Shown one piece after another: positions 1 through 64,000 of a stretch of 64,000 nucleotides of DNA. Both the position numbers and the translations under genes were made by a program. The stretch lies in NCBI RefSeq assembly GCF_947501405.1, contig NZ_CANMVK010000004.1:112843-176842 (forward strand), in the 5' to 3' direction. Numbering within the stretch: the stretch's first letter is position 1; every line of letters starts with the position of its first letter. Under the pieces are notes generated by a model. The model saw only the letters and a list, made by a program, of their open reading frames with translations, made no database searches and had not been told where the DNA came from. Source of the stretch: an uncultured Hoeflea sp. Lineage in GTDB: Bacteria > Pseudomonadota > Alphaproteobacteria > Rhizobiales > Rhizobiaceae.

Positions 1-33
1 CATCAGAGTCATGGTGCAGCCTTTCAGCGCCAT
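1..33 (-). CDS. tolB: Probable 5' end of TolB (partial, runs off the window)
   Basis: ATG at 33 preceded by AAGGAC RBS; only 11 codons visible (MALKGCTMTLM); identity inferred from position downstream of tolQRA. Confidence 0.5.
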   Translation of the reverse strand, partial: MALKGCTMTLM

Positions 34-87
34 TTCAAGTCCTTGTGGCGATTCCGCCAACGCGATCACATCAACGGGTCCTGCGCC

Positions 88-1113
88 TTAGAACATCTGA
101 CTGGGATCAAAGTTCACGATGACGTTGGACCAGGAGTCATATTTTTCCGCCGGCAACTGGTAGGGTTGGGATTTCAGAACCGCGCGCCTGGCGCTGCCTG
201 CAAGGGTGCGCCGCACGGCATCCGAGCCGCCGCTTGCCTGAACCTGTGGCTGACCAACAATGTTGCCCGACGGGTCGAGGCTCATGGTAACCGTCACCCT
301 GACATCACCGCCGTCGGCCATGCCCGGAATGATGTTCCAGTTGCGCTGGATCTGTCCGCGCAGCGCGTCCATCTCGCTCTGGCTCAGCGTATTGCCACGT
401 GTGGTGCGGGTTCCGCCCAGTGCTGCGGTTTCCGTCGAGCGTCTGGCGCCGCCGCCCTGAGCGTCCTGCTTGTTGAGCAGCGCCGCCACTTCATCAGCGT
501 TAAAATCGCTCTGCTTGGATGATGCTGTCTGTGAGGCGGATGGCTTGGGCGGTGTCGGCCGGGTCTGCGGCACCGGACCGGCACTTGGTAGCGCCGCAAA
601 TTGCGGCTCGGCGGGCGCAGCCTCGGCAATCGCTTCAGCGACCGGGTCCGGGTCCGGGTCGGTCGGCAGCGCAGCGACCTCGGCAGGTGCCGGCTCAGGC
701 GCCGGTTCCGGAGCTGGCGCGGGTTCAGCGGCCTCGACAGGCGCGGGCTCCGCTATCTCGGGTTCAGGCGCGGGCGCCGGTTTGTCGGCTGGTTCCGGCG
801 GGGCTTCCGAGACCACTTCCCGCAGGCTTGGTTCTGCAGCCGGAGCGGAATTCAGATCGACATCATTGTCGCCGACATTCTGGGCGTCCTGCACCGGTTC
901 GGGGCGCGTGGTCGGCACCGGGGCTGAACTCTCCTCCACTGGCGCGGTCTTTTCGCCCTGCTGGATCTGGGTCAGTTCCTCGACCGGAACGATACTCACC
1001 GGAAACGCCTCGACATCAGCCACCTCAAGCGTCCGCGGCGCCGTATAGGACGACAGCGCAAAGCCGAGCACCGCAGCGTGCAAAAGTGTCGATGTGGCGA
1101 GGCTCCCTTTCAT
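88..1113 (-). CDS. tolA: Cell envelope integrity protein TolA
   Basis: N-terminal TM anchor, long Pro/Ala/Glu-rich linker, TonB/TolA-type C-terminal domain (IQRNWN...VRVTVTMSLDPSG...FDPSQM); follows tolR. Confidence 0.9.
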   Translation of the reverse strand: MKGSLATSTLLHAAVLGFALSSYTAPRTLEVADVEAFPVSIVPVEELTQIQQGEKTAPVEESSAPVPTTRPEPVQDAQNVGDNDVDLNSAPAAEPSLREVVSEAPPEPADKPAPAPEPEIAEPAPVEAAEPAPAPEPAPEPAPAEVAALPTDPDPDPVAEAIAEAAPAEPQFAALPSAGPVPQTRPTPPKPSASQTASSKQSDFNADEVAALLNKQDAQGGGARRSTETAALGGTRTTRGNTLSQSEMDALRGQIQRNWNIIPGMADGGDVRVTVTMSLDPSGNIVGQPQVQASGGSDAVRRTLAGSARRAVLKSQPYQLPAEKYDSWSNVIVNFDPSQMF

Positions 1114-1123
1114 CGGCGCGCCG

Positions 1124-1576
<453 letters not shown>

Positions 1577-1585
1577 ACCGGCCTC

Positions 1586-2302
1586 CTATTCCGCAGCCTG
1601 GCGGGCGTTCATCCGCTCGTCGATCTGGCGCGACAAAATGCCGGAGAATTCATCGGCAAAGCCTTCCATCCGCGCCGACAGCTTGCCGGCATCGGAGGAA
1701 AACTTGTTGTAGGCAATCACTGCGGGAATTGCGGCCAGCAGACCGATCGCGGTGGCAAGCAAGGCCTCGGCGATGCCGGGCGCCACAACCGCGAGGTTGG
1801 TCGATTTCGATCCGGCGATGGCCTGAAACGAGGTCATGATGCCGACCACGGTACCGAACAGGCCGATAAACGGCGCCGCAGACCCGATCGAGGCCAGCGA
1901 CCCGAGCTTGCCTTCCAGATGTTCTGCCTCGCGGGCCAGCGTTACGTCCATCGCCTTGTCGATGCGCATCTGCAGCCCGATTGGAGATTTGGCGCCGCGC
2001 TCGAAGGACTTCTTCCACTCCTGCATCGCGGCCACGAAGATCGCACCCATGCCGGTGGTCTTGCGGTCCGAGAGGGTCCGGTAGAGCTCCTCGAGCGATT
2101 GGCCCGACCAGAAGACCTGCTCGAACTGATCTAGCTGCCGCCGGAACTTGCCGAACGAAATCCATTTGTCCGCAACGATGGCCCAGGTCCAGATCGATGC
2201 CCCGACAAGCCCGAGCATGACCAGTTTGACCACCAGGCCCGCCTGCATGAAGAGCGACCAGAGGGTAACCTCGCTGGTTGCCGCCAATCCAACCTGTTCC
2301 AT
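1586..2302 (-). CDS. tolQ: TolQ
   Basis: APFIGLFGTVVGIMTSF and APGIAEALLATAIGL helices; upstream of tolR. Confidence 0.96.
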   Translation of the reverse strand: MEQVGLAATSEVTLWSLFMQAGLVVKLVMLGLVGASIWTWAIVADKWISFGKFRRQLDQFEQVFWSGQSLEELYRTLSDRKTTGMGAIFVAAMQEWKKSFERGAKSPIGLQMRIDKAMDVTLAREAEHLEGKLGSLASIGSAAPFIGLFGTVVGIMTSFQAIAGSKSTNLAVVAPGIAEALLATAIGLLAAIPAVIAYNKFSSDAGKLSARMEGFADEFSGILSRQIDERMNARQAAE

Positions 2303-2481
2303 TCACATAACCTCGAATCCAAACGCCCGGTTGGTCTACCGGGCGGCCAAGACGTCACATTTGCCGAAAATCCAGAAGTGCGCGATCGCCGCCTATTCAC
2401 TTCTCAGGACTTCTCGCGGCCAATTTTGGTCAAAGGATGGCGCATATGATCCGCGCAATCCTCACGATTGGATTCATAAAT

Positions 2482-2504
2482 GGTTATGGTTAAGGCTTGG
2501 TTAG
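2482..2504 (-). promoter_or_regulatory. CtrA-like box upstream of tolQ
   Basis: TTAA-GGCTTGG-TTAG at 2490-2504 (one mismatch to TTAA-N7-TTAA); minus strand contains TTAACCAT. Confidence 0.55.
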
Positions 2505-2580
2505 GATTCCGGTGGCCTGCCCGGGCAATGCCCAAAACATCAGCCATGGCCTCAACCCGCCCAACGGCGACCTGGTTTGA

Positions 2581-3042
2581 TCAGGATTTGACCGTCGCGG
2601 CCGCACCGACCCCGAATTTTTCGGCCAGCGCATCGGGCAGCCGCCGGGCCCGTCCGAGCCCGTTGATCACAGCCACGGTGACGCGCGCGCTGGCGAGAAG
2701 ATGGTCTTCCCGCGAGATTGTCTGGTTAAGCATCATGCGTGCGCCGCGCACCTCCTCGGACAGGGTCATGATGGTCAGCACATCGTCCATCCGGGCGGGG
2801 GATTTGAAATCGATCTCCATGCGCCGCACCACGAAAGCGGTGGCCTCCGCCGGATCCTGTTCCGCGTGCAAGGCACCTTGCGACACCCCCAGAAGCCGGA
2901 TGAAATCGGTGCGGCCACGCTCAAAGAAGTGCAGGTAGCGGGCATGGTAGACAAAGCCGGAGAAGTCCGTGTCTTCGTAATAGACCCGTTGCACAAGCTC
3001 GTGCCCACCCTCAATCAAACGGCCGGAGATGCAACTGGTCAT
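2581..3042 (-). CDS. ybgC: Tol-Pal-associated acyl-CoA thioesterase YbgC
   Basis: RVYYEDTDFSGFVYHARYLHFFERGRT hotdog-fold motif; upstream of tolQ. Confidence 0.95.
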   Translation of the reverse strand: MTSCISGRLIEGGHELVQRVYYEDTDFSGFVYHARYLHFFERGRTDFIRLLGVSQGALHAEQDPAEATAFVVRRMEIDFKSPARMDDVLTIMTLSEEVRGARMMLNQTISREDHLLASARVTVAVINGLGRARRLPDALAEKFGVGAAATVKS

Positions 3043-3379
3043 GGATGGGTCCCATATCGATCAAGGCTCGCCGCCACCCGCTGAGTTCAGCCCGCAACAG
3101 CATCGTCGTTGTTTCATAATTCCCATCCATCAGGATTGAAACCACGCCGGCAAATAAGATTTGAGCATGAAGATTGCGATTATGGACGGAGACGGTTGCG
3201 TGGTGTGGCCAAAATCGCTGCATCTGTCCGAGGCCGGTCAATGACGATCGAGCCTATCCGGGTATTGGGTTGGACGCCGGGTGCCCAGGCCCTGTTCCAA
3301 TCCAATATCGAGAGCCTGGTCAGCCGCTTTGCCGTCTGACGCGGCGACATCGGCAATTTTGTCTCAGGGCGAGGCGAAT

Positions 3380-3889
3380 TCAGAGATCGCCATCGTCCCA
3401 GATCAGGTGCTCGGTATGCTCCGGCAACGCCTCGATACGCTCGGCCAGAAAGACCGGCGGCAATGGCAGCGCCTCTAACACAGCGCGGGTGGCCGGGACC
3501 CATTTGAACTCAAGCGGGTTCTTGCCATCGACAACCTCGTGCACAATCCGGCCATCAGCCGCAAAGGCGAAATCCGAAGGCAGATCCATCAGGTAATACC
3601 AGCCGAATTCGTGCCAGGCCTTGTCTTCAAAATGGAAAAAATTCTCCACCAGAAACAAAAGCCGGCCGATGCTGGCCTCGACCCCGAGCTCTTCCTGCAT
3701 CTCCCTGACCAGGGTCGCGCGGCTGTCCTCGCCAAGCTCCGCCGTACCGCCGGGTATGGTCCAGAACGGCTCATGCACCGCGCGGTGGACCAGCAGGTAA
3801 CCGTCGCGCAGCGCCAGCCCCGCAACCCGGGCGTTGAAGCGCCGGCCCTGATCCTTGAAACGGATGGTGCGGCGGCCGGGTCCGGTCAT
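3380..3889 (-). CDS. NUDIX hydrolase
   Basis: Nudix box [24 protein letters not shown]; ATGA overlap with the ruvB stop. Confidence 0.9.
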
Positions 3890-4923
3890 TCTTCCTCGAA
3901 CAGGCTCGCCTGACTGGCGGCGAGATCCTTTGGCGGATTGAGCCCGATATGCCCCCAGGCGCGCGCCGTCATCACGCGGCCGCGCGGCGTGCGCTGCAAA
4001 AAGCCCTGCTGGATCAGATAGGGCTCGATGATGTCTTCAATCGCGTCGCGCGGCTCGGACAATCCCGCCGCGATGGTTTCGATCCCTACCGGCCCGCCAC
4101 CGAAATTCCGGGCGATCATGTCGAGATAGCGCCGATCGAGCTGATCCAGCCCGATGCTGTCCACCGACAGCCGGGTCAGTGCTTCGTCGGCGATTTTCTG
4201 CGTCACCGCCTCAGCCTTGGCCACTTCGGCGAAATCCCTGACCCGCCGGAGCAGCCGGCCGGCAATCCGCGGCGTACCGCGCGCCCGACGGGCGATCTCC
4301 AGCGCACCGTCATCGGTTATGCCAAGCCCCATGATTCGCGCCCCGCGCCGAACGATCAGTTCTAGCTCTTCGACGGTGTAAAACTGCAGCCGAACCGGAA
4401 TACCGAACCGGTCCCTGAGCGGTGTGGTGAGCAGCCCCAGCCGCGTGGTCGCCGCCACCAGCGTGAACCGCGACAGATCGATCTTCACCGAGCGCGCCGC
4501 CGGCCCCTCGCCGATGATCAGGTCGAGCTGGAAATCCTCCATCGCCGGATAGAGTATTTCTTCAACCGCCGGATTGAGCCGGTGGATCTCGTCGATGAAC
4601 AGCACATCGCGGTCCTCGAGATTGGTCAGAAGTGCAGCCAGATCGCCGGCCTTGGCGATCACCGGCCCCGAGGTGGAGCGGAAATTCACCCCCAGCTCCT
4701 TGGCCATGATCTGCGCCAGCGTGGTCTTGCCGAGCCCAGGCGGCCCGACGAACAACACATGGTCGAGCGCCTCGGCACGGCCCTTCGCGGCTTCGATAAA
4801 CACCTTGAGATTGGCCCGCGCCTCGGCCTGCCCGGTGAATTCGTCAAGCGACTGCGGACGCAAGGTCGCATCGACATCCTCGCCGCGCTTGTCCGGCGAT
4901 ATCAGGCGCTCAGCTTCACTCAT
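3886..4923 (-). CDS. ruvB: Holliday junction branch migration helicase RuvB
   Basis: [12 protein letters not shown], Walker [33 protein letters not shown]. Confidence 0.99.
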
Positions 4924-5318
4924 GCAAGCAGTTCCATTCCGTCCACCATTTTGGCGGCCTTTCGGTCAAAAGTCATGGTCTTCTCACACCCGTTTTCCCG
5001 GTTGATTCCGGCAATAATCACATCCGAAACATCCGGATGTGGTGAATGCAGCCAGTTCGCCCAACTCTCCATCCGCATAGTATCGGGAACCTTGATTTCC
5101 ACCGTGTCAAGCAATCCGGCCAGTTGGTTTCGTGCAACCTGCGGATCAATGCCATATGCCCGTTCGAGCACCCACGCCACCTCTGCGATCACGACCGGAT
5201 TGACGAACAATGGCCGGTCGCCGCTGCTCGCCTTGACCAATTCCACCGCGGCCGTGAATTGCTGCGGGTCATCCCGTGTCAGCAGCCGGACGAGAATGCT
5301 GGTATCAATCCCGATCAC
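4920..5318 (-). CDS. vapC: PIN-domain (VapC-type) toxin
   Basis: GTG start at 5318 ([12 protein letters not shown]); acidic PIN residues in DTS, IAEVAW, DVSD, TFD; overlaps the upstream antitoxin by 14 nt and ruvB by 4 nt. Confidence 0.88.
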
Positions 5319-5571
5319 GCGATCGTCCGTGCCGCTGAGAGATGGCGGAACCAATGGCCCGGTTCATGTCCCTAACGGACACCGGCGCACGGTCTGGTGC
5401 GTGCAGAACTCCCGCAAACTCGAGCGCACTTCTGTTTTTGGGCACAATCGTGACCTTACCGTCAACGATTTCGTAGCCAATCCGGTCTCCGGCTTCGAGT
5501 CGCAAAAACTCCCGCACTTCAACCGGAATGGTGGTTTGGCCCTTGGCCGTTATCTTGGACTCCGCGCCCAC
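5305..5571 (-). CDS. AbrB/MazE/SpoVT-family antitoxin
   Basis: SKITAKGQTTIPVEVREFLRLEAGD swapped-hairpin signature; AAGGA RBS; directly upstream of the PIN gene. Confidence 0.88.
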   Translation of the reverse strand: MGAESKITAKGQTTIPVEVREFLRLEAGDRIGYEIVDGKVTIVPKNRSALEFAGVLHAPDRAPVSVRDMNRAIGSAISQRHGRSRDRD

Positions 5572-5589
5572 TTCCTTGCATCCTTCAAA

Positions 5590-5632
5590 TTCCTTACTTT
5601 TCTATTCTAGTAAGGAAACCAGCCAAGGGCAA
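5590..5632 (-). promoter_or_regulatory. Sigma70 promoter and inverted-repeat operator of the TA module
   Basis: TTGCCC(5632-5627)-17 nt-TAGAAT(5609-5604); perfect 9-bp inverted repeat TTCCTTACT-N10-AGTAAGGAA (5590-5617) flanking the -10. Confidence 0.7.
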
Positions 5633-5638
5633 GGAATG

Positions 5639-6256
5639 TCATCGCGCCAGTTCCTTCAACCCGAGCCGGATCAGTTTGGCCGAATCGGCGCCTTCGCCCG
5701 CTTCCTTCATCGCCGCGGCGACCGCATTGGCGGCCTGATCGCGCGAATAGCCGAGATTGCTAAGCGCCGATACCGCATCGGCCACCGGCGCCGACGCCAC
5801 TCCTTCGCCCAGTTCCTGCTTCAGCCCGATGGCGCCGCCGGCCTCGCCTGCCAGCGCCGGCGCCTTGTTCTTGAGTTCGGTGACAATCCGCTCCGCCACC
5901 TTCTTGCCGACGCCGGGCGCGCGGCTGACCATGGCGATGTCGCGCAGCGCGATCGCATTGGCAATTTCCGAACCGCTCAGCGTCGACAGCACCGCCAGCG
6001 CCACTTTCGCGCCGACGCCCTGGACATTTTGCAGCAGCCGGAACCATTCCCGCTCAAGCGCGGTCTCGAAGCCGAACAGCTTGAGCTGATCCTCACGCAC
6101 ATAGGTTTCGATAAACACCGCCGCCGCCTCGCCCGGCGACCCGAGCCGCGACAGGGTCCGCGCCGAGCAGAACGCCACGTAACAGACCCCGTGCACATCG
6201 ATGAGCACATGGTCGTCGCCGATTTCCTCGATGGTGCCTTTGAGTTTGCCAATCAT
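5639..6256 (-). CDS. ruvA: RuvA
   Basis: MIGKLKG start at 6256; [10 protein letters not shown] and [11 protein letters not shown] HhH motifs; ALSNLGYS C-terminal domain. Confidence 0.98.
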
Positions 6257-6266
6257 CCAGGTGTCC

Positions 6267-6773
6267 TCATTCCGCCGCCATGCGCCAGGCCGGCGAACTC
6301 CGATGGTGCGCGTGGCAAATGGCGATAGCAAGCGCATCCGCGGCGTCGTCGCTGTCGAAAGACGCCTTGGGCATCAGCACCTTTACCATCATGTGAATCT
6401 GCTTCTTGTCGCCATGGCCGACGCCGATCACCGCCTTTTTGACCGCGTTGGGCGCATATTCGGCCACCCTCAGTCCCGCCCGCGATGGCGCCAGCATGGC
6501 GATGCCGCGGGCCTGACCGAGTTTCAGCGTCGCCGTCGCATCCTTGTTGACAAAAGTATGCTCCACCGCCGCTTCAAACGGGCGGTAGAGATGCAACACC
6601 TCTTCCAGCCCGTCATAGAGCTGGTTCAGCCGCGAGGCGAGATCAAGCTTATTGTCGGATTTCACGGTTCCCGAGGCGACAAAACGAAGCGAATTGCCAA
6701 GCGTCTCGATGACGCCCCACCCGGTGCGCCTGAGCCCCGGGTCCACGCCGATGATTCGAATCGCCTCTGCCAT
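6267..6773 (-). CDS. ruvC: Crossover junction endodeoxyribonuclease RuvC
   Basis: [32 protein letters not shown]. Confidence 0.98.
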
Positions 6774-6918
6774 GTACAAAACCCTATCTGTGACAGCGTC
6801 AGGTTTCCATTGAAAATGTGAACAAACCAAAAACAAACGCCCACGAGACGTGGTTTTGGCTTTTTGGCCACGGCATCCCTACATGGGGGTATCTTGCAGC
6901 ACTGTAGAAAGCCCGCCC

Positions 6919-7905
6919 ATGACCGCATTCTCCATTCTCGATCTCTGCCCCATTGTAGAAGGCGGCGACGCAAGCCAGGCGCTGACGCAGACCCGGCAGA
7001 TGGCCGAGACCGCCGAGCAGGCGGGCTTCACGCGCTTCTGGCTGGCCGAACATCACGGCATGGCGGGCATTGCCAGCGCCGCTACCGCGCTGGTCATCGC
7101 CGAGGCCGGCCATGCCACAAGCACCATCCGCATCGGCTCGGGCGGGATCATGCTGCCCAATCACTCGCCGCTGGTGATCGCCGAGCAGTTCGGAACGCTT
7201 GAGGCGCTGTTTCCGGGCCGGGTCGATCTCGGCCTCGGCCGCGCGCCGGGAACCGATGTCGCCACCGCCCGCGCCCTGCGCCGCAATCTCGAAGCGGGCG
7301 CCAATTCCTTCCCCGACGACATTGTTGAATTGCAGCACCTGCTGGGTGAACCGGGCGGCCATCCGCTGACCGCAGTCCCCGGGGCAGGCTCGAATGTGCC
7401 GATCTGGATCCTGGGATCGAGCCTTTACAGCGCCCATCTGGCAGCCGCCCTTGGCCTGCCCTATGCCTTCGCGTCTCATTTCGCCCCGGATCTGCTGGGT
7501 GAGGCCCTTGCCATTTACCGCGACCGTTTCACGCCGTCCGCGCAACTGGAGGCGCCCTATGTCATGGCGGCTGTGATGGGTGTGATGGCCGACACCGATG
7601 ACGAGGCCGCTTTTCTCTACACAACGCTGCAGCAGACTTTCGTCAACATGCGCCGCAACGCCCGCGGCAAGATGCCCAGGCCGGTTGAGAGCATGGACGG
7701 GGTCTGGTCGGAGATGGAAAAGATCGCGGTCGAGCACACGCTGTGCTACGCGGTGGTCGGCGGGCCGGACACTGCCACGGCCAGGATGCGTGACTTCATC
7801 GCCGAGACCGGTGCCGATGAAATCATCATCTCCATGCCGATCCATGCGATCGGGGCGCGGCTCAAATCCGTGCAGCTCTTTGGCCGGATGCGCGAAAGCC
7901 TTTGA
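6919..7905 (+). CDS. LLM-class (luciferase-like) flavin-dependent oxidoreductase
   Basis: [44 protein letters not shown]; start at MTAFSILDL. Confidence 0.93.
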
Positions 7906-7924
7906 GCCTGGCCTTCAGGACCAG

Positions 7925-7956
7925 AAAACGAAACCGCCGGCCCCTGGGACCGGCGG
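7925..7956 (-). terminator. Probable intrinsic terminator downstream of yebC
   Basis: CCGCCGG/CCGGCGG stem with a T-rich tail on the minus strand, between convergent genes. Confidence 0.55.
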
Positions 7957-8010
7957 CGATTGACTAAATACAAGCGGATACCAGGCCGGCCGAGGCCAGG
8001 CCAACAGAGG

Positions 8011-8757
8011 TCAGGCCGAAAGCTTGGCCATCACCTCGTCGGACACTTCGAAATTGGCGTAGACATTCTGGACGTCGTCGTCATCGTCGAGCGTGGCGAT
8101 CAGTCGAAGCACCGATTGCGCCTTGTCCTCATCCACCGGCGTCAAGGTTTGCGGCTTCCACACAGCCTTGATCGACTGCGCTTCGCCGAGTGCTTCTTCG
8201 AGCGCCGTGGAGACCTCGCCAATATCCTCAAACGCGCAGATGATCACATGCTCATCCTCGCTGCTGGTCACGTCTTCGGCACCCGCCATGATCGCCGCTT
8301 CCATCAGGGCGTCAGCATCACCGGCTTCCGGCGAATAAATGATCTCGCCAACCCGATCGAACATGAAGCCGACCGATCCGGTTTCGCCCAGCGCCCCGCC
8401 TGATTTGGTAAAGGCTGCGCGTACTGTCGAGGCGGTGCGGTTGCGGTTGTCGGTCAGCGCTTCGACGATGACCGCGACGCCGCCCGGGCCATAACCCTCA
8501 TAGCGCACTTCCTCGTAACTCTCGCTGTCGCCGCCCGACGCCTTGTTGACGGCGCGCTGGATGTTGTCCTTGGGCATCGACTGCGATTTGGCATTCTGGA
8601 TCGCCAGCCGCAGACGCGGATTCATCGCCGGATCGGGCGAGCCCATCTTGGCCGCGACCGTGATTTCACGTGCGAGTTTGGAAAACATCTTGGAACGAAC
8701 GGCATCTTGCCGTCCCTTGCGGTGCATGATGTTCTTGAATTGTGAGTGGCCGGCCAT
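8011..8757 (-). CDS. yebC: YebC/PmpR-family protein
   Basis: [41 protein letters not shown]. Confidence 0.97.
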
Positions 8758-8852
8758 GAAGCACCTGATCTTTGCAACGGGTCTGGATTGGCCGCCTTAT
8801 AAAACCGATCCCCTGTTTCGTCCAGAAGGGACAAGTCACGGAGCCGCATGCC

Positions 8853-9338
8853 ATGTTAAAACCTGAAACAGCGCCGCTAGAGCCACCCATGCCGCTGACC
8901 GGCGGGTGCCAATGCGGGCGCATTCGCTACCGGCTCAGTGCAAAGCCGCTGGTGTTTTATCTGTGCCATTGCAAGGAGTGTCAGCGCCAGACCTCCTCAG
9001 CTTTCGGTGAAAGTCTGCGCTTTGCCCGCGACGTCCTCGAGGTTGACGGTGAGTTGGCCGTGTTCCGCCGCACCAGTGATGCCGGCAATGCGCGCGAAGG
9101 CTGGTATTGCACCGATTGCGGCGTGCGCATCTGGCACGGCACGCAAGGGTCATCGGAAATCAACATCAAGGCCGGCACGCTGGATGACACCTCCTGGCTC
9201 GCTCCTGCCGGCCATATCTGGACCCGCTCCAAACAGTCCTTTGTCACGATCGCCGAGCACGAACTCGCCTATGACGGCCAGCCCGATGACGATTACCAGG
9301 CTCTGCGGGACCGGTGGTTTCAGATGCTCACAGGCTGA
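8853..9338 (+). CDS. GFA/CENP-V family Zn-binding protein
   Basis: GGCQCG, CHCKECQR, CTDCG, HIWTRSK motifs; start could be 8853 or 8889. Confidence 0.9.
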   Translation: MLKPETAPLEPPMPLTGGCQCGRIRYRLSAKPLVFYLCHCKECQRQTSSAFGESLRFARDVLEVDGELAVFRRTSDAGNAREGWYCTDCGVRIWHGTQGSSEINIKAGTLDDTSWLAPAGHIWTRSKQSFVTIAEHELAYDGQPDDDYQALRDRWFQMLTG

Positions 9339-9442
9339 CGAAACGGTGCCGTCAGACTGCCAGGCCTTCGAGAAGGTCTAAATCCGGCTCCGGTTGCGCC
9401 CATTGCCGGGCTTTACCTCGTCATGCCGCGCGCTACACTTGA

Positions 9443-10384
9443 ATGTCTACGACAGGCAACGCGCGGAGCGACATCATGCCCTGGACGCCCATGCCCACCA
9501 TGCCGACAGCCCTCATGTCGAAACTCCGGATACCGGAATTTCGGATGCCGGAGGTCTGGCTGACCGCCCTGATGTTCATACTGGTCCTGATGTGGCTGCC
9601 AACGACGGCGTCCGCGCAGCAAACCCGCCAGCCCTTCAGCCAGTGCCTGGCGGTGGCGCAGGCGCTGCCTGGCGCGATCTACGCCAACTTTACCCCTGGC
9701 ACCAAAACGCAAAACCCAATATTGGCCCAAGCCCGCTCCAGTGAGGTGGAGATCGCTTTCGCCGGGCATTCGACCTATGTCATTACGACACCATCGGGTG
9801 TCACCATCGCCACCGATTACAACGGCTGGTCCGGTCATGTGTCGGTCCCGCGCGTCGTCACCATGAACAAGGCGCACTCCTCACACTTCACATTGTCGCC
9901 GGACGAACGCATCGAGCATGTGTTGCGCGGCTGGAACTTCGATCAGACCCCGGCAGATCACAATGTGGTGGTTGACGACGTCTATGTCCGCAACGTCACC
10001 ACCGACATTCGCAATTTCGGCACCATGGAAGCAGATGGCAACTCGATTTTCATTTTCGAAGTCGCCGATCTGTGCATCGGCCATCTGGGCCATCTCCACC
10101 ATCCGCTCGAGGACAAACATTTCGCAAAAATCGGCAGGCTCGACATCGTCATGGTTCCCGTCGATGGCGGGCTGACTCTCAGCCATGAAGCCATGACCGG
10201 AATCGCCCGGCGGCTGCAATCCTCGATCCTCTTGCCGATGCATCGCCGCGGCGCGCCGCTGTCGAGTTTCATCCAGATGATGGGCGACAGTTTCGCGACC
10301 GATTTCGTGGCCTCGGACAGATTTACCGTCTCGGCGCGGACGTTGCCGCGGCGTCCGACCATTCTGGTGCTCGACGGCGTATAG
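9443..10384 (+). CDS. Secreted MBL-fold metallo-hydrolase
   Basis: Signal-peptide-like segment ending ASA-QQ; GHST, NKAHSSH, HLGHL, PMH motifs; true start probably downstream of 9443. Confidence 0.8.
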   Translation: MSTTGNARSDIMPWTPMPTMPTALMSKLRIPEFRMPEVWLTALMFILVLMWLPTTASAQQTRQPFSQCLAVAQALPGAIYANFTPGTKTQNPILAQARSSEVEIAFAGHSTYVITTPSGVTIATDYNGWSGHVSVPRVVTMNKAHSSHFTLSPDERIEHVLRGWNFDQTPADHNVVVDDVYVRNVTTDIRNFGTMEADGNSIFIFEVADLCIGHLGHLHHPLEDKHFAKIGRLDIVMVPVDGGLTLSHEAMTGIARRLQSSILLPMHRRGAPLSSFIQMMGDSFATDFVASDRFTVSARTLPRRPTILVLDGV

Positions 10385-10433
10385 GACGCCGTGCCAAGAA
10401 TGGACGGCGCACTCAATACGAAAAGGACCGGAT

Positions 10434-10904
10434 ATGCTGCGTTGGATTGTTTTGTCGGGCACCCATGCATCGATGCTGGCGATCGGCTTTGCGCTCGGGA
10501 TCTACCTGTTGCCGATCCTGATCGCGCCTGAAGGTCCCGACCGGGAGATGCTGGCGCAGACCACCCGATCGGCACTCTATCGCGCCGAGTTCCGCCGCGA
10601 TCTCTCGGGCAGCGACTTTCTGCACTGGGGCGAAGGAACGGTGGGCGTGTCGCCGACGAGCGTTACCCATGAGGGGCGGCTTGCGCCGGGTCCCGACTAC
10701 AAGCTCTATCTGGTAACCGAGTTCGTCGAAGACGAGGAGCAGTTCTTAAGCGTCCGCGACACCGCGGTCCGAATCGGCGACATCAAGACATTCGAGGGGT
10801 TTCTGGTCGAGGTGCCGGCCGGCGTGGACATCGAAGCCTACACCACGGTGCTGGTCTGGTGCGAAAGCTTCGGTGAATTCATCAGCGCCGCCAAATATCG
10901 CTAA
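10434..10904 (+). CDS. DM13 domain-containing protein
   Basis: N-terminal TM, HWGEG, LAPGPDYKLYL, VLVWCESFGEFISAAKY. Confidence 0.85.
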   Translation: MLRWIVLSGTHASMLAIGFALGIYLLPILIAPEGPDREMLAQTTRSALYRAEFRRDLSGSDFLHWGEGTVGVSPTSVTHEGRLAPGPDYKLYLVTEFVEDEEQFLSVRDTAVRIGDIKTFEGFLVEVPAGVDIEAYTTVLVWCESFGEFISAAKYR

Positions 10905-10928
10905 ACATAGCGCAGCGCAAAATGCGCA

Positions 10929-11753
10929 TCAGGTCCAGAAATCGGGCATGGTCTCGCTCAACCGCGGGCCGATCCTGAGCGGCGCGATCTTTTCAGCGAG
11001 CCCGGTGCGGTCGGAAATCTCCACCGCCACACCGCAGATGGTCGCCGGTCCGCTGGCCACTTCGAATCGGCCTTTGGGAATGCGCGACAGGAACCGGTTG
11101 ATCGGCTCCTCCTTGTCCATGCCGATGGATGAATCATAGTCGCCGCACATGCCCGAATCCGACATGTAGGCAGTGCCGCCATTGAGGATCTGGGCGTCGG
11201 CCGTGGGCACATGGGTGTGGGTGCCGACCACGAAACTGGCCCGGCCATCGACGAAATGCGCAAAACACAGTTTTTCGCTGGTCGCTTCGGCATGGAAATC
11301 AAACACCACCGCATCGGCCACCTCACCCAGCGGACAAGCTTCCAGGATCGCTTCGCCGGCCGAAAACGGATCGTCGAGATCGGGATGCATGAACACCCGC
11401 CCCATCACATTGGCGACCATCACCCGCGCGCCATTGCGGGCGATGTAGAGATTGGAGCCTCTGCCCGGCGTGCCCGGCGGGTAATTGGCGGGTCGAAGGA
11501 ACCGCTCCTGCCGATCGGCGTAAACCAGCGCCTCGCGCTGATCCCAGACATGATTGCCTGTGGTCACCACATCGGCGCCGGCGTTGAGCGTTTCGAGAAA
11601 GATTTCCTCGGTAATGCCGAAACCGCCCGCCGCATTCTCGCCATTGACGATGACGAAATCGAGCTTGAAATCACGGATCAGGCCGGGAAGACGCTCCCAG
11701 ACCGCGGTGCGGCCGGATCGTCCGACCAAATCTCCAAGAAACAACAGGCGCAT
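10929..11753 (-). CDS. ymdB: YmdB/TIGR00282-family metallophosphoesterase
   Basis: LFLGDLVG, NGENAAGGFG, GNHVWD, DFHAEATSEK, GTHTHVPTAD. Confidence 0.96.
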   Translation of the reverse strand: MRLLFLGDLVGRSGRTAVWERLPGLIRDFKLDFVIVNGENAAGGFGITEEIFLETLNAGADVVTTGNHVWDQREALVYADRQERFLRPANYPPGTPGRGSNLYIARNGARVMVANVMGRVFMHPDLDDPFSAGEAILEACPLGEVADAVVFDFHAEATSEKLCFAHFVDGRASFVVGTHTHVPTADAQILNGGTAYMSDSGMCGDYDSSIGMDKEEPINRFLSRIPKGRFEVASGPATICGVAVEISDRTGLAEKIAPLRIGPRLSETMPDFWT

Positions 11754-11761
11754 GGGGTTCT

Positions 11762-12334
11762 CTATAGGCCTTGCGGAAACGAGCGCAAGCCTTGCTCGGT
11801 GAGGATCATCTCCAGGGGCACGTCATGCGGCTCGGCGGGCACCGCTTCCATCTCCTGGCAGGAAAACGCCGCCCCGATCAGCCGGGGCGCCATGCCCTTG
11901 TCGCGCAGCCGGGCAATCGCACGGTCGTAGTGCCCCGCGCCATAACCGAGCCGGTTGCCTTTCCCATCGAAGGCGGAAAGCGGCACCAGCAGCAATTGCG
12001 GATCAAGCACCGCGGCCTCCGGCCCGGGGCCGGATGTCCCGAAGCCGGTCGACACCAGATCCGACCCGCGAACGAACTCACGGAACACGATTGTCTGCCG
12101 GTCAAGCACCACCGGCAGACAGAGCCGCGCTCCGCGCTCGGCAAGCCGCGCCATCAATGGCCGCAGATCCGGCTCCGAGCGGATTGGCAGATAACCCGCG
12201 ATCACGGTTCCCGGATCGAACACGATCGCCTCCGCCGCTTCCGCCATGACAAGGCTCATCTCGATACGGAGCTCGGGTATCAACGCGTCCCGCCGCTTCA
12301 GCGCCGCTGCACGTATGTCGTCTTTGCTGGTCAT
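11762..12334 (-). CDS. ygfA: 5-formyltetrahydrofolate cyclo-ligase
   Basis: YLPIRSEPD, LVPLSAFD..GNRLGYGAGHYDR, EPHDVPL. Confidence 0.95.
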   Translation of the reverse strand: MTSKDDIRAAALKRRDALIPELRIEMSLVMAEAAEAIVFDPGTVIAGYLPIRSEPDLRPLMARLAERGARLCLPVVLDRQTIVFREFVRGSDLVSTGFGTSGPGPEAAVLDPQLLLVPLSAFDGKGNRLGYGAGHYDRAIARLRDKGMAPRLIGAAFSCQEMEAVPAEPHDVPLEMILTEQGLRSFPQGL

Positions 12335-12626
12335 CTGGCGGCTCCGCATTGTGCCTGATCTGTTTGCTTTGGCCCGCTGTGTGCCTTCGGTCAATCACCA
12401 AACTGCAGGTGCCTTGCAAATCCGGCCCCGGTCACGATTTGCCGAAATCTGACAGATATCCCGGCCATTGATCTCAAAACCCACCCGATCCGTATCAAAA
12501 CGGGACCAGGCGTTACCTTTCATAAACGACGCGCGGGAAATTGGTTTGCGGCGGCGGCGTGGCTGCCTCATAGGTATCGAAGCTTCTGCAAAGACCGATT
12601 TCTTCAATTCAAGCGATTGCCAATTC

Positions 12627-12836
12627 ATGACCGAGACCGGCCCCAGATTGACCGAGCCCGAGCGCACCTGCCTGCAACTTGCCGCGCAGGGTCAATCAAC
12701 CGTCTTCATCGCGGAGAAACTCAAGACCTGCCCCGAAAAAATCGAAGCGCTGCTGGCTTCGGTGCGGCGCAAGCTCATCGCCAACACCACCGTCGAGGCC
12801 ATCGCCCGGGCCATCAAATCAGGCCTGATCAAGTAG
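12627..12836 (+). CDS. Stand-alone LuxR-type HTH protein (69 aa)
   Basis: RLTEPERTCLQLAAQGQS...IAEKL...VRRKL.A.TTVEAIARAIKSGLI is a LuxR C-terminal HTH; no sensory domain. Confidence 0.8.
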   Translation: MTETGPRLTEPERTCLQLAAQGQSTVFIAEKLKTCPEKIEALLASVRRKLIANTTVEAIARAIKSGLIK

Positions 12837-12960
12837 AGCGGCCAGGTCATCCTCCGCGTCTGCCCGCAAACGTGCTCCGCAAGCGTGAAGCGAGACACCG
12901 GCGCTCGGCGATATCTCGAAACACACCGTAAAGCGCCAACAAAAATGAAAAGATAAAAGT

Positions 12961-13114
12961 GCGATCCACGACGACCGATGGATTGTTCGATCCCGGGAAC
13001 CTACAACGTAGGTGGGCGCCGTGTGACCAAGCCCACGAGCCGGGTCAGGGACAGCTCCCTTAGGATCGATTAAGGCCCCGGGGATTGTGTATCCTGTCGG
13101 GAAGCGCAGATCGC
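12961..13114 (-). ncRNA. ssrS: 6S RNA
   Basis: Complementary ends (GCGATCTGCG / CGTGGATCGC), 154 nt; alphaproteobacterial 6S-like core CCGGGGGCCTTAATCGATCCTAAGGGAGCTGTCCCTG...CCCACCTACG; canonical position between zapA and ygfA. Confidence 0.9.
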
Positions 13115-13163
13115 ATGCCAATATAGGGACGCCCGGACCAAAGCGCCAGATGCCGTTGCGGCT

Positions 13164-13550
13164 TTATGATTTGCCCGATGCTTGCCCCGTCCCCTGCCCT
13201 GCAAGCTTGCCAGCGATCTCTTCGATCCTGGTGGTCACTTCGGTGAGCGCCTGGGCCAGATCGTGGTCGGTCTTCTCGACCTTGGTGAGCGCGTTGTCCC
13301 GCGTTTTCTTCAAGGTTTCGACTTCGGCCTCGAGCCCGCGCATACGGCTTTGAAGCTCATGCAACTCATCCATCACCATGATCCCGGCCATCACGGTGAT
13401 GCGCAGATCGCCGATTTCGCCGAATTGACCCTTGAGATGGCCGACATAGCGGTCGAATCGGCCGGCCAGTTCGCTCAAATGCTCTTCCTGACCTTCCTCG
13501 CAGGCCATCCGGTAGGTCTTGCTGTCGATGCTTACCGTGACCTGGGCCAT
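13164..13550 (-). CDS. zapA: Cell division protein ZapA
   Basis: QVTVSIDSKTYRMACEEGQEEHL...RITVMAGIMVMDEL followed by a coiled coil. Confidence 0.95.
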   Translation of the reverse strand: MAQVTVSIDSKTYRMACEEGQEEHLSELAGRFDRYVGHLKGQFGEIGDLRITVMAGIMVMDELHELQSRMRGLEAEVETLKKTRDNALTKVEKTDHDLAQALTEVTTRIEEIAGKLAGQGTGQASGKS

Positions 13551-13593
13551 TCACACCATCCTGTCTGTCGTTTTGTCGCACGCCATCTGATCG

Positions 13594-13866
13594 CTACCGG
13601 TCCAGCACGGCGCGGATAGTCTCCATTGCCGTCACCAGCCGGCGCGACACTTCGCGGTTGGCCTCTTCAAGGCGGTTGGACCGGTCCTGCGCCGCGTCGA
13701 GCTCCTGGGCAATTCGCCCGCGATCCTCGATCATGCGGTCGAGTTCGGCAGCGGCTTCGGTTGAGTTGCGGCTCGCCTCGACTTGCCGGTCAACCGCATT
13801 GTCGAGCTGATTCAAGGCCTTGTTCAACGCCTCGAGCGCGGATTTGACTGTTTTGTCAGCGGGCAT
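13594..13866 (-). CDS. zauP: DUF4164 coiled-coil protein, likely ZauP
   Basis: 90-aa coiled coil ending RRLVTAMETIRAVLDR, directly upstream of zapA as for Caulobacter zauP. Confidence 0.7.
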   Translation of the reverse strand: MPADKTVKSALEALNKALNQLDNAVDRQVEASRNSTEAAAELDRMIEDRGRIAQELDAAQDRSNRLEEANREVSRRLVTAMETIRAVLDR

Positions 13867-14007
13867 CGGCGGCTTCCCCGAATATCGACCACAAGCCGAA
13901 TCGCTTGAATTCCCGATACTTGTGGCGCTCAGTTTACCCATTAGCCGAACAGGGCGTCAACAAATCCGCACCTCCGGTCCCCAACCACTTTGCCGCCCAG
14001 CCCTTTG

Positions 14008-14035
14008 TTGACTCCGGCGAAGCAACTGCTATGTG
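14008..14035 (+). promoter_or_regulatory. Probable sigma70 promoter of tkt
   Basis: TTGACT at 14008 and CTATGT/TATGTG 15-16 nt downstream, about 65 nt before the tkt ATG. Confidence 0.45.
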
Positions 14036-14101
14036 TGCGCGGCCTTCGACCCGGACCGCAACGGCCCGGCTCTGACCTGAACGCGACAAGGCGGACCCGT
14101 C

Positions 14102-16093
14102 ATGATTTCACGCGAAAAACACGACCGGATGGCAAATGCGATCCGGTTTCTATCCATGGAAGCCGTGGAGAAAGCCAAATCCGGCCACCCGGGATTGCCC
14201 ATGGGCGCCGCAGACATCGCCACGGTGTTGTTCTCGCGCTATCTGACTTTCGATCCGAAGCAGCCCAACTGGCCCGACCGCGACCGCTTTGTGCTGTCAG
14301 CCGGCCATGGTTCGATGCTGATCTACTCCCTGCTCTATCTGCTGGGCTATGACGGCATCTCGCTCGACGACATCAAGAATTTCCGGCAATTGGGTTCGCC
14401 GACCGCCGGCCATCCCGAATACGGCCATGCGCCGGGCATCGAGACCACCACCGGGCCGCTCGGCCAGGGCCTCGGCAATGCCGTCGGCATGGCGATCGCC
14501 GAACGCAAGCTGGCCGATGAATACGGCGCCGATCTGGTCAACCACCACACCTATGTGCTGGCTGGTGACGGCTGCCTGATGGAGGGCATCAGCCAGGAGG
14601 CGATTTCGCTTGCCGGGCACCTCAAGCTCAACAAGCTGATCGTGTTCTGGGACAACAACCAGATTTCCATCGACGGACCGGTGTCCTTGACCGATTCAAC
14701 CGATCAGCCGGCCCGGTTTGCGGCCTCGGGCTGGAACACGCTGGAAATCGATGGCCATGATCCCGACGCCATCGCCCAGGCGATCGAAACCGCCAAGGCC
14801 TCCGACCGGCCGACGCTGATCGCCGCCAAGACTGTGATCGGCTACGGCGCGCCCAACAAGGCAGGCACCAAGGATGCCCACGGTTCCCCGCTCGGCGACA
14901 AGGAAATCGCCGGTGCGCGCGCCGCGTTGGGCTGGGAAGAAAAGCCCTTCGTGGTGCCCTCTGACATTCTCGACGCCTGGCGTCTGGCCGGGCTGCGGTC
15001 GGTCAAGGACCGCAAGGCCTGGGAAGCCCGCCTCGCGGGTGCCGAAAACAACATCCGCATGACCTTCGAGCGGCGCATGGCCGGCGATCTGCCGGGTGGC
15101 TTCGATCCGGCGATCGACGCCTACAAGAAAAAGCTCGCCGAAGATCTGCCGACAGTGGCCACCCGCAAGGCCTCGGAGATGGCTCTGGAAGTGATCAACG
15201 GCGCAGTGCCCGAGACGCTGGGCGGCTCTGCCGACCTGACCGGATCCAACAACACCCGCACCAGCCAGACCGCGGCAATCACGCCTGACGATTTTTCCGG
15301 ACGCTACATCCACTATGGCATCCGCGAACACGGCATGGCCGCGATGATGAACGGCATCGCCTTGCATGGCGGCTTGATTCCCTATTCCGGCGGCTTCCTG
15401 ATCTTTTCCGACTATTGCCGCCCGTCGATCCGGCTTGCGGCGCTGATGGGCATTCGCGTTATCCATGTGCTGACCCATGATTCCATCGGGCTTGGCGAAG
15501 ACGGCCCGACCCACCAGCCGGTCGAACACATGGCCGCGCTGCGCGCCATTCCGAACCTGCTGATGTTTCGCCCTGCCGATGCGGTCGAGACCGCAGAATG
15601 CTGGCAGATCGCGCTTGGACAGCAAAAGCGCCCGAGCGGCATCGCCCTGACCCGGCAGAACCTGCCGGTGGTGCGCACCGATTACAGCGAGGAAAACCTC
15701 TGCGCCTATGGCGCCTACGATCTGGTTTCGGCCGGCGATGCGGAGGTCACCATTTTCGCTTCGGGCTCCGAGGTCGAGATCGCGCTTGAAGCCCGTGAGA
15801 CGCTGGAAGCGAATGGACACAGCACCCGCGTGGTGTCGGTCCCCAGCTTTGAGTTGTTTGAGGAGCAGAGTGCGGAGTATAAGAGCGCTATAATCGGCGA
15901 CTCCAGGGTCAAGATCGCCATTGAAGCCGGTGTCCGTCAGGGCTGGGACCGCTTCATCGGCGCCGACGGCCTGTTCGTCGGCATGACCGGCTTCGGCGCT
16001 TCCGCGCCCTACAAGGAACTCTACGCCCATTTCGGCATCACCGCCGAGGCCGCCGTTGCCGCGGTCGAAGCCCGGCTACACGACAACGCCTGA
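14102..16093 (+). CDS. tkt: Transketolase
   Basis: [45 protein letters not shown]. Confidence 0.99.
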
Positions 16094-16137
16094 TCACTCC
16101 CGGACAGGCGCATTCAGATCCAGGACGGAGGAAGAGC

Positions 16138-17148
<1,011 letters not shown>

Positions 17149-17158
17149 AGACAATCGG

Positions 17159-17210
17159 AAGCCGGCCCCGCGACACCAGTATAAGGCCGCGCGGGGCCGG
17201 CTTTCGCTTT
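17159..17210 (+). terminator. Intrinsic terminator after gap
   Basis: Perfect 14-bp inverted repeat AAGCCGGCCCCGCG/CGCGGGGCCGGCTT followed by a T-rich tail. Confidence 0.75.
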
Positions 17211-17376
17211 CTTGTGCTCCATTCGCACAATGCCGAGAATTCGCCTGGCATTTGAGCCTGCGAGCGGCCGGGCGCATGCGCCCAAAGGAGCATGGCTAAT
17301 TCTGTTTCCATTGACCTCTGTCACGGCGCTTAGCCGCCTAATGAGCTAGCTTGCCTCCCTTATAGGGGAGGGTAAC

Positions 17377-18948
17377 GTGCAGCTCAGGGACTATCTCAAG
17401 GTCGAAAAAGCAGCCGATATAAGCCGGACGGAGGTGGGACGGCTTGGCGCTGCGGTCATCTTTCTCGTCGGTGTGATCATCTACACCGGCGCCAGTTTCG
17501 CACATATCGAGCAATCCTACATGCTGATCGCCGCAGCGGTGATTGGCGCCTATATGGCGATGAACATCGGCGCCAACGACGTTGCCAACAATGTCGGCCC
17601 CGCCGTCGGCTCGTTTGCCATGACCATGACGATGGCCATCGTGATTGCTGCGTTTTTCGAAGCCGCGGGCGCAATCATCGCCGGTGGCGACGTCGTCTCA
17701 ACGGTCAAGAAAGGCATCATCGATCCCGAGGACATCGGCAATTCCGACGTGTTCGTCTGGGTGATGATGGGAGCTCTTCTGGGAGCTGCGATCTGGCTCA
17801 ACATCGCGACCTGGATCGGTGCTCCGGTCTCAACGACGCACTCCATCGTCGGCGGGGTAATGGGCGCGGGCATTGCCGCATCCGGCTGGCAGATCGTCAA
17901 CTGGAACTCGATGGCGCTGATCGCCTCGAGTTGGGTCATCTCGCCGGTTGTCGGCGGCCTGATCGCCGCGGCAACCCTGTATCTGGTCAAGAGGACCGTA
18001 TTCTTTCAGAGAGATCCAGTCGCTGCCGCCAAGCGGGTGGTGCCGGTTCTGATCGCGGTCATGGCCTGGGCGTTCACGACCTATCTGGCGCTCAAGGGCA
18101 TCAAGCAACTCGTCAAGGTGCCCTTTTCCGCAGCCCTGCTCATCGGCCTTCTGGCCGGAATTGCGGTCTATGTGCTGGTCCGCCCGGCGATCGCGCGGGC
18201 CACGATCAGGCTGAGTGCAGATCGCGACGGCATCAACCGGCTGTTCACGATCCCGCTGATTTTCGCCGCCGCCCTGCTCAGCTTCGCTCATGGCGCCAAC
18301 GATGTCGCCAACGCCGTGGGCCCGCTGGCAGGCATCGTTGATGTTCTTGAGGCAGGAGATGGTGGCAGCAAGGTGGCGATCCCGCTCTGGGTGATGGTGA
18401 TCGGCGCAATCGGCATCTCGGTCGGCCTGGCGCTGTTCGGGCCGAAGCTGATCCGGACGGTGGGGTCTGAAATCACCGAGCTCGACCGCGCCCGCGCCTT
18501 CTGCATTGCCTTGGCTGCGGCCATCACGGTGATCATTGCCAGCCAAATGGGACTGCCCATCAGCTCGACTCACGTCGCCCTGGGCGGCGTGTTCGGGGTT
18601 GGCTTTCTGCGCGAGTTTCTCGAACAGCGGCTGGGCCGGGTGGTCGAGGAGGTGCTGCGCCACCATGAGGGAGAAGCCGATTTCGACAAGGTCGAAACCG
18701 TTCTCCGCGAATTCCAGAACGCGCCTCCGGAGGACAAGCGCCGCATTCTTCAAACGCTGCGCCAAATGGGCTCCGAGGCGGTGATCAGCGCTGCCCAGCG
18801 CAAGCAACTGCAAAAAGCCTTGAAACGCCAGTTGGTCAAACGCTCGTCACTGCTCAAGATCGCGTCGGCATGGATCATCACCGTCCCGGTTTCGGCCCTG
18901 ATGGCGGCGATTTTCTATTTTGCGCTGCGTGGTATGATGCTGCCCTGA
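17377..18948 (+). CDS. pit: Inorganic phosphate transporter, PiT family
   Basis: Two PiT signatures: IGANDVANNVG and HGANDVANAVG; PVSTTH and PISSTH. Confidence 0.95.
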   Translation: MQLRDYLKVEKAADISRTEVGRLGAAVIFLVGVIIYTGASFAHIEQSYMLIAAAVIGAYMAMNIGANDVANNVGPAVGSFAMTMTMAIVIAAFFEAAGAIIAGGDVVSTVKKGIIDPEDIGNSDVFVWVMMGALLGAAIWLNIATWIGAPVSTTHSIVGGVMGAGIAASGWQIVNWNSMALIASSWVISPVVGGLIAAATLYLVKRTVFFQRDPVAAAKRVVPVLIAVMAWAFTTYLALKGIKQLVKVPFSAALLIGLLAGIAVYVLVRPAIARATIRLSADRDGINRLFTIPLIFAAALLSFAHGANDVANAVGPLAGIVDVLEAGDGGSKVAIPLWVMVIGAIGISVGLALFGPKLIRTVGSEITELDRARAFCIALAAAITVIIASQMGLPISSTHVALGGVFGVGFLREFLEQRLGRVVEEVLRHHEGEADFDKVETVLREFQNAPPEDKRRILQTLRQMGSEAVISAAQRKQLQKALKRQLVKRSSLLKIASAWIITVPVSALMAAIFYFALRGMMLP

Positions 18949-20759
18949 TGATCGGCGCCTTTCTCAAGAAAACCCAGCTTCCGGTGATCCTGGCGCTGCT
19001 GGTGACCGCGTTCTGGCTCAGTCCCGATTTTCAGGAGATCGCGGCCGGCGTGGCCATTTTTCTGTTTGGCATGCTGATGCTCGAAGATGGCTTCAACCGG
19101 TTTGGCGGCGGCCTGCTGGAGCGCGTGCTCGAAAAGGTGACCGGCTCGTTAAGCCGCGCCCTCGGATTCGGCGTTCTCGCCACCACCGTCATGCAGTCCT
19201 CCTCGCTGGTCTCGGTGATCACCATCTCCTTCTTGAGCGCCGGCCTGATTTCGCTTGGCGCGGGCATCGGGATCATCTTCGGCGCCAATATTGGCACCAC
19301 AACCGGCGCTTGGCTGGTTGCGGGCTTCGGCCTCAAGGTCAATCTCTCCGCCTACGCCTTGCCGATGCTGGCTTTCGGAATCGTGCTGGTGTTTCAGCCC
19401 GCCAAATATTTGCGCGGAATCGGCTATGTGCTGGCCGGCCTGGGCTTTCTGTTTCTTGGCATTCACCACATGAAGCTGGGTTTCGAAGCCTTCAAGGATC
19501 AGTTTGACTTAACCCGCTTCGCCATGACCGGGCTGGCCGGACTGCTGGTCTATACGCTGGTCGGTGCGGCGGCGACGGTGGTCATGCAATCCAGTCATGC
19601 CACCATGGTGCTGATCATCACCGCGCTGGCCGCCGGGCAAATCTCCTATGAGAACGCACTCGCGCTGTCGATCGGCGCCAATATCGGCACAACGATTACC
19701 GCCATCATCGGCGCGATGACGGCGAATTTCGAGGGCAAGCGGCTGGCGCTCGCGCATTTGGTGTTCAATCTGGTAACTGCCGGCGTGGCGCTGGTGCTGA
19801 TTTCCCCCCTGCGGCTGGCGGTCGATGGGCTCAGCGACATGATCGGCATCGCCGCAACCGACTACGCGCTCAAACTCGCGGTCTTTCATACGATCTTCAA
19901 CACCATGGGCGTGGTCATCATGGTTCCGATGATCGGCAAACTGACCGGATTCCTGCAACGCGCCATCCCCGAACAGCGCCCGGATGTGAGCCAGCCGCGC
20001 TATTTGAATGAGGCGGTCGGTGCATTTTCCGCCACGGCGGAAACGGCGCTCCGCAATGAGGTGGGCCACCTTAACGACAACGCCATTGAGTTGATCGTGC
20101 ACGGCCTCAATCTGCAACGTCACAAATTGTACGAGGCGCCTGACATCGAGGCCTATGTCAAAGGCGCCAGATTGCCCCAGGAGTTCGACATCGAGCTTGC
20201 CTATGAACAGCGCGTCAAGGTGCTGTACGGGGCGATCCTCGAATTCGTGAACACCAGAACGGCGGGCGAAACACCGCCACGGCTGGTGGAGCGCATGTAC
20301 ATGCTCCGCGAAGCCGCCGAGCGGATGGTGCGGGCTGTCAAGGAGATCAAACATCTGCGCGGCAACACCGCACTCTACACATCGCGCAATCAGGGCGAGG
20401 CAACCGCGCTCTACAACACCTTGAGAACGGAACTGGCGCGCATCCTGGTGGAAATACACAAGATGGACACGGAAACATCCGAAAACCGAAGTAGCTTGTG
20501 GCTGGAGGAGGAACGCGCACGCGTAAAGCGTGACAAGAGCTTGACCAACCAGCGGGTGGCAAAACTGATGCGCAAGGGCGCGCTTTCGCCTGCGGTCGCA
20601 ACCTCGTTCCTCAATGATGCAAGCTACGCCTATCGCGCCATGAAAGACCTGCTCGAGGCCGCGCGCATCTACTATTCGGAAACCGAAGGATCCATGGCCG
20701 AAGTCGAGCAACTGCTCACGCTCGATGAGGACACATTGGAACTCGACAGCGAAGTGTAA
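18948..20759 (+). CDS. Na+/Pi cotransporter (NptA/PnaS family) with a PhoU-like C-terminal domain
   Basis: Repeated QSSS / QSSH and GANIGTT motifs; soluble helical C-terminus; TGATG coupling to pit. Confidence 0.92.
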   Translation: MIGAFLKKTQLPVILALLVTAFWLSPDFQEIAAGVAIFLFGMLMLEDGFNRFGGGLLERVLEKVTGSLSRALGFGVLATTVMQSSSLVSVITISFLSAGLISLGAGIGIIFGANIGTTTGAWLVAGFGLKVNLSAYALPMLAFGIVLVFQPAKYLRGIGYVLAGLGFLFLGIHHMKLGFEAFKDQFDLTRFAMTGLAGLLVYTLVGAAATVVMQSSHATMVLIITALAAGQISYENALALSIGANIGTTITAIIGAMTANFEGKRLALAHLVFNLVTAGVALVLISPLRLAVDGLSDMIGIAATDYALKLAVFHTIFNTMGVVIMVPMIGKLTGFLQRAIPEQRPDVSQPRYLNEAVGAFSATAETALRNEVGHLNDNAIELIVHGLNLQRHKLYEAPDIEAYVKGARLPQEFDIELAYEQRVKVLYGAILEFVNTRTAGETPPRLVERMYMLREAAERMVRAVKEIKHLRGNTALYTSRNQGEATALYNTLRTELARILVEIHKMDTETSENRSSLWLEEERARVKRDKSLTNQRVAKLMRKGALSPAVATSFLNDASYAYRAMKDLLEAARIYYSETEGSMAEVEQLLTLDEDTLELDSEV

Positions 20760-20809
20760 TCGAACCGTCACATTGCTCCGTTATCCTTGTGGATTGCGTT
20801 GCGGGAGTC

Positions 20810-21061
20810 ATGGCCATGTCAATCAAGGAAACCGCCGAAAAGCTCCGGAAATACAAGGAGCGATTGCGCTCGGGGAAAGCCGACAAGATCCAACCCGAGC
20901 ATGTCGAGAAAGTGCTGGCCAAACTTGTCGCTAAGGAAGCCGATCTCGCACAGGAGCTTTCCAAGACCACCAAGGAAGGCAAGCGCAAGCGCCTCGAGCA
21001 CAAGCTTGAAACCGTCAATGAGTTGATCGCCAAAGCCCGCTGGCTGACCACACAGGTCTGA
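20810..21061 (+). CDS. Small basic helical hypothetical protein (83 aa)
   Basis: GGGAG RBS before ATG 20810; coding-like codon usage; Lys/Glu-rich coiled coil. Confidence 0.7.
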   Translation: MAMSIKETAEKLRKYKERLRSGKADKIQPEHVEKVLAKLVAKEADLAQELSKTTKEGKRKRLEHKLETVNELIAKARWLTTQV

Positions 21062-21198
21062 CGGCCCCGAACTGCGCGCTGATCAATCCTTGCAAACCGC
21101 CGGGAATGATCGGCGGCGCGGTGTTGACCGCGGCAGGGCCGCCATGACACTAAGCCAGAAAGGATTTGTCCGGCGTTTTCAGCAAGCGAGACCCACCC

Positions 21199-22395
21199 AT
21201 GACCCAGTTTAAAACCCTTGACGACCTCACCGACATTGCCGGCAAGCGCGTGCTGTTGCGCGTCGATCTCAACGTCCCGGTCTCAGATGGCGCGGTAACC
21301 GACACCACCCGGGTCGAACGGGTTGCGCCGACCATCATGGAACTGTCGCGCAAGGGCGCACGGGTGGTCCTGCTTGCTCATTTCGGCCGGCCCAAGGGCG
21401 CGGCCGTTGCGTCGATGTCACTGGGGCCGATTGCCGGCGTGGTCGAGGATGTTCTCGATCACCGAGTCCACTTCGCAGCCGACTGCGTCGGCGAGGTCGC
21501 GCGCGACGCCATCAATGCGATGGTCGACGGCGACATCCTGCTTCTGGAAAACACCCGCTTTCATCCCGGTGAAGAGAGGAACGACCCGGATTTCGCCACG
21601 GCACTTGCCAAAAACGGCGATGTTTTTGTCAATGACGCTTTCTCCGCCGCCCACCGTGCGCATGCCTCTACCGAGGGGCTGGCCCGTCACCTGCCCGCCT
21701 ATGCCGGACGCACAATGCAGGCTGAATTGCAGGCGCTGGAAAAGGGGCTCGGCAATCCCGCCCGGCCGGTGGCGGCGATCGTCGGCGGCGCCAAGGTTTC
21801 GACCAAGATCGAGTTGCTTAGAAACCTGGTCGAGCAGGTCGATGCGCTGGTGATCGGCGGCGGCATGGCCAACACCTTCCTCGCCGCCCGTGGCGTCAAT
21901 GTCGGTAAATCTTTGTGCGAACATGATCTCGTCGCCACCGCCCGCGACATCGAAACTCTTGCGGCGAAATCAGATTGCGCGCTGGTGCTGCCGATCGACG
22001 CAGTGGTGGCGCGGGAGTTCAAGGCCGGCGCGGACAACGAAACCGTCCATGTCGAGGACATTCCCACTGATGCCATGATGCTTGATGTCGGGCCGAAATC
22101 CGTCGAAGCGATCAACGCCTGGATCACCAAGGCCGACACGCTGGTCTGGAACGGGCCGCTGGGCGCCTTTGAAATCGCGCCGTTCGACGTCGCCACGGTG
22201 TCGGCTGCGCGCCATGCCGCCCGCCGCACCCGCGAAGGACTTCTGGTGTCGGTGGCCGGCGGCGGTGATACCGTGGCCGCGCTCAACCATGCCGGGGTGT
22301 CGGACAGCTTCACCTATGTCTCCACCGCCGGCGGCGCATTTCTGGAATGGATGGAGGGCAAACCCCTGCCCGGCGTCGACGTCTTGAAGCGCTAA
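21199..22395 (+). CDS. pgk: Phosphoglycerate kinase
   Basis: [41 protein letters not shown]. Confidence 0.99.
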
Positions 22396-22470
22396 CTCAC
22401 CGGACCAGATACCGAGGCACCCATCACAACGCGGGTGCGCCCGTTAAGCATGTCGAAATGACACCGGCAC

Positions 22471-22505
22471 TTTCAATCGATTGAAATTGTTTCAATCGAT
22501 TCAAG
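22471..22505. promoter_or_regulatory. Tandem palindromic operators (LacI-family, PckR-like) upstream of the aldolase gene
   Basis: Perfect 16-bp palindrome TTTCAATCGATTGAAA (22471-22486) and a 2-mismatch copy TTTCAATCGATTCAAG (22490-22505). Confidence 0.75.
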
Positions 22506-22584
22506 CCGCTGTCTGGCTATTTTCTCCCTGTCCGCGCATCTGATAGATGAGCCCCAACATGCAAGATGAACGGGGACTATCACG

Positions 22585-23475
22585 ATGAATGAAACGATGG
22601 CGCGCCAGATGGCGGAAAAAGACGGCTTTATCGCAGCACTTGACCAGTCGGGCGGCTCCACGCCCAAGGCGCTCAAGCTCTATGGGGTCGCCGAAGACGC
22701 CTATGTCAACGACGAAGAGATGTTCGCTCTCATCCACGCCATGCGCGCCCGCATCATCAAGTCACCCGCCTTCACCGGCGACAAGGTGATTGGCGCGATC
22801 CTGTTCGAGCGCACCATGGATGGCGAGATCGATGGCGTTCCCACTGCCGAATATCTGTGGAACAAACGCGGCATCGTGCCGTTTCTCAAGGTCGACAAGG
22901 GCCTGATGGACGAAGCTGACGGCGTGCAACTGATGAAGCAGATGGATGATCTCGATCAGCTACTTGAGCGCGCGGTCGCCAAAAGCGTCTTCGGCACCAA
23001 GATGCGCTCGGTCATCAACGCCGCCAATGCCGGTGGCATCGAGGCCGTCGTCGCCCAACAGTTCAAGGTCGGCAAACAGATCCTCGGCCACGGGCTGATG
23101 CCAATCATCGAACCCGAGGTCAACATCAAGATTTCCGACAAGGCCGACGCTGAGGCGCTGCTTCTGACTGCAATCCACCGGCATCTCGACACCCTGGAAG
23201 CCGGTCAGCAGGTGATGCTGAAACTGTCGCTGCCCACAAGCACCAATCTTTACAAGCCGCTGGTCGATGATCCTCGGATCATGCGCGTGGTCGCGCTTTC
23301 GGGCGGCTATCCCCGAGATGAGGCCAACCGCCTGCTTGGCGCCAACACCGGTGTAATCGCCTCGTTCTCGCGAGCGCTGACCGAGGGCTTGTCGCAAGGC
23401 CAGCCCGACGCCGATTTCGACGCAGCGCTCGCAGCGACAATCGACGCCATCTTCGAGGCTTCGAAGGCGGGCTGA
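22585..23475 (+). CDS. fda: Fructose-bisphosphate aldolase, class I (short bacterial Fda type)
   Basis: GFIAALDQSGGSTPKAL, ILFERTM, PFLKVDKGL, FGTKMRS, PIIEPEV, VALSGGY, ASFSRAL. Confidence 0.95.
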   Translation: MNETMARQMAEKDGFIAALDQSGGSTPKALKLYGVAEDAYVNDEEMFALIHAMRARIIKSPAFTGDKVIGAILFERTMDGEIDGVPTAEYLWNKRGIVPFLKVDKGLMDEADGVQLMKQMDDLDQLLERAVAKSVFGTKMRSVINAANAGGIEAVVAQQFKVGKQILGHGLMPIIEPEVNIKISDKADAEALLLTAIHRHLDTLEAGQQVMLKLSLPTSTNLYKPLVDDPRIMRVVALSGGYPRDEANRLLGANTGVIASFSRALTEGLSQGQPDADFDAALAATIDAIFEASKAG

Positions 23476-23496
23476 AGCTCCGCTTTGGCTCCAATC

Positions 23497-23531
23497 AATC
23501 CGCCCGGATGCACCGCGTCCGGGCGGATTTC
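23497..23531 (+). terminator. Hairpin/terminator after the aldolase gene
   Basis: AATCCGCCCGGA/TCCGGGCGGATT 12-bp inverted repeat with a short T tail. Confidence 0.55.
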
Positions 23532-23599
23532 CGTCCGCGCCGGTTTGTCGCGCTCGCAAAACAGTTCAACCCAGAACAAAAATCCGCTAAAGCCGTGTC

Positions 23600-24340
23600 A
23601 TGAACACCGTCGCCGCAGGATTACTCAGTTGGTTGCTCATGCCCGTTGCTGTCATCAAGGGGCTGGGCGTGCGCAAGACCGCACCGCGTCTGCCGCCCCC
23701 CAGCGGCCGCCCCAAGGGCTGTGTTGGCGAGGGCCGGGCCGACACCCGCATCCTGGTGATCGGCGATTCTTCGGCAGCCGGCGTCGGCGCCGCACGTATC
23801 GAAGACACCTTGGGTCCGCAATTGGCCGCGCATCTGCATGATGCCACCGGTCAGCCGGTGATGTGGCGCAACGCCGGCGCCAACTCGGCCATCGCAGCCC
23901 AGGTTCGCGACTTCGTGGTTCCCAATATCGAGGAGCGCGATTTCACCCATGTGGTGATCACCGTGGGCACCAACGACGCTAAAAACTATGTCAGCCGGTC
24001 ACGGTTCAAGAAGGGCTTCGGCGGATTGCTCTACGCCGTTCACGCACGCTGGCCCGACGCCCGGGTGTTCTGGTCCCCGGTCATAGACATGAAGGACGTG
24101 CCGGCGCTGCCGCCGCTGTTGGCTTTCATTCTGGGTCTGCGCACCCGCATCATCAACGATATGGGCGCCCAGCTTTGCCGCGAACGCTACGCAACCGCGC
24201 TGGAACCCCTGCCGGTGGATGACCGCGAAGGATTTGCGGTCGACGGTTTCCACGCCAATCATCTCGGCTACCGGCACTGGGCGGCGCATATAGCACGCGT
24301 CATGCTGGACGAAGCGCCAGAGTTGCCATCATCGAAATAA
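23600..24340 (+). CDS. SGNH/GDSL hydrolase
   Basis: LVIGDSSAAGVG, GTNDA and DGFH catalytic blocks. Confidence 0.92.
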   Translation: MNTVAAGLLSWLLMPVAVIKGLGVRKTAPRLPPPSGRPKGCVGEGRADTRILVIGDSSAAGVGAARIEDTLGPQLAAHLHDATGQPVMWRNAGANSAIAAQVRDFVVPNIEERDFTHVVITVGTNDAKNYVSRSRFKKGFGGLLYAVHARWPDARVFWSPVIDMKDVPALPPLLAFILGLRTRIINDMGAQLCRERYATALEPLPVDDREGFAVDGFHANHLGYRHWAAHIARVMLDEAPELPSSK

Positions 24341-24461
24341 CCAGAATAAGCGCGATCTTCCAGACATCGCCGCGGCGTTTGAGACCGGGCAGCCCAAACG
24401 GCTTGATCAGATGCAAAGCCATGGCCGCCAGAACCAGTATCAGAAGAATTTTCGTCGCCAT
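24300..24461 (-). CDS. Small two-helix membrane protein (53 aa), absent from the ORF track
   Basis: Translated by hand: MATKILLILVLAAMALHLIKPFGLPGLKRRGDVWKIALILVISMMATLALRPA; two hydrophobic segments around a basic loop. Confidence 0.72.
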   Translation of the reverse strand: MATKILLILVLAAMALHLIKPFGLPGLKRRGDVWKIALILVISMMATLALRPA

Positions 24462-24590
24462 CGATCATGCCTATTTTGCCAACAAGCCATACACTTGTCA
24501 TGATCCGGGTCAATGACCGCGTAGCCATTGATTTGCCTGCCACCAGCAAATCTCCGGCTCTGGCCCCAGCTCTGCTCCCAAGGAGCTCCA

Positions 24591-25832
24591 ATGCACCGCA
24601 ATCTGCTTCCTGTCCTGTCGCTGCTCCTGGGTACGGCCTTTCTTCTCGCCGGAAATGGCCTGCACGGCTTGCTGCTTCCCATGCGCGGCACCGTCGAAGG
24701 GTTTTCGCCCACCTCGCTCGGTCTTCTGGGTACCGCGTGGGCCACGGGCTTCGTGCTCGGCTGCATCTATTCGCAGCGGCTGGTGCGACGCATTGGCCAC
24801 GTCCGCGCCTTCTCGGCGTTCTCGGCCATTGTCGCAATCATCGCGCTGCTGACCGGGCTGCTGGTGGATCCGGTCAGCTGGATCCTGTTGCGCGTGGTGA
24901 CCGGCTTCGCAATTGCAGCGGCCTTGATGATCATCGAGAGCTGGCTCAATGAACGCGCCAGCAACGAGACTCGCGGTCTTGTCTTTTCCCTCTACATGAC
25001 CGTGACCTACGTTGCCATTGTCGCCGGTCAGATGAGCCTTGCCTTCGGCGACGTCACCCAAACCACCTTCTTCATCATTGCCGGTATTCTCTATTGCCTG
25101 GCGCTTCTGCCGACGGCTGTTTCGACCGCATCGAGCCCCGCGCCGCTCAGCGAAGTCAGGCTCGATCTCAAGATGATCTACCGTAATTCCCCGGTGTCCT
25201 TCGTCGCCATGCTGCTGATCGGCATCGCCAACGGCGCCTTCGGAACCCTGGGGCCCGTGTTCGGTGCAAATGTCGGCCTTTCGGCAGTGACGATTGCCAC
25301 CATGATGTCGATCACCATCTTCTCGGGCGCCCTGATGCAGATCCCCGCCGGGCGGATGTCCGACCGCATCGACCGGCGTTATGTGCTGGCCGGCCTTGCG
25401 GCCATCGCCGCAGCGTCGGGAATTGCCATCGTCATACTCAAACCAACAGGGCTGACGCTGCTGTTTGGTCTGATCTCGCTGTATGGCGCGATGTCCTACA
25501 CGCTCTATTCAATCATCGTTGCCCATGCCAACGACTATGCGGCAAGCGATAAGTTCGTCGTCGTATCCAGCGGGCTTTTGTTGCTCTACGGCATTGGCAC
25601 CATCATCGGACCGCTGATTGGCGGCCTGACCATGGCCGTCAGCCCTCATCTGCTGTTTGCCGTCACCGCAGCCGCCCATCTGGCCGTCGCGGTCTATGCG
25701 ATCGTCCGCAGCCGCATTCGCGCATCGGTGCCCGGCGCGGAAAAGGAAAATTTCGCCTCGCCCCCCTCGGCGCGCGCCGCAACACCCGAATCGATCAATC
25801 TCGATCCACGGGCAAACGCCGGCGAGGATTGA
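24591..25832 (+). CDS. MFS transporter (YcaD-like)
   Basis: About 12 TM segments; RRIGHVRAF, IIESWLNE, GRMSDRIDRR motifs; AAGGAG RBS before 24591. Confidence 0.93.
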   Translation: MHRNLLPVLSLLLGTAFLLAGNGLHGLLLPMRGTVEGFSPTSLGLLGTAWATGFVLGCIYSQRLVRRIGHVRAFSAFSAIVAIIALLTGLLVDPVSWILLRVVTGFAIAAALMIIESWLNERASNETRGLVFSLYMTVTYVAIVAGQMSLAFGDVTQTTFFIIAGILYCLALLPTAVSTASSPAPLSEVRLDLKMIYRNSPVSFVAMLLIGIANGAFGTLGPVFGANVGLSAVTIATMMSITIFSGALMQIPAGRMSDRIDRRYVLAGLAAIAAASGIAIVILKPTGLTLLFGLISLYGAMSYTLYSIIVAHANDYAASDKFVVVSSGLLLLYGIGTIIGPLIGGLTMAVSPHLLFAVTAAAHLAVAVYAIVRSRIRASVPGAEKENFASPPSARAATPESINLDPRANAGED

Positions 25833-25859
25833 CGGCCCGGCAATCAGCCCTTCCGGCAA

Positions 25860-26840
25860 TCAGCCGATATCGAGCACGATCTTGCCGATATGTTCGCCGT
25901 CTTCCATGCGTTGATGCGCAGCGGAGGCCTGTTCAAGCGGAAAGATCGAATCCATCACCGGCAGCACCTTGCGTTCACTGAGTAGCGGCCAGACATGCTG
26001 GCGCAGCTCATCGGTAATTACCGCCTTGAAGCCGATATCCCGGGCTCTCAACGTCGAGCCGGTATGAGTAAGCCGTTTCATCATCAAAAGCGAGAAATCG
26101 GCTTCCGCCTTGCGGCCGTTGAGGAACGCGATCTGCACAATCCGGCCCTCTACCGCTGCTGCCTGATAGTTGCGGTTGATGTAGTCGCCGCCGACCATGT
26201 CGAGGATGAGGTCCACGCCCGTGCCACCGGTGGCGGTCTTCACTGCCTCGACGAAATCGGTCTCGCGGTAGTTGATCGCCAGATCCGCGCCGAGTTCCCG
26301 CATGGCCTCGCATTTGGCCTCGGAACCCGCAGTGGCGAACACCTCCGCGCCAAAAGCCTTGGCGAGCTGAATCGCGGTGGTACCGATGCCCGAACTGCCG
26401 CCATGCACCAGGAACCGCTCTCCGGCCTTTAGCCCTCCACGCTGAAACACATTGTGCCAGACCGTGAAAAAGGTCTCAGGAATGGCCGCCGCCTCGCTCA
26501 ACGTCAAACCATTGGGCGCCGGCAGCGCATTGGTCTCGTCCACCGCGCAAAATTCGGCATATCCACCACCTGGAACCAGCGCGCAGACCCTGTCGCCCGG
26601 CTTGAACCGGGTGGCTTTTCCGCCGGTCGCCACCACTTCGCCGGCAATCTCCAGGCCCGGAATGTCTGTCGCACCCGGTGGTGGCGGATAGGCGCCCTGG
26701 CGCTGCAGGCAATCGGGGCGATTGACGCCGGCCGCCGCCAGCTTGACCAGCAGCTCGGTCTCGCCGGGGGCCGGTTTGGTACGGGTGGTCATCTTGAGGA
26801 CCTCGGGGCCGCCGGGTTCGCTGATTTCAATCGCACGCAT
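25860..26840 (-). CDS. NAD(P)H-quinone oxidoreductase (PIG3 family, MDR superfamily)
   Basis: AAGVNRPD..QRQGAYPPP, PETFFTVWHN, HGGSSGIGT, HIGKIVL. Confidence 0.94.
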   Translation of the reverse strand: MRAIEISEPGGPEVLKMTTRTKPAPGETELLVKLAAAGVNRPDCLQRQGAYPPPPGATDIPGLEIAGEVVATGGKATRFKPGDRVCALVPGGGYAEFCAVDETNALPAPNGLTLSEAAAIPETFFTVWHNVFQRGGLKAGERFLVHGGSSGIGTTAIQLAKAFGAEVFATAGSEAKCEAMRELGADLAINYRETDFVEAVKTATGGTGVDLILDMVGGDYINRNYQAAAVEGRIVQIAFLNGRKAEADFSLLMMKRLTHTGSTLRARDIGFKAVITDELRQHVWPLLSERKVLPVMDSIFPLEQASAAHQRMEDGEHIGKIVLDIG

Positions 26841-26956
26841 CACATCACTCTCCTTGCCACCGCTTTGCCGAACCATAGGCTTGGGCTAAACTGGCGGCAA
26901 GGCAGCCGGCGCCCGGCTGCCCGGCCTTTGCAACGCCAGCATGAAAGATCACCACG

Positions 26957-27145
26957 ATGTTTGCCGATGATGACCGCCCCAAAGTCAAGAAAGCCCATGA
27001 GATCGGCTGCGACCTGACCTTCCTGTCCGCCAATGAACTGGATGAGCGAATCACTCTCCTGAAGCAAGAAATCGTAAGGCTGGAAGCCGACAAGGCGGGC
27101 AAAACCTCCAGTCGCAGCGCTGCGGAGAGCTTTTTCAAGTCATAA
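26957..27145 (+). CDS. DUF1192 small protein
   Basis: HEIGCDLTFLSANELDERITLLKQEIVRLE...SAAESFFK. Confidence 0.88.
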   Translation: MFADDDRPKVKKAHEIGCDLTFLSANELDERITLLKQEIVRLEADKAGKTSSRSAAESFFKS

Positions 27146-27187
27146 TAATCAAGCTTTCACAGCGACTTGGCAGATAGTTTCGCACTG

Positions 27188-27224
27188 TTAAGCCCCGGTT
27201 AAGCTTTACAAGTCTTTACTATAC
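27188..27224 (+). promoter_or_regulatory. CtrA-dependent promoter
   Basis: Perfect TTAA-GCCCCGG-TTAA (27188-27202) in the -35 position relative to TACTAT/CTATAC (27217-27224). Confidence 0.75.
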
Positions 27225-27226
27225 CC

Positions 27227-27323
27227 ATCCAGGCTTCCTGGATTTGACAGTTTGACCGATGGTCAATCTGTTTGACGCCTCCCTGTTAAACTCTTGAGAG
27301 CCGCGCATGCGGCTCTTTTTTTT
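27227..27323 (+). ncRNA. Candidate trans-acting sRNA (three hairpins, anti-SD motif, own terminator)
   Basis: Hairpin 27227-27243, hairpin 27248-27270, single-stranded GCCTCCC 27277-27283, terminator AGAGCCGC-GCAT-GCGGCTCT plus a T run ending at 27323. Confidence 0.65.
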
Positions 27324-27467
27324 CGCCGAGAGTTTGTGTCGCACTTCCAAACAGGGTGATGCAACCCGGTGAAAAGCGCCGGCCCGGCCGCCCTCAAAAT
27401 GGCGCCGCTTTTGCCGCGATGCCTCGCAATACCCCGCAATTCCGGGGGCTCTGAGCATCAATTCACG

Positions 27468-27483
27468 TTAACCCTTTCTTAAC
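27468..27483 (+). promoter_or_regulatory. Perfect CtrA box upstream of rcdA
   Basis: TTAA-CCCTTTC-TTAAC, about 120 nt before the rcdA ATG. Confidence 0.8.
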
Positions 27484-27603
27484 ATTCGGCTTGCCGCACG
27501 GTCGCGAAGGCGGCAAAGTGTTCTTGCTCGATGGCGCTGGTCAGCGTCAGGCGTGCAGCGGACTTGCAGAACCAGTACTTTCGTAATCAGGAATTCGCGG
27601 CAA

Positions 27604-28122
27604 ATGACTGAAACCAGCCCCAATACCGTCAACCTCGCAGATCGCATGGCCAATTCGGCCCAGTTCAAGACGCTCTACACCGAGGGGATGGCGCTGGTCG
27701 AGGAGACCGCAAACTATCTCGACGGACCCGGCCGCACTGCCTCCAAGGCACTGCCGCGGCTGGCCGCCGTTCTCTATGCAGCCGAATCCATGCGCCTGAC
27801 CACGCGGCTGATGCAGATGGCCTCCTGGCTGCTGCTGCAGCGTGCAGTCAACAATGGCGAGATGAACCGCGATCAGGTGATGGCGGAAAAGAGCAAGGTT
27901 CGCTTGGACAGCTTCAATTGCGACCGGTCAGCCCCCGGCTGGGCGGATCTGCCGGAAGCGTTCCGTGATCTGGTGGAGCGTTCGCTGCGCATTCAGAACC
28001 GGGTGGCAATTCTCGATCGCGAAATCTACCGTCCGGACGAGGCCAAGTCCCTCAAGCCCGACAACGAAAATTCGGTTCAGGCGCAACAGCATCTGCTGCA
28101 AACAGTGTTCACAAAGCGCTGA
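27604..28122 (+). CDS. rcdA: Regulator of CtrA degradation RcdA (DUF1465)
   Basis: LYTEGMALVEETANYLDGPGR, YAAESMRLTTRLMQMASWLLLQRA; convergent with rpmE as in other alphaproteobacteria. Confidence 0.93.
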   Translation: MTETSPNTVNLADRMANSAQFKTLYTEGMALVEETANYLDGPGRTASKALPRLAAVLYAAESMRLTTRLMQMASWLLLQRAVNNGEMNRDQVMAEKSKVRLDSFNCDRSAPGWADLPEAFRDLVERSLRIQNRVAILDREIYRPDEAKSLKPDNENSVQAQQHLLQTVFTKR

Positions 28123-28155
28123 CGCAAGTCCCCCGGAACGGCTGAAACAACAATC

Positions 28156-28188
28156 GGCTCGCGACCCTCGTTCGCGGGCCTTTTTTTT
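28156..28188 (+). terminator. Intrinsic terminator of rcdA
   Basis: GGCTCGCGA/TCGCGGGCC stem followed by 8 T. Confidence 0.8.
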
Positions 28189-28261
28189 GCGTTTCGCGGT
28201 ACGGGCGCCGCCGGGTCGGCAGGCTTCAGGGCCACACGACGACACGAAAAAATCAGGCAAC

Positions 28262-28298
28262 AAAAAAGCCCGCAGGCACAAGCCGGCGGGCTTTTTTT
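28262..28298. terminator. Bidirectional terminator (rpmE side)
   Basis: A6-GCCCGC...GCGGGC-T7. Confidence 0.8.
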
Positions 28299-28320
28299 GG
28301 ATCCGGATGAACCGGAAAAC

Positions 28321-28542
28321 TTACATGCTGAGACCTTCGAAGCGCTTCTTGAACTTCGACAGGCGGCCGCCGCGGTCCATAAGCTGCTGATTGCCGCCGG
28401 TCCAGGCCGGATGCGACTTCGGGTCGATCTCAAGGTTCATGGTGTCGCCTTCCGAACCCCAGGTCGACTGGGTCATGTATTCGGTGCCGTCGGTCATCAC
28501 CACTTTGATCATGTGGTAGTCGGGATGGATGTCAGCCTTCAT
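28321..28542 (-). CDS. rpmE: 50S ribosomal protein L31 (Zn-independent type)
   Basis: [10 protein letters not shown]...[14 protein letters not shown]...[10 protein letters not shown]; the ORF-track 152-aa call is an over-extension. Confidence 0.97.
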
Positions 28543-28745
28543 CTTATTCGTCCTGCCGTTCAGAGGCCCAGCGCAGCGATGCTTGCGGCATTTTGGCCAA
28601 ACACATAAATGAAGCCGGTGTCCTTTCGGGCAACGGCTTTCCAATTCGATGGCGAGCCTATACAGGAAGGCACAGTCGATAACAAGAGCCGCATTTGTTT
28701 TTGCGGCCGCCGGATGCTTCATCCGCGCACCGCCCAGGAGTACAC

Positions 28746-30581
<1,836 letters not shown>

Positions 30582-30709
30582 ATTTCCATGTAACTATCTT
30601 GTGCATTGCGCCGGTTTGCGGTAAAGATTTGCCGTTCGTCTGGAAGCCACGCGGGGGACGGGACCTGGTTCGCGGGCTATAACGGGAACACTTGGAAGGT
30701 ATATCCACA

Positions 30710-31627
30710 ATGCGGAATAACGCGGAGTGGCGGACCCTGCTTTTGGCAGGCGCCTGCTATGCTGTGTGGTTTTTGCTGGTGTTTGGATGGGCAGGAATGC
30801 CGGACCCTTTGCGCGTACTGGTTCTTATTCCCATCATCACCTTGCATTCCTCGCTACAACACGAGTTCTTACACGGACACCCTTTTCGAAACCAAACCAT
30901 CAACGATCTTCTGATCGCCCCGCCAATTGGAGTGCTGGTGCCATATCTGCGCTTCAAATCCTGCCATCTGATCCATCATATCAACGAAAACATCACCGAT
31001 CCTTATGACGACCCGGAGAGCTATTACCTCGACCGCGACGTCTGGGAGTCCGTGCCAGCCTGGCTGAAGGCGCTTCTGGCCGCCAACAACACCCTTGTCG
31101 GACGCATGACGCTTGGTCCGGCGCTGGCCGCGGTTGGCTTCGTGCGCAGCGAATATCGCCGCGCCCGCGGCCCTGACCCAATCCCGTCCATTGCCCGGGT
31201 CTGGTTGCGCCATGGCCTTGCCGTGACACTGCTGTTCTGGCTTGTCGCACAATATGGCAGCCTGCACCCGGTCGCCTATTTCATCGCTGCCTATTTCGGC
31301 ATGGGCCTGTTGATGGTGCGCTCCTTTATCGAGCACCAGGCCGTGGAAAAAGCCAATCAGCGATCGGTGATCATCGAAACCAGAGGGCCTTTGAGCCTGT
31401 TGTTTCTCAACAACAACTTCCACTCGGTCCATCATGCCTATCCGTCGCTGGCCTGGTACCGGATCCCGGAGTTCTTTCGCGAAAACCGGAACCGTTTCCT
31501 GCGCATGAACGGCGGTTACCGTTATGAAAGCTACTGGGAAGTGTTCCGTCGCCATGGCTTCCGGCCCAAAGAACCGGTTGCCTACCCGATGCGGGCCAAT
31601 CGCAAGCGGCGCGGCGACGTAAGCTAA
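30710..31627 (+). CDS. Membrane fatty-acid-desaturase-family di-iron enzyme
   Basis: His boxes QHEFLHG, HLIHH, FIEH, HSVHH; several TM helices. Confidence 0.9.
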   Translation: MRNNAEWRTLLLAGACYAVWFLLVFGWAGMPDPLRVLVLIPIITLHSSLQHEFLHGHPFRNQTINDLLIAPPIGVLVPYLRFKSCHLIHHINENITDPYDDPESYYLDRDVWESVPAWLKALLAANNTLVGRMTLGPALAAVGFVRSEYRRARGPDPIPSIARVWLRHGLAVTLLFWLVAQYGSLHPVAYFIAAYFGMGLLMVRSFIEHQAVEKANQRSVIIETRGPLSLLFLNNNFHSVHHAYPSLAWYRIPEFFRENRNRFLRMNGGYRYESYWEVFRRHGFRPKEPVAYPMRANRKRRGDVS

Positions 31628-32445
31628 TGCCAGAGACCAAAGCAAAAGGCGGCGCTCCAGGCGGCGTCGCCTCCTTGCCGATGTATGACTGGCCGGAGAT
31701 CCGCGCCTGGACCGACGCGCTGTGGTTAGCCTTGCGCACCCAGTTGCAACAGCGCGGCATCGCTGCGCCCGATCATCTCGAACGGCCAGAAGACCCCGAA
31801 CCTCTGTGGCTCGATCCGTCTCTGGTGCTGTCGCAGACCTGCGGCCATCCCTATGCCAACCAACTGGCCGGCAAGGTGACGCTGATCGGCGCCCCGACCT
31901 ATCCCGGCATCGGCGCAAAGCCGGGTCATTACTTCTCGGTCCTGGTCGCCCGCAAAATGGATCAACCCAGCAACCTTGGCGATCTCAGTAACAAGCGCTT
32001 TGCCTTCAACATGGCACAATCACAATCGGGTTTCGCAGCACCTGTGCGGCTTTTGGCCGACGCCGGCTGTCACTCGCGGCCCAAACCATTTGCGACCGGA
32101 GCGCACCGGGCATCCATACAGGCAGTGGCGCAGGGACAAGCCGACTGGGCGGCGATCGACGCGGTCACCTGGGAACTGGCGAAGCGGCACGAACCGGCGG
32201 CGCAAGAGCTTGACGTGTTTGCCGTAACGCCCGAGACGCCGGGGCTGCCGCTTATCTCAAGTGTGCGTTTTTACTCCCAAGCAAGCATCATCGCCGACGC
32301 CATTGACGCGGCGATTGACGATCTGTCATCCGATGTTCGTGATCACGTGTTGCCGTCAGGATTGAAGCGATTCACTCCGGCTGACTATGCGCCGCTCGCC
32401 AGGCCCCTGCCCATAGCGGCGGCCTTACCCGGCATGGCCGGCTGA
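31627..32445 (+). CDS. PhnD/SsuA-fold protein without a signal peptide
   Basis: ASLPMYD, LSQTCGHP, YFSVLV, AFN..QSQSG, TGAHRASI.AV..G.AD.AAID; no hydrophobic h-region or lipobox; TAATG overlap with the desaturase. Confidence 0.82.
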   Translation: MPETKAKGGAPGGVASLPMYDWPEIRAWTDALWLALRTQLQQRGIAAPDHLERPEDPEPLWLDPSLVLSQTCGHPYANQLAGKVTLIGAPTYPGIGAKPGHYFSVLVARKMDQPSNLGDLSNKRFAFNMAQSQSGFAAPVRLLADAGCHSRPKPFATGAHRASIQAVAQGQADWAAIDAVTWELAKRHEPAAQELDVFAVTPETPGLPLISSVRFYSQASIIADAIDAAIDDLSSDVRDHVLPSGLKRFTPADYAPLARPLPIAAALPGMAG

Positions 32446-32461
32446 TCGGGACTGGCCGGAG

Positions 32462-33493
32462 CTATCTTTCCGTCAGCTTCAACTCGATGCGCCGGTTGGT
32501 GGCGCGGTCCTCGTTGCTGTCGCCCTCAGCGATCGGTTGGAACTCGCCGAAGCCAGCGGCCACCAGGCGGTTGGCCGGAACCCCCTCGGCGATCAGATAT
32601 TTGACCACCGAAGTTGCCCGGGCACTGGATAGTTCCCAGTTGTCGGCATAGCGGCCGGTGCCCGACAGCGGCACATTGTCGGTGTGCCCGTCAACCCGCA
32701 GCACCCAGTTGATCTCCTCCGGGATCTCCCGGGACAACTCGTTGATTGCCTCCGCGAGCTTCGCCATCTGCTCTTGGCCCGCCGGGTTGAGCTCGTTACC
32801 GCCCGACGGAAACAGCACCTCGGATTGAAACACGAAACGGTCGCCCACCACCCGCACATCTTCACGGCTCGACAGGATCTCCCGCAGACGGCCGAAGAAA
32901 TCCGACCGGTAGCGGTTAAGCTCCTGTACCCGCTGCGCCAACGCCACATTGAGCCGCCGGCCCAGATCGGCGATCTTGGCCTGGGTCTCGCGGTCCTTGG
33001 ATTCCGATACGTCCAGGGCATCTTCAAGTGCTGCCAATTGAGTACGCAGCGCCGAAATCTGTTGATTGAGCAGTTCCACCTGATTGAGCGCGCGCTGCGA
33101 AACCTTCTTCTCCGCATCCAGGGTCTCGCTGAGCGTGCCAATGCGGGCCTCCGCCGCGGCACTGGCGCCCGAGCCGCTCGCCAGCAATTCCTGCAACCGC
33201 GACCGGTCGCTTTCCGCCTCGCTGAGCGACGCCTGGAGATTGGCCAGCGTATCCTCGAGATCCTGCTTGCCGGACCGCTCCAGCGCCAGCAACTGGGTGA
33301 GTTCATTGATCTGGCTGTTGAGCCGGTTCAAAACCTGGTCGCGGCCCGAAATCTCCCGTGACAGGAAAAACTGCGCCAGCACAAACACCGTCAGCAGGAA
33401 CATGATCGCCAGAAGCAGCGTCGACAGAGCGTCGACGAAGCCCGGCCAGTAATCGACCGCCCGGTCCCGCCGCCGGTTTCGCGCCAGCGCCAT
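32462..33493 (-). CDS. MotB/OmpA-like peptidoglycan-binding membrane protein
   Basis: YWPGFVDAL plus a single TM, long coiled coil, OmpA domain (RVDGHTD, NWELSSARA, NRRIEL). Confidence 0.9.
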   Translation of the reverse strand: MALARNRRRDRAVDYWPGFVDALSTLLLAIMFLLTVFVLAQFFLSREISGRDQVLNRLNSQINELTQLLALERSGKQDLEDTLANLQASLSEAESDRSRLQELLASGSGASAAAEARIGTLSETLDAEKKVSQRALNQVELLNQQISALRTQLAALEDALDVSESKDRETQAKIADLGRRLNVALAQRVQELNRYRSDFFGRLREILSSREDVRVVGDRFVFQSEVLFPSGGNELNPAGQEQMAKLAEAINELSREIPEEINWVLRVDGHTDNVPLSGTGRYADNWELSSARATSVVKYLIAEGVPANRLVAAGFGEFQPIAEGDSNEDRATNRRIELKLTER

Positions 33494-33496
33494 CGC

Positions 33497-34519
33497 CTAT
33501 TTGTCTCCGAGCTTTTCGGTCAGCTTGTCGAGCGTTTCGCGCATGCGCCGCGCTTCCACCTGTTGCGCCTCGATCCAGTCACGCAGCATCTGCTGCTCGC
33601 CGCGCATATTCTTGACCAGACCCTGAATGCCTTCGGCAAGGCTCGCCATCGCCGCGGTGGTGCGCGGGGTCACACCCGACTCCTGCGACAGCTTCTGCAT
33701 CCGCTCCGAAAGCATGCGGATTTCTTCGGTGGCGCCGGCGCCTTCGGCCGGCATTGCGATCTCGGAATCAAGATCCGTCATGGTCGACAGCCAGTTCTCA
33801 AGTTCAGTGTAAAACCGGTTCTGCGCGCGCCCAGCCTGCAGGTCGAGAAAGCCCAGGATCAATGAGCCCGCGAGGCCGAACAGGGATGACGAAAACGCGG
33901 TTCCCATTCCGTCGAGCGGCGCCGACAACCCGGTCTTCAGTGTCGAGAGCACATCTTCGGTGCCGCCGCTGCCGGGATCGAGCGACTGGATCACCTGGTT
34001 GATTGAGCCGATGGTGCCGAGCAGACCCCAGAAGGTGCCAAGCAGCCCCAGGAAAACCAAAAGCCCGATCAGATAGCGCGACGTGTCGCGCGATTCATCC
34101 AGACGGGTGGCGATCGAATCGAGGATCGAGCGCAGCGATGAGGTCGACAGCGCCATCTCCTGACGCCGTCCGATCAGCGCCCGCATCGGCGCCAGTAGTA
34201 CCGGGTCGCGACCCACTTTTTCCGCGTTTCCCGTCGCGCGCAGCGAATTGACCCACCGCACCTCCGGCCTGAGCCGCAGCACATGTGTAAACACCAGCAG
34301 CACGCCCACCGCCAGAACACCGACGATCAACCCGTTGAGACCCGGATTTGCCAGGAAAGCCGTTTGGATTTGCCGGTACAGAATGGCCGCGACGAAACCG
34401 GAGAGGATGAGGAAAATCATCATGCTCCAGAAGAAAACCATCGGACTTGAGAGCTTGTGCGGATCCGCACCGCTGCCGTCTTCGGAGATGCCCCATCCCG
34501 ACAATGTCAGTTTCGCCAT
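33497..34519 (-). CDS. MotA/TolQ/ExbB-family proton-channel protein
   Basis: LLVFLGLLGTFWGL and GMGTAFSSSLFGL channel helices, two N-terminal TMs, C-terminal coiled coil. Confidence 0.88.
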   Translation of the reverse strand: MAKLTLSGWGISEDGSGADPHKLSSPMVFFWSMMIFLILSGFVAAILYRQIQTAFLANPGLNGLIVGVLAVGVLLVFTHVLRLRPEVRWVNSLRATGNAEKVGRDPVLLAPMRALIGRRQEMALSTSSLRSILDSIATRLDESRDTSRYLIGLLVFLGLLGTFWGLLGTIGSINQVIQSLDPGSGGTEDVLSTLKTGLSAPLDGMGTAFSSSLFGLAGSLILGFLDLQAGRAQNRFYTELENWLSTMTDLDSEIAMPAEGAGATEEIRMLSERMQKLSQESGVTPRTTAAMASLAEGIQGLVKNMRGEQQMLRDWIEAQQVEARRMRETLDKLTEKLGDK

Positions 34520-34644
34520 GCGTGTTCCGTCCTGGCTGCTGCCCCAAATCATCCGATTGCGCGAACACTAACCGATAATATGGCGGAAATGAAAGCAGGC
34601 GCGTAAAACAGGGTTATCGTGGCCGCAGGGCGCAGTTCGCCGCG

Positions 34645-35445
34645 TCAGGCCGCGGGCACCGGACGCTGCACCAGCTCGAGCACACCCTTGAGAATATGCT
34701 CATTGCCCGCAGCAATCGAGCGCGTGCCGAACATGTCAGCTCCGCCGGTCGTATCGGCGACAAAACCGCCCGCTTCGCGGATCAACACGATGCCAGCGGC
34801 CATGTCCCAGGCTTCAAGCGGCTTTTCCCAAAATCCATCGATGCGGCCAGCGGCTACATAGGCCAGATCGAGAGCCGCGGCCCCCATCCGGCGAATGCCT
34901 GCGCACTCGCCCATCACATGGCGCAGTTCGACAAGGAAATTGCCATGGTGACCGCGCCCCAGATGCGGAACCCCGGTGCCGATCACCGCATCCGACATCG
35001 CCTTGCGCCCCGCCACCCGCAGACGCCGGTCGTTGAGGAAAGCCCCGCCGCCGCGCTCGGCGGTGTAAAGCTCGTCGCTGGCGGGATTGTAGATCACTCC
35101 AGCAACGATCTCGCCATTGCGTTCCAGCGCGATCGACACCGCAAAATGCGGGATGCCATGGAGAAAATTGGTGGTGCCATCGAGCGGATCGACGATCCAG
35201 CGATGCGCCCCGTCGCTGCCCGGCGTCTCGATGCTTTCCTCGCCAAGGAAGCCGTAGGTCGGACGCGCGCGCAGCAACTCGGTCTTGACGATGCTTTCGG
35301 CCTTGCGGTCGGCCTGGCTGACATAATCGCCCGGGCCCTTGAGCGAGACCTGCAGGTTCTGGACCTCGCCGAAATCGCGCGCCAGCGAGCGGCCCGCTTT
35401 CAGCGCCGCCTGCACCATGACATTAAGAAGGGCTGAACGCGCCAT
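34645..35445 (-). CDS. suhB: Inositol monophosphatase family protein SuhB
   Basis: WIVDPLDGTTNF, RRMGAAALDLAYVAAGR, WDMAAG. Confidence 0.96.
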   Translation of the reverse strand: MARSALLNVMVQAALKAGRSLARDFGEVQNLQVSLKGPGDYVSQADRKAESIVKTELLRARPTYGFLGEESIETPGSDGAHRWIVDPLDGTTNFLHGIPHFAVSIALERNGEIVAGVIYNPASDELYTAERGGGAFLNDRRLRVAGRKAMSDAVIGTGVPHLGRGHHGNFLVELRHVMGECAGIRRMGAAALDLAYVAAGRIDGFWEKPLEAWDMAAGIVLIREAGGFVADTTGGADMFGTRSIAAGNEHILKGVLELVQRPVPAA

Positions 35446-35504
35446 CTGGACTATTCCTTGATTTCGGTCGCTGGCCGCTGCTCAGAACGCGGTGGACTTT
35501 CCGC

Positions 35505-36068
35505 TCAATCCGCGCGGCGCAGATAGGTCAGTTCATTGGTGTCGACCACCACCCGCTCGCCCGAGGAGATGAAAGGCGGCACCAGAATGCGCACGCCGTT
35601 TTCAAGCACCGCCGGCTTGTAGGAAGAGGCCGCCGTCTGCCCCTTGACCACCGGATCGGCCTCGGCAATTTCGAGCGTCACATGATCGGGCAGCGCGATA
35701 CCGATCGGCCGCTCGTCGTAAAGCTCCACCGTCACCATCATGCCATCCTGCAGGAACGCGCGCCGGTCGCCGACGAATTCCTTTTGCAGTTCAAGTTGCT
35801 CGTAGCTCTCCAGATCCATGAACACCAGCGCCTCGCCCTGTTCATAGAGAAACTGGAAATCCTTTTGCTCAAGCCGGATACGCTCCACCGTTTCCGAGGC
35901 GCGAAAGCGCTCATTGAGCTTGGTGCCGTCGATCAGGTTCTTCATCTCGACCTGATTGAACGCACCGCCCTTGCCGGGCTTGACCGCATTGGTCTTGACC
36001 ACCGCCCAAAGGCCGCCATTGTGCTCAAGCACGTTGCCGGGGCGAATTTCATTTCCATTGATTTTCAT
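35505..36068 (-). CDS. efp: Elongation factor P
   Basis: [22 protein letters not shown]; start at [11 protein letters not shown]. Confidence 0.98.
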
Positions 36069-36189
36069 GAAAGCATTCCGCGTCAAGCTGTGTCCGGGCC
36101 GACTTTCGGCGCGGTTTGGCGGCTTCAAGACCACAATTGGCCCAAGTTTTCAAGCCCGGCCGTTTCGACGCCACAACCGAGCCCGGCGA

Positions 36190-37290
36190 TCAGCGCTTGC
36201 CGAACTGGTTGGCAGCCTCGATGGCGCGCTTTTGCTCGTCTTCGGTAAGACCCTGGTAGAAATCATCCAGCGACCGGTCGTCGTAACCCGCACGCCGCGA
36301 CAGGATGTACCATTTGGCGGCCTCCACGGGGTCGCCCAGGGTGCCGATGGCGTTGATGTGCAGCACCGCCATGCGGTTTTGCGCCACCACATTGCCGCGG
36401 GTGGCAGCCACCTGCATCCAGCGGAATCCGGCCTCGTAATCCTTGTCTCCACCTATCCCGTCGATCAGCCAGATCGCGTAATCGAGCTGCGCGGTGTCAA
36501 AGCCGGCGCGAGCCGCCTTCTCCATGTACTGGCGTGCCTGCGCGCGTTTCTCGTCAGTCACGCCAGCGGTGTTGGCGTAGATTTGCGCCAACGCATATTG
36601 CGCATCCGACACGCCCTGTTCGGCGGCGCCTTCGAAATAGGGCAGCGCTTCCAGAACCCCGGCAGTCCCCGGTTTGGCCGCTACAAGAATCTGGGCGTGG
36701 TTGAACTGGGCGAAGGCGTTGCCGGCGTCGGCGGCTTTCTTCATCAAAGCCTCGGCCTTTTGCCTGTCAGGCGCGACATATCTGCCCTCAATCAGCATCA
36801 CGCCATACTTGAACTGTGCGGAAGCATCACCGCCCTCGGCCGCCTGCTGATACCAGAACGCCGCGTCATCCATGCTGCGCGACACACCAAGTCCCGAGGC
36901 GAAGAGCTCCGCCACCAGCGTCTGCGCTGCCGGATCGCCCAGTTGCGCGCGTGGCAGCGCCAGTTCCATTGCTGTCAGATAGTAGCCGCGCTGAAACGCG
37001 CCAAAGGCACGTGCGGTGGCGTCGCCGGGACTTCCTGCCGCAGCGTCCGGCGCCGTCGAAGCCGCCTCGCCGGACTGCACATCGTCGGTCTGAGCCTCCT
37101 GCGTTGCAGCCTCTTCGGTCTGCGATTCGGGCGGCTGCTCCGTAGCTGGCTGGTCCTGGGCGGCCGCCGGCTGAGCCATAACTGTCAGCGCAATAGCAAG
37201 CACCGCGCCGTATCGCGCCGCAGCGGGAGGGATCAACACAGCGGCAATTCCGCTCATATGGCGTGCAATCAAATTCATCATGCCGCGCAT
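36190..37290 (-). CDS. Secreted Sel1-repeat protein
   Basis: Signal peptide (AQPAAA-Q), acidic linker, at least five Sel1 repeats (e.g. WYQQAAEGGDASAQFKYG); start may be 37257. Confidence 0.9.
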   Translation of the reverse strand: MRGMMNLIARHMSGIAAVLIPPAAARYGAVLAIALTVMAQPAAAQDQPATEQPPESQTEEAATQEAQTDDVQSGEAASTAPDAAAGSPGDATARAFGAFQRGYYLTAMELALPRAQLGDPAAQTLVAELFASGLGVSRSMDDAAFWYQQAAEGGDASAQFKYGVMLIEGRYVAPDRQKAEALMKKAADAGNAFAQFNHAQILVAAKPGTAGVLEALPYFEGAAEQGVSDAQYALAQIYANTAGVTDEKRAQARQYMEKAARAGFDTAQLDYAIWLIDGIGGDKDYEAGFRWMQVAATRGNVVAQNRMAVLHINAIGTLGDPVEAAKWYILSRRAGYDDRSLDDFYQGLTEDEQKRAIEAANQFGKR

Positions 37291-37943
37291 TATCGCTCGA
37301 ACCGTGGCGCTTTTTCGTCAAGCACGGCGTTGATTTCAGCCACGATGCGCGGCGCGGAGGCCGGGTCGCTGAACACGGCCTGACCAAGAGCGATGAACTC
37401 CGCCCCGGTGGCGGCCATTTCTTCAATGAAGGCAACGCTGGAGCCGCCCATCAGAACGCACGGAATCTCGATCATATCGGCCCACCACTCAGCCAACGCC
37501 AGGTTCTTGGGGTGCGGTTCGGGTTTGATATCCCCGTTGATTGCGCCGAACATCACATAATCGGGCTGGGTTTCGCCAATCGCCAGAGCCGCATGGCGTT
37601 CGCGCGCATTGCCGCCGCCCACGATCAGTCCCGGCGCGTGACGCTCGACCGCTTCGGCCATGGCTGCCGGCCCAACCTCGATATGCAACCCGTCGGCCCG
37701 AACGCGGCCGGCCACGCGTGTATCGCCCGCGACCAGCGCCGCAGCGCCCGCCGACTGCACCACGGGGATCACCGCTTCGCAACGCCGCTGAAAGCTCTTC
37801 TCCTCCAGCCCATGCTGCGGAATGATCACCGATGCCACGTCGCCGCCCCGCAGTGCATCGTCGACGATCCGCCCGAGCTCCCCGGCATCTTCAATATCGG
37901 GAGTGACCAGAACGAGACGGCAGCGATTGATGGGGTCGGTCAT
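37290..37943 (-). CDS. Thiamine-phosphate-synthase-fold protein (ThiE/TenI-like, degenerate)
   Basis: ADGLH, DYVMFG, IPCVLMGG, FIALG pattern of the ThiE TIM barrel, with catalytic motifs altered. Confidence 0.8.
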   Translation of the reverse strand: MTDPINRCRLVLVTPDIEDAGELGRIVDDALRGGDVASVIIPQHGLEEKSFQRRCEAVIPVVQSAGAAALVAGDTRVAGRVRADGLHIEVGPAAMAEAVERHAPGLIVGGGNARERHAALAIGETQPDYVMFGAINGDIKPEPHPKNLALAEWWADMIEIPCVLMGGSSVAFIEEMAATGAEFIALGQAVFSDPASAPRIVAEINAVLDEKAPRFER

Positions 37944-38042
37944 AAAAGGTCCTGCGAAAATGCCTGCGGCACGGAGAAAGCCGATATGGCCAAACAATTT
38001 CAAACGGGATAGACCGGCGCGACACAAGGATCAACCGCCCCG

Positions 38043-38819
38043 ATGATGACAGACCCGCTCTTCTACGCCGCCGCCATTCCGGCCGTGATCATGGTGGGGC
38101 TGTCAAAGGGAGGGTTTGGCGGCGCCATGGCGTTGCTCGGCGTGCCGCTGATGGCGTTGACGATCCCTCCAGTGCAGGCCGCCGCCATCCTGCTTCCGAT
38201 CCTTATCGTGATGGACATGGTCACACTGTGGACCTGGCGCAAACACTGGGACAAGACGAGCCTGATCATCATGGTGCCCGGCGCGATCATCGGCATTACA
38301 ATCGGTTGGGCCACCGCTGCCTGGGTAACCGACCCGATGATCCGCCTGATTGTCGGCGTCGTCGCGCTGTGGTTTGTCGCGCGCTACGTGCAGCTCACGC
38401 TGGCGGCCAGACGCAAGGCGAGCGCTCCGCCGCCGCGCGGCCATCAGCCGGTCAAGGGCGCGCTGTGGGGTACGCTTGCAGGCTTTACCAGCTTCGTCTC
38501 CCATGCCGGCGGCCCACCCTACCAGATCTACACTTTGCCGCTCAGGCAGGATCCCAAGACCTACACCGGCACCAGCGTGCGGTTCTTCGCCATCATCAAC
38601 GCCATCAAACTGGCGCCCTATTTCGCACTCGGCCAGTTCGACGCAACCAACCTCTCCACCTCTCTGGCGTTAGCCCCGATCGCCCCGGTGGCGACCCTGG
38701 CCGGCGCCTATATCGTCAAGCGGATGAAGCCCGAGATTTTCTATCCCTTCATGTACGCGATGGTGTTTCTCACTTCGCTCAAGCTGATATGGGACGGCGC
38801 CGTTCACCTTTTGGCGTGA
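38043..38819 (+). CDS. TauE/SafE-family exporter
   Basis: GLSKGGFGG, AGFTSFVSHAGGPP, multiple TMs. Confidence 0.92.
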   Translation: MMTDPLFYAAAIPAVIMVGLSKGGFGGAMALLGVPLMALTIPPVQAAAILLPILIVMDMVTLWTWRKHWDKTSLIIMVPGAIIGITIGWATAAWVTDPMIRLIVGVVALWFVARYVQLTLAARRKASAPPPRGHQPVKGALWGTLAGFTSFVSHAGGPPYQIYTLPLRQDPKTYTGTSVRFFAIINAIKLAPYFALGQFDATNLSTSLALAPIAPVATLAGAYIVKRMKPEIFYPFMYAMVFLTSLKLIWDGAVHLLA

Positions 38820-38867
38820 TGACAGCCGCGCCCGCAAATGGTTTGATGCGCCAAAGACGCCAACACC

Positions 38868-40538
38868 ATGCACGGGACCAAGAGCTTGAGCGCCAATCCT
38901 TATGAAACCGACCTCAACCGCAACGCCGCCAATTACCAGCCACTGACGCCCCTTGCGCATCTCGAACGCGCCGCTCTGATCCATCCCGATCACACCGCCA
39001 TCATCCATGGCGCCTTGCGGGTGAGCTACCGCGAGTTCCTGGAGCGCTCAAAACGGCTCGCAAACGCGCTGACCGGGCTTGGGATCAGCAAGGGCGACAC
39101 GGTGTCGGTGATGCTGTCGAACACGCCGGCCATGCTCGAAGCCCATCACGGCGTGCCGATGACCGGCGCGGTGCTGCATTCGATCAACACCCGGCTCGAC
39201 GCGCAGGCGATCGCCTTTCAGCTCGATCACGCCGAAACCAAGGTGCTGATCGTCGACCGTGAGTTTTCCGCCGTCATGGCCGAAGCGCTGAGCCAGGCCG
39301 AGGCTCAGCCGGTGGTGATTGATTACGATGATGCCGAATATCCAGACGACGCGCCGTTTCCCAAGGGCGCGTGCATCGGAACTTTGGACTATGAGGATTT
39401 CGTCCTCGCTGCATCGCCGGAGTTCACTCGTTCCATTCCCGGCGACGAATGGGATTCGGTGTCGCTCAACTACACCTCCGGCACCACCGGCAACCCCAAG
39501 GGCGTGGTCTATCATCACCGCGGCGCGGCGCTGATGGGCTATTCCAATGTCATCGCCTCGGGCATGGGCCGGCATCCGGTCTATCTGTGGACGCTGCCGA
39601 TGTTTCACTGCAATGGCTGGTGTTTTCCCTGGACGCTGGGTGTGATGGGCGGAACCCATGTCTGCCTGCGCTGGGTGCGCGCGAAGGCCATGTACGATGC
39701 CATCGCCGATCATGGCGTGACCCATCTGTGCGGTGCTCCGATTGTCATGGCGACGCTGCTCAACGCGCCGGATCACGAAAAGCGCGACTTCTCCCAGACC
39801 GTCAGCTTCAACACCGCAGCAGCTCCCCCGCCCGAAGCCGTGCTTGCCGGCATGGCCGATGCGGGCTTTGAAGTGGTCCATCTTTACGGTCTCACCGAGA
39901 CCTACGGCCCCGCGGTCGTCAATGAGTGGAAAGCGGAATGGTCTGAGCTCGACCGCGCCGGCCGCACCACCAAGAAAGCGCGGCAGGGTGTGCGCTATCC
40001 GGCGCTCGAGGATCTGGCGGTGATGAACCCCGAAACCATGGAGAAAACGCCTGCAGACGGTGAAACCATCGGCGAGGTGATGTTCCGCGGCAACATCGTC
40101 ATGAAGGGCTATCTCAAGAACCCGTCGGCCAGCGCCGAGGCGTTTCGCGGCGGCTGGTTCCACTCCGGAGACCTCGGCGTCATGCACCCCGATGGCTACC
40201 TGCAGCTCAAGGACCGCTCCAAGGACATCATCATCTCCGGTGGCGAGAACATTTCTTCCATCGAGGTCGAGGACGCGCTCTACAAGCATCCGTCAATCAT
40301 GGCGGCGGCCGTGGTGGCGCGTCCCGACGACAAATGGGGAGAGACCCCTTGCGCCTTCGTCGAGCTGCGCCCCGGCGCGACGCTCAGCGAGGCGGACGTC
40401 ATCGAGCATTGCCGCAGTTTGCTGGCGCGCTTCAAATGCCCGCGTTCGGTGATCTTCCGCGAGGTGCCCAAGACATCGACCGGAAAAATCCAGAAATTCC
40501 TGCTGCGCGACGAAGCGAGGTCACTCGACGCCAAATGA
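38868..40538 (+). CDS. Acyl-CoA synthetase (AMP-binding)
   Basis: YTSGTTGNPKG, YGLTE, WFHSGDLG, DRSKDIIISGGEN, PKTSTGKIQK. Confidence 0.95.
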   Translation: MHGTKSLSANPYETDLNRNAANYQPLTPLAHLERAALIHPDHTAIIHGALRVSYREFLERSKRLANALTGLGISKGDTVSVMLSNTPAMLEAHHGVPMTGAVLHSINTRLDAQAIAFQLDHAETKVLIVDREFSAVMAEALSQAEAQPVVIDYDDAEYPDDAPFPKGACIGTLDYEDFVLAASPEFTRSIPGDEWDSVSLNYTSGTTGNPKGVVYHHRGAALMGYSNVIASGMGRHPVYLWTLPMFHCNGWCFPWTLGVMGGTHVCLRWVRAKAMYDAIADHGVTHLCGAPIVMATLLNAPDHEKRDFSQTVSFNTAAAPPPEAVLAGMADAGFEVVHLYGLTETYGPAVVNEWKAEWSELDRAGRTTKKARQGVRYPALEDLAVMNPETMEKTPADGETIGEVMFRGNIVMKGYLKNPSASAEAFRGGWFHSGDLGVMHPDGYLQLKDRSKDIIISGGENISSIEVEDALYKHPSIMAAAVVARPDDKWGETPCAFVELRPGATLSEADVIEHCRSLLARFKCPRSVIFREVPKTSTGKIQKFLLRDEARSLDAK

Positions 40539-40653
40539 CCGGGTCAACGGCAAACTGGATGCAGGGAAAGCGGCCTTTTCACGCGTGGGAATGGCGGTCT
40601 GGCAAACTGCCGGAACCGGTTTTTCCACGCCTCATACCAATTGGAGCCCGCCC

Positions 40654-40911
40654 ATGACCGTGGATGCTTTTCAAGCTATTGCCGATCCCAACCGCCGATA
40701 CCTGCTTGAAGAGCTGCGCCGAGGCCCGCGCACTGTCAATGAACTGGCCGAGGGCCTCCCGATCAGCCGGCCGGCGGTGTCGCAACATCTCAAGGCCTTG
40801 CTCGACAGCGGATTGGTCACGGCCGAGAACCGGGGCACCAGCCGCGTTTACACGGTGCGGATCGAGGGCTTCATGCATCTCAATCTCTGGATTGACCAAT
40901 TCTGGTCCTGA
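40654..40911 (+). CDS. ArsR/SmtB-family transcriptional regulator
   Basis: FQAIADPNRRYLL, ISRPAVSQHLKAL..SGLV; no Cys metal site. Confidence 0.9.
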   Translation: MTVDAFQAIADPNRRYLLEELRRGPRTVNELAEGLPISRPAVSQHLKALLDSGLVTAENRGTSRVYTVRIEGFMHLNLWIDQFWS

Positions 40912-40964
40912 CTGCCCCTGAACCGGCCCGGTCTTTCAGCGGCAAAATCTCTCGGCACAAGCGC

Positions 40965-41001
40965 AAAAACAAAGAGCGCGGGAGAAGTCCCCCCGCGCTC
41001 T
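40965..41001 (-). terminator. Terminator of the minus-strand DUF465 gene
   Basis: AGAGCGCGGG/CCCGCGCTCT stem with a TTGTTTTT tail on the minus strand. Confidence 0.7.
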
Positions 41002-41027
41002 GTCATCAGGCTGTCATGCAATTCTGG

Positions 41028-41204
41028 TCAATGTTCGGTGTCAGACCTCAGACGGTTGATCTCGTCTTTGAGACGCAGCTTACGGCGCTTGATATCCACG
41101 ATGGCTTCATCATGGGCTGACGGTTGTCCAAGCACGGAACGGAGTTCGGCTTCCAGTTCACCATGCTTCTTTTCAAGCGATGCAAGATGAGCGTCAATCG
41201 ACAT
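41028..41204 (-). CDS. DUF465 (YdcH-family) small protein, 58 aa
   Basis: HLASLEKKHGELE...IKRRKLRLKDEI; GGAG RBS; the 275-aa ORF-track call is an over-extension. Confidence 0.88.
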   Translation of the reverse strand: MSIDAHLASLEKKHGELEAELRSVLGQPSAHDEAIVDIKRRKLRLKDEINRLRSDTEH

Positions 41205-41414
41205 GGGCGACTCCTTTGTTTGGATGCGCCGGCGCCGGAACACCGGAGCAGAGTTTTTGACACGAAGCAGTGTGCCACGGCTTTTTCCGTTTGTCGAAGG
41301 TGATTTCTTGCATGGGGATAACTTCCCGTTACCACCAATTCTGTGATAGGAGCCCCGAAACGATAAAAAGGTCGGACCTGGGCGCCGACAGGATGCGTGA
41401 GACGGGGAAACTGC

Positions 41415-41618
41415 ATGTCCGAACAGGATCAGGCGGAGCTTCGCATGTTGGTGGCGCGGTTGCGTCACGAACACGAAGACTTCGACGTCGCCATCAACGC
41501 CATGATTCAAACGGGATGTGATCAATTGCGCATCCAGCGCATGAAGAAGAAGAAGCTGGTGATCAAGGACAAGATCTCCAAGCTCGAAGACCAGATCATT
41601 CCCGATATCATAGCCTGA
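41415..41618 (+). CDS. DUF465 (YdcH-family) small protein, 67 aa
   Basis: LRHEHEDFD.AI...IQRMKKKKLVIKDKISKLEDQIIPDIIA. Confidence 0.9.
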   Translation: MSEQDQAELRMLVARLRHEHEDFDVAINAMIQTGCDQLRIQRMKKKKLVIKDKISKLEDQIIPDIIA

Positions 41619-41633
41619 GCAGGGGAGCGGAGC

Positions 41634-42134
41634 ATGACCTCCACCCGAACATCCGACGTCGCCGTCATCATGGGCAGCCAATCGGACTGGCCCACCATGA
41701 AACACACCGCGGATACGCTTGAGGAGCTCGGCATCTCCCATCAGGCCCGAATCGTTTCGGCCCACCGCACACCCGACCGGCTGGTGGCCTTCGCCAAGGG
41801 CGCCCGCGAAGAGGGGTTCAAGGTCATCATCGCCGGCGCCGGAGGGGCTGCGCATCTTCCGGGCATGACCGCTGCCTTCACGCCGTTGCCGGTGTTTGGC
41901 GTTCCGGTCGAATCACGGGCCTTGTCGGGACAGGACAGCCTGTTGTCGATCGTGCAGATGCCCGCCGGTATTCCGGTGGGAACGCTGGCCATCGGCAAGG
42001 CGGGTGCGATCAATGCGGCGCTGCTGGCCGCCAGCGTGCTGGCACTGTCGGACAGCGGGCTGGCCGCGCGGCTCGATGCCTGGCGTCAGGCCCGCACCGA
42101 TGCCGTGGCCCTTGAGCCGGAAGATCAGCCGTGA
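41634..42134 (+). CDS. purE: N5-CAIR mutase PurE
   Basis: [33 protein letters not shown]. Confidence 0.99.
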
Positions 42135-43222
42135 GCCGGACACCGCTTCCGGCAGGGTCGGTTATCGGCATCATCGGCGGCGGCCAGCTTGGCCGCATGC
42201 TGGCCATGGCCGCAGCCCGCCTCGGCTACAGGACGGTGATACTCGAGCCCGATTCGCAAGCCCCGGCGGCGCAGGTTGCAAATCGTCAGATTACGGCGGC
42301 CTATGACGATGAGAAGGCGCTCGCTGACCTTGCCGGTGCGTGCGATGTCGTCACCTACGAATTCGAAAATGTCCCGGTCAGAGCCGTCGAGTGGCTTGAG
42401 GCCCGGGCTCCGGTCCGGCCGGGATCGAAGGCACTCAAGGTCGCTCAGGACCGGCTTCTGGAAAAGTCCATGGCCCGCGATCTGGGGGCTCAGACCGCCC
42501 TGTTCGCCGCCGTGGCGGATCGCGCTGAGCTGGACGCCGCGATGGCCGCCACCGGTCTGCCCGCGGTCTTGAAAACCACCCGCCTGGGCTATGACGGCAA
42601 GGGACAGGCCAAGATCGTTCGGCCCGGTGACGCCGATTCGGCGCTGGCAGCCATGAACGGCCAGATGGCGGTGCTCGAATCCTTCGTGCATTTCGAACGC
42701 GAGGTCTCGGTTGTGGCCGCGCGCGGCCTTTCAGGCGATGTAAAAGCCTTCGACGTGGCGGAGAACGCCCATCGCGATCATATTCTTCACACCTCCACCG
42801 TCCCATCTTCGCTGGGCGCGCCCGCGCAGGCCGAGGCGCTGAAGATCGCCGCCGCGATCGGTGCGCATCTCGATTACATTGGCGTATTCGCGGTTGAGTT
42901 TTTCGCCGTTCGCGATGGTGAGGGACACCGGCTGCTGGTCAATGAAATCGCTCCCCGGGTGCACAATTCCGGCCATTGGACGGAAGCGGCTTGCGCGATT
43001 TCGCAGTTCGAGCAGCACATCCGCGCCATCACAGGCCTGCCGCTCGGCGAGACAGCTCGCCATTCCGACTGCGTAATGGAAAACCTGATCGGCGATGAGG
43101 TTGACGAGATACTGGCGACCGCCACCGAACCCGGCGCCGTCATCCATCTCTACGGCAAGGCCGAGGCCCGGCCGGGGCGCAAAATGGGCCATGTCACCCG
43201 CATAAGCCCGAAAACCGCGTAA
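42131..43222 (+). CDS. purK: N5-CAIR synthase PurK
   Basis: [41 protein letters not shown]. Confidence 0.99.
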
Positions 43223-43261
43223 TCGCAGCGGCATATAGGGCCGGAAAGCGCAGCTCTGCGG

Positions 43262-43290
43262 TTGACAGCAAAATCCTGAACCGGTAAATG
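43262..43290 (+). promoter_or_regulatory. Probable sigma70 promoter of rpmJ
   Basis: TTGACA-17 nt-TAAATG. Confidence 0.55.
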
Positions 43291-43371
43291 CCTGCCAACC
43301 GATGAGCGCGCCCTTCGCTGGCGCGCTTTTGATTGAATGGGCTTTGCCCGGATAACTCGCGGATCAGAACA

Positions 43372-43497
43372 ATGAAGATCAAGAATTCGCTCAAGGCGCT
43401 CAAGGCTCGTCACCGGGACAACCGTCTGGTTCGTCGTAAAGGCCGGGTCTACATCATCAACAAGCAGAACCCGCGCTTCAAGGCCCGTCAGGGCTGA
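43372..43497 (+). CDS. rpmJ: 50S ribosomal protein L36 (Zn-independent type), absent from the ORF track
   Basis: Translated by hand: [41 protein letters not shown]. Confidence 0.97.
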
Positions 43498-43567
43498 AGC
43501 TGGCGGCCGCTTGGCCATCACCGAAATTTGCATTTGATCTTTGGCGCTGACGGACTAGCTTTCCGTC

Positions 43568-44227
43568 ATGCGTCAATTTTCGTTTCACAGCCACATCGTC
43601 CCGCTCGCCACAGTGCTCGCTCTGGTAACGGCCGCAGCTGCGCCTGTTGGGGCGCAGGCTTCAACGCAAGCGGCAGCAGAACAGTCACAGGCAAAACCTG
43701 AAGACCCCGCCGGGAGCGGCGGCGTAACCACCTTGACGCCCGAAGCCATCGATCCGCTCGACAAGCTGTTTTCCGAGCTCAAGCGCGAGCGCGACGCCCA
43801 GCAGGCCAAGCGGATAAGCGAACGGATCTGGGCCCGCTGGCGCGATTCGGGCAGCGCCACAGCCAATCTCTTGATGCAGTGGGCCGACAAGGCCGTGTCC
43901 GAGAAGAAAAATGCGCTGGCGCTGGATTTGCTCGATCAGGTAGTGGTGCTGATGCCGGATTTTGTCGAGGGCTGGAACCGTCGTGCCACACTTCACTATG
44001 CAATGGGCAACCATGGCAAATCCATGGCCGACATCGACCGTGTGTTGGCGCTGGAGCCACGGCATTTCGGCGCCATGGCCGGAATGGCCGCGATCCTGAC
44101 CGCAGCCGGCAACGATCAGCTGGCGTTGCGCGCCTGGGAGCAGATGCTCGACGTTTATCCCGCCAACCGCCAGGCGCAGACCGCGCTGGGCGAACTGGCC
44201 GACAAGCTGGCGGGCAGCAAGATCTGA
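43568..44227 (+). CDS. Secreted TPR-repeat protein
   Basis: Signal peptide; EGWNRRAT, LEPRHFGA TPR motifs. Confidence 0.9.
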   Translation: MRQFSFHSHIVPLATVLALVTAAAAPVGAQASTQAAAEQSQAKPEDPAGSGGVTTLTPEAIDPLDKLFSELKRERDAQQAKRISERIWARWRDSGSATANLLMQWADKAVSEKKNALALDLLDQVVVLMPDFVEGWNRRATLHYAMGNHGKSMADIDRVLALEPRHFGAMAGMAAILTAAGNDQLALRAWEQMLDVYPANRQAQTALGELADKLAGSKI

Positions 44228-44310
44228 CCGCTCACAAATCCCTCCTTTTGCCGTTCCGTCATCCATTCACGGCCTGATCGGTTTGACGGCGGAGCACCCC
44301 GGTAAAGTCC

Positions 44311-45369
44311 ATGTCAGTCCCCGGATTACGAACCATCATGATCTTCTTCCTCGCCGCGCTCATCATCACGGTTTCGGGTCTGGTGATCTGGACCCGGATC
44401 ATGACCAGCGAGATCGAAGCCCGCTACCCGGCCATTGGCGAGATGATCGATGTCGGCGGCTACGCCCTGCACGCTGTCCACGTTCCAGCTCCCGCCGGGG
44501 CCGATTTGCCGCCACTGGTGTTCATTCACGGCGCCAGCGGCAATCTGCGCGACCAGATGACACCGTTCCGGGCACCGTTGGAAGGCCGCGCCGAAATGCT
44601 GTTTGTTGACAGGCCCGGCCATGGCTGGTCCGAACGCGGCGGCGCCGAAAACCGCACCCCCGACGGCCAGGCGGCGGCCATCGCCCGGGCCATGCAAGGC
44701 AAGGGCATATCCAGGGCCATCATCGTCGGCCACTCCTTTGGCGGCGCGATCGCCGCCAGCTTCGCGCTCGAGCACCCGGAGATGACGGCGGGGCTGGTGT
44801 TTCTGGCGCCAGCCACTCATCCCTGGCCGGGTGGGGTAAGCTGGTACTACGACCTGGCCAGCCTGCCGCTGATCGGGCCGCTGTTTACTCACACGCTGGC
44901 GCTGCCGGCGGGGCTAACGCGGCTCGAAAGCGGCTCGACTTGCGTGTTTGCGCCCAATCCCAAACCGGAAGACTATGTGAGCGCCACCGCACCGGCGCTG
45001 GTGCTCAGACCGCAAGCCTTTCACCACAACGCCGTCGACGTGACCAATCTCAAACCCTATGTGACGAAGGCTTCCCGGCGCTATTCAGAAATCAAGACGC
45101 CCACCGTGATCGTTACCGGCGACAGTGATGGGGTGGTGCTGGCCCACATTCACTCCGAAGGACTGGCGCGTGACATCGAGGGCGCAGAACTGGTCTGGAT
45201 CCGCAATCTGGGCCACAAGCCCGACCACATCACCACCGATCTGGCGATCCGTGCCATTGAAAAGGTTGCCGGACTGGATGCGGATCTGCCGGCAGCCGCC
45301 CGGCAGACCGAGACCCGTCTTGCGGGCGACAATGCGCAATGCCCCGGCGAGGTTTCCTCCGCCGGTTAA
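44311..45369 (+). CDS. Alpha/beta hydrolase with an N-terminal membrane anchor
   Basis: FIHGASGN, DRPGHGWS, GHSFGG nucleophile elbow, GHKPDH. Confidence 0.93.
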   Translation: MSVPGLRTIMIFFLAALIITVSGLVIWTRIMTSEIEARYPAIGEMIDVGGYALHAVHVPAPAGADLPPLVFIHGASGNLRDQMTPFRAPLEGRAEMLFVDRPGHGWSERGGAENRTPDGQAAAIARAMQGKGISRAIIVGHSFGGAIAASFALEHPEMTAGLVFLAPATHPWPGGVSWYYDLASLPLIGPLFTHTLALPAGLTRLESGSTCVFAPNPKPEDYVSATAPALVLRPQAFHHNAVDVTNLKPYVTKASRRYSEIKTPTVIVTGDSDGVVLAHIHSEGLARDIEGAELVWIRNLGHKPDHITTDLAIRAIEKVAGLDADLPAAARQTETRLAGDNAQCPGEVSSAG

Positions 45370-45416
45370 AGCGCCGCTTCAGGGCTTTCGCAAATAGTCT
45401 TGTGCAGATACCGTGA

Positions 45417-46856
45417 TCAGATCCCGGTCATACCGTCCGAGCCGATATAGGCAATGCGCAGCATGTTGGTTGATCCCGGCGTGCCCAGTGGTACCCCTGC
45501 GGAGATGATGATCCGGTCGCCGGGCTTGCCGAACTCCTCGCGAAAAGCGATGCGGCAGGCGCGGTCCACCATGTCATCAAGATCGGTCGCATCCTCGGTG
45601 ACCACACAATGCAGCCCCCACACCACCGACAGCCGACGCGCGGTCTGGATCACCGGCGACAGCGCGATGACCGGCACCTGCGGCCGCTCGCGCGCGGCCC
45701 GCAGGCCGGTGTTGCCGGAAGACGTGTAGCAGACGATCGCCGAGAGATTGAGTGTCTCGGCGATCTGCCGCGCGGCCAGCGAAATCGCATCCGCACCGGT
45801 CGCGTCGGGCTGCGGCCGCTGGGCATAGATGATGCCCGGATAGTTTGGATCCCGCTCCACCTTGCGGGCGATCGCGGCCATGGTGGACACCGCCTCGACC
45901 GGATAATCGCCGGCAGCCGATTCGGCCGACAGCATCACCGCATCAGCACCCTCGAAAACCGCGGTCGCGACATCGGAAACCTCCGCACGGGTCGGAACCG
46001 GCGCCGAGATCATCGATTCCAGCATCTGCGTGGCGACCACGACCGGCTTGCCTGCGCGGCGGCAGGCGCGGGTGAGTTGCTTCTGGATGCCCGGCACCGA
46101 TTCGATCGGCATCTCGACGCCAAGGTCGCCACGAGCCACCATCAACGCGTCCGAAAGTTCAATGATCTCGTCGATTCGCTCCAGCGCCTGCGGCTTTTCG
46201 ATCTTCGACATCAGACCGACCTGACCGCGGGCGATCTTGCGCACTTCCGCCAGGTCTTCGGGGCGCTGGATGAAGGACAGCGCCACCCAGTCGATATCAC
46301 CGACTTCCAGCACGGCATCGAGATCGGCGCGGTCCTTCTCGGTCAACGCACCGACGCCGAGCGTTGTGTCGGGCAGGCTTACGCCCTTGCGGTCGGAAAT
46401 CTTGGTGCCGCTCACCACCTTGCAGGTGATCGATGTCTTGTCGGATTCGACCGCCAGCAATTGCAGCCGTCCATCATCGATCAACAGCCGGTGACCCGGC
46501 TGCACAGCCTCGAGAATTTCGGGATGCGGCAGGAACACGCGCGTTGTGTCGCCCGGTTCGTCGCGGTTGTCGAGCGTGAAGATCTGCCCGGCTTCCAGCG
46601 TCACTGCGCCGTCACTGAATTTGCCGACCCGCAGCTTCGGCCCCTGAAGATCGGCGAGAATTCCGATCGGACGGCCGCAGCTCTTCTCCACGGCGCGAAT
46701 GCGGCCCACCAGGGTACGCATCAGCTCATGGCTGGCATGGCTCATATTGATGCGGAACAGATCGGCGCCCGCTTCATGCAGTTTCTGGATCATCGCCTCA
46801 TCGGACGACGCCGGTCCGAGGGTGGCGAGGATTTTCACCTTGCGTTGCCGCTTCAT
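45417..46856 (-). CDS. pyk: Pyruvate kinase
   Basis: KILATLGPAS, RINMSH, DLQGPKLR, MVARGDLGVE, ATQMLESM. Confidence 0.99.
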   Translation of the reverse strand: MKRQRKVKILATLGPASSDEAMIQKLHEAGADLFRINMSHASHELMRTLVGRIRAVEKSCGRPIGILADLQGPKLRVGKFSDGAVTLEAGQIFTLDNRDEPGDTTRVFLPHPEILEAVQPGHRLLIDDGRLQLLAVESDKTSITCKVVSGTKISDRKGVSLPDTTLGVGALTEKDRADLDAVLEVGDIDWVALSFIQRPEDLAEVRKIARGQVGLMSKIEKPQALERIDEIIELSDALMVARGDLGVEMPIESVPGIQKQLTRACRRAGKPVVVATQMLESMISAPVPTRAEVSDVATAVFEGADAVMLSAESAAGDYPVEAVSTMAAIARKVERDPNYPGIIYAQRPQPDATGADAISLAARQIAETLNLSAIVCYTSSGNTGLRAARERPQVPVIALSPVIQTARRLSVVWGLHCVVTEDATDLDDMVDRACRIAFREEFGKPGDRIIISAGVPLGTPGSTNMLRIAYIGSDGMTGI

Positions 46857-47329
46857 CAATTGTTGCTTTCTGGTCCTTCCGGAGCGTCTGAAAGCTGGAC
46901 CATCCAGCTGCCTTGGCGCCCGGTGTCGTATTCCTTGAAGCCCACGCGCTGGAAGCCGCGGGCGAAACAATCTTCAACACCGACAATGCGGAATTCATTG
47001 TCGGCGACACACATGTTGATATCGCCGGCCCAGCGGCCACCGCCGCCTGCATCCTCGGCGTAGAGATAGTAATAGCGCGAGCCGAGCTGGCCCTCGATCA
47101 ATGTGGCGCAGGAATTGGCAGGAATCTGCCACCAGCCCTCCGTCACCCAGCCTTCCTGGGTACGGTAGCCGATGGCCCCGCCAACCAGCGACTGGGTCCC
47201 GTTGCAGACCCTGAAATCAGCCCTGGCGTCGCCCGTGGATGCAAACACCGCAGCGCCTGCCAACAGCGGAATCAGTGCGACAATTCTGGCGATGGAACGA
47301 TAGGCATGTGACAACGTGCGAAACATCAA
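46856..47329 (-). CDS. DUF1036 secreted protein
   Basis: Signal peptide; ADFRVCN, TEGWW, RYYYLYAED, EYDTG...WMVQL; its stop overlaps the pyk start. Confidence 0.88.
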   Translation of the reverse strand: MMFRTLSHAYRSIARIVALIPLLAGAAVFASTGDARADFRVCNGTQSLVGGAIGYRTQEGWVTEGWWQIPANSCATLIEGQLGSRYYYLYAEDAGGGGRWAGDINMCVADNEFRIVGVEDCFARGFQRVGFKEYDTGRQGSWMVQLSDAPEGPESNN

Positions 47330-47706
47330 GTCCGGTCAGTCTCCGCTCTCGGCTGGTGCGTTGCTTTTTTGCGCCGGGCACCGGTGAAAGTCAACGCAAG
47401 ACACCCGACCGGGTGGCGATCATCGCCGCACCGGCGGAGTAATCCCCGAAGTTTTGATGGGCCCGCCATACCATACGCGCAATTGCAAAGCCCCCTCACC
47501 GGCCCAAACCGGACGCCTGGCGGACCTTCTGGCGCGGCAATCCCGCCAGCTATCCCATCGCGCGGCCAACATTCAACCGACAGAGCGGCGAAGTCGCGAT
47601 CGTCGCCGGAGCCGTCAGCCACATTCCGACGGTTGCCCGCGCGGCGCGGCTGTGCGATTGATCCGGCAATTCCCGCCCGATCAGCAACCGTATTTCCGAA
47701 ATCGAC

Positions 47707-48489
47707 ATGACTGGCTTCCAGCCCTTTGAAATCATCTCTGGCGATCCGCACCCGGCGCTGGTGCTTCTCGCGGATCACGCCATGAACCGCGTCCCCCAGG
47801 AATACGGCGATCTTGGCCTGCCGGCGGAAGCCTTTTCGCGCCATATTGCCTTCGACATCGGCATTGAGGACATCACCCGCGGCCTTTGCGACCGGCTCGG
47901 GGTTCCCGCCGTGCTGGGATGCTTTTCGCGGCTGCTGATCGATCCCAATCGCGGCGAGGACGACCCGACGCTGATCATGAAACTGTCGGATGGCATGGTC
48001 ATCCCCGCCAATCACCCGCTCGGCCCCGAAGAGCGCGAACGCCGGCTCAATCTGTTCCATCGCCCCTATCACGACGCGGTTTCCGCGGTGATCGCCGAGA
48101 CCGGGCGCAAGGCCGGCAAGCCGCCGCTGGTGGTCTCGATCCATTCCTTCACCCACGCCTGGAAAGGCACGCCGCGGCCCTGGCACGCGGGCGTGTTGTG
48201 GGACACCGACCCCCGCGCTGCCCAGGCGCTGATCAGCCACCTGCGGGCCGATCCCGAATTGCTCGTCGGCGACAATGAGCCCTATGACGGGGCGCTTCGC
48301 GGCGACACCATGCACCGCCACTGCTCCACCACCGGCCTGGCCCATGGGTTGCTTGAAATCCGTCAGGACCTGATCTCCGATGCGGCCGGCGTCAACGCCT
48401 GGGCCGACCGTCTGGCGCCGATTCTGTCCGCAATCACGCAGATGCCCGAGATGCACGAGATCCAGCTTCACGGCACCCGTGTAATCTGA
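47707..48489 (+). CDS. N-formylglutamate amidohydrolase family protein
   Basis: DHA, HIAFDIG, SRLLIDPNRG, SIHSFT, DNEPYDG, LEIRQDL. Confidence 0.92.
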   Translation: MTGFQPFEIISGDPHPALVLLADHAMNRVPQEYGDLGLPAEAFSRHIAFDIGIEDITRGLCDRLGVPAVLGCFSRLLIDPNRGEDDPTLIMKLSDGMVIPANHPLGPEERERRLNLFHRPYHDAVSAVIAETGRKAGKPPLVVSIHSFTHAWKGTPRPWHAGVLWDTDPRAAQALISHLRADPELLVGDNEPYDGALRGDTMHRHCSTTGLAHGLLEIRQDLISDAAGVNAWADRLAPILSAITQMPEMHEIQLHGTRVI

Positions 48490-48621
48490 TCACTGGGCCT
48501 TGAGGACACAGGCCGGGATAACCGACGCGAACCGCAAAAACGCCCTTGACCCCGGAGCACGGTTTGGGCACTTGAGGCGCTCGAACTGATCAACCCGCAT
48601 TTGTCCGTTAGGAGTGTCCCC

Positions 48622-48888
48622 ATGTCTGATGCCGGCGCCGTCGCACGCGACCAGCTCCGTTCCTTCGTCGAGCGCATCGAGCGGCTTGAAGAAGAAAAGA
48701 AAACCATCGCCGACGACATCAAGGATGTCTATGGCGAGGCCAAGGGAATGGGATTTGACACCAAGGTGCTGCGCAAGGTCGTGGCCATCCGCAAGCAGGA
48801 CGAAAATGACCGGCTTGAGCAGGAAGCCATTCTCGACACCTATCTGCATGCGCTTGGCATGGCCCCTGAGCCTGAAGGCGCGAGCTGA
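48622..48888 (+). CDS. gapR: DUF2312 nucleoid-associated protein (GapR-like)
   Basis: [39 protein letters not shown]...[15 protein letters not shown]. Confidence 0.85.
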
Positions 48889-49126
48889 CCGCTCCCGCCC
48901 CGCCGCACCCGGCAGTGGCGCGGAGTAAAAACCCGGTTCTCGGATCGTAGAGCCCACGTGGCAGCACAGCTTTGCGGCATGCGCATCGCTGCGAAGAACT
49001 GGCTTCACAGTCCATCATACGATTAGCGCGAGGCTGAGACCTTGACGCCCGACAGGTTGCTTTTGTGCAAAGGCTTCACAGTTCGTGGCGCACGGTGCAT
49101 CATCCAGTGAACAATACCGCGCGGCT

Positions 49127-50959
49127 CTAGTCGCCGAACCGGGCCACCGAAATGAAATTGACCGCAGAACCGGTAAACTGGTTGTGCGGCAGCTCGCCGC
49201 CGTCACGCGCAAAGCCGCTGGCATAGACCAGTTTCGGCGCAGCGCGGAGTTGCGACACCACGAAATTTCGAGCCTTTGACGGCGGTGCCGGCATGGTCTT
49301 GACCCGCTCACGGGCCAGCGCCCAATTGGAAATGATGGTTTCCGTGAGCTTGGGCTCGGTGCGGATCGCGGTGCGCTGAACCTGCCCCGCTGCAGCTTCC
49401 GCATTGGGCCTGTCACCCTTGCGCGCCGTTGTCTGGCCTGTCAGCGCGGTCGCAAGACGGCCGCCGCGTTGTGCGGGAACCGGGGCAAGCGCTGCAAGTT
49501 CGATGGCGGTTTGCCGGTCGCCCGGACGCTCGCCGGGCCTGCGAATGGGCAGCGGCACGAATTCCTCATCGGCCGGCAACGCAGCAATCACCGTCGGCGC
49601 TGCCAGAGCCGGCGCAACCGCAGGCGCCTGTGCCGGAGCGTCCGCCAACGGAACCGCCTGGCTTGCCGGATCGGCCCCGTCCGGGAGGTCGGATGCGCCG
49701 GGCGTGAGATCGCCCGCCGTGAGCGGATTGGGAACCGGCAGCGCTGCCACTTCGACCGGCTCTGCCAGCGGGGCAGGCTCCGCGCCAACGGCCCGCTCGG
49801 CAAGAAGCTGCGGAACCGGTGCGCGGATTGCTGCAAAATCAGTAGCTTCCGGCGCGTTCTCAGCCACCTCGGCATTTGCCGCCGCTGCGAAGGCATCAAT
49901 CTCCGCCTGCGCCGGCAACACCGGATCGGGCGGCGCCAGGGCAGCGACCACGATCGGCTGCTCGGTCACCGGCCGCGCCTGCGGGATCGGCGCACGGACC
50001 GGAAGCACCGGCACATTTGGTGTCACTGCGTCGACAGAAGCAGGTGGCGCAGGAACGCCGGGCAGAGCAGCCACCTCGGTGCGCGGCGCCGGTTTGGGCT
50101 TGGGCGCGGCAATGATTGCATCTGGCTCTTCATCCTCGTCGCCGCCGCCGAACAGGGCTGCGAGCAACCCGCCGCCAGACCGGCTTCCGGAATTGCCGCC
50201 GCCGGAGGAGACTATCGCTCCGCCCCGTTTCTTGTAATCGGCCAGCGCCACCTTGTAGCCGGGCAAGGGCTTGCCATCGGGCGGCAGGTGAAGCGTCTTG
50301 CCATCGGGGAAAAGGCGGGTCAGTTCCTTGCGGCTCATGCGCGGCCAGGCGCGCACGCTGGCCACATCGAGATGAACGAAAGGCGATCCGGATTTGGGGT
50401 AATAGCCAACACCGCCGCCTTGCAGCTTCATCGCCACGGAGCGCAACTTGGATGCCTTAACCCCGGGAATATAGAAATCCATGGCCTTGCCGGTCATGTG
50501 CTGGCTCTTCTTGGCCTGCCCTCCACGCGTCCGGCGCAACATGTTGTTGGTGGCCGGCGAGCGGTAAGCGGACACCACGTGAATGTAATCCCGCGCCTTG
50601 GTCTGGCGGTAGACTTCCCAGACCAGGTCGAACAGCCGTGGGTCCATCTTGGTCGGCTCATTGCGCCGCCAGTCCCTGAGGAACCGGTTGAGCTTGCGCA
50701 ATCCCGCCTGGTCATAGCGGCCGTTACGCTTGAAGACGATTTCCGCCCTCTCCTTGGTATGGATGTAGTAGAGCTTCAGCGATCGGGTTTCCGCCGAAGC
50801 GGCGCCTGTCGACACCAGACCGGCGGCCATCGTGATCAGGGCCAGCAGGCAAAGCCGCGACAGCCAGGCCAACCAGCCGGCAAAGACATCACCGCGGGCT
50901 GGCGCGGTCACATATCCCGCGGCCGAAACCTGACCTGAAACTGGTGTCACTGTCGCCAA
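49127..50959 (-). CDS. DUF882/YcbK (peptidase M15-like) periplasmic protein with a long Pro/Ala-rich extension
   Basis: Signal peptide; RDWRRNE..KMDPRLFDL, SAYRSPATN, SQHMTGKAMD, FVHLDV Zn-site motifs. Confidence 0.9.
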   Translation of the reverse strand: MATVTPVSGQVSAAGYVTAPARGDVFAGWLAWLSRLCLLALITMAAGLVSTGAASAETRSLKLYYIHTKERAEIVFKRNGRYDQAGLRKLNRFLRDWRRNEPTKMDPRLFDLVWEVYRQTKARDYIHVVSAYRSPATNNMLRRTRGGQAKKSQHMTGKAMDFYIPGVKASKLRSVAMKLQGGGVGYYPKSGSPFVHLDVASVRAWPRMSRKELTRLFPDGKTLHLPPDGKPLPGYKVALADYKKRGGAIVSSGGGNSGSRSGGGLLAALFGGGDEDEEPDAIIAAPKPKPAPRTEVAALPGVPAPPASVDAVTPNVPVLPVRAPIPQARPVTEQPIVVAALAPPDPVLPAQAEIDAFAAAANAEVAENAPEATDFAAIRAPVPQLLAERAVGAEPAPLAEPVEVAALPVPNPLTAGDLTPGASDLPDGADPASQAVPLADAPAQAPAVAPALAAPTVIAALPADEEFVPLPIRRPGERPGDRQTAIELAALAPVPAQRGGRLATALTGQTTARKGDRPNAEAAAGQVQRTAIRTEPKLTETIISNWALARERVKTMPAPPSKARNFVVSQLRAAPKLVYASGFARDGGELPHNQFTGSAVNFISVARFGD

Positions 50960-51065
50960 TGCTGTCCCCGAACGCCGGAAAAACCGTGATCGAACACCAT
51001 TTGGTGCTCAAATGCGGTGACACAATGGCAGAATACGCCAATGGCCGCTGCTTGATCCCTTATAG

Positions 51066-51081
51066 TGAATGATCGCTTAAC
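51066..51081. promoter_or_regulatory. CtrA-like box upstream of the DUF882 gene
   Basis: TGAA-TGATCGC-TTAAC, one mismatch, about 110 nt upstream of the start. Confidence 0.5.
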
Positions 51082-51139
51082 AAGGAATGAAGCAGATCAA
51101 ATCCCGAACAGTTTTTTGCCGGCCGGAAATCGGGGACGA

Positions 51140-52702
51140 TCAGGCGGCCTGCCGTACAGGATTGTCGGGGTCTATGGCGTAGTCCTTGAGCTTGCGGTAG
51201 AGCGTCGAGCGGCCGATGCCAAGCCGCCGTGCGACTTCGCTCATCCGGCCCTCGTAAAATGACAATGCAAAGCGGATCAGTTCTTCCTCGATTTCGGCAA
51301 TCGGCCGCACCTCACCATCCTCGGAGATGGTTGTTACAGCGGGCTGGCCGGAGGCGGGTGCCAGCACCATCGAGTCCGCGGGCGGAACAGCAATCTCGGC
51401 GCTGTCGCAGGGCGCAAGCGAGGGCTGCAAAGGCGGCGTCTCGGCATGCGGCTCCAACAGAGGCGCCGGAGAAATCGCTTCCGCGCCATCCAGACGGTAG
51501 CCAGGCAGTTGCGCCTCGATTTGCGGAAACAGATCAGGAGTCAGAACACCACCATCGCACAGCACCATTGCCCGATGGATTGCGTTCTCCAACTCCCGAA
51601 TGTTACCTGGCCAGTCATGGGCTGTCAGCAAGGCCATGGTGTCGGGCGCAATGCCGCTGACCTTGTGCAGACCCGGAGCCGACGAGAACCGGGCAATGAA
51701 ATGCCGCACCAATTGAGGAATGTCTTCCTTGCGCTTGCGCAAGGCCGGCACATGCACCGGAAACACATTAAGACGGTAGTAGAGATCTTCCCTGAAACGT
51801 CCCGCCTTGACCTCGGCGATGAGGTCCTTATTGGTGGCCGAAATCAGCCGCACATCGACCTTGCGCGGCAGCCGCGCGCCAACCGTTTCGATCTCGCCCA
51901 ATTGCACCGCGCGCAGCAGTTTGACCTGCACATCCTGCGGAAGCTCGCCGATTTCATCGAGAAACAGCGTGCCGCCATCGGCCTCGACAAATTTGCCCGC
52001 ATGCCGCTCGGCCGCGCCGGTGAATGCGCCCTTTTCGTGACCAAACAGGATGCTCTCGACCAGATTTTCCGGGATCGCCCCGCAATTGACAATGATGAAG
52101 GGTTTGCCCCTGCGCGGGCTTTCGGCCTGGATTGCACGCGCGATCATTTCCTTGCCCACGCCGGATTCACCCTCAAGCACCACCGGGATGGTCGATGACG
52201 CAGCGCGCCGGGCGAGCGAAACCACACGCTCCATCGCCGGGCTGGCGGCAACCACCGCGCCAAATCCGACACTACGGCCGCGCGGCCCCGGCGCGGCAGG
52301 CGCGCGGGCAGCCTTCAAGGCGTTTTCCAGCGCCAGCGCCAAGCGCTCCGGCGAGACCGGTTTGACCACAAAATCAAAGGCCCCGGCGCGCATCGCCCTG
52401 ACCACCATTTCAATTCCGCCATGGCCGGTCTGAACGATCACCGGGAGCGAGGTTTGCGCATCGCTCAGATGCTCGAGCACTTCCAGCCCGCTCTTGCCGG
52501 GCATCATCAGATCGAGCACCAACGCATCAATCCGCGGACCCGGCGCGCTCAACCGCGCCAGCGCCGCATCGCCGGTTTCCACCAGTTCACACAGATGGCC
52601 GGCGCGCTCGGCCGCCGACTTGAGCAGACGGCGCTGCACCGGATCGTCATCGACAATGAGAACTCGACTGGACACGATTGATGGTTCCTCGTTTTTCGAC
52701 AT
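51140..52702 (-). CDS. tacA: Sigma-54-dependent response regulator (TacA-like)
   Basis: Receiver domain (VDDD, LDLMMP, VVKP), AAA+ domain ([23 protein letters not shown]), Fis HTH ([12 protein letters not shown]); position next to pepF. Confidence 0.82.
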
Positions 52703-52767
52703 GACGTCTTCAGGCCAAGGCCCGGATGCAACACTGCACGACATTCCTGAAAATCGGATTTCGGGAT

Positions 52768-52783
52768 TTGATTGCATTTTAAC
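52768..52783. promoter_or_regulatory. CtrA-like box upstream of tacA
   Basis: TTGA-TTGCATT-TTAAC (minus strand TTAA-N7-TCAA), 66-80 nt upstream of the start. Confidence 0.55.
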
Positions 52784-52845
52784 GGCCGCTGCCCGTAAAA
52801 CCGGCGCAATGCTTCGCCGTCCAGCCATTTGAAAGTGAGCGTTCC

Positions 52846-54705
52846 ATGCCGACATCGTTTCCGGATATCGCCCCCGTCCGCGCACCCGAAGGCGCATCTG
52901 CCGCAACGCAGGGCGGTCAGACCGGTCTTGGCGATCTGCCCGCCTGGAACCTGACGGATCTTTATGAAAGCACACAATCGGCGGATTTCACCTCCGATCT
53001 CGAAGCGGCCCGTCAGCGTGCTAAAACCTTCGAAACGCGCTGGAAGGGCGGGCTCGAAGCCGCGGTGCGCGCGTCCGGCGACGAGGGTCTGGGTGCCGCG
53101 CTGGAAACCTATGAAGAGCTCGAGGAGTTGATGGGCCGCATCATCTCCTTTGGGGGGCTCACCTATTTCACCGACACGTCGGATCCGGCCAACGCCAAAT
53201 TCTACGGCGACGTGCAAAGCGCCATCACCGATATCAGCGCCCATCTTTTGTTCTTTGCACTGGAGCTGAACCGCATCGATGACGCACTGATCGAAGACAG
53301 CCTCGCGCGTGATCCGCGCGCCGGCCACTACGCGCCCTGGGTGCGCGACCTGCGCCTGGACAAACCCTACCAGCTCGAAGACCGCATCGAGCAGCTGTTT
53401 CATGAAAAGTCCATGACCGGGCGCGCCGCCTGGAACCGGCTGTTCGACGAGACCATGGCCGGCCTGCGCTTCGAGATCGACGGCGAGACGCTGCCGCTTG
53501 AGGTCACGCTGTCACTGCTGCAGGATTCAGATGGCGCAAAGCGGAAAAAAGCCGGCCAGGCGCTGGCGGCGACCTTCAGGGGTAATCTGCGCACCTTCAC
53601 GCTGATCACCAACACCTTGGCAAAGGACAAGGAAATCTCCGACCGCTGGCGCGGCTTCGACGATATCGCCGACAGCCGCCACTTGGCCAACCGAGTGGAG
53701 CGGCCAGTGGTCGATGCCCTGGCTCAGGCGGTCCGCGAGGCCTGCCCGCGGCTGTCCCATCGCTATTACGCCATGAAGGCCCGCTGGCTCGGCCTCGACA
53801 AGCTGGAATTCTGGGACCGCAATGCGCCGCTGCCCGAAACGCCGGGCGACACCATCCCCTGGGATGACGCCAAGAACACCGTTCTTTCCGCCTATCATGG
53901 TTTCGCCCCGGAAATGGCCGACATCGCGCGGCGGTTTTTCGACCATCGCTGGATCGATGCGGCAAGCCGCCCGGGCAAGATGGCCGGCGCCTTTTCTCAT
54001 CCAACCGTGCCCTCGGTTCATCCCTATGTGCTGGTCAACTATCTCGGCAAGCCGCGCGATGTCATGACGCTGGCGCACGAGCTGGGCCATGGCGTGCACC
54101 AGGTGCTGGCGGGTGGCCAGGGCGCGCTGATGGCGTCCACCCCGCTGACGCTCGCAGAAACTGCGTCCGTGTTCGGCGAGATGCTGACCTTCCGCGCCCT
54201 GCTCGATCGCACCAGCGATCGCCGCGAGCGCAAGGCGATGCTGGCGCAGAAGGTCGAGGACATGATCAACACAGTGGTCCGTCAAATCGCCTTCTACGAA
54301 TTCGAGCGCCGGGTGCATACCGCACGGCGCGAGGGCGAACTGACCTCGGAACAACTGGGCGCTTTGTGGCTTGAGGTACAATCGGAAAGCCTCGGCCCCG
54401 CCGTGGAGCTGTCAGAAGGCTACGAGACGTTCTGGGCCTATATCCCGCATTTCATCCATTCGCCTTTCTATGTCTATGCCTATGCGTTTGGCGATTGCCT
54501 GGTCAATTCGCTCTACGCCGTCTACGAAAACTCACCCGACGGCTTCCGCGAGCGCTATTTCGACATGCTCAAGGCCGGCGGCGCCAAACACCATTCCGAA
54601 TTGCTGGCGCCCTTCGGGCTCGACGCCTCGGACCCCGGTTTCTGGAACCAGGGCCTGTCGATGATCGAAGGCCTGATCGACGAACTGGAAGCGATGGAAG
54701 GCTGA
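52846..54705 (+). CDS. pepF: M3-family oligoendopeptidase F
   Basis: TLAHELGHGVH zincin motif, LAETASVFGE, HFIHSPFYVYAYAFG. Confidence 0.96.
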   Translation: MPTSFPDIAPVRAPEGASAATQGGQTGLGDLPAWNLTDLYESTQSADFTSDLEAARQRAKTFETRWKGGLEAAVRASGDEGLGAALETYEELEELMGRIISFGGLTYFTDTSDPANAKFYGDVQSAITDISAHLLFFALELNRIDDALIEDSLARDPRAGHYAPWVRDLRLDKPYQLEDRIEQLFHEKSMTGRAAWNRLFDETMAGLRFEIDGETLPLEVTLSLLQDSDGAKRKKAGQALAATFRGNLRTFTLITNTLAKDKEISDRWRGFDDIADSRHLANRVERPVVDALAQAVREACPRLSHRYYAMKARWLGLDKLEFWDRNAPLPETPGDTIPWDDAKNTVLSAYHGFAPEMADIARRFFDHRWIDAASRPGKMAGAFSHPTVPSVHPYVLVNYLGKPRDVMTLAHELGHGVHQVLAGGQGALMASTPLTLAETASVFGEMLTFRALLDRTSDRRERKAMLAQKVEDMINTVVRQIAFYEFERRVHTARREGELTSEQLGALWLEVQSESLGPAVELSEGYETFWAYIPHFIHSPFYVYAYAFGDCLVNSLYAVYENSPDGFRERYFDMLKAGGAKHHSELLAPFGLDASDPGFWNQGLSMIEGLIDELEAMEG

Positions 54706-54801
54706 GACTGGGGCGTTTTCGCTTTATTGTACCCGTGAAATGTGATTTACGCGGCCGCTATCGCCGCCCGGTGCGGCGGCTTGAGCGAATGGAGCGAACA
54801 C

Positions 54802-56247
54802 ATGGCAGAGCACGACTATCCGGTCTATGGCGAGATCACCGGCCCGATTGTGATGATCGGTTTCGGGTCCATCGGCCGCGGCACACTGCCGCTGATTGAG
54901 CGCCACTTCAAATTCGACAAATCGCGCATGGTGGTGATCGACCCGCGCGACACCGACCTGCCGCTGCTCGAAAAGCATGGCGTCCGCTTCATCAAGCAGG
55001 CCGTTACCCTCGACAATTACCGTGAGTTGTTGACGCCGCTCCTAACCGAGGGCGAAGGCCAGGGATTTTGCGTCAACCTGTCGGTGGACACCGGTTCGCT
55101 CGATCTCATCCGGCTGTGCCGCGAAATCGATGTTCCCTATATCGACACCGTGGTCGAGCCGTGGCTCGGCTTCTACTTCGACACCGAAGCCTCCAATGCC
55201 TCGCGCACCAATTATGCGCTGCGTGAAACCGTGCGCAAGGAAAAGCGCAAGAATCCCGGTGGCACCACGGCCGTCTCCTGCTGCGGCGCCAATCCCGGCA
55301 TGGTGTCCTGGTTTGTCAAACAGGCATTGGTCAATCTGGCCAACGACACCGGCCTCGAATTCGACGAACCCGCGCAGGATGACCGTCAGGGCTGGGCCAG
55401 GCTGATGAAGAAGCTCGGCGTCAAGGGCATCCACATCGCCGAGCGTGACACCCAACGCGCCAAATCGCCCAAACCGCTGGGCGTGTTCTGGAACACCTGG
55501 TCGGCGGAAGGCTTCATCTCGGAAGGGTTGCAACCTTCCGAACTCGGTTGGGGTACCCACGAGGAATGGAAGCCGAAGAACGCCAAGAAGCACAAGCGCG
55601 GCAGCAAGGCGGCAATCTATCTCGACCAGCCCGGCGCCAACACCCGCGTGCGCACCTGGTGCCCGACGCCGGGGCCGCAATACGGCTTCCTCGTCACCCA
55701 CAATGAATCGATCTCGATCGCCGATTTCTTCACGGTTTACAGCAAGAAGGGCAAGGTGAAATACCGCCCGACCTGCCACTACGCCTACCACCCCGCCAAT
55801 GATGCGGTGCTGTCGCTGCACGAAATGTTCGGCAATGGCGGCAACGCGCCCGAGCAGCTGCATGTGCTTGACGAGAACGAGCTGATCGACGGCGTCGACG
55901 AGCTCGGCGTGCTGCTTTATGGCCATGCCAGGAACGCCTACTGGTATGGGTCGCGGCTGTCGCTCGAGGAAACGCGGCGCATCGCGCCCTATCAGAACGC
56001 CACCGGCCTCCAGGTCACCTCGGCGGTGCTCGCCGGCATGGTCTGGGCGCTGGAGAACCCCGGTGCAGGCATCGTCGAAACCGACGAGATGGACTACAAG
56101 CGCTGCCTTGAAGTGCAAAGCCCCTATCTCGGTCCGGTCGAGGGTCATTACACCGACTGGACACCGCTCGACGGCCGCCCCGGCCTGTTTCCCGAGGACA
56201 TCGATGAGAACGATCCCTGGCAGTTTCGCAACATCCTGGTTCACTGA
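54802..56247 (+). CDS. hss: Homospermidine synthase
   Basis: IGFGSIGRG, YIDTVVEPW, CGANPGMVS, NTWSAEG, HYAYHP, QNATGLQV. Confidence 0.97.
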   Translation: MAEHDYPVYGEITGPIVMIGFGSIGRGTLPLIERHFKFDKSRMVVIDPRDTDLPLLEKHGVRFIKQAVTLDNYRELLTPLLTEGEGQGFCVNLSVDTGSLDLIRLCREIDVPYIDTVVEPWLGFYFDTEASNASRTNYALRETVRKEKRKNPGGTTAVSCCGANPGMVSWFVKQALVNLANDTGLEFDEPAQDDRQGWARLMKKLGVKGIHIAERDTQRAKSPKPLGVFWNTWSAEGFISEGLQPSELGWGTHEEWKPKNAKKHKRGSKAAIYLDQPGANTRVRTWCPTPGPQYGFLVTHNESISIADFFTVYSKKGKVKYRPTCHYAYHPANDAVLSLHEMFGNGGNAPEQLHVLDENELIDGVDELGVLLYGHARNAYWYGSRLSLEETRRIAPYQNATGLQVTSAVLAGMVWALENPGAGIVETDEMDYKRCLEVQSPYLGPVEGHYTDWTPLDGRPGLFPEDIDENDPWQFRNILVH

Positions 56248-56366
56248 CCAACCGGCGGCAGACCGGCCGGGTTGCTCCGCCCGCCGCGTCTTGCTTTCGC
56301 CGCGCGGGCGCTGCATTCTGGCAGCCGAGAAGCTAAACTAACGACGGCATCGAGGAATATCGCGCC

Positions 56367-56732
56367 ATGACCCCACTTCGCATCATCGCCATCGGCGCGC
56401 TTGCCGGTCTGCTCGCGGCATGCCAGTCCGTTTCCTACTCGCCACGCCCGGCGCCGATCCAGCCGCAAGGCATCGAGGGCCAGTGGGTGGATCCCAACGG
56501 CATCATCTCGAGCTTCTCCAACGGGAAGTTTGAAACCCGCACCACAGACACCAATTCACTTTTGGCTCAAGGCTCTTACCGCTATGTCTCCAACGAGGTT
56601 GTCGAGATCGATCTGACCTCGCTGCTGCGGCAGACCAATTCGCGGGTCAATTGCGCCATGGCCAGTCCTTCCCAGCTCAACTGCACCTCGTCCACCGGAT
56701 CCCAGTTCACTCTTGTGCGCCGCGTCGTCTGA
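56367..56732 (+). CDS. omp10: Outer membrane lipoprotein Omp10-like
   Basis: Lipobox LLAAC; EGQWVDPNG, RTTDTN, SQLNCTS..GSQF; downstream of hss. Confidence 0.85.
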   Translation: MTPLRIIAIGALAGLLAACQSVSYSPRPAPIQPQGIEGQWVDPNGIISSFSNGKFETRTTDTNSLLAQGSYRYVSNEVVEIDLTSLLRQTNSRVNCAMASPSQLNCTSSTGSQFTLVRRVV

Positions 56733-56771
56733 CGGAGCACGCGGTATCGCTGGGGAGGAGGCATACGCACC

Positions 56772-58025
56772 ATGAGCCATCATTTCGATGATCGCGAAAC
56801 GCGGTCGCCCGAGATCCGCGAGCGCCAGACTTTCGAGGCACTGCGATCGCTGTTGACGACCAGTCTGGCGCGGCTGCCAGCGCTGAAATCCTGGCTCGGC
56901 GATCCCGATCCCGAAAAAATTGCCGATCGTGGGGCGCTTGCGCAGCTTCCTGTGCTGCGAAAACCCGATCTGATGGCGTTGCAGATGGACAATCCGCCCT
57001 TTGGCGGTCTCGCTGATCCACAAGCCCTTGCGGGCAACCGGGTGTTTCTCTCGCCCGGACCGGTGTGGGAGCCGCAGGGTCTCGGCGTCGATCCATGGCA
57101 GTCCGCCCGCGCGCTGTTCGCGGCCGGATTTCGCAGCGGCGACATCGTTCACAACAGCCTCGCCTACCACATGACGCCGGGCGGCTTCATCCTGGACGAG
57201 GGCGCGCGGGCGCTCGGATGTCTGGTGTTTCCCGCCGGTGTCGGCAACACCGAAGCCCAGGTCGACGCCGTAGTCCAGCTCAAACCATCGGGCTACACCG
57301 GCACGCCGGACTACCTTAAAACAATGCTGGAGAAGGCCGACGAAACCGGTTCCGACCTGTCGTCGATCCGCCGGGCGCTGGTGTCCGGCGGAGCGCTGTT
57401 TCCATCGCTGCGACAATATTACGCTAACCGCGGCATCAACGTGCTGCAGGCCTACGCAACCGCGGATCTCGGCGTCATCGCCTATGAGAGTGCCGACAAC
57501 GATAGCGCACCGCATCCCGGCATGATCGTCAACGAGAATCTGATCGTCGAGATCGTCCGGCCGGGCACAGATGATCCGGCGCCCGACGGAGAGGTCGGCG
57601 AACTTGTGGTGACGACGCTCAATCCGGGCTATCCGCTGGTCCGCTTCGGCACCGGCGATCTGTCGGCCATCATGCCCGGAACCTCCCCCTGCGGCCGCAC
57701 GGCACCGCGAATTCAGGGCTGGATGGGACGTGCTGACCAGCGCACCAAGGTCAAGGGCATGTTCATCGACCCCAAACAGGTCGCCGATCTGCTCAAGCTG
57801 CATCCAGGCATTGCAAGGGCGCGGCTGGTGGTCAGCCGTGTCAGTGACGCCGATGCGATGGTCCTCAAGGTTGAGCCGGCCGCAGGCGCAACTCCCGACA
57901 CGGCCGCCATTGAAGCAAACCTCAACGCAATCACCAAGCTGCGTGGAAGCGTTGAAGCGGTAACACCCGGAAGCCTGCCCAATGACGGCAAGGTGATTGC
58001 CGACGAGCGGGACTACAGCGCCTGA
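56772..58025 (+). CDS. Phenylacetate-CoA ligase (PaaK)-like AMP-binding protein
   Basis: LPVLRK, FLSPGP, YTGTPDYL, QAYATADLG, RFGTGDLS, GRAD..TKVKGMF. Confidence 0.88.
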   Translation: MSHHFDDRETRSPEIRERQTFEALRSLLTTSLARLPALKSWLGDPDPEKIADRGALAQLPVLRKPDLMALQMDNPPFGGLADPQALAGNRVFLSPGPVWEPQGLGVDPWQSARALFAAGFRSGDIVHNSLAYHMTPGGFILDEGARALGCLVFPAGVGNTEAQVDAVVQLKPSGYTGTPDYLKTMLEKADETGSDLSSIRRALVSGGALFPSLRQYYANRGINVLQAYATADLGVIAYESADNDSAPHPGMIVNENLIVEIVRPGTDDPAPDGEVGELVVTTLNPGYPLVRFGTGDLSAIMPGTSPCGRTAPRIQGWMGRADQRTKVKGMFIDPKQVADLLKLHPGIARARLVVSRVSDADAMVLKVEPAAGATPDTAAIEANLNAITKLRGSVEAVTPGSLPNDGKVIADERDYSA

Positions 58026-58165
58026 TATCGTGTGATTTTCAGCGCCCGCGCAGTCACGGCTCTTGAAGTTCGCCGCCGATAGTGAAACCATCTCCCATGA
58101 CCGCCAAGACATCCTGAATGAACAGGGTGCAGGAGCTTGCATGCACTGAAACAGGGAGCTGTTCC

Positions 58166-60115
58166 ATGACCACCTTCATCAAACGCGCGCTTTTGTCCGT
58201 GTCCGCCCTGAGCCTGAGCTCCGGCGTAGCGCTGGCCGATTTCACTTTGGACATTCTGCACATCAACGACCTGCACTCACGCATCGAGTCGATCAACAGA
58301 TTCGATTCGACCTGCTCGGGCGAAGATGAAACCGAAGGCAAGTGCTTTGGCGGCGTGGCCCGGGTCAAGACCAAGATCGATGAGCGGCGCGCAGCACTGT
58401 CGGAGGCCGGTGCCAATGTGCTGGTGCTTGATGCCGGCGACCAGTTCCAGGGATCGCTGTTTTATTCGACCTACAAGGGCGGGGCCGCGGCCGAATTCAT
58501 GAACGGTATTGGCTTTGACGCCATGGCCGTTGGCAACCACGAATTTGACGATGGGCCCGAGGCGCTGCGCGACTTCATCGACAAGGTCGAGTTTCCGGTG
58601 ATCTCCGGCAACACCGTCGGCGGTGCCAATTCGGTGCTGGGTGACCGCATCACGCCCTATCTGGTCAAGGAGATCAGCGGCGAAAAGATCGTGATTGTGT
58701 CGGTACTGGCCGCCGATACGGTCGAAACCTCGTCGCCCGGCCCCTCGGTGCTTATCCTCGACGAGATCGACTATTTGAAGGAAGCCGTCGCAGCACTCGA
58801 GAGCGAAGGCTTCGACAAAATCATCCTGCTCTCCCATGTCGGACTGCCGATGGATGAGAGGATTGCTGCCGAAGTTGATGGCATCGACGTGATCGTGGGC
58901 GGCCACAGCCACACGCTTCTATCAAACACACAGGAACGCGCCGCCGGACCTTACCCAACCATGGTCAAGAGCCCTTCGGGTGTCGATGTGCCGATCGTTC
59001 AGGCCTATGCCTACTCAAAATATGTTGGCGAGGTGAAGGTGACCTTCGATGACGAAGGCAAGGTGATCAGCGCCGAAGGCGAGCCGCATCTGCTTGATGC
59101 TTCCGTCGCCCTGGACGAGGGCTTCGCTGCGCGGGTCAAGGAACTGGGCGCACCGATCGAGGAACTCAAGACCAAGATCGTGTCGGAATCGACCGAGACC
59201 ATCGAAGGCTCGCGCGATGTCTGCCGCGCCATGGAATGCTCCATGGGCAACCTTGTCGCCGACGCCATGCTCGACCGCACCGCCGATCAGGGCGTTTCCA
59301 TCGTCATCCAGAACGGCGGCGGCTTGCGTGCTTCGATCGACCCCGGCGAAATCACCATGGGCGAAGTGCTCACCGTGCTGCCGTTCCAGAACACGCTTGC
59401 CACATTCGAACTCAAGGGCTCGGATGTGATCGCCGCGCTCGAGAACGGGCTGAGCAAGATCGAGGAAGGCGCGGGGCGCTTCCCGCAGGTGGCGGGCATG
59501 CGCTACACCTTCGACAAGGACGCCGAGCCCGGCTCGCGTGTGGTCTCCGCCGAGGCCAAGACTGGCGATGACTTTGCGCCGATCGATCCCGATACCGTCT
59601 ACAAGGTCGCCACCAACAACTATATGCGCGGCGGCGGCGATGGCTATTCGGTGTTCCGCAGCGCGGGTATGAACGCCTATGATTACGGTCCGGGCCTTGA
59701 ACAGGTGGTGGCTGATTATCTCGCTGAAAACGCACCTTATACGCCCTACACCGACGGCCGCATTGTCGCAGCCGCCGATGCCGCCATGGAAACAGAAACG
59801 GCGATCGAAGTGCCCGAGCCGCTGCCGGGCACAACCGATCTGACCACCTCCGCGCCGGAGATTGCGACCGAGGCGCCCGCATCGGACGATGCAGCCATGA
59901 CCAAGGAAGCGCCGAAATCCGATGACGCCGCAATGGCGAAGAGCGAGGAGATGGCCGGCAAGACCCACACCATCGCCACCGGCGACACGCTGTGGGATCT
60001 CGCCCGCACCTATCTTGGCGATCCGACCATGTGGCAAAAGATCGCTGACGCCAATCCGTCGATGGATCCCGCGGACCTGACCGTCGGCGAAACCCTGACC
60101 ATTCCGTCCATGTAA
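58166..60115 (+). CDS. 5'-nucleotidase/UDP-sugar hydrolase with a C-terminal LysM domain
   Basis: Signal peptide; HINDLHS, DAGDQFQG, GNHEFD, GGHSH; 5'-nucleotidase C domain; LysM (TGDTLWDLA...LTVGETLTIP). Confidence 0.94.
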   Translation: MTTFIKRALLSVSALSLSSGVALADFTLDILHINDLHSRIESINRFDSTCSGEDETEGKCFGGVARVKTKIDERRAALSEAGANVLVLDAGDQFQGSLFYSTYKGGAAAEFMNGIGFDAMAVGNHEFDDGPEALRDFIDKVEFPVISGNTVGGANSVLGDRITPYLVKEISGEKIVIVSVLAADTVETSSPGPSVLILDEIDYLKEAVAALESEGFDKIILLSHVGLPMDERIAAEVDGIDVIVGGHSHTLLSNTQERAAGPYPTMVKSPSGVDVPIVQAYAYSKYVGEVKVTFDDEGKVISAEGEPHLLDASVALDEGFAARVKELGAPIEELKTKIVSESTETIEGSRDVCRAMECSMGNLVADAMLDRTADQGVSIVIQNGGGLRASIDPGEITMGEVLTVLPFQNTLATFELKGSDVIAALENGLSKIEEGAGRFPQVAGMRYTFDKDAEPGSRVVSAEAKTGDDFAPIDPDTVYKVATNNYMRGGGDGYSVFRSAGMNAYDYGPGLEQVVADYLAENAPYTPYTDGRIVAAADAAMETETAIEVPEPLPGTTDLTTSAPEIATEAPASDDAAMTKEAPKSDDAAMAKSEEMAGKTHTIATGDTLWDLARTYLGDPTMWQKIADANPSMDPADLTVGETLTIPSM

Positions 60116-60147
60116 ACACTGGCGGTTCCGGACTAGTTGAAGTGCTC

Positions 60148-60180
60148 AAGGGCCCGGTTCGCCGGGCCCTTTTGCTTTTT
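60148..60180 (+). terminator. Intrinsic terminator after the 5'-nucleotidase gene
   Basis: AAGGGCCCGG-TTCG-CCGGGCCCTT stem-loop with a T tail. Confidence 0.85.
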
Positions 60181-60369
60181 CCCCCGGGCTGCACCAATGG
60201 CGCGCCTGATTGACCTGCCGGGCGATGTCACTATGTTCCGGCTCAGGCGCGGACCGGCCCTTGAATTGCCCGCGACACGATGGTTTCATCCGACAAGGCG
60301 GCGAAGACGTATAGTCGGATTGAAAGACTTTCACGGCGCCAAAGCCGGCATCGCCAGGCGAGAGAGAAC

Positions 60370-61449
60370 ATGATGGACGCAACATTGCATCACCCAGAGA
60401 CCCAGACGGACCAGGCAAGCCGCGCCGTTGGGATCCTGCCGCCCGACCACCCGCCGGTCCGGATTCAGAAAGTGGGCGTTCTTCTGGTCAATCTTGGCAC
60501 GCCCGACGCCACCGATTACCGCTCGATGCGCCGCTATCTCAAGGAATTCCTCACCGACAAGCGGGTGATCGAATGGCCCCGCGCGCTGTGGTACCCGATC
60601 CTGTTCGGCATCGTGCTCAACACCAGGCCGAAACGGGTCGGCAAGGCCTATGAGGAGATCTGGAACAAGGATCTCGACGAAAGCTATCTGAGAACCTACA
60701 CCCGCAACCAGTCGGACCGGCTCCGCGCCATGCTTGGCGATCATCCCTCGGTCATGGTCGATTGGGCAATGCGCTATGGCCAGCCTTCAATCCCCGACAA
60801 GCTGCAGGCGCTTAAGGATGCGGGCTGCGACCGCATCGTGCTGTTTCCGCTCTACCCGCAATATGCCGCTGCCACCACCGCCACCGTCAACGACAAGGCG
60901 TTTAGAGCAATGATGGACATGCGTTGGCAGCCGGCTCTGCGCACGGTGCCGCCCTATCATGACGACCCTGCCTATATCGAAGCCATCGCCCAATCGATCG
61001 AAACCCATCTTGCGGGCCTCGATTGGGAGCCCGAGCTGGTGCTCGCTTCCTTTCACGGCATTCCCCAGTCCTATTTCCTCAAGGGCGACCCCTACCATTG
61101 CCAGTGCCTGAAAACCGCCAGGCTGCTGCGCGAACGCCTTGGCTGGCCTCAGGAACGGCTGATGGCCACATTCCAGTCGCGGTTCGGCCCCGAGGAATGG
61201 CTGCAGCCCTATACCGACAAGACGGTGGAAAAGCTCGCCCAGGACGGCGTCAAGCGCATCGCCGTGATCAATCCGGGCTTTGTCTCCGATTGTCTGGAAA
61301 CGCTGGAGGAGATTGCCGGCGAAGCCGGTGAGCTGTTCCACGAAAACGGCGGTGAACACTTCACCCATATCCCCTGTTTGAACGACAGCACCGGCGGAAT
61401 GAATGTGATCGAATCCATCGTCCGGCGTGAGTTGCAAGGCTGGGTCTAA
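60370..61449 (+). CDS. hemH: Ferrochelatase
   Basis: LLVNLGTPD, AMRYGQPS, PLYPQYA, SFHGIP, FQSRFG..EWLQP, DCLETLEE. Confidence 0.98.
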   Translation: MMDATLHHPETQTDQASRAVGILPPDHPPVRIQKVGVLLVNLGTPDATDYRSMRRYLKEFLTDKRVIEWPRALWYPILFGIVLNTRPKRVGKAYEEIWNKDLDESYLRTYTRNQSDRLRAMLGDHPSVMVDWAMRYGQPSIPDKLQALKDAGCDRIVLFPLYPQYAAATTATVNDKAFRAMMDMRWQPALRTVPPYHDDPAYIEAIAQSIETHLAGLDWEPELVLASFHGIPQSYFLKGDPYHCQCLKTARLLRERLGWPQERLMATFQSRFGPEEWLQPYTDKTVEKLAQDGVKRIAVINPGFVSDCLETLEEIAGEAGELFHENGGEHFTHIPCLNDSTGGMNVIESIVRRELQGWV

Positions 61450-61622
61450 GCCACATTATCGGCCGGATCCAGGTTGCGCGAGCACCCCCGGTCCGTTGGC
61501 GACGCCGCCCGCCTCCCCCGGCAAGATAATCGGCTGCGGCAATTGCAAGCTCAGCCCGGAACGCTTACCTGTTTCGACAGAGCCCGTGCGAAACGGGAGC
61601 GGATCTGAGGAGAGCCTGCCAA

Positions 61623-62651
61623 ATGCTTGGACTGGATATCACCGTCATCATTATCGTGGTCATCGCACTGCTCGTGCTGGTGTCCAGCATCAAGACCGTG
61701 CCGCAGGGCTTCGCTTTCACCGTCGAGCGCTTCGGACGCTACACCAAGACGCTTACGCCCGGCCTCAACCTGATCGTCCCCTTCGTCGATCGCATCGGCC
61801 GCAAGATGAACATCATGGAACAGGTGCTCGACATTCCCACCCAGGAAGTCATCACCAAGGACAACGCCTCGGTCGCCGCCGATGCAGTGTCGTTCTATCA
61901 GGTGCTCAATGCCGCTGAAGCCGCCTACCAGGTTTCCAATCTCGAGCAGGCGCTGCTCAATCTGACCATGACCAATATCCGTTCGGTGATGGGCTCGATG
62001 GATCTCGACGAATTGCTGTCCAACCGTGATGCCATCAACGACCGGCTGTTGCACGTGGTCGATCAGGCCGCCGCTCCCTGGGGCATCAAGATCACCCGTG
62101 TCGAGATCAAGGACATTGCCCCGCCGCGCGATCTGGTCCAGGCGATGGGCCGTCAGATGAAGGCCGAGCGTGAAAAGCGCGCCGAAGTGCTGGAAGCCGA
62201 GGGCGCCCGCAACGCCCAGATCCTGCGCGCCGAGGGCGCCAAGCAATCCGCAATTCTGGAGGCCGAAGGCCGCCGCGACGCAGCCTTCCGCGACGCCGAG
62301 GCCCGCGAGCGCCTGGCCGAGGCCGAAGCCAAGGCCACACAAATGATGTCGATCGCCATTGCCGAGGGCGACACCACAGCCATCAACTATTTCGTGGCAC
62401 AGAAATACACCGAGGCCTTGGGCAAGATTGCCTCGGCGGACAATCAGAAGGTCATTTTGATGCCGCTCGAAGCTTCCTCGTTGATCGGATCGCTTGGCGG
62501 TATCGGCGCCATCGCCCAGGAAGTGTTCGGAAAAGACGGTGCTGCCCCAGCAGCGGGTCGCAGCCGCCGCATCCCCGGTCAGCCGCCACAACAGCCGCGC
62601 AGCTCCACACCGGATCAGCCTGAAGGCGGGGATCGGGAGCCCGGCGCATGA
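61623..62651 (+). CDS. qmcA: SPFH/stomatin-like protein QmcA
   Basis: N-terminal TM; [42 protein letters not shown]. Confidence 0.93.
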
Positions 62652-63103
62652 TTGCCGCGCTGATCACCGAACTCGGCCCCTGGAGCTGGTGGATCGTCGG
62701 TCTGCTGTTTCTCGGTCTCGAGATCTTGATCCCGGGCGTGTTTCTGCTCTGGATCGGCCTTGCGGCGCTGGTGGTGGGCGGCGTGTCCTTCGCATTGTGG
62801 GACTGGCCGACCTGGAGCTGGCAGCTTCAGTTTCTGGCCTTTGCCGTGCTGTCGCTGGGCTTTGCGATGGTCGGGCGGCGTGTGTCGACCGTCGGTGGCG
62901 ACAGCGACCAGCCAATGCTCAACCGCCGCGTGGAGGGACTGGTCGGCCGCACTGCGACACTGGAGCAGCCGATTTCCGAAGGTCAGGGCCGGGTCCGGCT
63001 CGACGACACGACCTGGATTGTCCGCGGCCCGGACCTGCCGGCCGGCACACAGGTGCGCATCACTTCGGCCCAATCGGGCAGCCTGACGGTCGAACCGGTC
63101 TGA
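62648..63103 (+). CDS. NfeD-family (YbbJ-like) membrane protein
   Basis: [21 protein letters not shown]...[14 protein letters not shown]; ATGA overlap with qmcA. Confidence 0.92.
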
Positions 63104-63205
63104 CCGCCGATCCTTGTGCGGCTTCGCGCCACCACGAAATGGCGGCTAGGCGCGAAGTTGAACTACCGGTCGATTTGGTGCCTCAAAGCCAAGCCTAAAT
63201 CGCGT

Positions 63206-64000
63206 TCAGGCGACGCCGATTCGCAGCAAATCGTGGAAATGCACGATGCCGATTGGCCCCTGATTATCATCAGTGACGATCAGCGCGCCGATCGAGTTCT
63301 TGTTCAAAATCGCCATCGCGGTGCTCGCCAGCGAAGTCGGTGCAATCGTCTTGGGGTTGCGGGTCATGATCGCATCGATCGGCTGATCAACCAGGTTGTT
63401 TCCCAGATTGCGCGCCACATCGCCATCAGTGACGATGCCGATCAACCGGCCATCGGCGCCGGTAACGCCAACACAGCCGAATTTGCGCAGCGACAGTGTC
63501 ATGATCGCTTCCGGTGCCAGCGTACCCGTGGGCACCAGCGGCACCGCATCGCCGGTGTGCATGACATCGCCGACATGCGCCAGGTTCGCCCCCAACTGGC
63601 CGCCGGGATGGAAGGTGTGAAAATCGCCGGCGGTAAACCCCCTGGCTTCCAGCAGCGCCACCGCCAGCGCGTCGCCGAGTGCCAGTTGCATCAGCGTCGA
63701 GGTCGTGGGCGCCAGCCCGTGCGGACAAGCTTCCTGTTCCTTGGGCAGTGCCAATACGATATCGGCCTCGCGTGCCAGCGCTGATGTCACGCCCGAGGTA
63801 AACGCCACCAACGGAATCTGGAACCGCCGGGAATAGGCCAGGATACCCTTGAGTTCGGCACTTTCACCTGACCATGACAGCGCAACAATCGCATCATTGC
63901 CCGTGATCATGCCGAGATCGCCGTGATTGGCTTCCGCCGCGTGCACGAATTGCGACGGTGTTCCGGTGGACGCCAGCGTCGCGGCAATCTTGGCACCGAT
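63206..64000 (-). CDS. kdsD: KpsF/GutQ-family arabinose-5-phosphate isomerase (5' end outside the window)
   Basis: ATLASTGTP, EANHGDLG, SWSGES, EACPHGLAPTTST, FHPGG and tandem CBS domains. Confidence 0.9.
   Translation of the reverse strand: MGAKIAATLASTGTPSQFVHAAEANHGDLGMITGNDAIVALSWSGESAELKGILAYSRRFQIPLVAFTSGVTSALAREADIVLALPKEQEACPHGLAPTTSTLMQLALGDALAVALLEARGFTAGDFHTFHPGGQLGANLAHVGDVMHTGDAVPLVPTGTLAPEAIMTLSLRKFGCVGVTGADGRLIGIVTDGDVARNLGNNLVDQPIDAIMTRNPKTIAPTSLASTAMAILNKNSIGALIVTDDNQGPIGIVHFHDLLRIGVA

Follow-up and report, generated by a model that had tools for sequence, protein, structure and literature searches.

The Holliday-junction operon of this uncultured Hoeflea sp. carries a toxin-antitoxin (TA) cassette of the VapBC type between ruvA and ruvB, and the stop codon of the toxin gene is fused to the start codon of ruvB. 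The cassette occupies a fixed slot that is filled in many related species by interchangeable and often distant alleles. VapBC is probably a selfish, self-regulated cassette that has been drawn into the expression path of ruvB, rather than a purpose-built regulator of that gene.

Organization of the locus and of the cassette

The window, which is the whole stretch of 64,000 nucleotides that was analysed, contains ruvC, ruvA, a 67-nt promoter spacer, an AbrB-type antitoxin gene, a PIN/VapC toxin gene and ruvB, in this order. By sequence and ORF coordinates, all five genes lie on the minus strand, an orientation absent from the original prediction. The features are:

6267..6773, minus strand: ruvC, Holliday junction resolvase, first gene of the block (Pfam RuvC 5.2e-46, TIGR00228 3.2e-41; ATG at 6773..6771)
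5639..6256, minus strand: ruvA (TIGR00084 2.1e-56; RuvA_N, HHH_5 and RuvA_C domains; stop TGA at 5641..5639)
5572..5638, minus strand: cassette promoter and putative operator (promoter scan, inverted repeats)
5305..5571, minus strand: vapB-type antitoxin gene, 88 aa, GTG start (PF04014 9.2e-8, PF15937 7e-9, TIGR01439 6.1e-9)
4920..5318, minus strand: vapC, PIN-domain toxin gene, 132 aa, GTG start (PF01850 3.4e-11)
4920..4937, minus strand: putative vapC/ruvB coupling junction (ATGGAA at 4937..4932; ATGA at 4923..4920)
3886..4923, minus strand: ruvB, branch-migration AAA+ motor (NF000868 9e-155)
3380..3889, minus strand: NUDIX hydrolase gene (PF00293 8.5e-13; ORF coordinates)

The neighbours of the cassette in Pfam/NCBIfam searches are ruvC, ruvA, ruvB, nudix and ybgC. 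Only 10 nt separate the ruvC stop from the ruvA start, so that the ruvC-ruvA gap ("slot 1") is empty in this genome. The ATG of the NUDIX gene (3889..3887) overlaps the ruvB stop (3888..3886), and the coupled gene string thus goes on downstream of ruvB. The original prediction had placed an intact antitoxin-PIN pair between ruvA and ruvB; the pair is present at 5571..4920, with Pfam/NCBIfam matches to both proteins, and the predicted range of 4920-5632 spans both TA genes and the promoter. The start of vapC is the GTG at 5318 and not the longest-ORF start at 5354, giving a 14-nt overlap with the end of the antitoxin gene.

By its domains, the cassette is a genuine type II VapBC, consisting of an AbrB-fold antitoxin and a predicted PIN RNase toxin, and is ordinary in kind. 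The antitoxin has an AbrB/SpoVT (MazE-fold) N-terminal DNA-binding domain followed by a C-terminal tail (Pfam/NCBIfam: MazE/AbrB 9.2e-8, PrlF 7e-9, TIGR01439 AbrB 6e-9). A PDB sequence search with the antitoxin gave spurious weak matches to beta-lactamase inhibitor protein only. The PIN acidic tetrad of VapC (D5, E46, D99 and D118) is invariant in an alignment with 14 diverse relatives, whose identity goes down to 27%, and the AlphaFold model of VapC is confident (pLDDT 94.2, pTM 0.88). In Foldseek, its top matches are VapC toxins and PIN proteins with TM scores of 0.6-0.77. The closest solved chain is PcrIIC1 (PDB 8wmm; sequence profile 6.8e-9, fold TM 0.77, 22% identity), a PIN-like partner of type II-C Cas9 which works Cas9-bound and for which neither an antitoxin partner nor a ruv context is described; unlike the PcrIIC1 setting, the Hoeflea locus has no cas genes. 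Across 20 species dN/dS is 0.09 for the antitoxin and 0.12 for the toxin, on synonymous distances that are saturated. The invariant tetrad, the confident predicted fold and the low dN/dS make the pair look functional. The GC content of the cassette is 56-59%, against 65% in its flanks, and neither protein matched any family among the PADLOC models at E <= 0.01.

The spacer between ruvA and the antitoxin gene contains a predicted promoter with a -35 element TTGCCC (5632..5627) and a -10 element TAGAAT (5609..5604) 17 nt apart, which is the only sigma-70-like match on the coding strand from ruvC to the end of ruvB. Four half-sites, TTCCTTGC (5636..5629), TTCCTTAC (5617..5610), GTAAGGAA (5597..5590) and GCAAGGAA (5579..5572), are arranged symmetrically about two helical turns apart and enclose the -35, the -10 and the antitoxin ribosome site; the last of them is also the antitoxin Shine-Dalgarno (SD) sequence. 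The spacer holds a perfect 9-nt inverted repeat around the -10 (I15) as well as an outer pair (I25). The promoter of its own that had been predicted for the TA pair is therefore recognizable as a sigma-70-type sequence with an operator-like palindrome. The core of the palindrome, CCTTAC-N12-GTAAGG, occurs once in the 4.46-Mb genome. The putative operator was found in 68 of 84 ruv-linked cassettes, the canonical form being missing in the other 16; among the 68, a TTG with a 17-nt spacer is present in 63 and TAnnnT directly after the left arm in 60. In solo relatives from other phyla, similar CCTTAC/GTAAGG repeats are seen by eye, and the strict spacing rule is satisfied in 5 of 26. The VapB-VapC complex would bind the four half-sites and repress the cassette promoter.

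The alphaproteobacterial LexA operator is GTTC-N7-GTTC. The original prediction linked the cassette to the SOS response through read-through from ruvC-ruvA. In favour of the link, a one-mismatch LexA-type box (GTTT-N7-GTTC, 6820..6834, minus strand) lies about 45 nt upstream of the ruvC ATG, within a block conserved across all Hoeflea loci that cover the region, and LexA might bind there. Against it, the 64-kb window contains no exact box and the cassette spacer contains none even at one mismatch, and the SOS link is weak here. Genuine exact boxes in this genome are GAACAAATAAAGAAC (ssb/uvrA) and GAACACATATAGAAC (lexA). One congener does have a perfect box, which is part of another TA pair, in the ruvC-ruvA gap.

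The junction between vapC and ruvB

The vapC TGA (4922..4920) and the ruvB ATG (4923..4921) share the sequence ATGA at 4923..4920, which is the 4-nt overlap originally predicted. A scan of the coding strand between ruvA and ruvB found no terminator-like site, in agreement with the earlier view that there is neither an evident terminator nor a spare gap before ruvB. Just upstream, the Met-Glu codons ATGGAA (4937..4932) in the ...GMELLA tail of VapC include GGAA, which is SD-like, though weak, and lies 8 nt from the ruvB start. The survey of ruvA-ruvB junctions in relatives that the original prediction had proposed showed the overlap, in the form NTGA, at 72 of 73 ruv-linked vapC/ruvB junctions, and ATGGAR, with GAA or GAG as the Glu codon, at 69 of the 73. 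In 14 of these junctions ruvB starts with GTG or TTG. Within Hoeflea, the ruvB start ATGAGY (Met-Ser) is identical in occupied and empty congeners (32 loci). The ...PGMELLx* tail is confined to the ruv-linked members of the VapC family, and the conserved Met-Glu may reflect ancestry of the clade rather than a selected ribosome site.

Because there is no terminator and no intervening space, and because the overlap of toxin stop and ruvB start is conserved, ruvB is very probably expressed through the cassette. As a distal cistron it would receive transcripts from two sources, the cassette promoter and read-through out of ruvC-ruvA. Anatomy and conservation suggest that ribosomes finishing vapC probably translate ruvB, with the Met-Glu codons of the VapC tail supplying the SD-like GGAA.

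Two further candidate elements were considered and rejected. An RNA hairpin hiding the ruvB start is not supported, since the 111-nt fold is no better than shuffled sequences (z = -0.04), so that ruvB may not depend strictly on upstream translation. The original prediction had named a promoter of ruvB within vapC as an outcome that would speak against it. A scan for the sigma-70 consensus found no promoter-like sequence inside vapC, and synonymous variation shows no suppressed stretch except at the vapB/vapC overlap.

Occupancy and turnover of the ruvA-ruvB slot

An AbrB-PIN pair fills the ruvA-ruvB slot in 27 of 32 Hoeflea species. The remaining five have an empty spacer of 64-67 nt, which bears out the premise that ruvA and ruvB are normally adjacent. 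The insertion had been taken as particular to this genome; it is instead a fixed slot, in which a VapC of this family abuts ruvB in about 127 of the 401 Rhizobium-family species sampled. Since the slot is filled in roughly a third of these relatives, its occupancy is an old lineage feature and not a one-off insertion. Among the best matches to the VapC family in the 401-species sample, 123 of 141 adjoin ruvB. The antitoxin and VapC are inherited together in every occupied locus. Across the family the slot contains AbrB-PIN pairs only. The small genes in the ruvA-ruvB gap of other families of the order, one of which encodes a Uma2 endonuclease, are unrelated to these. Slot 1, where filled, holds TA pairs whose PIN toxins and antitoxins are of another family.

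The occupants are diverse. Hoeflea has at least three classes of slot alleles, and the slot alleles are only 27-40% identical to one another. Types II and III nest with alleles of Mesorhizobium, Allomesorhizobium and Agrobacterium vitis. Tandem cassettes are found in G008, G010 and, in another genus, L121, and decayed ones in G028, with a deletion of promoter and antitoxin, and in G017, with an antitoxin remnant. In a ruvA+ruvB tree the state of the slot changed at least seven times within Hoeflea, the empty slots having two origins in separate lineages. The ruv-linked and solo VapCs are split by a single branch with a support of only 49; one origin of the ruv-linked VapCs is compatible with this tree, and their monophyly is not claimed.

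The congeners also show how the fusion to ruvB could have arisen. In the unfused loci of G002 and G012 the native 64-nt spacer is still present, with the cassette in its middle and a (CTG)GCATGA direct repeat flanking the cassette; their fused sister species G011 has an exact deletion between the GCATGA repeats. These loci suggest that the fused state arose from the unfused state. The idea that all empty sites are deletions, with the empty spacer a fossil of the vapC 3' end, was rejected, as vapC-end scores lie at the shuffle mean. The 3' half of the empty spacer resembles only the spacer that follows vapC in unfused loci, with a score reached by 0 of 200 shuffles at four of the five empty sites and by 2 of 200 at the fifth. 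No signature of transposition was recognized around the cassette, where short repeats occur at chance level only and where no target-site duplication, terminal repeats or adjacent integrase or transposase were found. In the unfused relatives, the 6-9-nt GCATGA repeat on the ruvB side is the only repeat beside the cassette within the native spacer.

The highly conserved ruvA and ruvB sequences on either side would let homologous recombination replace the whole cassette, and such replacement would account for both the turnover of alleles and their sharing between genera. The expectation that the insertion would be hard to lose proved half right. Once fused, the cassette would be entrenched, because its loss would remove the ribosome site of ruvB, and addiction would add to this. 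The five congeners with an empty slot mean that entrenchment is not absolute, and the repeated changes of state, the two origins of empty sites and the alleles common to other genera run counter to the expectation.

Related systems and alternative explanations

In a literature search, no paper dealing with TA modules in the ruvA-ruvB gap was found; the one mention, made in passing and with no analysis of the arrangement, concerns a TA pair of the ruv operon in Rhizobium leguminosarum bv. viciae 3841 (PMC11406972). There, vapB/vapC (RL3987/RL3988) lie next to ruvA/ruvB (RL3989/RL3990), and transposon insertions in vapB and vapC cause the same attachment defect as ruvA and ruvB mutants (PMC11406972). 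The common phenotype fits polarity through one transcript. As in Hoeflea, a member of the same bacterial family, a SpoVT/AbrB antitoxin and a PIN toxin are located inside the ruv operon; as labelled in that paper, the R. leguminosarum pair is upstream of ruvA (slot 1), whereas the Hoeflea pair is between ruvA and ruvB. The same paper mentions NtrPR of Sinorhizobium meliloti (PMC11406972). Unlike the Hoeflea cassette, NtrPR is outside the ruv operon. NtrPR is a chromosomal AbrB-type antitoxin and PIN toxin pair of Rhizobiaceae with reported effects on stress and on symbiosis-related transcripts. We know of no stop/start fusion of NtrPR to a downstream core gene.

The VapBC modules of Rickettsia felis (VapBC2, PDB 3zvk), Shigella (PDB 5ecw) and Caulobacter (VapBC1, PDB 5k8j) have solved structures, and their AbrB-type antitoxins bind inverted repeats in the promoter of the module itself. 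They share with the Hoeflea cassette the PIN fold with its acidic tetrad, a small overlapping upstream antitoxin of the AbrB type and a palindromic operator over the promoter, which in Hoeflea is putative. Their toxins are only 14-19% identical to the Hoeflea VapC; they are stand-alone or plasmid-borne and not fused to a downstream housekeeping gene. The dinB-yafN-yafO-yafP operon of E. coli is an SOS-regulated type II TA system in a DNA-damage operon, and higBA of Caulobacter is controlled by LexA; YafO and HigB are ribosome-dependent mRNases. These systems resemble the Hoeflea cassette in that a TA pair is co-transcribed or co-regulated with DNA-damage genes. They have other toxin families and a LexA-repressed promoter, in contrast to the cassette promoter with its own putative operator and no LexA box.

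Several explanations compete with that of a selfish cassette. It is extremely unlikely that the pair is domesticated or inert, with a non-toxic VapC and both ORFs kept merely as a spacer bearing the expression signals of ruvB: decayed versions exist (G028, G017) and a library of R. leguminosarum did yield mutants with insertions in the antitoxin gene, but the four catalytic residues are invariant, dN/dS is low in both genes even if synonymous distances are saturated, the fold is predicted with confidence, and a spacer role would not keep both full frames in more than 100 species. The cassette might also be an independent neighbour that neither drives nor gates ruvB, the promoter and ribosome site of ruvB lying in the 3' part of vapC and the overlap representing compaction. 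The lack in vapC of a promoter-like match and of a window of reduced synonymous change, the GTG and TTG starts of ruvB, which are easier to sustain with reinitiation, and the R. leguminosarum TA-gene insertions that phenocopy ruvAB make this very unlikely, even though the well-spaced SD-like GGAA/GGAG inside vapC could allow de novo ribosome loading, no hairpin forces coupling and the promoter scan was limited to the sigma-70 consensus. Quite improbable, too, is a defence slot, in which the gap would be a hotspot for abortive-infection-type VapBC, the turnover a phage arms race and the coupling to ruvB incidental. The near-universal NTGA fusion argues for constraint on the link to ruvB; neither protein matches a PADLOC model, no further defence genes lie beside the cassette, and the slot holds AbrB-PIN pairs only, where a defence island would typically have a varied gene content. 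What speaks for a defence slot is the diversity, stacking, decay and replacement of alleles at a fixed position between core genes, together with the low GC of the cassette and the unrelated small genes, Uma2 endonuclease among them, in the gap in other families of the order.

The original prediction favoured an adaptive wiring, in which a stress-responsive, antitoxin-repressed promoter gives RuvB extra induction, and damage-induced read-through from ruvC-ruvA raises the toxin and joins growth arrest to recombination repair. Under stress, turnover of the antitoxin can reportedly induce transcription of a TA operon while no toxin is set free, and a promoter of this kind would then be able to sense stress. 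The anatomy of promoter and operator and the ruvB overlap are as this model has them, both genes are under strong purifying selection, the slot is refilled more often than left empty in Hoeflea and in the family at large, and Hoeflea has conserved the one-mismatch LexA-type box that precedes ruvC. Nevertheless, the model is rather unlikely: the cassette promoter has no LexA box and the window no exact one, empty-slot species occur in two separate lineages, the operator is unique in the genome, so that the antitoxin has no other obvious targets, and interchangeable alleles of 27-40% identity are a better fit to a rule of "any TA will do", or to selfish replacement, than to a tuned regulator. 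A bolder reading, which we consider unlikely and still more doubtful, holds that ruvCAB of the Rhizobium family is a two-slot docking site for a specialised VapBC clade acting as recombination-borne drive alleles. These would enter via the ultra-conserved ruv flanks, harm cells with an empty or foreign replacement, and be retained by capturing the start of ruvB or, in slot 1, of ruvA. In a stronger form of the docking-site idea there may be co-option by the host, the dosage of RuvAB being set by TA autoregulation and stress-induced antitoxin turnover.

What stands out is the context and not the module. In about a third of a large family, a specific VapBC clade is held at a fixed address in the Holliday-junction operon; its toxin stop is nearly always joined to the start of ruvB, and its alleles have moved between species and between genera. 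Polar and coupling effects are to be expected wherever ruvB, ruvA or the TA genes are knocked out or tagged, and in Tn-seq experiments such as the R. leguminosarum attachment screen. The slot offers a natural system for the question of whether chromosomal TA modules are selfish passengers or are used by their hosts, as empty, unfused, fused, stacked and decayed states occur within one genus and the cost and benefit of each can be measured.

The ruv string and its inserted cassette

The ruv genes of the window form a co-directional string, all on the minus strand (ORF list and sequence), with the following features.

6773..6267, minus strand: ruvC, RuvC equivalog-level profile match
6256..5639, minus strand: ruvA, RuvA equivalog-level profile match, 10 nt after ruvC
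67 nt, minus strand: ruvA-antitoxin spacer (sequence)
5571..5305, minus strand: antitoxin ORF (vapB), 88 aa, GTG start, AbrB/SpoVT (MazE-fold): PF04014 9.2e-8, PF15937 7e-9, TIGR01439 6.1e-9
5318..4920, minus strand: vapC ORF, 132 aa, GTG start, PIN domain PF01850 3.4e-11
4923..3886, minus strand: ruvB, RuvB equivalog-level profile match
3889..3380, minus strand: NUDIX hydrolase gene, its ATG overlapping the ruvB stop as ATGA (3886-3889)
2581..3042: ybgC, farther downstream of the NUDIX gene

The original prediction of a toxin-antitoxin pair wedged between ruvA and ruvB and coupled to the ruvB start is correct by ORFs, sequence and profile searches, which add the strand and the true vapC start, 12 codons inside the longest ORF. 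The antitoxin stop is overlapped 14 nt by the vapC start, and the toxin stop, TGA at 4922..4920, shares an ATGA with the ruvB ATG at 4923..4921. The ATGA between ruvB and the NUDIX gene suggests a translationally linked string, vapB-vapC-ruvB-nudix.

The pair is a real, intact VapBC cassette, with predicted toxin and antitoxin activity, and is the only place in this genome where a member of the VapC family occurs. The AlphaFold model of VapC is confident (pLDDT 94.2, pTM 0.88). Its top structural matches are PcrIIC1 (first, TM 0.77) and VapC toxins, among them those of M. tuberculosis, Rickettsia felis VapBC2, Caulobacter VapBC1 and Shigella VapC. PcrIIC1 (PDB 8wmm), a PIN-like accessory protein of type II-C Cas9, is also the sole PDB match by sequence profile, and is thus the nearest solved relative in both sequence and fold, outranking the classical VapC toxins.

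A promoter scan of the coding strand from ruvC to the ruvB end gave a sole sigma-70-like match, TTGCCC-17-TAGAAT (5632..5604), in the spacer. The repeat finder showed its -10 to be bracketed by a perfect 9-nt inverted repeat, TTCCTTACT-N10-AGTAAGGAA, and returned an outer inverted pair, TTCCTTGC ... GCAAGGAA, the left arm over the -35 and the right arm over the antitoxin Shine-Dalgarno. The four half-sites are spaced 18-20 nt, about two helical turns. AbrB-type VapB dimers in the VapBC hetero-octamer bind such half-site layouts (FitAB, R. felis VapBC2), and by analogy VapBC would bind here; the cassette is probably self-repressed. The 4.46-Mb genome has a single copy of CCTTAC-N7-12-GTAAGG. 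When up to one mismatch per arm is allowed at 11-12-nt spacing, the operator is present in 68 of 84 ruv-linked relatives. A TTG stands exactly 17 nt ahead of the hexamer after the left arm in 63 of these 68, and that hexamer is TAnnnT in 60. Similar CCTTAC/GTAAGG half-sites are seen by eye in solo members, found elsewhere than beside ruv genes, of Nitrospira, Desulfobacterales, Beta- and Gammaproteobacteria, although only 5 of 26 satisfy the strict spacing rule. The motif may thus characterise the whole family of cassettes.

Occupancy of the ruvA-ruvB slot

The survey of ruvA-ruvB junctions in relatives for which the original prediction had called, covering 31 congeners and the wider family, showed slot occupancy to be a lineage feature. 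Both genes were located and every junction fetched in the 31 Hoeflea congeners; H. halophila KCTC 23107 is one relative. An orthologous type I pair, the class of this window, is present in 20 congeners and this genome (proteins 65-77% identical), and one species has a decayed copy from which promoter and antitoxin sequence has been deleted. Type II AbrB-PIN alleles (35-43% identical, at least three subtypes) occupy the slot in five species. A type III pair (27-30% identical) is found in three, as a second pair in tandem in two and beside a type I antitoxin remnant in the third. Five species have an empty spacer of 64-67 nt. On the ruvA+ruvB tree type I is genus-wide, type II occurs in three clades apart from one another and the empty state in two; this scatter indicates that the slot has changed state at least seven times within Hoeflea. 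The decayed copy, at locus L040 (genome G028), has lost the core of the operator and the central part of the antitoxin, and its toxin is internally deleted; in the third type III case, L029 (G017), a frameshifted type I antitoxin adjoins an intact type III pair.

Among the best 80 family matches in species-representative genomes of all bacteria, 52 have the order ruvA-antitoxin-vapC-ruvB. They belong to Rhizobium, Neorhizobium, Pseudorhizobium, Agrobacterium, Allorhizobium, Ciceribacter, Pararhizobium, Mesorhizobium, Aquamicrobium, Chelativorans, Jiella, Roseitalea, Oceaniradius, Devosia and Pelagibacterium. Of 401 species sampled evenly from the Rhizobium family, 191 have a VapC of this protein family. 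For the best 141 of these 191, it adjoins the ruvB start in 123 (99 with coordinate overlap), lies at 11-150 nt in 6 and at 151-1000 nt in 5, and is on broken contigs in 7. With four sampled genomes checked beforehand (three Hoeflea and G034, of a neighbouring genus), ruvB-adjoining VapC is present in about 127 of 401 species (32%). A metagenome-assembled genome labelled 'uncultured Rhodobacteraceae' (L057, contig CALMYO010000170.1) carries a type I-like cassette (48% identical) with ruvA and ruvB 80-83% identical to Hoeflea; this is probably Rhizobiales DNA that has been mis-binned or given the wrong label. Five loci of other Rhizobiales families (L048-L052, from G053, G051, G059, G056 and G045) have a ruvA-ruvB gap of 470-1380 nt with unrelated small genes, partly on the opposite strand: a DksA/TraR zinc-finger protein, a GNAT acetyltransferase, a membrane protein, a Uma2 endonuclease and a LysE transporter. 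Insertions in this gap are generally tolerated.

Origin of the fusion and movement of alleles

Two congeners, G002 and G012, have a type II cassette within a spacer that matches the empty-site spacer at either end. For the 3' half of each empty-site spacer, the best matches are the post-vapC spacers of these two; shuffles did as well in 0 of 200 for four sites and 2 of 200 for the fifth. The vapC stop and the ruvB start, 44-47 nt apart, both lie within a (CTG)GCATGA direct repeat, and G011, which the flank tree places as the sister of G002, has this cassette minus precisely the stretch in between. This suggests that deletion between GCATGA repeats would fuse an inserted cassette to ruvB and remove the native ruvB ribosome site. 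Ahead of its type II cassette G012 (L024) still has an orphan -35 and left operator arm of type I, which shows serial occupancy.

The type II and III toxins of Hoeflea fall among alleles of Mesorhizobium, Allomesorhizobium, Phyllobacteriaceae MAGs and the Agrobacterium vitis group, not with Hoeflea type I. Cassette GC is 6-9 points below the flanks, and 15 points below at third positions. A repeat search revealed no transposition signatures around the window cassette. Protein identity within the genus is 79-88% for ruvA and 88-98% for ruvB, and homologous recombination through these flanks is the likeliest route by which alleles would have been replaced.

Probable coupling to ruvB, the proposed SOS route and the place of the cassette

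Of 73 ruv-linked junctions, 72 have an NTGA in which toxin stop and ruvB start overlap (ATGA 58, GTGA 11, TTGA 3). Since ruvB begins Met-Ser (ATGAGY) in both occupied and empty loci, the overlapped ATG is its true start. No promoter-like site was found inside vapC by the promoter scan, nor a zone of suppressed synonymous change there, nor a hairpin masking the ruvB start. Judged from the sequence, ruvB is very probably expressed through the cassette, and its independence of the cassette is quite improbable. The anatomy and its conservation would be explained most simply if ruvB were the distal cistron of the cassette transcript and of ruvC-ruvA read-through transcripts, translated largely by reinitiation after vapC.

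The toxin tail, ...PGMELLx, is almost invariable in ruv-linked members; solo members have variable G[F/M]xLL tails of differing lengths. The Met-Glu codons are ATGGAA or ATGGAG in 69 of 73, so that GGAA or GGAG stands 8 nt ahead of the ruvB start. The Glu codon varies freely at its third position, and because just one branch, with a support of 49, separates ruv-linked toxins from the rest, common descent instead of selection could account for the motif. That the pair is inert is extremely improbable: the PIN acidic tetrad (D5, E46, D99, D118) is invariant in an alignment of 14 relatives with identity down to 27%, and over the 20 Hoeflea species that have the orthologous pair, antitoxin and toxin show a median dN/dS of 0.09 and 0.12 (ruvA 0.07, ruvB 0.04). 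Together with the confident model, these values argue that both proteins have long been maintained by selection.

It had also been proposed that SOS-induced read-through from ruvCA would raise the toxin. Genuine alphaproteobacterial LexA boxes of this genome include GAACAAATAAAGAAC, in the ssb-uvrA gap, and GAACACATATAGAAC, ahead of lexA; no exact box occurs within the 64-kb window. Upstream of ruvC, about 45 nt from its ATG, GAACAAACCAAAAAC (reverse complement of 6834..6820) has the form GTTT-N7-GTTC, one mismatch away from a LexA-type box. The block holding it is conserved in all Hoeflea loci covering the region, and it may be a weak LexA site or SOS operator, or part of the ruvC promoter. 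In 16 of the 31 congeners and many other genera, slot 1, the gap between ruvC and ruvA, contains an unrelated AbrB (83 aa) and PIN (137 aa) pair (L056:824-1563; also loci L013, L017, L019-L025, L027-L029, L032, L033, L036 and L037), whose PIN stop often overlaps the ruvA ATG, as ATGA in one allele group. All four filled and empty combinations of the two slots are present in Hoeflea. In Hoeflea sp. BAL378 a perfect LexA box, GTTCTTGACATGTTC (L056:836-850), wraps the -35 (TTGACA) of the slot-1 promoter, through which ruvA and everything downstream would be SOS-inducible. As the window has no exact box and slot 1 is empty here (10 nt), the SOS route into the toxin is unsupported in this genome beyond the imperfect ruvC box.

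Full-text literature searches gave no published account of toxin-antitoxin modules between ruvA and ruvB beyond a passing mention of such genes in R. leguminosarum 3841 (PMC11406972). Purpose-built regulation is unlikely, and that the gap is a defence slot is decidedly unlikely. Selfish residence and entrenchment of the cassette is the rather probable reading, favoured over all these rivals, and on comparative grounds the cassette belongs to a clade that is a long-standing resident of this slot in the Rhizobium family, with frequent replacement of its alleles.

Follow-up and report, generated by a model that had tools for sequence, protein, structure and literature searches.

The cell cycle of the Alphaproteobacteria is driven by CtrA, a regulator that is shut off in bacteroid differentiation. 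Small RNAs such as MmgR (suhB, RF00519), AbcR1/2 and NfeR1 act in trans and repress translation by covering ribosome-binding sites. They share with the RNA described here, from a Hoeflea species, a length of ~80-120 nt, exposed CCUCCC-type motifs and intrinsic terminators, and differ from it in being nutrient-responsive (LsrB, NtrC) and in having no link to a CtrA box. EcpR1 and GspR of S. meliloti are trans-acting small RNAs tied to the dnaA/gcrA/ctrA circuit (PMC7143759); they belong to other families and are stress-induced inputs to the cell cycle, whereas the Hoeflea RNA would be an output of CtrA. CcnA of Caulobacter crescentus is a cell-cycle RNA activated by CtrA, the CCCC loop of which pairs with GGGG at the ribosome-binding site of ctrA; its authors could find no clear homologue in S. 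meliloti, where the Caulobacter CcnA is active (PMC8959179). The Hoeflea RNA resembles CcnA in the CtrA site of its promoter and in an exposed C-rich tract that could bind G-rich ribosome-binding regions. It differs in location, CcnA lying at the replication origin and the Hoeflea RNA beside rcdA, and in that its seed has no complementarity to ctrA above that of random windows. A functional analogy between the two is possible but unsupported.

The BjrC1505 family (RF02356) has in common with the Hoeflea RNA its hairpins, CCUCCC tract, terminator and, in S. meliloti, the location between a DUF1192 gene and rcdA, the S. meliloti orthologue occupying the same gap, from SMc03988 (DUF1192) to SMc03989/rcdA. 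Under the name sm84 this orthologue was predicted and then detected, with a Northern band of ~80 nt (PMC2573895), and as SmelC671 it was assigned by RNA-seq 100 nt at 2986421-2986520 of the plus strand (PMC2873474). ReC71, the member in R. etli, was found experimentally, and relatives were recorded in Rhizobiaceae, Brucellaceae, Phyllobacteriaceae, Bradyrhizobiaceae and Methylobacteriaceae (PMC3927594). In B. japonicum BjrC1505 has been seen experimentally as a discrete RNA, and Northern bands were obtained for it in Methylorubrum extorquens (bioRxiv 10.1101/2022.01.24.477521). In a review of 2020 SmelC671 is entered without a function or a predicted promoter motif, and its expression is given as restricted to nodule zone II (PMC7143759). 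The literature searched yielded no published function or regulator for the BjrC1505 family, no CtrA depletion data on the RNA and no paper stating control of BjrC1505/Sm84 by CtrA.

The DNA analysed here is a stretch of 64,000 nt (the window) from a genome of Hoeflea sp., the RcdA of which is 89-92% identical to named Hoeflea proteins. An Rfam search identified RF02356 with 58.7 bits against a gathering score of 50, positions 1-140 of the model being aligned in full length to 27182-27322, and this is the only match in the Hoeflea genome. The gene is thus single-copy; its location is chromosomal. The small RNA of the window is the Hoeflea orthologue of the alphaproteobacterial BjrC1505 family (RF02356; Sm84/SmelC671; ReC71). 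It extends over 27226..27323 of the plus strand (~97 nt, with a start placed by homology at 27226-27227), and a model of the RNA body alone (R1) scores 83.9 bits on it. An earlier reading of the locus made from the letters alone, the sequence-only reading, had left aside whether the RNA matched a catalogued transcript. The RF02356 score above the gathering threshold answers this question, and since the S. meliloti gene has several published descriptions the RNA is already catalogued. The novelty which that reading had implied for the RNA is lost, Sm84/SmelC671, ReC71 and BjrC1505 all having been detected experimentally. Taken alone the RNA is ordinary, one further orthologue in a family whose members have been in catalogues since 2008-2012; the possible novelty is the deeply conserved CtrA site in its promoter. 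Membership of the MmgR/suhB family RF00519 was rejected, the RNA scoring 24.2 bits where the gathering score is 41, in an alignment confined to the CCUCCCU tract and the terminator.

The RNA lies in a gap of 458 nt between the DUF1192 gene (26957..27145, plus strand, Pfam PF06698) and rcdA (DUF1465; 27604..28122, plus strand, Pfam PF07323, E = 1.5e-56). Its architecture begins with two hairpins on the 5' side, continues with the exposed tract GACGCCUCCCUG and closes with an intrinsic terminator; these elements and the box ahead of them, all proposed before, were recovered at the positions given below, on the plus strand. Hairpin 1, ATCCAGG-CTT-CCTGGAT, occupies 27227..27243 and has 7 bp. Hairpin 2, CAGTTTGACC-GAT-GGTCAATCTG, occupies 27248..27270 and has 10 positions with one T.T mismatch; its sequence is atypical for the BjrC1505 family, with the pairing retained. 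The seed GTTTGACGCCTCCCTGT at 27270..27286 is identical to the family consensus and is either unpaired or in the loop of a weak hairpin of 4-5 bp. The anti-Shine-Dalgarno character ascribed to this unpaired tract stands, the core CCTCCC being at 27278-27283. The intrinsic terminator was identified by a terminator scan at 27296..27323, with a stem at 27296-27317 of 9 pairs (6 G-C) and a run of 8 T ending at 27323. The segment 27215-27323 (109 nt, containing the RNA) folds with -38.9 kcal/mol (z = -5.7), and none of 200 shuffles folds equally well. A small protein as the product was rejected: the ATG of a 12-codon frame, located within hairpin 2, is not shared by the other copies.

The structure was compared in 74 copies aligned with R1. 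In the three hairpins, terminator stem included, 96.1% of the cells are standard pairs and 17 of the 20 modelled pairs show compensatory changes, distributed as 6 of 6 in hairpin 1 (96.6% of cells paired), 6 of 6 in hairpin 2 (96.2%) and 5 of 8 in the terminator (95.6%). The observed values are reached by 0 of 500 shuffles, and sliding of the 3' partners leaves 34-59% paired. This alignment was fitted to the structure and is hence biased towards it, the contrast with the controls being still large. Because of this contrast with both shuffled and slid controls, the two hairpins and the terminator can be taken as real RNA structure, so the covariation of the orthologous gaps bears out the fold of the sequence-only reading. 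The 14 pairs drawn in positions 1-43 of RF02356 behave otherwise, with 42% paired in 68 copies against 43% in shuffled ones and a like value in slid ones, and the letters conserved within these positions are TTAA half-sites. These first ~43 positions look like promoter DNA rather than RNA structure. Since their pairing is at the level of the controls, the boundary of RF02356 comes into question, membership of the family being unaffected. RF02356 begins ~45 nt 5' of the start placed here, and the authors of the model may have had evidence for a longer transcript; if the CtrA reading is true, a correction of its 5' boundary is suggested.

The start was placed with six Sinorhizobium loci fetched via the RcdA protein and anchored on the published rcdA motif TAACCCTTTCTTAAG, which in S. 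meliloti is at 2986559-2986573 with transcription starts mapped downstream of it (PMC3616915). The six loci share their spacing; none of them is strain 1021 and none matches the published primers exactly. On these loci, hairpin 1 begins 1 nt after the mapped 5' end of SmelC671 (2986421), and the U-tail contains the 3' end of SmelC671 (2986520). The Sinorhizobium box TTAACGCGGCATTAA would be at 2986384-2986398, about -37 to -23. By homology to the S. meliloti ends, the start in the window would be 27226-27227, which yields 97 nt, the length that the sequence-only reading had predicted and with which the mapped ends of SmelC671 agree. Public RNA runs searched with the window and with the Bradyrhizobium diazoefficiens locus gave assembled contigs of relatives, the ends of which do not resolve transcript boundaries. 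Some contigs in these runs may be DNA.

A CtrA-type box, TTAAGCCCCGGTTAA, is located at 27188..27202 of the plus strand, about -39 to -25 of the small RNA promoter, and ends 24 nt before hairpin 1. The pattern TTAA-N7-TTAA occurs twice in the 64-kb window against 0.05 matches expected from shuffles, the second one being the box of rcdA itself. In a set of 73 promoters from copies no more than 90% alike, 40 have a perfect box and 30 a box with a single deviating letter; for 63 of these 70 the distance from the end of the box to the first paired base of hairpin 1 is 23-25 nt. When 60-nt windows are drawn at random from the Hoeflea genome, 0.055% contain a perfect box and 0.24% one with at most one mismatch. 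The half-sites are 84-100% conserved (TTAAC ... TTAAG) and six spacer positions are near random; conserved half-sites around a varying spacer are the hallmark of a site bound by a protein. Bradyrhizobium has TTTA instead of TTAA as its first half-site. The position of the box over the -35 region, proposed before, is conserved at a fixed spacing. Next to it, a conserved block in alignment A3 provides a -10-like element, TTTACT, at 27215..27220 of the plus strand (relative to the start placed by homology), with TTTACT, ATTACT or TATGACT as the variants in the family. A promoter scan identified no sigma-70 consensus promoter in the DUF1192-rcdA gap, nor a consensus -35, and this fits an activator-dependent promoter. 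The absence of a consensus -35 is typical of such promoters, for example those of Caulobacter with a CtrA site over the -35. CtrA is to our knowledge the sole alphaproteobacterial regulator that binds full TTAA-N7-TTAA sites, and a ctrA gene is present in the Hoeflea genome (contig C4:34027-34707).

A second CtrA-type box, TTAACCCTTTCTTAA, was identified by pattern match at 27468..27482 of the plus strand, outside the RNA, and corresponds to the promoter of rcdA; the earlier claim of a separate rcdA box further downstream is thus upheld. Its core is identical to that of the S. meliloti rcdA motif TAACCCTTTCTTAAG. In S. meliloti a CtrA ChIP-seq peak at 2986298 was listed as overlapping SMc03988 and assigned to rcdA, and on depletion of CtrA both the rcdA mRNA and a reporter fusion were unchanged (Pini et al., PMC4433202). 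With coordinates transferred via the related Sinorhizobium loci, and hence on the assumption that S. meliloti 1021 has the spacing of the six, this peak lies below both boxes, by 86 nt for that of the small RNA and by 261 nt for that of rcdA. The listed peaks of other targets are also below their motifs, by 110 nt in pleC, 94 nt in mcpE and 109 nt in flaA; for five further targets, placed by their promoter windows, the offset is ~0 to 160 nt. Since an offset of -86 is closer than -261 to the -94 to -110 of the other targets, the peak would match the promoter of the small RNA more closely than the rcdA box, depending on the meaning of the 'Peak' coordinate, and is consistent with, though not proof of, binding there. 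From the conservation of the box and this re-read peak we infer that the small RNA promoter is activated by CtrA, a proposal well supported by this comparison, and the cell-cycle circuit probably has in this small RNA an output that has been overlooked.

The family model gives one copy in 51 of 61 genera of Rhizobiaceae. An exact GTTTGACGCCTCCCTGT 17-mer occurs in at least 120 species from many families, with representatives in Bradyrhizobium, Brucella, Mesorhizobium, Devosia, Hyphomicrobium, Parvibaculum, Roseibium/Stappia and Sneathiella; it is likewise intact in 27 of the 30 copies that the Rfam model identified on its own. In 134 of 139 loci of the order, rcdA follows directly 3' in the same orientation, and DUF1192 is 5' on the same strand in about half of the 139. 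The linkage to rcdA within the order is unusually tight for a trans-acting RNA. The other orders of the class provided 11 strong matches, 10 of them scorable; the box is retained in all 10, perfectly in 7 and with one deviating letter in 3, and only 3 of the 10 have rcdA within ~1.5 kb. The box being kept without rcdA in these orders, it travels with the RNA and not with rcdA. Five copies from other orders are located 5' of a gene for a metY-type Cys/Met PLP enzyme. As a target metY was rejected: its leader matches the seed in 2 of 4 loci from other orders, and within the order there is no conserved extended match. A 5' leader or attenuator of rcdA was likewise rejected, the linkage being lost in 7 of the 10 copies from other orders, rcdA having its own box and, in S. 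meliloti, its own starts, and a strong terminator preceding it. The terminator, the box of rcdA and the persistence without rcdA agree with what had been proposed from the letters, a stand-alone, terminated small RNA gene rather than an rcdA leader.

The explanation preferred here, which we consider probable without regarding it as settled, is that the Hoeflea orthologue of BjrC1505 is an independent gene activated by CtrA and encoding a trans-acting anti-Shine-Dalgarno RNA. It makes predictions on the start, the dependence on CtrA, the action in trans, the direction of control and the targets in Hoeflea. Transcription would start at hairpin 1 or 1 nt before it, from a promoter without a consensus -35 in which the full TTAA-N7-TTAA site (about -39 to -25) occupies the place of this element, followed by the TTTACT -10 element. 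Phosphorylated CtrA would activate it, as at promoters where the CtrA site overlaps the -35, and the strong intrinsic terminator would end the transcript. The RNA has two 5' hairpins and exposes the invariant tract GUUUGACGCCUCCCUGU, and the CCUCCC core and its flanks would pair in trans with the Shine-Dalgarno regions of mRNAs, thereby blocking translation.

With regard to the targets in Hoeflea, 39-84% of random windows pair with the seed at least as well as the start regions of ctrA, rcdA and DUF1192 do. Pairing with ctrA in the manner of CcnA was rejected on these grounds, the ctrA start region giving -17.3 kcal/mol, a value equalled or bettered by 39% of random windows. A single ultra-conserved target was also rejected. 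The complement of the 17-nt seed, with at most 3 mismatches, is not above the reversed-pattern control in 21 genomes, and the strongest whole-genome complements of the seed in Hoeflea are antisense to genes.

Among the alternatives, the one that survives best holds that the RNA chiefly regulates rcdA, either in trans, with the seed on the rcdA ribosome-binding site, or in cis, through read-through of the terminator and CtrA-dependent transcription. In its trans form CtrA would activate the small RNA, the small RNA would repress RcdA and RcdA would act against CtrA, giving a feedback, or a feed-forward where rcdA has a CtrA box. We regard this as unlikely for the locus as a whole, even with rcdA directly 3' on the same strand in 134 of the 139 loci. 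The box of rcdA itself is perfect in 42 of 134 loci, nearly all in Rhizobiaceae, and in 80 of the 134 there is no good box between the terminator and rcdA, so that the small RNA box is the sole one there. In the window rcdA does have its own box, and in S. meliloti its own mapped starts; the strong terminator and the persistence of RNA and box without rcdA in other orders also speak against this reading. The seed itself gives mixed indications. GGCGT, the complement of the seed portion ACGCC, is present in the rcdA start region of 62 of 134 loci (15 of 63 after removal of similar sequences), in forms such as GTGAGGCGTTAACCATG in the Bradyrhizobium group and TTGGAGGCGTCGTG in Devosia limi, against 2 of 74 DUF1192 start regions and 7% of random windows, and seed pairing is stronger at rcdA than at DUF1192 start regions (p = 2e-4). 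The seed thus matches the rcdA ribosome-binding site in many relatives, but not in the Hoeflea window, where the rcdA start region aatcaggaattcgcggcaaATG gives -11.7 kcal/mol and is among the weakest matches. Moreover, the loci with GGCGT cluster in the phylogeny, and fewer independent events lie behind them than the counts suggest. Given this clustering and the absence of the motif from the window, targeting of rcdA is to be read as a rival or partial explanation for the family and not as the mechanism here.

Another alternative, which appears improbable, accepts the RNA as real and holds that TTAA-N7-TTAA is not an activating CtrA site, CtrA acting as a repressor or another regulator binding there, with the promoter driven otherwise. 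The box covers the core promoter, a position from which repression is also possible. Against this are the lack of a consensus -35, typical of activator-dependent promoters, the full TTAA-N7-TTAA site, for which we know of no alphaproteobacterial binder other than CtrA, and the S. meliloti ChIP-seq peak at a fitting distance. The S. meliloti data are more favourable to it in other respects: the catalogue holds no promoter motif for SmelC671 according to the review of 2020 (PMC7143759), a promoter of sigma-70 type was annotated by Valverde et al. (PMC2573895), and Sm84 was seen on microarrays in many stress conditions (PMC2573895). The view that the hairpins merely close the DUF1192 mRNA, as its 3' untranslated region and terminator, and that no transcript starts internally deserves hardly any credence: DUF1192 does lack a strong terminator, having just a 5-bp hairpin at 27112-27125 within its coding end, and some RNA contigs of Bradyrhizobium relatives start 5' of the box and end at the terminator, but DUF1192 is upstream in only about half of the loci with RNA and box still kept, the box and -10 element are at a fixed distance from hairpin 1, and the S. 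meliloti RNA has ~80-100 nt and a 5' end adjoining that hairpin.

That CtrA has a conserved post-transcriptional arm is a hypothesis directly testable in model rhizobia. If it is true, a heavily studied circuit would gain a new node and a published CtrA target would be re-assigned. Extended to the whole family, it may tentatively be proposed that BjrC1505/Sm84 is an ancient direct member of the CtrA regulon in Hyphomicrobiales and neighbouring orders, giving CtrA an RNA output in lineages without a detectable CcnA homologue and often closing a loop on the stability of CtrA through the ribosome-binding site of the adjacent rcdA mRNA. On this reading the S. meliloti peak attributed to rcdA would belong to the small RNA promoter, which would explain the insensitivity of the rcdA mRNA to CtrA depletion. 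Finally, a scan of the ribosome-binding sites in Hoeflea yielded mixed metabolic genes without a common theme, which comprise, with names read from the N-terminal sequences, a PhzF-like protein, a GMC oxidoreductase, LacI-type regulators, an ABC binding protein and CobN.

The Sinorhizobium copies of the small RNA (loci L163-L168, about 1253-1353) retain the CtrA-type box, the hairpins and the terminator, and carry a diverged seed, with GAUUUUUCUCCCUGUUUUA in place of UUUGACGCCUCCCUGUUAA. Because the two seeds have only CUCCCUGUU in common, the sequence comparison suggests a retargeting of the small RNA in the Sinorhizobium lineage.

Complements of the seed were identified at or near rcdA. In many families (L032, L033, L035, L050, L092, L148 and others) the rcdA Shine-Dalgarno region is (G)AGGCGU, so that the rcdA start regions present 7-11 nt complementary to the seed. 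The Hoeflea window lacks this motif. The window contains AACAGGG at 27349-27355, complementary to CCCUGUU of the seed and located 25 nt past the small RNA terminator and 5' of the rcdA promoter box (27468-27482); this site would be relevant only with read-through of the terminator.

In five loci from other orders of the class (L154, L156, L159, L160 and L161) rcdA is replaced downstream by a gene for a Cys/Met PLP enzyme (metY-like), with the small RNA and its CtrA-type box lying about 290-720 nt upstream. The seed complement AACAGGGAAGTG was identified in the metY leader or ribosome-binding site of L154 and L161. A second terminated hairpin element, possibly a riboswitch, is located between the small RNA and the metY-like gene in the copies from other orders.

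Positions 1-43 of the Rfam BjrC1505 model (RF02356) correspond to window 27182-27224, a stretch in which the CtrA box is followed by the -10 region. The 14 pairs drawn in this 5' domain were 42% paired in 68 diverse copies, equal to the shuffled and slid controls, and the 5' boundary of the model probably includes promoter DNA.

Contigs from two presumed RNA runs of a near-identical relative start at window 27559, between the rcdA CtrA box (77 nt upstream) and the rcdA ATG (45 nt downstream). This position may be the 5' end of the rcdA mRNA or a mere contig break. On the 3' side, a strong two-way terminator-like hairpin (28262-28297), whose weak matches to a number of Rfam families are put down to chance, separates rcdA from the convergent rpmE (L31; 28321-28545, minus strand). 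The window also contains a 6S RNA (12959-13115, minus strand; RF00013, 79 bits).

Follow-up and report, generated by a model that had tools for sequence, protein, structure and literature searches.

AioX, ArxX and ArrX (PDB 6esk, 6eu7, 6x6b) are sensors of arsenic oxyanions that have the binding-protein fold and do not serve in transport. AioX, which senses arsenite and is the sensing partner of AioS, is periplasmic and is found with a sensor kinase and a response regulator (AioS/AioR). PhnD, PtxB and HtxB, the binding proteins of ABC importers for phosphonate, phosphite and hypophosphite, hold their oxyanion through Ser-x-Ser-Gly, Tyr and His ligands, and in PhnD the amine of 2-aminoethylphosphonate is held by E177 and D205. 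Enzymes with a binding-protein fold are also known, namely MqnA, MqnD and THI5.

In the FA_desaturase family the His-box metal site lies on the cytoplasmic side of the membrane, and at least two di-iron enzymes of this fold act on small polar molecules rather than on lipids. MocD, with MocE and MocF, is responsible for demethylation of the rhizopine 3-O-methyl-scyllo-inosamine, a small water-soluble molecule, and GntB, membrane-bound, is the L-arginine hydroxylase of guanitoxin synthesis. For electron transfer MocD is partnered by a Rieske ferredoxin and a reductase, and it has no binding-protein-fold partner. Another route of possible relevance is that of TmpA/TmpB, in which 2-(trimethylammonio)ethylphosphonate is oxidatively cleaved to glycine betaine and phosphate (as cited in PMC10590968). 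It is an iron-oxygenase route leading from an onium-plus-oxyanion compound to glycine betaine. TmpA, an Fe/2-oxoglutarate enzyme, is soluble, and TmpB belongs to the HD-domain enzymes; they are not homologous to the proteins described below, and the likeness is one of logic only.

The locus analysed here was found in a 64,000-nucleotide stretch of Hoeflea DNA (the window) and consists of two genes, des and PhnDl, with the following features:

30599..30627, + strand: promoter-like site (inferred) of the des-PhnDl operon, with -35 TTGTGC (30599-30604), a 17-nt spacer and -10 TAAAGA (30622-30627)
30633..30709, + strand: 77-nt 5' leader with a long imperfect hairpin and the Shine-Dalgarno GAAGG
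30710..31627, + strand: des, a 305-aa membrane di-iron protein of the FA_desaturase family (orphan subfamily)
31627..32445, + strand: PhnDl, a 272-aa leaderless PhnD/AioX-fold protein with an invariant QTCGxP motif
32438..32459, + strand: terminator-like hairpin at the PhnDl stop, with a 7-bp stem (5 G-C pairs) and a T-rich tail, by pattern scan only

Both genes appear in the open reading frame list of the window (30692/30710..31627 and 31627..32445, + strand), and the start of des is the ATG at 30710, the upstream TTG at 30692 not being kept in other Hoeflea. They are joined at gctTAATGcca, where the des TAA (31625-31627) overlaps the PhnDl ATG (31627-31629), in agreement with the TAATG coupling of a desaturase-family gene to a PhnD-fold gene that an earlier note on this DNA had pointed out. 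In the Pfam scan, des matched PF00487 FA_desaturase over profile positions 11-251 of 253 (E 2e-31, 110 bits, cut-off 29.7). Its three His boxes, HEFLH (51), HLIHH (86) and HSVHH (238), are all invariant in the des-family alignment (A3), which displays eight conserved His, and four TM-like hydrophobic segments (~9-28, 30-46, 163-182, 186-205) agree with the helices of the AF2 model (pLDDT 80.6). This model had a single PDB fold neighbour, 8xks_K (E 0.012), and a sequence search of the PDB with des gave noise only. No curated equivalog in NCBIfam was matched, the best matches falling far under their cut-offs (CrtR, 30 bits against 475; GntB, 19 bits); the likeness to GntB is therefore at family level only, and it is as precedents for the chemistry of des that GntB and MocD are considered here. 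Neighbour clustering of ~90 related loci revealed no conserved ferredoxin, rubredoxin, Rieske protein or reductase, hence no dedicated electron-transfer partner beside des of the kind seen in AlkB-rubredoxin, XylMA or MocDEF.

PhnDl matched PF12974 Phosphonate-bd (E 6e-19, 68.7 bits, cut-off 27), a family to which PhnD, PtxB and HtxB also belong and whose fold they share with it, and stayed under the cut-offs of TIGR01098 (50 bits against 112) and TIGR03431 (36 against 261). A weak NCBIfam match to NF049985 (E 4e-4) concerns the Rv1679/Rv1680-type module, a different subfamily. Unlike the importer proteins, PhnDl has neither signal peptide nor lipobox, and neither permease nor ATPase is adjacent to it. 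Its maximum Kyte-Doolittle value is 0.94 over the whole protein (19-residue window) and 0.75 in the first 45 residues (11-residue window). An upstream start does not supply a leader either: in the PhnDl frame a stop is met 34 codons upstream, no ATG, GTG or TTG lies between it and the PhnDl ATG, and the intervening stretch is not hydrophobic. Conservation in the family begins at LPMYD, many homologues have a stop a few codons 5' of their start, and of the 150 best representatives of 50%-identity clusters, 148 have a match that begins within residues 1-21, so that the lack of a leader is a trait of the whole family.

No importer permease or ATPase was found within ~8 kb of the pair in the window, and the ABC protein upstream of des is a fused TMD-NBD exporter (TIGR02204 MsbA_rel, 879 bits, cut-off 780). 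In related loci the importers that lie nearby carry their own binding proteins from other families, and three canonical PF12974 genes stand elsewhere in the Hoeflea genome. With the family-wide lack of a leader and of a cognate importer, the sequence data support PhnDl as a soluble cytoplasmic protein, which as such could not be a conventional periplasmic binding protein. The earlier note had reached this view from the missing signal peptide and lipobox and from the exporter nature of the ABC protein, and each of these points held.

Upstream of des, a TTGTGA-N17-TAATnA pattern is kept across Hoeflea (alignment, by eye), and the site at 30599..30627 was not reported by a consensus promoter scanner. 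The leader displays a mean pairwise identity of 92% in 12 Hoeflea-clade genomes, compared with 67% at des third codon positions and 60% in the next 77 nt upstream. Its hairpin was predicted by RNAalifold with a few pair-preserving changes; the leader had no match in Rfam, its folding energy was not unusual (z about 0), and no second copy was found in the Hoeflea genome. At the other end, the terminator-like hairpin sits where PhnDl and a convergent MotB-like gene meet. The Hoeflea pair is a self-contained bicistronic insertion, to which the promoter-like site, the conserved leader and this hairpin all belong.

The AF2 model of PhnDl (pLDDT 95.5) had AioX, ArrX, PtxB and PhnD as best Foldseek matches, HtxB and the bacterial sterol transporter 7t1m being also matched. 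AioX, ArxX and ArrX, which like PhnDl are not transport proteins, constitute the best match by both profile (E 3.6e-25 for the family profile against AioX) and fold (TM ~0.73). Residues C72, Y102, S132, S134, H160 and D178 of PhnDl align with C106, Y131, S161, S163, H192 and D210 of AioX. The AioX pocket counts seven residues; the six aligned here, among them the Cys and Asp specific to AioX, do not vary in the 62-sequence PhnDl family. The position of the seventh, Tyr88, could not be aligned; its equivalent and the lid loop differ in PhnDl, which displays an MYDWPE signature instead. The Ser-x-Ser-Gly, Tyr and His oxyanion ligands are also common to PhnDl and the PhnD/PtxB/HtxB proteins, whereas V180 and P208 occupy the positions of the amine-binding E177 and D205 of PhnD. 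In the extended family C72, S132, S134 and D178 are still invariant, and Y102 is lost in the rhizobial plasmid subfamily. Since six of the seven AioX pocket residues are kept, PhnDl probably binds an oxyanion-bearing ligand, as the earlier note had suggested. The likeness to AioX also raised the idea of an arsenic link, which was rejected as no ars, aio or arr genes lie in any locus examined. A role as an iron chaperone, suggested by a transferrin-like Tyr/His/Asp set, is unlikely, these residues being the standard oxyanion set of PhnD and AioX.

Co-occurrence was examined in 401 Alphaproteobacteria genomes, evenly drawn, with related loci mapped by tblastn and called-gene tables. Each family was present in 52 genomes and both in 43 (odds ratio 180, Fisher p 8e-40, not phylogeny-corrected), with PhnDl alone in nine and des alone in nine. 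In the 43 pair genomes the two genes were adjacent in 11, separated by an XRE-type regulator alone in 19, directly divergent in one and unlinked in 12. Distance matrices of both proteins were correlated (r 0.83, Mantel 0/2000), and of 47 co-directional loci, which belong to many genera, at least 21 allow a stop/start overlap (-4 or -1). The flanking genes vary by lineage. Plasmids of Klebsiella, Erwinia and Pantoea also carry the pair, its genes again overlapping; it is not present in E. coli. That two unrelated genes simply came to stand side by side in Hoeflea would agree with their neighbours there, which are housekeeping genes only, with no adjacent regulator or catabolic gene. Such an incidental adjacency is hardly credible, however, in view of the 43 genomes with both families, spread over many taxonomic families, of the pair being kept in differing flanks and in Gammaproteobacteria, and of the recurring overlap. 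Co-inheritance, recurrent overlap and retention in several layouts support instead that des and PhnDl form one functional unit. The functional tie between the PhnD-fold protein and the desaturase suggested in the earlier note was thus borne out; what had been missed is a third recurrent part, the regulator.

No natural fusion of both proteins was found in the 150 best cluster representatives. Two candidates were rejected: P0093 (385 aa) is a frameshift artefact, and the C-terminal extension of P0371 (397 aa) is unassigned.

The XRE-type regulator, of ~290 aa, joins the pair in most lineages and is, with PhnDl, the conserved neighbour in the ~90 clustered loci. Its recurrence leads to a rival reading whereby PhnDl would be a cytoplasmic sensor that binds an inducer and acts on the regulator, or allosterically on des. 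By analogy with its closest solved relatives AioX and ArrX, which are sensors, this would be consistent with the 19 of 43 pair genomes in which PhnDl lies directly downstream of the regulator, co-directional with it and divergent from des, and with the ~200-aa C-terminal part of the regulator, in which no known ligand-binding domain was matched. On the other hand, 11 genomes hold des and PhnDl with no regulator and 12 hold the regulator alone, and the translational coupling to des, in Hoeflea as in many others, suggests a stoichiometry matched to the membrane protein. Moreover, the only regulator homologue of the Hoeflea genome (contig C5, 88371-89225) is unlinked to the pair and scores in a low-scoring subgroup also found in genomes devoid of des. 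We consider a sensor function unlikely. Compared with AioX, PhnDl is leaderless and has a membrane di-iron partner, and neither sensor kinase, response regulator nor aio/arx/arr genes were present in the window or in the related loci examined. When the sequence upstream of des was searched for an operator in common with the intergenic region beside the C5 regulator, just one shared 8-mer was found, which is unconvincing.

In other genomes the pair usually adjoins genes that follow one of two themes. The first is quaternary-amine demethylation, with MttB, corrinoid protein/RACo, DMGDH, SoxB-like oxidase, carnitine dehydrogenase and OpuAC-type importers. MttB, SoxB-like DAO and DMGDH adjoin the pair in Kiloniella, Sneathiella, Salaquimonas and others, RACo and a corrinoid protein in Terrarubrum and an OpuAC-type importer in Klebsiella, and a carnitine dehydrogenase cluster adjoins des in Phaeobacter. 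MttB was present in 34 of the 43 pair-bearing genomes against 51 of the 358 others, a difference that is not phylogeny-corrected and that could reflect shared ecology. The second theme is sulfur scavenging, with luciferase-like monooxygenases, msuE, tau/ssu and soxC: on rhizobial plasmids such genes stand beside homologues of des or PhnDl, the Pantoea pair is flanked by luciferase-like monooxygenases, and soxC adjoins the pair in Methylosinus OB3b. As for the link to phosphorus- or sulfur-starvation genes that had been envisaged, the phosphorus side failed, no pst/Pho-type gene being next to the pair in any locus examined; the sulfur side stood only for distant (~35% identical) homologues, and in marine relatives quaternary-amine and methylamine demethylation genes dominate. 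The themes being mixed, the substrate may differ between subfamilies. In Rhodobacterales, PhnDl adjoins amino-acid ABC importer and GlnA-like genes and not des. A Variovorax des that lacks PhnDl adjoins phn C-P lyase genes, the sole phn case seen.

These neighbourhoods also bear on the possibility that des is a lipid desaturase or hydroxylase acting on acyl chains, for example of phosphatidylcholine, betaine lipids or sulfonolipids, with PhnDl binding the head group or a lyso- or deacylated form. Its PF00487 membership and intact di-iron site would fit this idea, as would the ability of PhnD-fold proteins to bind lipids, with 7t1m among the fold matches, and a head-group chemistry of onium and oxyanion would suit both themes. 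However, the module has a dedicated transcription regulator and lies in catabolic or importer clusters in many lineages, no conserved lipid-synthesis gene was next to the pair in the ~90 clustered loci, and ordinary lipid desaturation could be carried out by the two other PF00487 genes of the Hoeflea genome. Lipid modification is considered quite unlikely.

Another explanation is that PhnDl has an enzymatic activity of its own, as do the binding-protein-fold enzymes MqnA, MqnD and THI5; it would catalyse through Cys72 a separate step of the same pathway, with no docking to des. Q70, C72, G73 and P75 are invariant even in Alpha- and Gammaproteobacteria homologues of 22-35% identity, a degree of conservation expected of catalytic residues rather than of those that set specificity, and PhnDl occurs with no des in nine sampled genomes and adjoins other enzymes such as DAO, DMGDH and aldehyde dehydrogenases. 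Nevertheless, only PF12974-type families were matched in Pfam and NCBIfam (E up to 0.001-0.01), with none of the MqnA/MqnD or THI5/NMT1 enzyme families, the pocket has the residues found in oxyanion binders without catalytic activity, and the strong co-occurrence and translational coupling with des speak for a closer tie. An independent enzymatic role of this kind is improbable.

The explanation that we favour, to which we give about the same chance of being right as of being wrong, is that des would be a cytoplasmic-face oxygenase whose small polar substrate is supplied by its partner PhnDl, the two constituting a unit of two parts. PhnDl would capture a small polar molecule that has an oxyanion group and probably an onium group (quaternary ammonium or similar) as well, and present it at the inner membrane face to des. 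This membrane-embedded di-iron protein, its metal site predicted to face the cytoplasm, would act on the ligand by hydroxylation or oxidative cleavage. What results would enter the demethylation of betaine, or sulfur or phosphorus would be set free as an inorganic oxyanion, or both; as in the TmpA/TmpB route, an output of glycine betaine would explain the MttB, DMGDH and DAO neighbours. Purely conjectural candidate substrates are choline-O-sulfate, N-methylated taurines or aminoethylphosphonates, and phosphocholine. We infer a physical complex and the passing of substrate from PhnDl to des, as well as the reaction, its substrate and its electron donor.

Several observations run counter to this explanation: the absence of fusions, the nine and nine single-family genomes, the ~12 unlinked cases, the lack of a conserved electron-donor gene, the mixture of quaternary-amine and sulfur themes, the purely housekeeping neighbours in Hoeflea, the loss of the PhnD residues E177 and D205 and the position of PhnDl away from des in Rhodobacterales.

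More tentatively, and as a possibility in which we have limited belief, the binding-protein fold may have come to serve in the cytoplasm as the subunit by which a membrane di-iron oxygenase recognises its substrate, possibly with a catalytic part for the invariant Cys of that subunit, in the oxidative processing of an abundant onium-plus-oxyanion osmolyte such as choline-O-sulfate or N-methylated aminoalkyl sulfonates or phosphonates. If true, this would represent a new type of two-component oxygenase, through which marine and soil bacteria would couple the demethylation of betaine to the release of sulfur or phosphorus. A two-part oxygenase would also mean a new way to build substrate specificity onto membrane di-iron enzymes and a new intracellular role for the binding-protein fold, and it would probably account for a step, so far unassigned, by which methylated osmolytes or organosulfur compounds are turned over, both being of importance for marine carbon, nitrogen and sulfur cycling. 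The current labels "fatty acid desaturase" and "phosphonate ABC transporter substrate-binding protein" are probably misleading for the pair, whose function was not described in the literature searched, including the MtgBCD paper and the phosphonate FAD-enzyme paper. Experimental handles are provided by the three-part module, the invariant C72, S132, S134, H160 and D178, the candidate ligand classes and tractable hosts. The family of the pair comprises 1314 clusters (50% identity) at E 1e-30 or better, and about one in eight of the sampled alphaproteobacterial genomes carry it.

The gene pair comprises des, for a membrane di-iron desaturase-family protein, and PhnDl, for a leaderless PhnD-fold protein, and lies in the window as follows:

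30710-31627, + strand: des, open reading frame for a 305-aa FA_desaturase-family protein (PF00487, E 2e-31)
31627-32445, + strand: PhnDl, open reading frame for a 272-aa PF12974 protein (E 6e-19)

The description of this pair in the earlier note, that is TAATG coupling, no leader on PhnDl, an ABC exporter upstream and no importer nearby, was found to be correct. At the TAATG junction the des stop occupies 31625-31627 and the PhnDl start 31627-31629, the ABC protein encoded upstream is an MsbA-related fused exporter (TIGR02204, 879 bits), and no importer genes were found within ~8 kb of the pair in the window. For both proteins, the nearest homologues belong to Hoeflea species. The des protein carries the His boxes HEFLH, HLIHH and HSVHH with four TM-like segments, and ATG 30710 is its real start because an upstream TTG is unconserved in other Hoeflea. 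Besides the pair, the genome of the window has two PF00487 genes and three PF12974 genes, the latter canonical.

In the PhnDl frame, no ATG, GTG or TTG occurs within the 34 codons back to the upstream stop, the peptide between is not hydrophobic, and no hydrophobic segment was found along the whole protein. Across the family, conservation starts at LPMYD, three to twenty residues past the N-terminus, and a stop stands just a few codons upstream in many homologues. Of the 150 best cluster representatives, 148 have a profile match that starts within residues 1-21. As judged from these alignments, the lack of a leader is common to the whole family. PhnDl, although a PF12974 member, lacks two features that define transporter binding proteins, namely export and a cognate importer.

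The AF2 model of PhnDl (pLDDT 95.5) found its best structural matches in AioX, ArrX, PtxB, PhnD and HtxB (TM ~0.7), and the PhnDl family profile matched AioX at E 3.6e-25. The AioX pocket is formed by Y88, C106, Y131, S161, S163, H192 and D210 (PMC5908839). Counting through HMMER alignments, in which the Y88 position could not be aligned, places C106 on PhnDl C72, Y131 on Y102, S161 on S132, S163 on S134, H192 on H160 and D210 on D178, all of them invariant in a 62-sequence PhnDl alignment. When homologues of 22-35% identity from enterobacterial and rhizobial plasmids were taken in, Q70, C72, G73, P75, S132, S134, G135, D173 and D178 were invariant, and Y102 was replaced in one rhizobial subfamily. 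PhnDl shares with AioX a Cys and an Asp that are absent from PhnD. Where PhnD binds the 2-aminoethylphosphonate amine through a pair of acidic residues, PhnDl has V180 and P208. These features suggest that PhnDl keeps an oxyanion-type pocket with an invariant cysteine and a family-specific lid (MYDWPE). Such a cysteine would also suit PhnDl as a cysteine-dependent enzyme by itself, a reading which has to be set beside the AioX counterpart of C72 and the inheritance of PhnDl with des, and which we consider quite improbable.

Eighty related loci, one genome per species, were fetched for comparison. Those of the Hoeflea clade have the same synteny as the window, whereas des lies directly upstream of PhnDl within quite different flanks in Pararhizobium, Salaquimonas, Sneathiella, Kiloniella, Limibaculum, unclassified Hyphomicrobiales and the gammaproteobacterium Saccharospirillum. 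Among 401 Alphaproteobacteria, drawn evenly across families and spanning many of them, des and PhnDl were each present in 52 genomes and together in 43 (odds ratio 180, Fisher p 8e-40, not phylogeny-corrected). In these 43 genomes the two genes are adjacent and co-directional (11), divergent with ~1.1 kb between them (19), directly divergent (1) or unlinked (12); that they occur together even where unlinked speaks more strongly for a functional link. Of 47 co-directional loci, at least 21 allow a 4- or 1-nt stop/start overlap. The pairwise distances of des and PhnDl correlate (r 0.83, Mantel 0/2000), which fits co-inheritance, and a tree of des places the Hoeflea clade inside the adjacent-type clade. 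In one Salaquimonas MAG (L017:5113-6759) both genes share one frame with a single stop between them (..KKNQG*SVPYIASLPMYD); between that stop and the conserved beginning of the PhnDl domain there is a GTG, 3 nt past the stop, but no ATG, so that readthrough or an alternative start is possible.

The ~1.1-kb spacer of the divergent arrangement encodes a ~290-aa protein with an N-terminal HTH_3 (XRE-type) domain, the C-terminal ~200 aa of which gave no match in Pfam or NCBIfam (examples at L089:5000-5872, L091:4877-5734 and L090:4841-5701). This regulator is divergent from des-PhnDl in the co-directional type at most non-Hoeflea loci; in the divergent type, PhnDl-regulator is divergent from des; in Rhodobacterales, regulator / DUF2061-des-EamA stand at one site and PhnDl elsewhere. 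It was found in 48 of the 401 genomes, being linked to des in 35 of the 52 des-bearing ones. All three parts occur in 32 genomes, des and PhnDl without the regulator in 11 and the regulator alone in 12, so that the regulator is common without being obligatory. The recurrence of this third part, together with the likeness to AioX, would accommodate PhnDl as a sensor acting for the regulator or for des; this seems unlikely, and PhnDl differs from AioX sensors in being without their context features. Between regulator and des (L021-L041, L057, L089-L093), a conserved motif (~TTnGCGnAnTCTCATATTGTCC) overlaps a -35-like TTGTCC that is followed by CATAnT 17-18 nt on, and probably represents the promoter of des plus the operator of the regulator. 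No motif of this type was found upstream of des in the window, and the sole regulator homologue of its genome, from a low-scoring subgroup, is unlinked to the pair, beside DUF2061 at contig C5:88371-89225.

The Hoeflea pair is bordered by putative cis elements of its own:

30599-30627, + strand: promoter-like site ahead of the operon, TTGTGA-N17-TAATnA, conserved in Hoeflea
30633-30709, + strand: 77-nt des 5' leader, conserved after the promoter-like site
at the PhnDl stop: terminator-like hairpin

Upstream are RcdA, ribosomal protein L31 and the exporter; downstream come a MotB/MotA-like pair, an inositol-monophosphatase-family gene (SuhB-like) and EF-P, followed by a Sel1-repeat protein, a TMP-synthase-like gene, TauE and an acyl-CoA-synthetase-like gene. 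In a same-order relative without the pair (window 32462-34552 compared with genome G248, C12:201240-204059), the MsbA-related exporter gene directly abuts the MotB-like gene, an arrangement seen in one of three such pair-less genomes checked, and the des-PhnDl cassette therefore looks inserted there in Hoeflea. Across 12 Hoeflea-clade genomes the leader has a mean pairwise identity of 92%, above that of the des coding sequence (89% at codon positions 1+2, 67% at third positions), and the 77 nt further upstream have 60%. The leader is able to form a long imperfect hairpin with a few pair-preserving changes, had no Rfam match and no second copy found in the genome, and may be a cis-regulatory RNA or a site for protein binding. 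Promoter-like site, leader, terminator-like hairpin and pair-less relative together give the unit the look of a bicistronic, self-contained cassette that carries its own cis-regulation.

Elsewhere, genes for demethylation of quaternary amines and methylamines recur around the pair. In Kiloniella, PhnDl is followed by an MttB-family methyltransferase, a SoxB/MTOX-like FAD oxidase and a DMGDH-like enzyme, and such genes lie in varying combinations beside the pair at other loci. MttB is present in 34 of 43 pair-bearing genomes versus 51 of 358 others; nine pair-bearing genomes are without it, and it is therefore not required. In Terrarubrum, des adjoins RACo, a corrinoid protein and DUF1638, and PhnDl adjoins MR/MLE, OCD-family and Ldh-family genes of a sort that serves for compounds of the proline-betaine type. 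A carnitine dehydrogenase cluster adjoins the regulator / DUF2061-des-DMT unit of Phaeobacter, and an OpuAC-type importer with an NtaA/DmoA luciferase-like monooxygenase is convergent with the pair on a Klebsiella plasmid, the annotated arrangement being the same on an Erwinia plasmid. In Rhodobacterales (L025, L035, L038, L042-L044 and ~20 more loci), PhnDl sits away from des and regulator in a block of fixed order, GatB, SLT, PhnDl, an ABC importer for polar amino acids that has an SBP_bac_3 of its own, a GlnA-like gene and a class-I GATase/peptidase C26, which resembles a gamma-glutamylation amine pathway.

Of the co-occurrence with phosphorus- or sulfur-starvation genes that the earlier note proposed as a check, a sulfur-scavenging theme was seen, among more distant homologues only. 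Rhizobium plasmids carry LLM monooxygenase, msuE and tauA genes beside des, with PhnDl ~23 kb away inside an LLM and aldehyde-dehydrogenase cluster; a Sinorhizobium plasmid carries sulfonate and sulfate importers beside des, and an Agrobacterium plasmid shares its Opp-type layout without the sulfur genes. LLM monooxygenases flank the pair on both sides in Pantoea, and a rhodanese gene and a cysteine-desulfurase encapsulin lie beside des in Variovorax. On Methylosinus trichosporium OB3b plasmid pOB3b_01 (L119:5749-9774), soxC (sulfite dehydrogenase), cytochrome c, des and PhnDl run in one direction, a gene order hinting at sulfite as a possible product in this lineage. No phosphate-starvation association was seen in the loci examined, the sole phn genes standing beside a Variovorax des without PhnDl. 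In the window, a TauE/SafE-family (sulfite-exporter-type) membrane protein (38043-38819, PF01925, E 2e-34) is encoded 5.6 kb downstream of PhnDl, which, in view of the sulfur genes near distant homologues, may or may not be coincidence.

Membrane di-iron enzymes of the PF00487 family have their metal site on the cytoplasmic face. With a cytoplasmic PhnD/AioX-fold protein whose oxyanion pocket is intact, a cytoplasm-facing di-iron enzyme, translational coupling, co-inheritance even of unlinked genes, a dedicated regulator and catabolic or importer neighbours, the simplest reading is a two-part oxygenase, in which PhnDl would recognise a small polar substrate for des; the two-part enzyme system of the earlier note is partly supported. 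Enzymes of the des fold are known to act on soluble molecules, GntB and MocD being precedents. No electron-donor gene is encoded in the module. Its parts are of known kinds, their combination is without characterised precedent, and no mention of the pair was found in a literature search. It is a large, widespread and mis-annotated module, now with a clear anatomy and testable ligand hypotheses. The quaternary-amine and sulfur themes would intersect on compounds that combine an onium group with an oxyanion of sulfur or phosphorus. Among them choline-O-sulfate is the most parsimonious guess, and hydroxylation beside its ester oxygen would give betaine aldehyde and sulfate; conceivable alternatives are phosphocholine and N-methylated taurines or aminoethylphosphonates.

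The family of des would also allow a lipid enzyme with PhnDl as head-group binder, which we likewise consider quite improbable. Curated-family matches of des fall far under the cut-offs (CrtR 30 bits against 475, GntB 19 bits), and by these profile scores it is an orphan subfamily of PF00487, in no curated equivalog. A PDB sequence search with des returned noise only, and its AF2 model (md6d18879da17, pLDDT 80.6) had a sole, weak fold neighbour among solved structures, 8xks chain K of the Chlamydomonas Orf2971-FtsHi motor complex (E 0.012, TM 0.55); the PDB appears nearly devoid of PF00487-type desaturases of this kind. Strong conservation was observed between His box 2 and the third membrane segment of des (DPYDDPES..NNTLxGR..GPA), a region presumed cytoplasmic by family topology and a candidate docking surface.

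What the first reader, a model, noticed from the sequence alone, without database searches (positions are those of the whole stretch)
32462..34519. Orphan MotA/MotB-like ion-driven motor outside flagellar, Tol and Ton clusters
The first gene has MotA/TolQ/ExbB channel helices plus a cytoplasmic coiled-coil tail. The second has the conserved TM Asp (WPGFVD), an unusually long periplasmic coiled coil of over 150 aa, and an OmpA-type peptidoglycan-binding domain. A full TolQRA set is already present in this window and no flagellar, TonB or Zorya partner genes are adjacent. It lies downstream of Sel1-efp-suhB in the same orientation. This looks like a 5:2 PMF-powered motor with an unknown load. 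Given the neighbouring envelope and polar-growth genes, a role in cell-wall or outer-membrane mechanics is a plausible hypothesis.
Basis: partly seen in the sequence, partly recalled or inferred. Interest (0 to 1): 0.65.

Follow-up and report, generated by a model that had tools for sequence, protein, structure and literature searches.

The report
Uncharacterised wall-anchored ZorAB-like ion motor
Two coupled genes of this Hoeflea genome encode a proton-channel motor of the flagellar-stator/Tol/Zorya kind that is fixed to the cell wall by a long coiled coil, is inherited in the core genome of about two thirds of Alphaproteobacteria whether or not they have flagella, and has no published function.

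Summary
Window 33497-34519(-) encodes a 340-aa MotA/ExbB/TolQ-fold protein (A). Window 32462-33493(-), 3 nt downstream, encodes a 343-aa partner (B). B has the invariant membrane Asp (WPGFVD, Asp21), about 160 residues of helix with a mid-point hinge, and a MotB-type peptidoglycan-binding domain.

The pair is not flagellar, Tol or Ton. The genome has its own TolQR and a flagellar MotA. In 301 alphaproteobacterial species genomes A and B co-occur in 192, and 62 of those lack FliG. Reduced genomes of 0.8-1.4 Mb keep both genes even when they are unlinked.

By profile-profile comparison and by tree, A is closest to ZorA, the Zorya phage-defence motor. But it has a short tail, no ZorC/D, fixed core-genome synteny and dN/dS of about 0.05.

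Published Tn-seq tables suggest the rhizobial orthologues are dispensable in culture; orthology there rests on gene order only. I found no paper on its function.

Most likely it is a housekeeping, wall-anchored 5:2 ion motor working in the cell envelope. Its load is unknown.

The parts
34561..34595 (-). Conserved promoter-like motif between suhB and gene A: CTTTCATTTCCGCCATATTATCGGTTAGTGTTCGC. The Rhizobiaceae consensus is CTTCAATTCGTCGCAATTTT..ACTAGCCTCCGG.
   Evidence: Alignment of 29 upstream regions shows conserved TTCA(A/T)T and (C/T)TAG blocks about 17 nt apart. The simple sigma-70 scan found nothing. Function is inferred only.
33497..34519 (-). Gene A: 340-aa MotA/ExbB/TolQ/ZorA-fold channel (rotor) subunit.
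   Evidence: Pfam PF01618 25 bits. PADLOC ZorA1 7.7e-14. AF2 pLDDT 83.9. Foldseek top hits are ExbB, TolQ, ZorA, MotA and PomA. hhalign to ZorA gives 97.4% probability. dN/dS 0.048.
34274..34441 (-). A membrane helices 1 and 2 (aa 27-47 and 60-82) with the conserved short loop AF.ANP.LNG.
   Evidence: Hydropathy, AF2 helices 27-46 and 59-96, invariant F55, A57, N58 and N62. The N-in topology is inferred.
34076..34273 (-). A membrane-proximal cytoplasmic segment (aa 83-148) with conserved charged motif RLDESRD..RY.
   Evidence: Invariant or near-invariant E86, W89, P106, R130, D134, R139, E142, R144, R148 and Y149.
33836..34075 (-). A channel core: helix 3 (FLGLLGTFWGL, Thr162), a 30-residue periplasmic loop, and helix 4 (GMGTAFSSSLFGL, Ser212).
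   Evidence: Invariant in 51 sequences. The signature is shared with ZorA (G.LGTF.G ... G..TAF.(S/T)S..G, long loop) and not with TolQ, ExbB or MotA.
33500..33835 (-). A cytoplasmic helical tail (aa 229-340).
   Evidence: AF2 helices 187-247, 263-280 and 285-338. DLQAGQAQNRFY..LE.WLS is conserved. Most non-Hyphomicrobiales homologues carry an extra conserved C-terminal helix.
32462..33493 (-). Gene B: 343-aa MotB-like stator subunit (membrane helix with Asp, coiled coil, peptidoglycan-binding domain).
   Evidence: NCBIfam NF006544 647 bits and Pfam OmpA 66 bits. AF2 pLDDT 80.8. dN/dS 0.066. Directly downstream of A in 30 of 30 loci.
33431..33448 (-). WPGFVD motif at the start of the B membrane helix. 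The Asp21 codon is 33431-33433.
   Evidence: Coordinates. W, P, V and D are invariant in 42 homologues (that alignment numbers them 15, 16, 19 and 20 because Met1 was left out).
32870..33361 (-). B periplasmic helical region (aa 45-208): two long helices joined by a Gly/Ser hinge at aa 107-110 (33164-33175).
   Evidence: AF2 helices 15-105 and 110-207 in the numbering without Met1. The Gly/Pro cluster sits at 0.47-0.50 of the coiled-coil length in nearly all ~340-aa homologues. Insertions in longer homologues fall at the hinge.
32465..32854 (-). B C-terminal OmpA/MotB-type peptidoglycan-binding domain (aa 214-343).
   Evidence: Profile against PDB sequences: MotS 2e-27, MotB 8e-26, PomB 1e-19, ZorB 2e-8. 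Foldseek: MotB-like 3khn TM 0.79, then MotS, PomB and H. pylori MotB. The DGHTD ... NW.LS..RA ... NRRIE motifs are conserved.
32438..32459 (.). GC-rich hairpin between the convergent 3' ends of gene B and the PhnD-like gene; a possible shared terminator.
   Evidence: Terminator-like site in the pattern scan, not above the shuffle expectation. Weak evidence.

Best explanation
A and B form a housekeeping, non-flagellar ion-driven motor of the 5:2 class: five A subunits around a dimer of B.

Inferred mechanism, by homology with MotAB, ExbBD, TolQR and ZorAB:
- B is held on the peptidoglycan by its MotB-type domain, which sits at the end of a helical stalk of about 160 residues.
- Protons pass the invariant Asp21 of B and the Thr162/Ser212 ring of A.
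- The flux turns the A ring around B.
- The moving part offered to the cell is the short helical cytoplasmic tail of A and its conserved membrane-proximal domain. This resembles a cut-down Zorya motor.

My leading guess for the job is surveillance or maintenance of the cell envelope (wall-to-inner-membrane coupling), not motility, uptake or phage defence.

What is shown: the genes, the motifs, the fold class, the ZorA kinship, the core-genome inheritance and the independence from flagella. What is inferred: stoichiometry, proton use, rotation and the envelope role.

My odds: about 0.85 that it is an active 5:2-type motor, about 0.9 that it is not a flagellar stator, and about 0.35 for the envelope-sensor/maintenance role specifically.
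For: Fold and motifs:
- A's model matches only 5:2-motor A subunits at the top of the PDB search.
- The channel motifs and B's Asp are invariant.
- B's C-terminal domain is MotB/MotS/PomB-like.

Coupling and selection:
- There is a 3-nt gap between the genes.
- B follows A in 30 of 30 loci.
- A and B co-occur in 192 of 301 class genomes, with 8 A-only and 2 B-only, all weak hits or incomplete assemblies.
- Both genes are kept, unlinked, in 0.8-1.4 Mb genomes.
- dN/dS is 0.048 for A and 0.066 for B.
- The family has 1,086 clusters at 50% identity with E <= 1e-30.

Not flagellar, Tol or Ton:
- The genome has its own TolQ/TolR and a flagellar MotA next to FliG.
- A gives no NCBIfam TolQ, ExbB or MotA hit.
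- Carriage is independent of FliG: 130/62 against 65/44, odds ratio 1.4, p = 0.17.
- HIMB59 carries the pair.

ZorA kinship:
- PADLOC ZorA1 gives 49 bits against 25 bits for Pfam.
- hhalign gives 97.4% to ZorA, against 66% for TolQ, 20% for MotA and 7% for ExbB.
- In the tree, the A family (98/99) joins ZorA-type sequences across a 96/96 branch.

Core-genome context:
- The order thiE-(Sel1)-(efp)-suhB-A-B-...-rpmE is conserved across orders.

Envelope hints:
- Many lineages add a secreted Pro/Ala-rich OmpA-domain protein upstream.
- The Sel1 neighbour is the positional orthologue of RgsF.
- SMc03993, probably A, carries a ChvI-bound fragment.
Against: - There is no experimental datum on this family.
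- Stoichiometry was not modelled; no multimer prediction was available.
- Foldseek TM-scores are moderate (0.45-0.55 on the target) and E-values are only about 1e-3.
- The profile finds no motor in PDB by sequence alone.
- No load or partner is identified in this genome. The third gene of other lineages is absent here.
- The pair is missing from about a third of Alphaproteobacteria, including two reduced genomes of the window's own family.
- The probable R. leguminosarum orthologue of B is scored non-essential, and SMc03993 is not in the S. meliloti essential list. So the motor is dispensable in culture.
- The RgsF link is synteny only. Four reduced genomes with A and B have no Sel1 protein of that kind.
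- Coiled coils of up to about 1,000 residues in some homologues do not fit a simple strut across the periplasm.
Confidence: 0.55

Rival explanations
1. It is a Tol/Ton-like energiser. The motor does its work in the periplasm, pulling on a partner protein that reaches the wall or outer membrane. The cytoplasmic tail is only structural.
For: In many non-Hyphomicrobiales lineages a third gene sits directly upstream of A. It encodes a signal peptide, a short conserved V.V(D/N)L motif, a TonB-like Pro/Ala-rich linker and a Pfam OmpA domain. B itself carries a long periplasmic coiled coil. The tol cluster lies 13-32 kb away in many genomes.
Against: The third gene has no homologue in this genome, and Hyphomicrobiales keep A and B without it. 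No TolA/TonB-type membrane-anchored partner is encoded nearby. The channel core is ZorA-like, not TolQ/ExbB-like.
Confidence: 0.2
2. It is a passive tether. B is mainly a structural link or ruler between the inner membrane and peptidoglycan, and A is a non-rotating chaperone or gated leak channel.
For: The coiled-coil length is almost fixed (126-130 residues) across about 80 Hyphomicrobiales species. Alphaproteobacteria have unusual wall-membrane tethering (my own knowledge, not tested here).
Against: The ion-path residues (B Asp21, A Thr162/Ser212 and the Gly-rich helices) are invariant over the whole class. That is hard to explain without ion flux. The coil length varies from about 116 to about 1,000 residues outside the order.
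Confidence: 0.12
3. It is a minimal or degenerate Zorya-type anti-phage system.
For: The best profile matches are ZorA1/ZorA3 and ZorB3. It groups with ZorA in the tree and by hhalign.
Against: There is no ZorC/ZorD or other effector. The tail is about 110 residues, against about 500 in ZorA (PMC11946911). B has a long linker whereas ZorB has none. The pair is single-copy in fixed core-genome synteny across orders. It is kept in reduced genomes of 0.8-1.4 Mb. dN/dS is about 0.05. True ZorA scores 294 bits on the profile, against 40-55 bits for this family.
Confidence: 0.05
4. It is an ordinary second flagellar stator.
For: Public annotations call it 'flagellar motor protein MotA' or MotB. B's wall-binding domain is closest to MotS/MotB/PomB. 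A has a four-helix topology like MotA.
Against: 62 of 192 genomes with the pair have no FliG, and carriage is independent of FliG. HIMB59 and other small genomes without a FliG match keep it. This genome has a canonical MotA beside FliG on another contig. In the tree it is far from the MotA and PomA-like clades. hhalign to MotA gives 20%.
Confidence: 0.03

Closest known systems
ZorA-ZorB, the membrane motor of Zorya anti-phage systems (ZorA5B2; PDB 8qyd, 8vvn; PMC11946911)
   Same: It is the closest relative of the channel subunit. hhalign gives 97.4% probability over 156 columns, and the two sit on the same side of a 96/96 branch in the tree. They share the G.LGTF.G and G..TAF.(S/T)S..G helices and a long periplasmic loop between them. 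In both, a helical cytoplasmic tail follows the last membrane helix. In both, the B subunit has a membrane Asp and an OmpA-type wall-binding domain.
   Different: The tail is about 110 residues instead of about 500. A has four predicted membrane helices instead of three. B carries about 160 residues of helix between the membrane and the wall-binding domain, whereas ZorB has no linker. There are no ZorC/ZorD genes. The context is core genome, not a defence island. It is single-copy and vertically inherited.
Flagellar stators MotAB / PomAB / MotPS
   Same: A has a four-helix topology. B has the MotB-type segment with Asp, and a C-terminal domain most like MotS, MotB and PomB in sequence and fold.
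   Different: There is no link to flagellar genes or to FliG carriage. The channel helices are unlike MotA. The cytoplasmic domain between helices 2 and 3 is only about 65 residues. It is a distant clade in the tree.
TolQR-TolA-TolB-Pal and ExbBD-TonB
   Same: Same fold class; these are the top Foldseek E-values. In other lineages there is an operon partner with a Pro-rich linker and an OmpA domain, reminiscent of TonB/TolA plus Pal.
   Different: A gives no hit to the NCBIfam TolQ or ExbB models, while the genome's real TolQ scores 285 bits. B has a wall-binding domain that TolR and ExbD lack. No TolA/TonB-type anchored partner is present.
NCBIfam PRK09039 models (NF006542-NF006546, 'peptidoglycan-binding protein')
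   Same: B is a full-length member: NF006544, 647 bits against a cut-off of 362.
   Different: These models only name the protein. No function is attached to them.

Membership tests
MotA/ExbB/TolQ/ZorA superfamily (A subunits of 5:2 ion-driven motors) | Pfam PF01618 match and the helical fold with two C-terminal channel helices | tested here: met
   PF01618 25 bits, cut-off 22.9. The top 50 Foldseek hits are all ExbB, TolQ, ZorA, MotA or PomA chains.
MotA/ExbB/TolQ/ZorA superfamily (A subunits of 5:2 ion-driven motors) | Conserved polar Thr/Ser on the two channel helices facing the B-subunit Asp | tested here: met
   T162 (GLLGTFWGL) and S212 (AFSSSLFGL) are invariant in 51 sequences. They align with the Thr positions of TolQ, ExbB and ZorA.
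MotA/ExbB/TolQ/ZorA superfamily (A subunits of 5:2 ion-driven motors) | Assembly as A5B2 | not testable with these tools
   Only monomer prediction was available.
MotB/ExbD/TolR/ZorB-type B subunits | Single N-terminal membrane helix with a conserved Asp | tested here: met
   WPGFVD with Asp21, invariant in 42 homologues.
MotB/ExbD/TolR/ZorB-type B subunits | Gene immediately downstream of, and co-inherited with, the A gene | tested here: met
   3-nt gap. Adjacent in 30 of 30 loci. Co-occurrence in 192 genomes, with 8 A-only and 2 B-only.
Flagellar stator (MotAB/PomAB) | Occurs with, and depends on, a flagellar rotor (FliG) | tested here: not met
   62 of 192 carrier genomes lack FliG. Odds ratio 1.4, p = 0.17.
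Flagellar stator (MotAB/PomAB) | Groups with MotA/PomA in sequence | tested here: not met
   Separate clade in the tree. hhalign gives 20% to MotA and 5% to PomA-like sequences.
Flagellar stator (MotAB/PomAB) | MotB-type peptidoglycan-binding domain | tested here: met
   MotS 2e-27, MotB 8e-26. Foldseek TM 0.7-0.8.
Tol-Pal / Ton energisers (TolQR, ExbBD) | Match to the TolQ/ExbB and TolR/ExbD equivalog models | tested here: not met
   A has no TolQ or ExbB hit at E <= 0.01, and none is among the 25 NCBIfam hits listed for B (53 in all). The genome's own TolQ and TolR score 285 and 134 bits.
Tol-Pal / Ton energisers (TolQR, ExbBD) | Membrane-anchored TolA/TonB partner encoded with the motor | tested here: not met
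   The neighbours are suhB upstream and a convergent PhnD-like gene downstream.
Zorya (ZorABCD / ZorABE...) | ZorA-type channel core | tested here: met
   PADLOC ZorA1 7.7e-14. hhalign 97.4%. Tree.
Zorya (ZorABCD / ZorABE...) | Long (about 500-residue) ZorA tail | tested here: not met
   The tail is 112 residues. The ZorA tail spans residues 223-729 (PMC11946911).
Zorya (ZorABCD / ZorABE...) | Adjacent effector genes (ZorC/ZorD or ZorE and the like) in a variable, island-like context | tested here: not met
   No such genes are present. The same core synteny is seen in 74 of 80 Hyphomicrobiales loci and across orders.
NCBIfam NF006544 (PRK09039.1-3) | Full-length score above the curated cut-off | tested here: met
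   647.5 bits against 362, positions 1-343 of 343.

The most novel reading that the evidence does not exclude
The A-B pair is the housekeeping cellular cousin (or ancestor type) of Zorya's ZorAB. On this reading it is a proton-driven rotary sensor that reads the mechanical state of the wall and periplasm through a hinged coiled-coil probe. It reports to the cytoplasm through a short rotating tail. It dates from the alphaproteobacterial ancestor and is still kept by streamlined and strongly reduced lineages. If so, Zorya would be a defence-specialised offshoot of a general envelope-surveillance machine.
Probability: 0.25. Interest if true: 0.85.

Novelty: new variant of a known kind. Interest (0 to 1): 0.68.

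Why it matters
Five jobs are known for 5:2 ion motors: flagellar rotation, gliding, Ton uptake, Tol-Pal envelope maintenance and Zorya defence. This would be a further, widespread branch with no assigned job.

It is present in model and applied organisms: Sinorhizobium, Rhizobium, Agrobacterium, Mesorhizobium and Ochrobactrum-type Brucellaceae. It is also present in abundant marine lineages (HIMB59).

It is routinely mislabelled 'flagellar motor protein MotA/MotB'. That corrupts motility inferences in aflagellate genomes.

Genetics exist in several carriers and the pair looks dispensable in culture. The function is therefore directly testable with a deletion and one point mutant.

It also gives a non-defence relative with which to ask how Zorya's sensor evolved.

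Tried and rejected
- Literature: nine full-text searches and eleven papers read or queried. None treats this pair. The Rgs proteins of S. meliloti are not A or B. The MotAB-evolution paper (PMC12505986) and the force-transducer paper (PMC12204202) do not describe it.
- Profile of A against PDB sequences: only coiled-coil noise.
- RgsF co-occurrence: a profile of the Sel1 neighbour cross-hits Sel1 proteins everywhere (237 of 301 genomes, many hits each). The test is uninformative, except that G026, G030, G044 and G077 carry A and B with no such hit.
- Third gene (C): tblastn of seven C proteins against the whole genome found nothing.
- Sigma-70 and terminator pattern scans: nothing above the shuffle expectation.
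- Tn-seq: the full S. meliloti table is cut in the stored supplement. SMc03993/SMc03992 rows were not retrievable. The RL4024 row was not retrievable. The Brucella and PNAS Rhizobium papers are not held.
- Hairpin versus straight rod for the B coiled coil: the mid-point hinge and the equal arms favour a hairpin or jointed rod. No coordinates or multimer model were available, so this is unresolved.
- Rejected readings: flagellar stator, Tol/Ton paralogue and Zorya defence (see rivals). Also rejected are spurious ORFs in GC-rich DNA: dN/dS of about 0.05 and hundreds of orthologues argue against that.
Full report
**1. What is there**

On the minus strand, downstream of thiE, a Sel1-repeat gene, efp and suhB, lie two ORFs.
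- A: window 33497-34519, 340 aa.
- B: window 32462-33493, 343 aa.
- They are separated by 3 nt: TAG GCG ATG.

The ORF list also offers a start at 34552. Homologues are about 340 aa and align from the 34519 ATG, so the shorter form is the likely one.

The genome is a Hoeflea: the best protein hits are 92-95% identical Hoeflea sequences, and a Hoeflea MAG locus is 94% identical. Against that MAG, dN/dS is 0.048 for A and 0.066 for B. Both genes are therefore real and under strong purifying selection.

**2. Anatomy of A**

- Hydropathy and the AlphaFold model (pLDDT 83.9) give four membrane helices at about aa 27-47, 60-82, 149-172 and 204-228.
- Helices 2 and 3 are separated by a cytoplasmic segment of about 65 residues.
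- Helices 3 and 4 are separated by a 30-residue periplasmic loop.
- A 112-residue helical tail follows helix 4.
- Helices 3 and 4 carry motifs that are invariant in 51 diverse homologues: FLGLLGTFWGL with Thr162, and GMGTAFSSSLFGL with Ser212.

Pfam MotA_ExbB is only just reached, at 25 bits. No NCBIfam TolQ, ExbB or MotA model is hit at all. The best profile hits are PADLOC ZorA1 (7.7e-14) and ZorA3.

A PDB fold search returns only A subunits of 5:2 motors among its 50 best hits: ExbB, TolQ, ZorA, MotA and PomA. Probabilities are near 1, but TM-scores are moderate at 0.45-0.55. A sequence profile alone finds no solved motor.

**3. Anatomy of B**

B matches NCBIfam NF006544 ('peptidoglycan-binding protein', PRK09039) over its full length with 647 bits. 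It also matches Pfam OmpA.

The N-terminus holds WPGFVD. The Asp is residue 21 (codon 33431-33433). W, P, V and D are invariant in 42 homologues.

The model (pLDDT 80.8) shows one helix running from the membrane to about residue 106. A Gly/Ser hinge follows, then a second helix to about residue 208, then an OmpA-like domain.

The C-terminal domain is closest to flagellar stator B subunits.
- By sequence: MotS 2e-27, MotB 8e-26, PomB about 1e-19, ZorB only 2e-8.
- By fold: the MotB-like protein 3khn at TM 0.79, then MotS, PomB and H. pylori MotB.

In nearly all ~340-aa homologues the Gly/Pro cluster lies at 0.47-0.50 of the coiled-coil length, giving two arms of about 60 residues. Extra residues in longer homologues are inserted at that hinge. 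This fits a helical hairpin or a jointed rod. I could not decide between them.

**4. It is not one of the genome's known motors**

The whole genome has three PF01618 genes.
- TolQ, in this window at 1586-2302, with TolR at 1124-1576 and YbgC at 2581-3042.
- A flagellar MotA on another contig, 3 kb from FliG.
- A.

**5. Distribution**

In 301 species genomes sampled evenly over Alphaproteobacteria:
- A is found in 200, almost always as one copy.
- B is found in 194, at E <= 1e-30.
- Both are found in 192.
- The 8 A-only cases are weak or divergent hits or incomplete assemblies. The 2 B-only cases are incomplete assemblies.
- B lies directly downstream of A in 30 of 30 loci examined.

Outside the class, strong matches are rare. 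In a library of 1.84 billion cluster representatives, the A profile finds 1,086 proteins at E <= 1e-30.

Eighteen small genomes (0.8-1.6 Mb) all have an A-profile match, four of them weak or divergent. Fourteen keep clear copies of both genes. In several of those the two genes are far apart, for example A at 0.14 Mb and B at 0.69 Mb in a closed 1.1-Mb genome. One carrier is the streamlined marine strain HIMB59.

Co-retention after the operon is broken is strong evidence that the two proteins work together and that the function matters outside the laboratory.

The pair is nevertheless absent from about a third of the class. That includes two reduced genomes of the window's own family.

**6. The flagellar question**

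FliG is detected in 195 of the same 301 genomes. The counts are:

| | FliG present | FliG absent |
|---|---|---|
| A and B present | 130 | 62 |
| A and B not both present | 65 | 44 |

The odds ratio is 1.4 and Fisher p = 0.17, not corrected for phylogeny. Nine of fourteen small genomes with both genes have no FliG match. The pair is therefore not an ordinary second stator.

**7. Nearest relatives**

I collected TolQ, ExbB, MotA, PomA-like and ZorA-type sequences from genomes that also carry the pair, and from three genomes with true Zorya. ZorA1 profile scores reach 294 bits there, against 40-55 bits for the A family.

In the core alignment, the A family and ZorA share three features that TolQ, ExbB and MotA lack:
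- G.LGTF.G on the first channel helix.
- A long periplasmic loop.
- G..TAF.(S/T)S..G on the second channel helix.

Profile-profile comparison gives:

| A family against | Probability | Notes |
|---|---|---|
| ZorA | 97.4% | E 1.3e-11, 156 columns |
| TolQ | 66% | 23 columns |
| MotA | 20% | |
| ExbB | 7% | |
| PomA-like | 5% | |

A maximum-likelihood tree (50 sequences, 233 columns) makes the A family one clade (98/99). It places that clade with the ZorA-type sequences on one side of a 96/96 branch, away from TolQ/ExbB and MotA/PomA. Branches are long and the order within the ZorA side is weak. So 'sister to or nested in ZorA-like proteins' is as far as this goes.

Against the published Zorya structure (PMC11946911) the differences are plain.
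- ZorA has three membrane helices and a tail of about 500 residues that signals to ZorC/ZorD.
- ZorB has no linker before its wall-binding domain.

Here the proportions are reversed: a short tail inside the cell and a long coiled coil outside.

**8. Context**

Across 80 Hyphomicrobiales loci the order thiE-Sel1-(efp)-suhB-A-B is nearly constant; suhB is upstream in 74. Across other orders the block thiE-efp-suhB-...-A-B-(ABC exporter)-rpmE persists. The tol cluster usually lies 13-32 kb away. This is ancient core-genome synteny, not a mobile island.

Upstream of A there is a conserved promoter-like motif at window 34561-34595.

In many lineages outside the Hyphomicrobiales a third gene sits between suhB and A. 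It encodes a signal peptide, a short conserved V.V(D/N)L motif, a Pro/Ala-rich linker and a Pfam OmpA domain. This genome has no homologue of it.

B varies from 327 to 1,254 residues, entirely through its coiled coil. Within the Hyphomicrobiales the coil is held at 126-130 residues.

**9. Leads from published data (all rest on orthology by gene order, which I could not verify by sequence)**

- In S. meliloti, suhB is SMc03994. The signal-peptide protein in an operon with thiE2 is SMc03995 (diCenzo 2018 supplement).
- SMc03995 is RgsF, a Sel1/TPR periplasmic protein. It is required for growth, localises to the growth pole and septum, and was pulled down with RgsA together with TolQR (PMC7327166).
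- The window's Sel1 gene (36190-37290) is its positional orthologue.
- The next gene, SMc03993, would then be A. It is not in the list of essential genes. It contains a DNA fragment bound by ChvI, the regulator of the envelope-stress two-component system, in a gel-shift screen (PMC3687685).
- In R. leguminosarum, suhB is RL4025. RL4023, a 'putative chemotaxis protein' and probably B, is scored non-essential (PMC5118466 supplement).

I found no paper that studies the pair.

**10. Reading**

The sequence shows an intact ion path, a wall anchor and a partner-bearing rotor subunit. Both proteins are conserved as a unit for as long as the class has existed. The most economical reading is a working 5:2 motor anchored to peptidoglycan.

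Three things lead me to place its job in envelope surveillance or maintenance:
- its closest relative is a sensor of envelope perturbation;
- its optional operon partner is a secreted wall-binding protein;
- its fixed neighbours and the one regulatory lead are envelope-related.

Culture dispensability fits a conditional role. None of this identifies the load, and I rate the specific role at about one in three.

Earlier notes of this scan on the same family in other genomes reach the same general reading. They are not independent evidence.
- the class-wide A/B/FliG counts;
- the unlinked co-retention in reduced genomes;
- the ZorA tree and profile comparison;
- the MotB-type assignment of B's anchor;
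- the mid-point hinge;
- the upstream motif;
- the RgsF, ChvI and Tn-seq leads.

Noticed in passing
window 36190-37290 (-): The Sel1-repeat gene between thiE and efp is the positional orthologue of S. meliloti SMc03995 = RgsF, an essential periplasmic polar-growth/septation factor (PMC7327166; diCenzo 2018 supplement). It also gives a sub-threshold hit to Vibrio MotX, which is itself a Sel1 protein.
   Followed up: partly
L119, L120, L122, L123, L125, L126, L128 (between suhB and A): Many Alphaproteobacteria outside the Hyphomicrobiales have a third same-strand gene. It encodes a signal peptide, a conserved V.V(D/N)L motif, a Pro/Ala-rich linker and a C-terminal Pfam OmpA domain. It is absent from this genome.
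   Followed up: partly
L125:3348-7112 (-); also L128, L121, L115: B homologues reach 1,254, 653, 570 and 490 residues purely by coiled-coil expansion. That is far longer than the periplasm is wide.
   Followed up: partly
G044, G206, G125, G202, G280, G168, G026 (reduced genomes): A and B are both retained but are no longer adjacent, for example 0.55 Mb apart in a closed 1.1-Mb genome.
   Followed up: yes
window 1124-3042 and whole-genome positions: The ybgC-tolQ-tolR cluster lies 13-32 kb from the A-B pair in at least ten genomes of different families. This is conserved large-scale synteny of the core genome.
   Followed up: no
L045, L054, L061-L065, L070 (Mesorhizobium/Aminobacter, between suhB and A): A haemolysin-III family membrane protein gene (Pfam HlyIII 5e-26 in L062) is inserted between suhB and A on the same strand.
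   Followed up: partly
G322, G348, G398, G402, G444, G460, G499, G521, G527, G561, G567, G576 (non-alphaproteobacterial, 1.4-2.9 Mb): There are weak matches (35-45 bits) of the A profile to 330-365-aa ORFs in another family of the phylum. This may be a sister family.
   Followed up: no
L174 (G079:C1:3216900-3218800): A 280-aa PF01618 protein has a long periplasmic loop between its channel helices. It branches alone at the base of the TolQ/ExbB/MotA side of the tree.
   Followed up: no
window 88-1113 (-): The ORF in the TolA position downstream of tolR has no Pfam or NCBIfam match.
   Followed up: partly
A homologues outside Hyphomicrobiales (e.g. L012, L111, L127): Most carry an extra conserved C-terminal helix: D.A.R.H(I/L)R.(L/I)D...L.EE...GR......R.E(I/L)(K/R).L.(R/K)T. 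The 325-366-aa Hyphomicrobiales forms, including this one, lack it.
   Followed up: no
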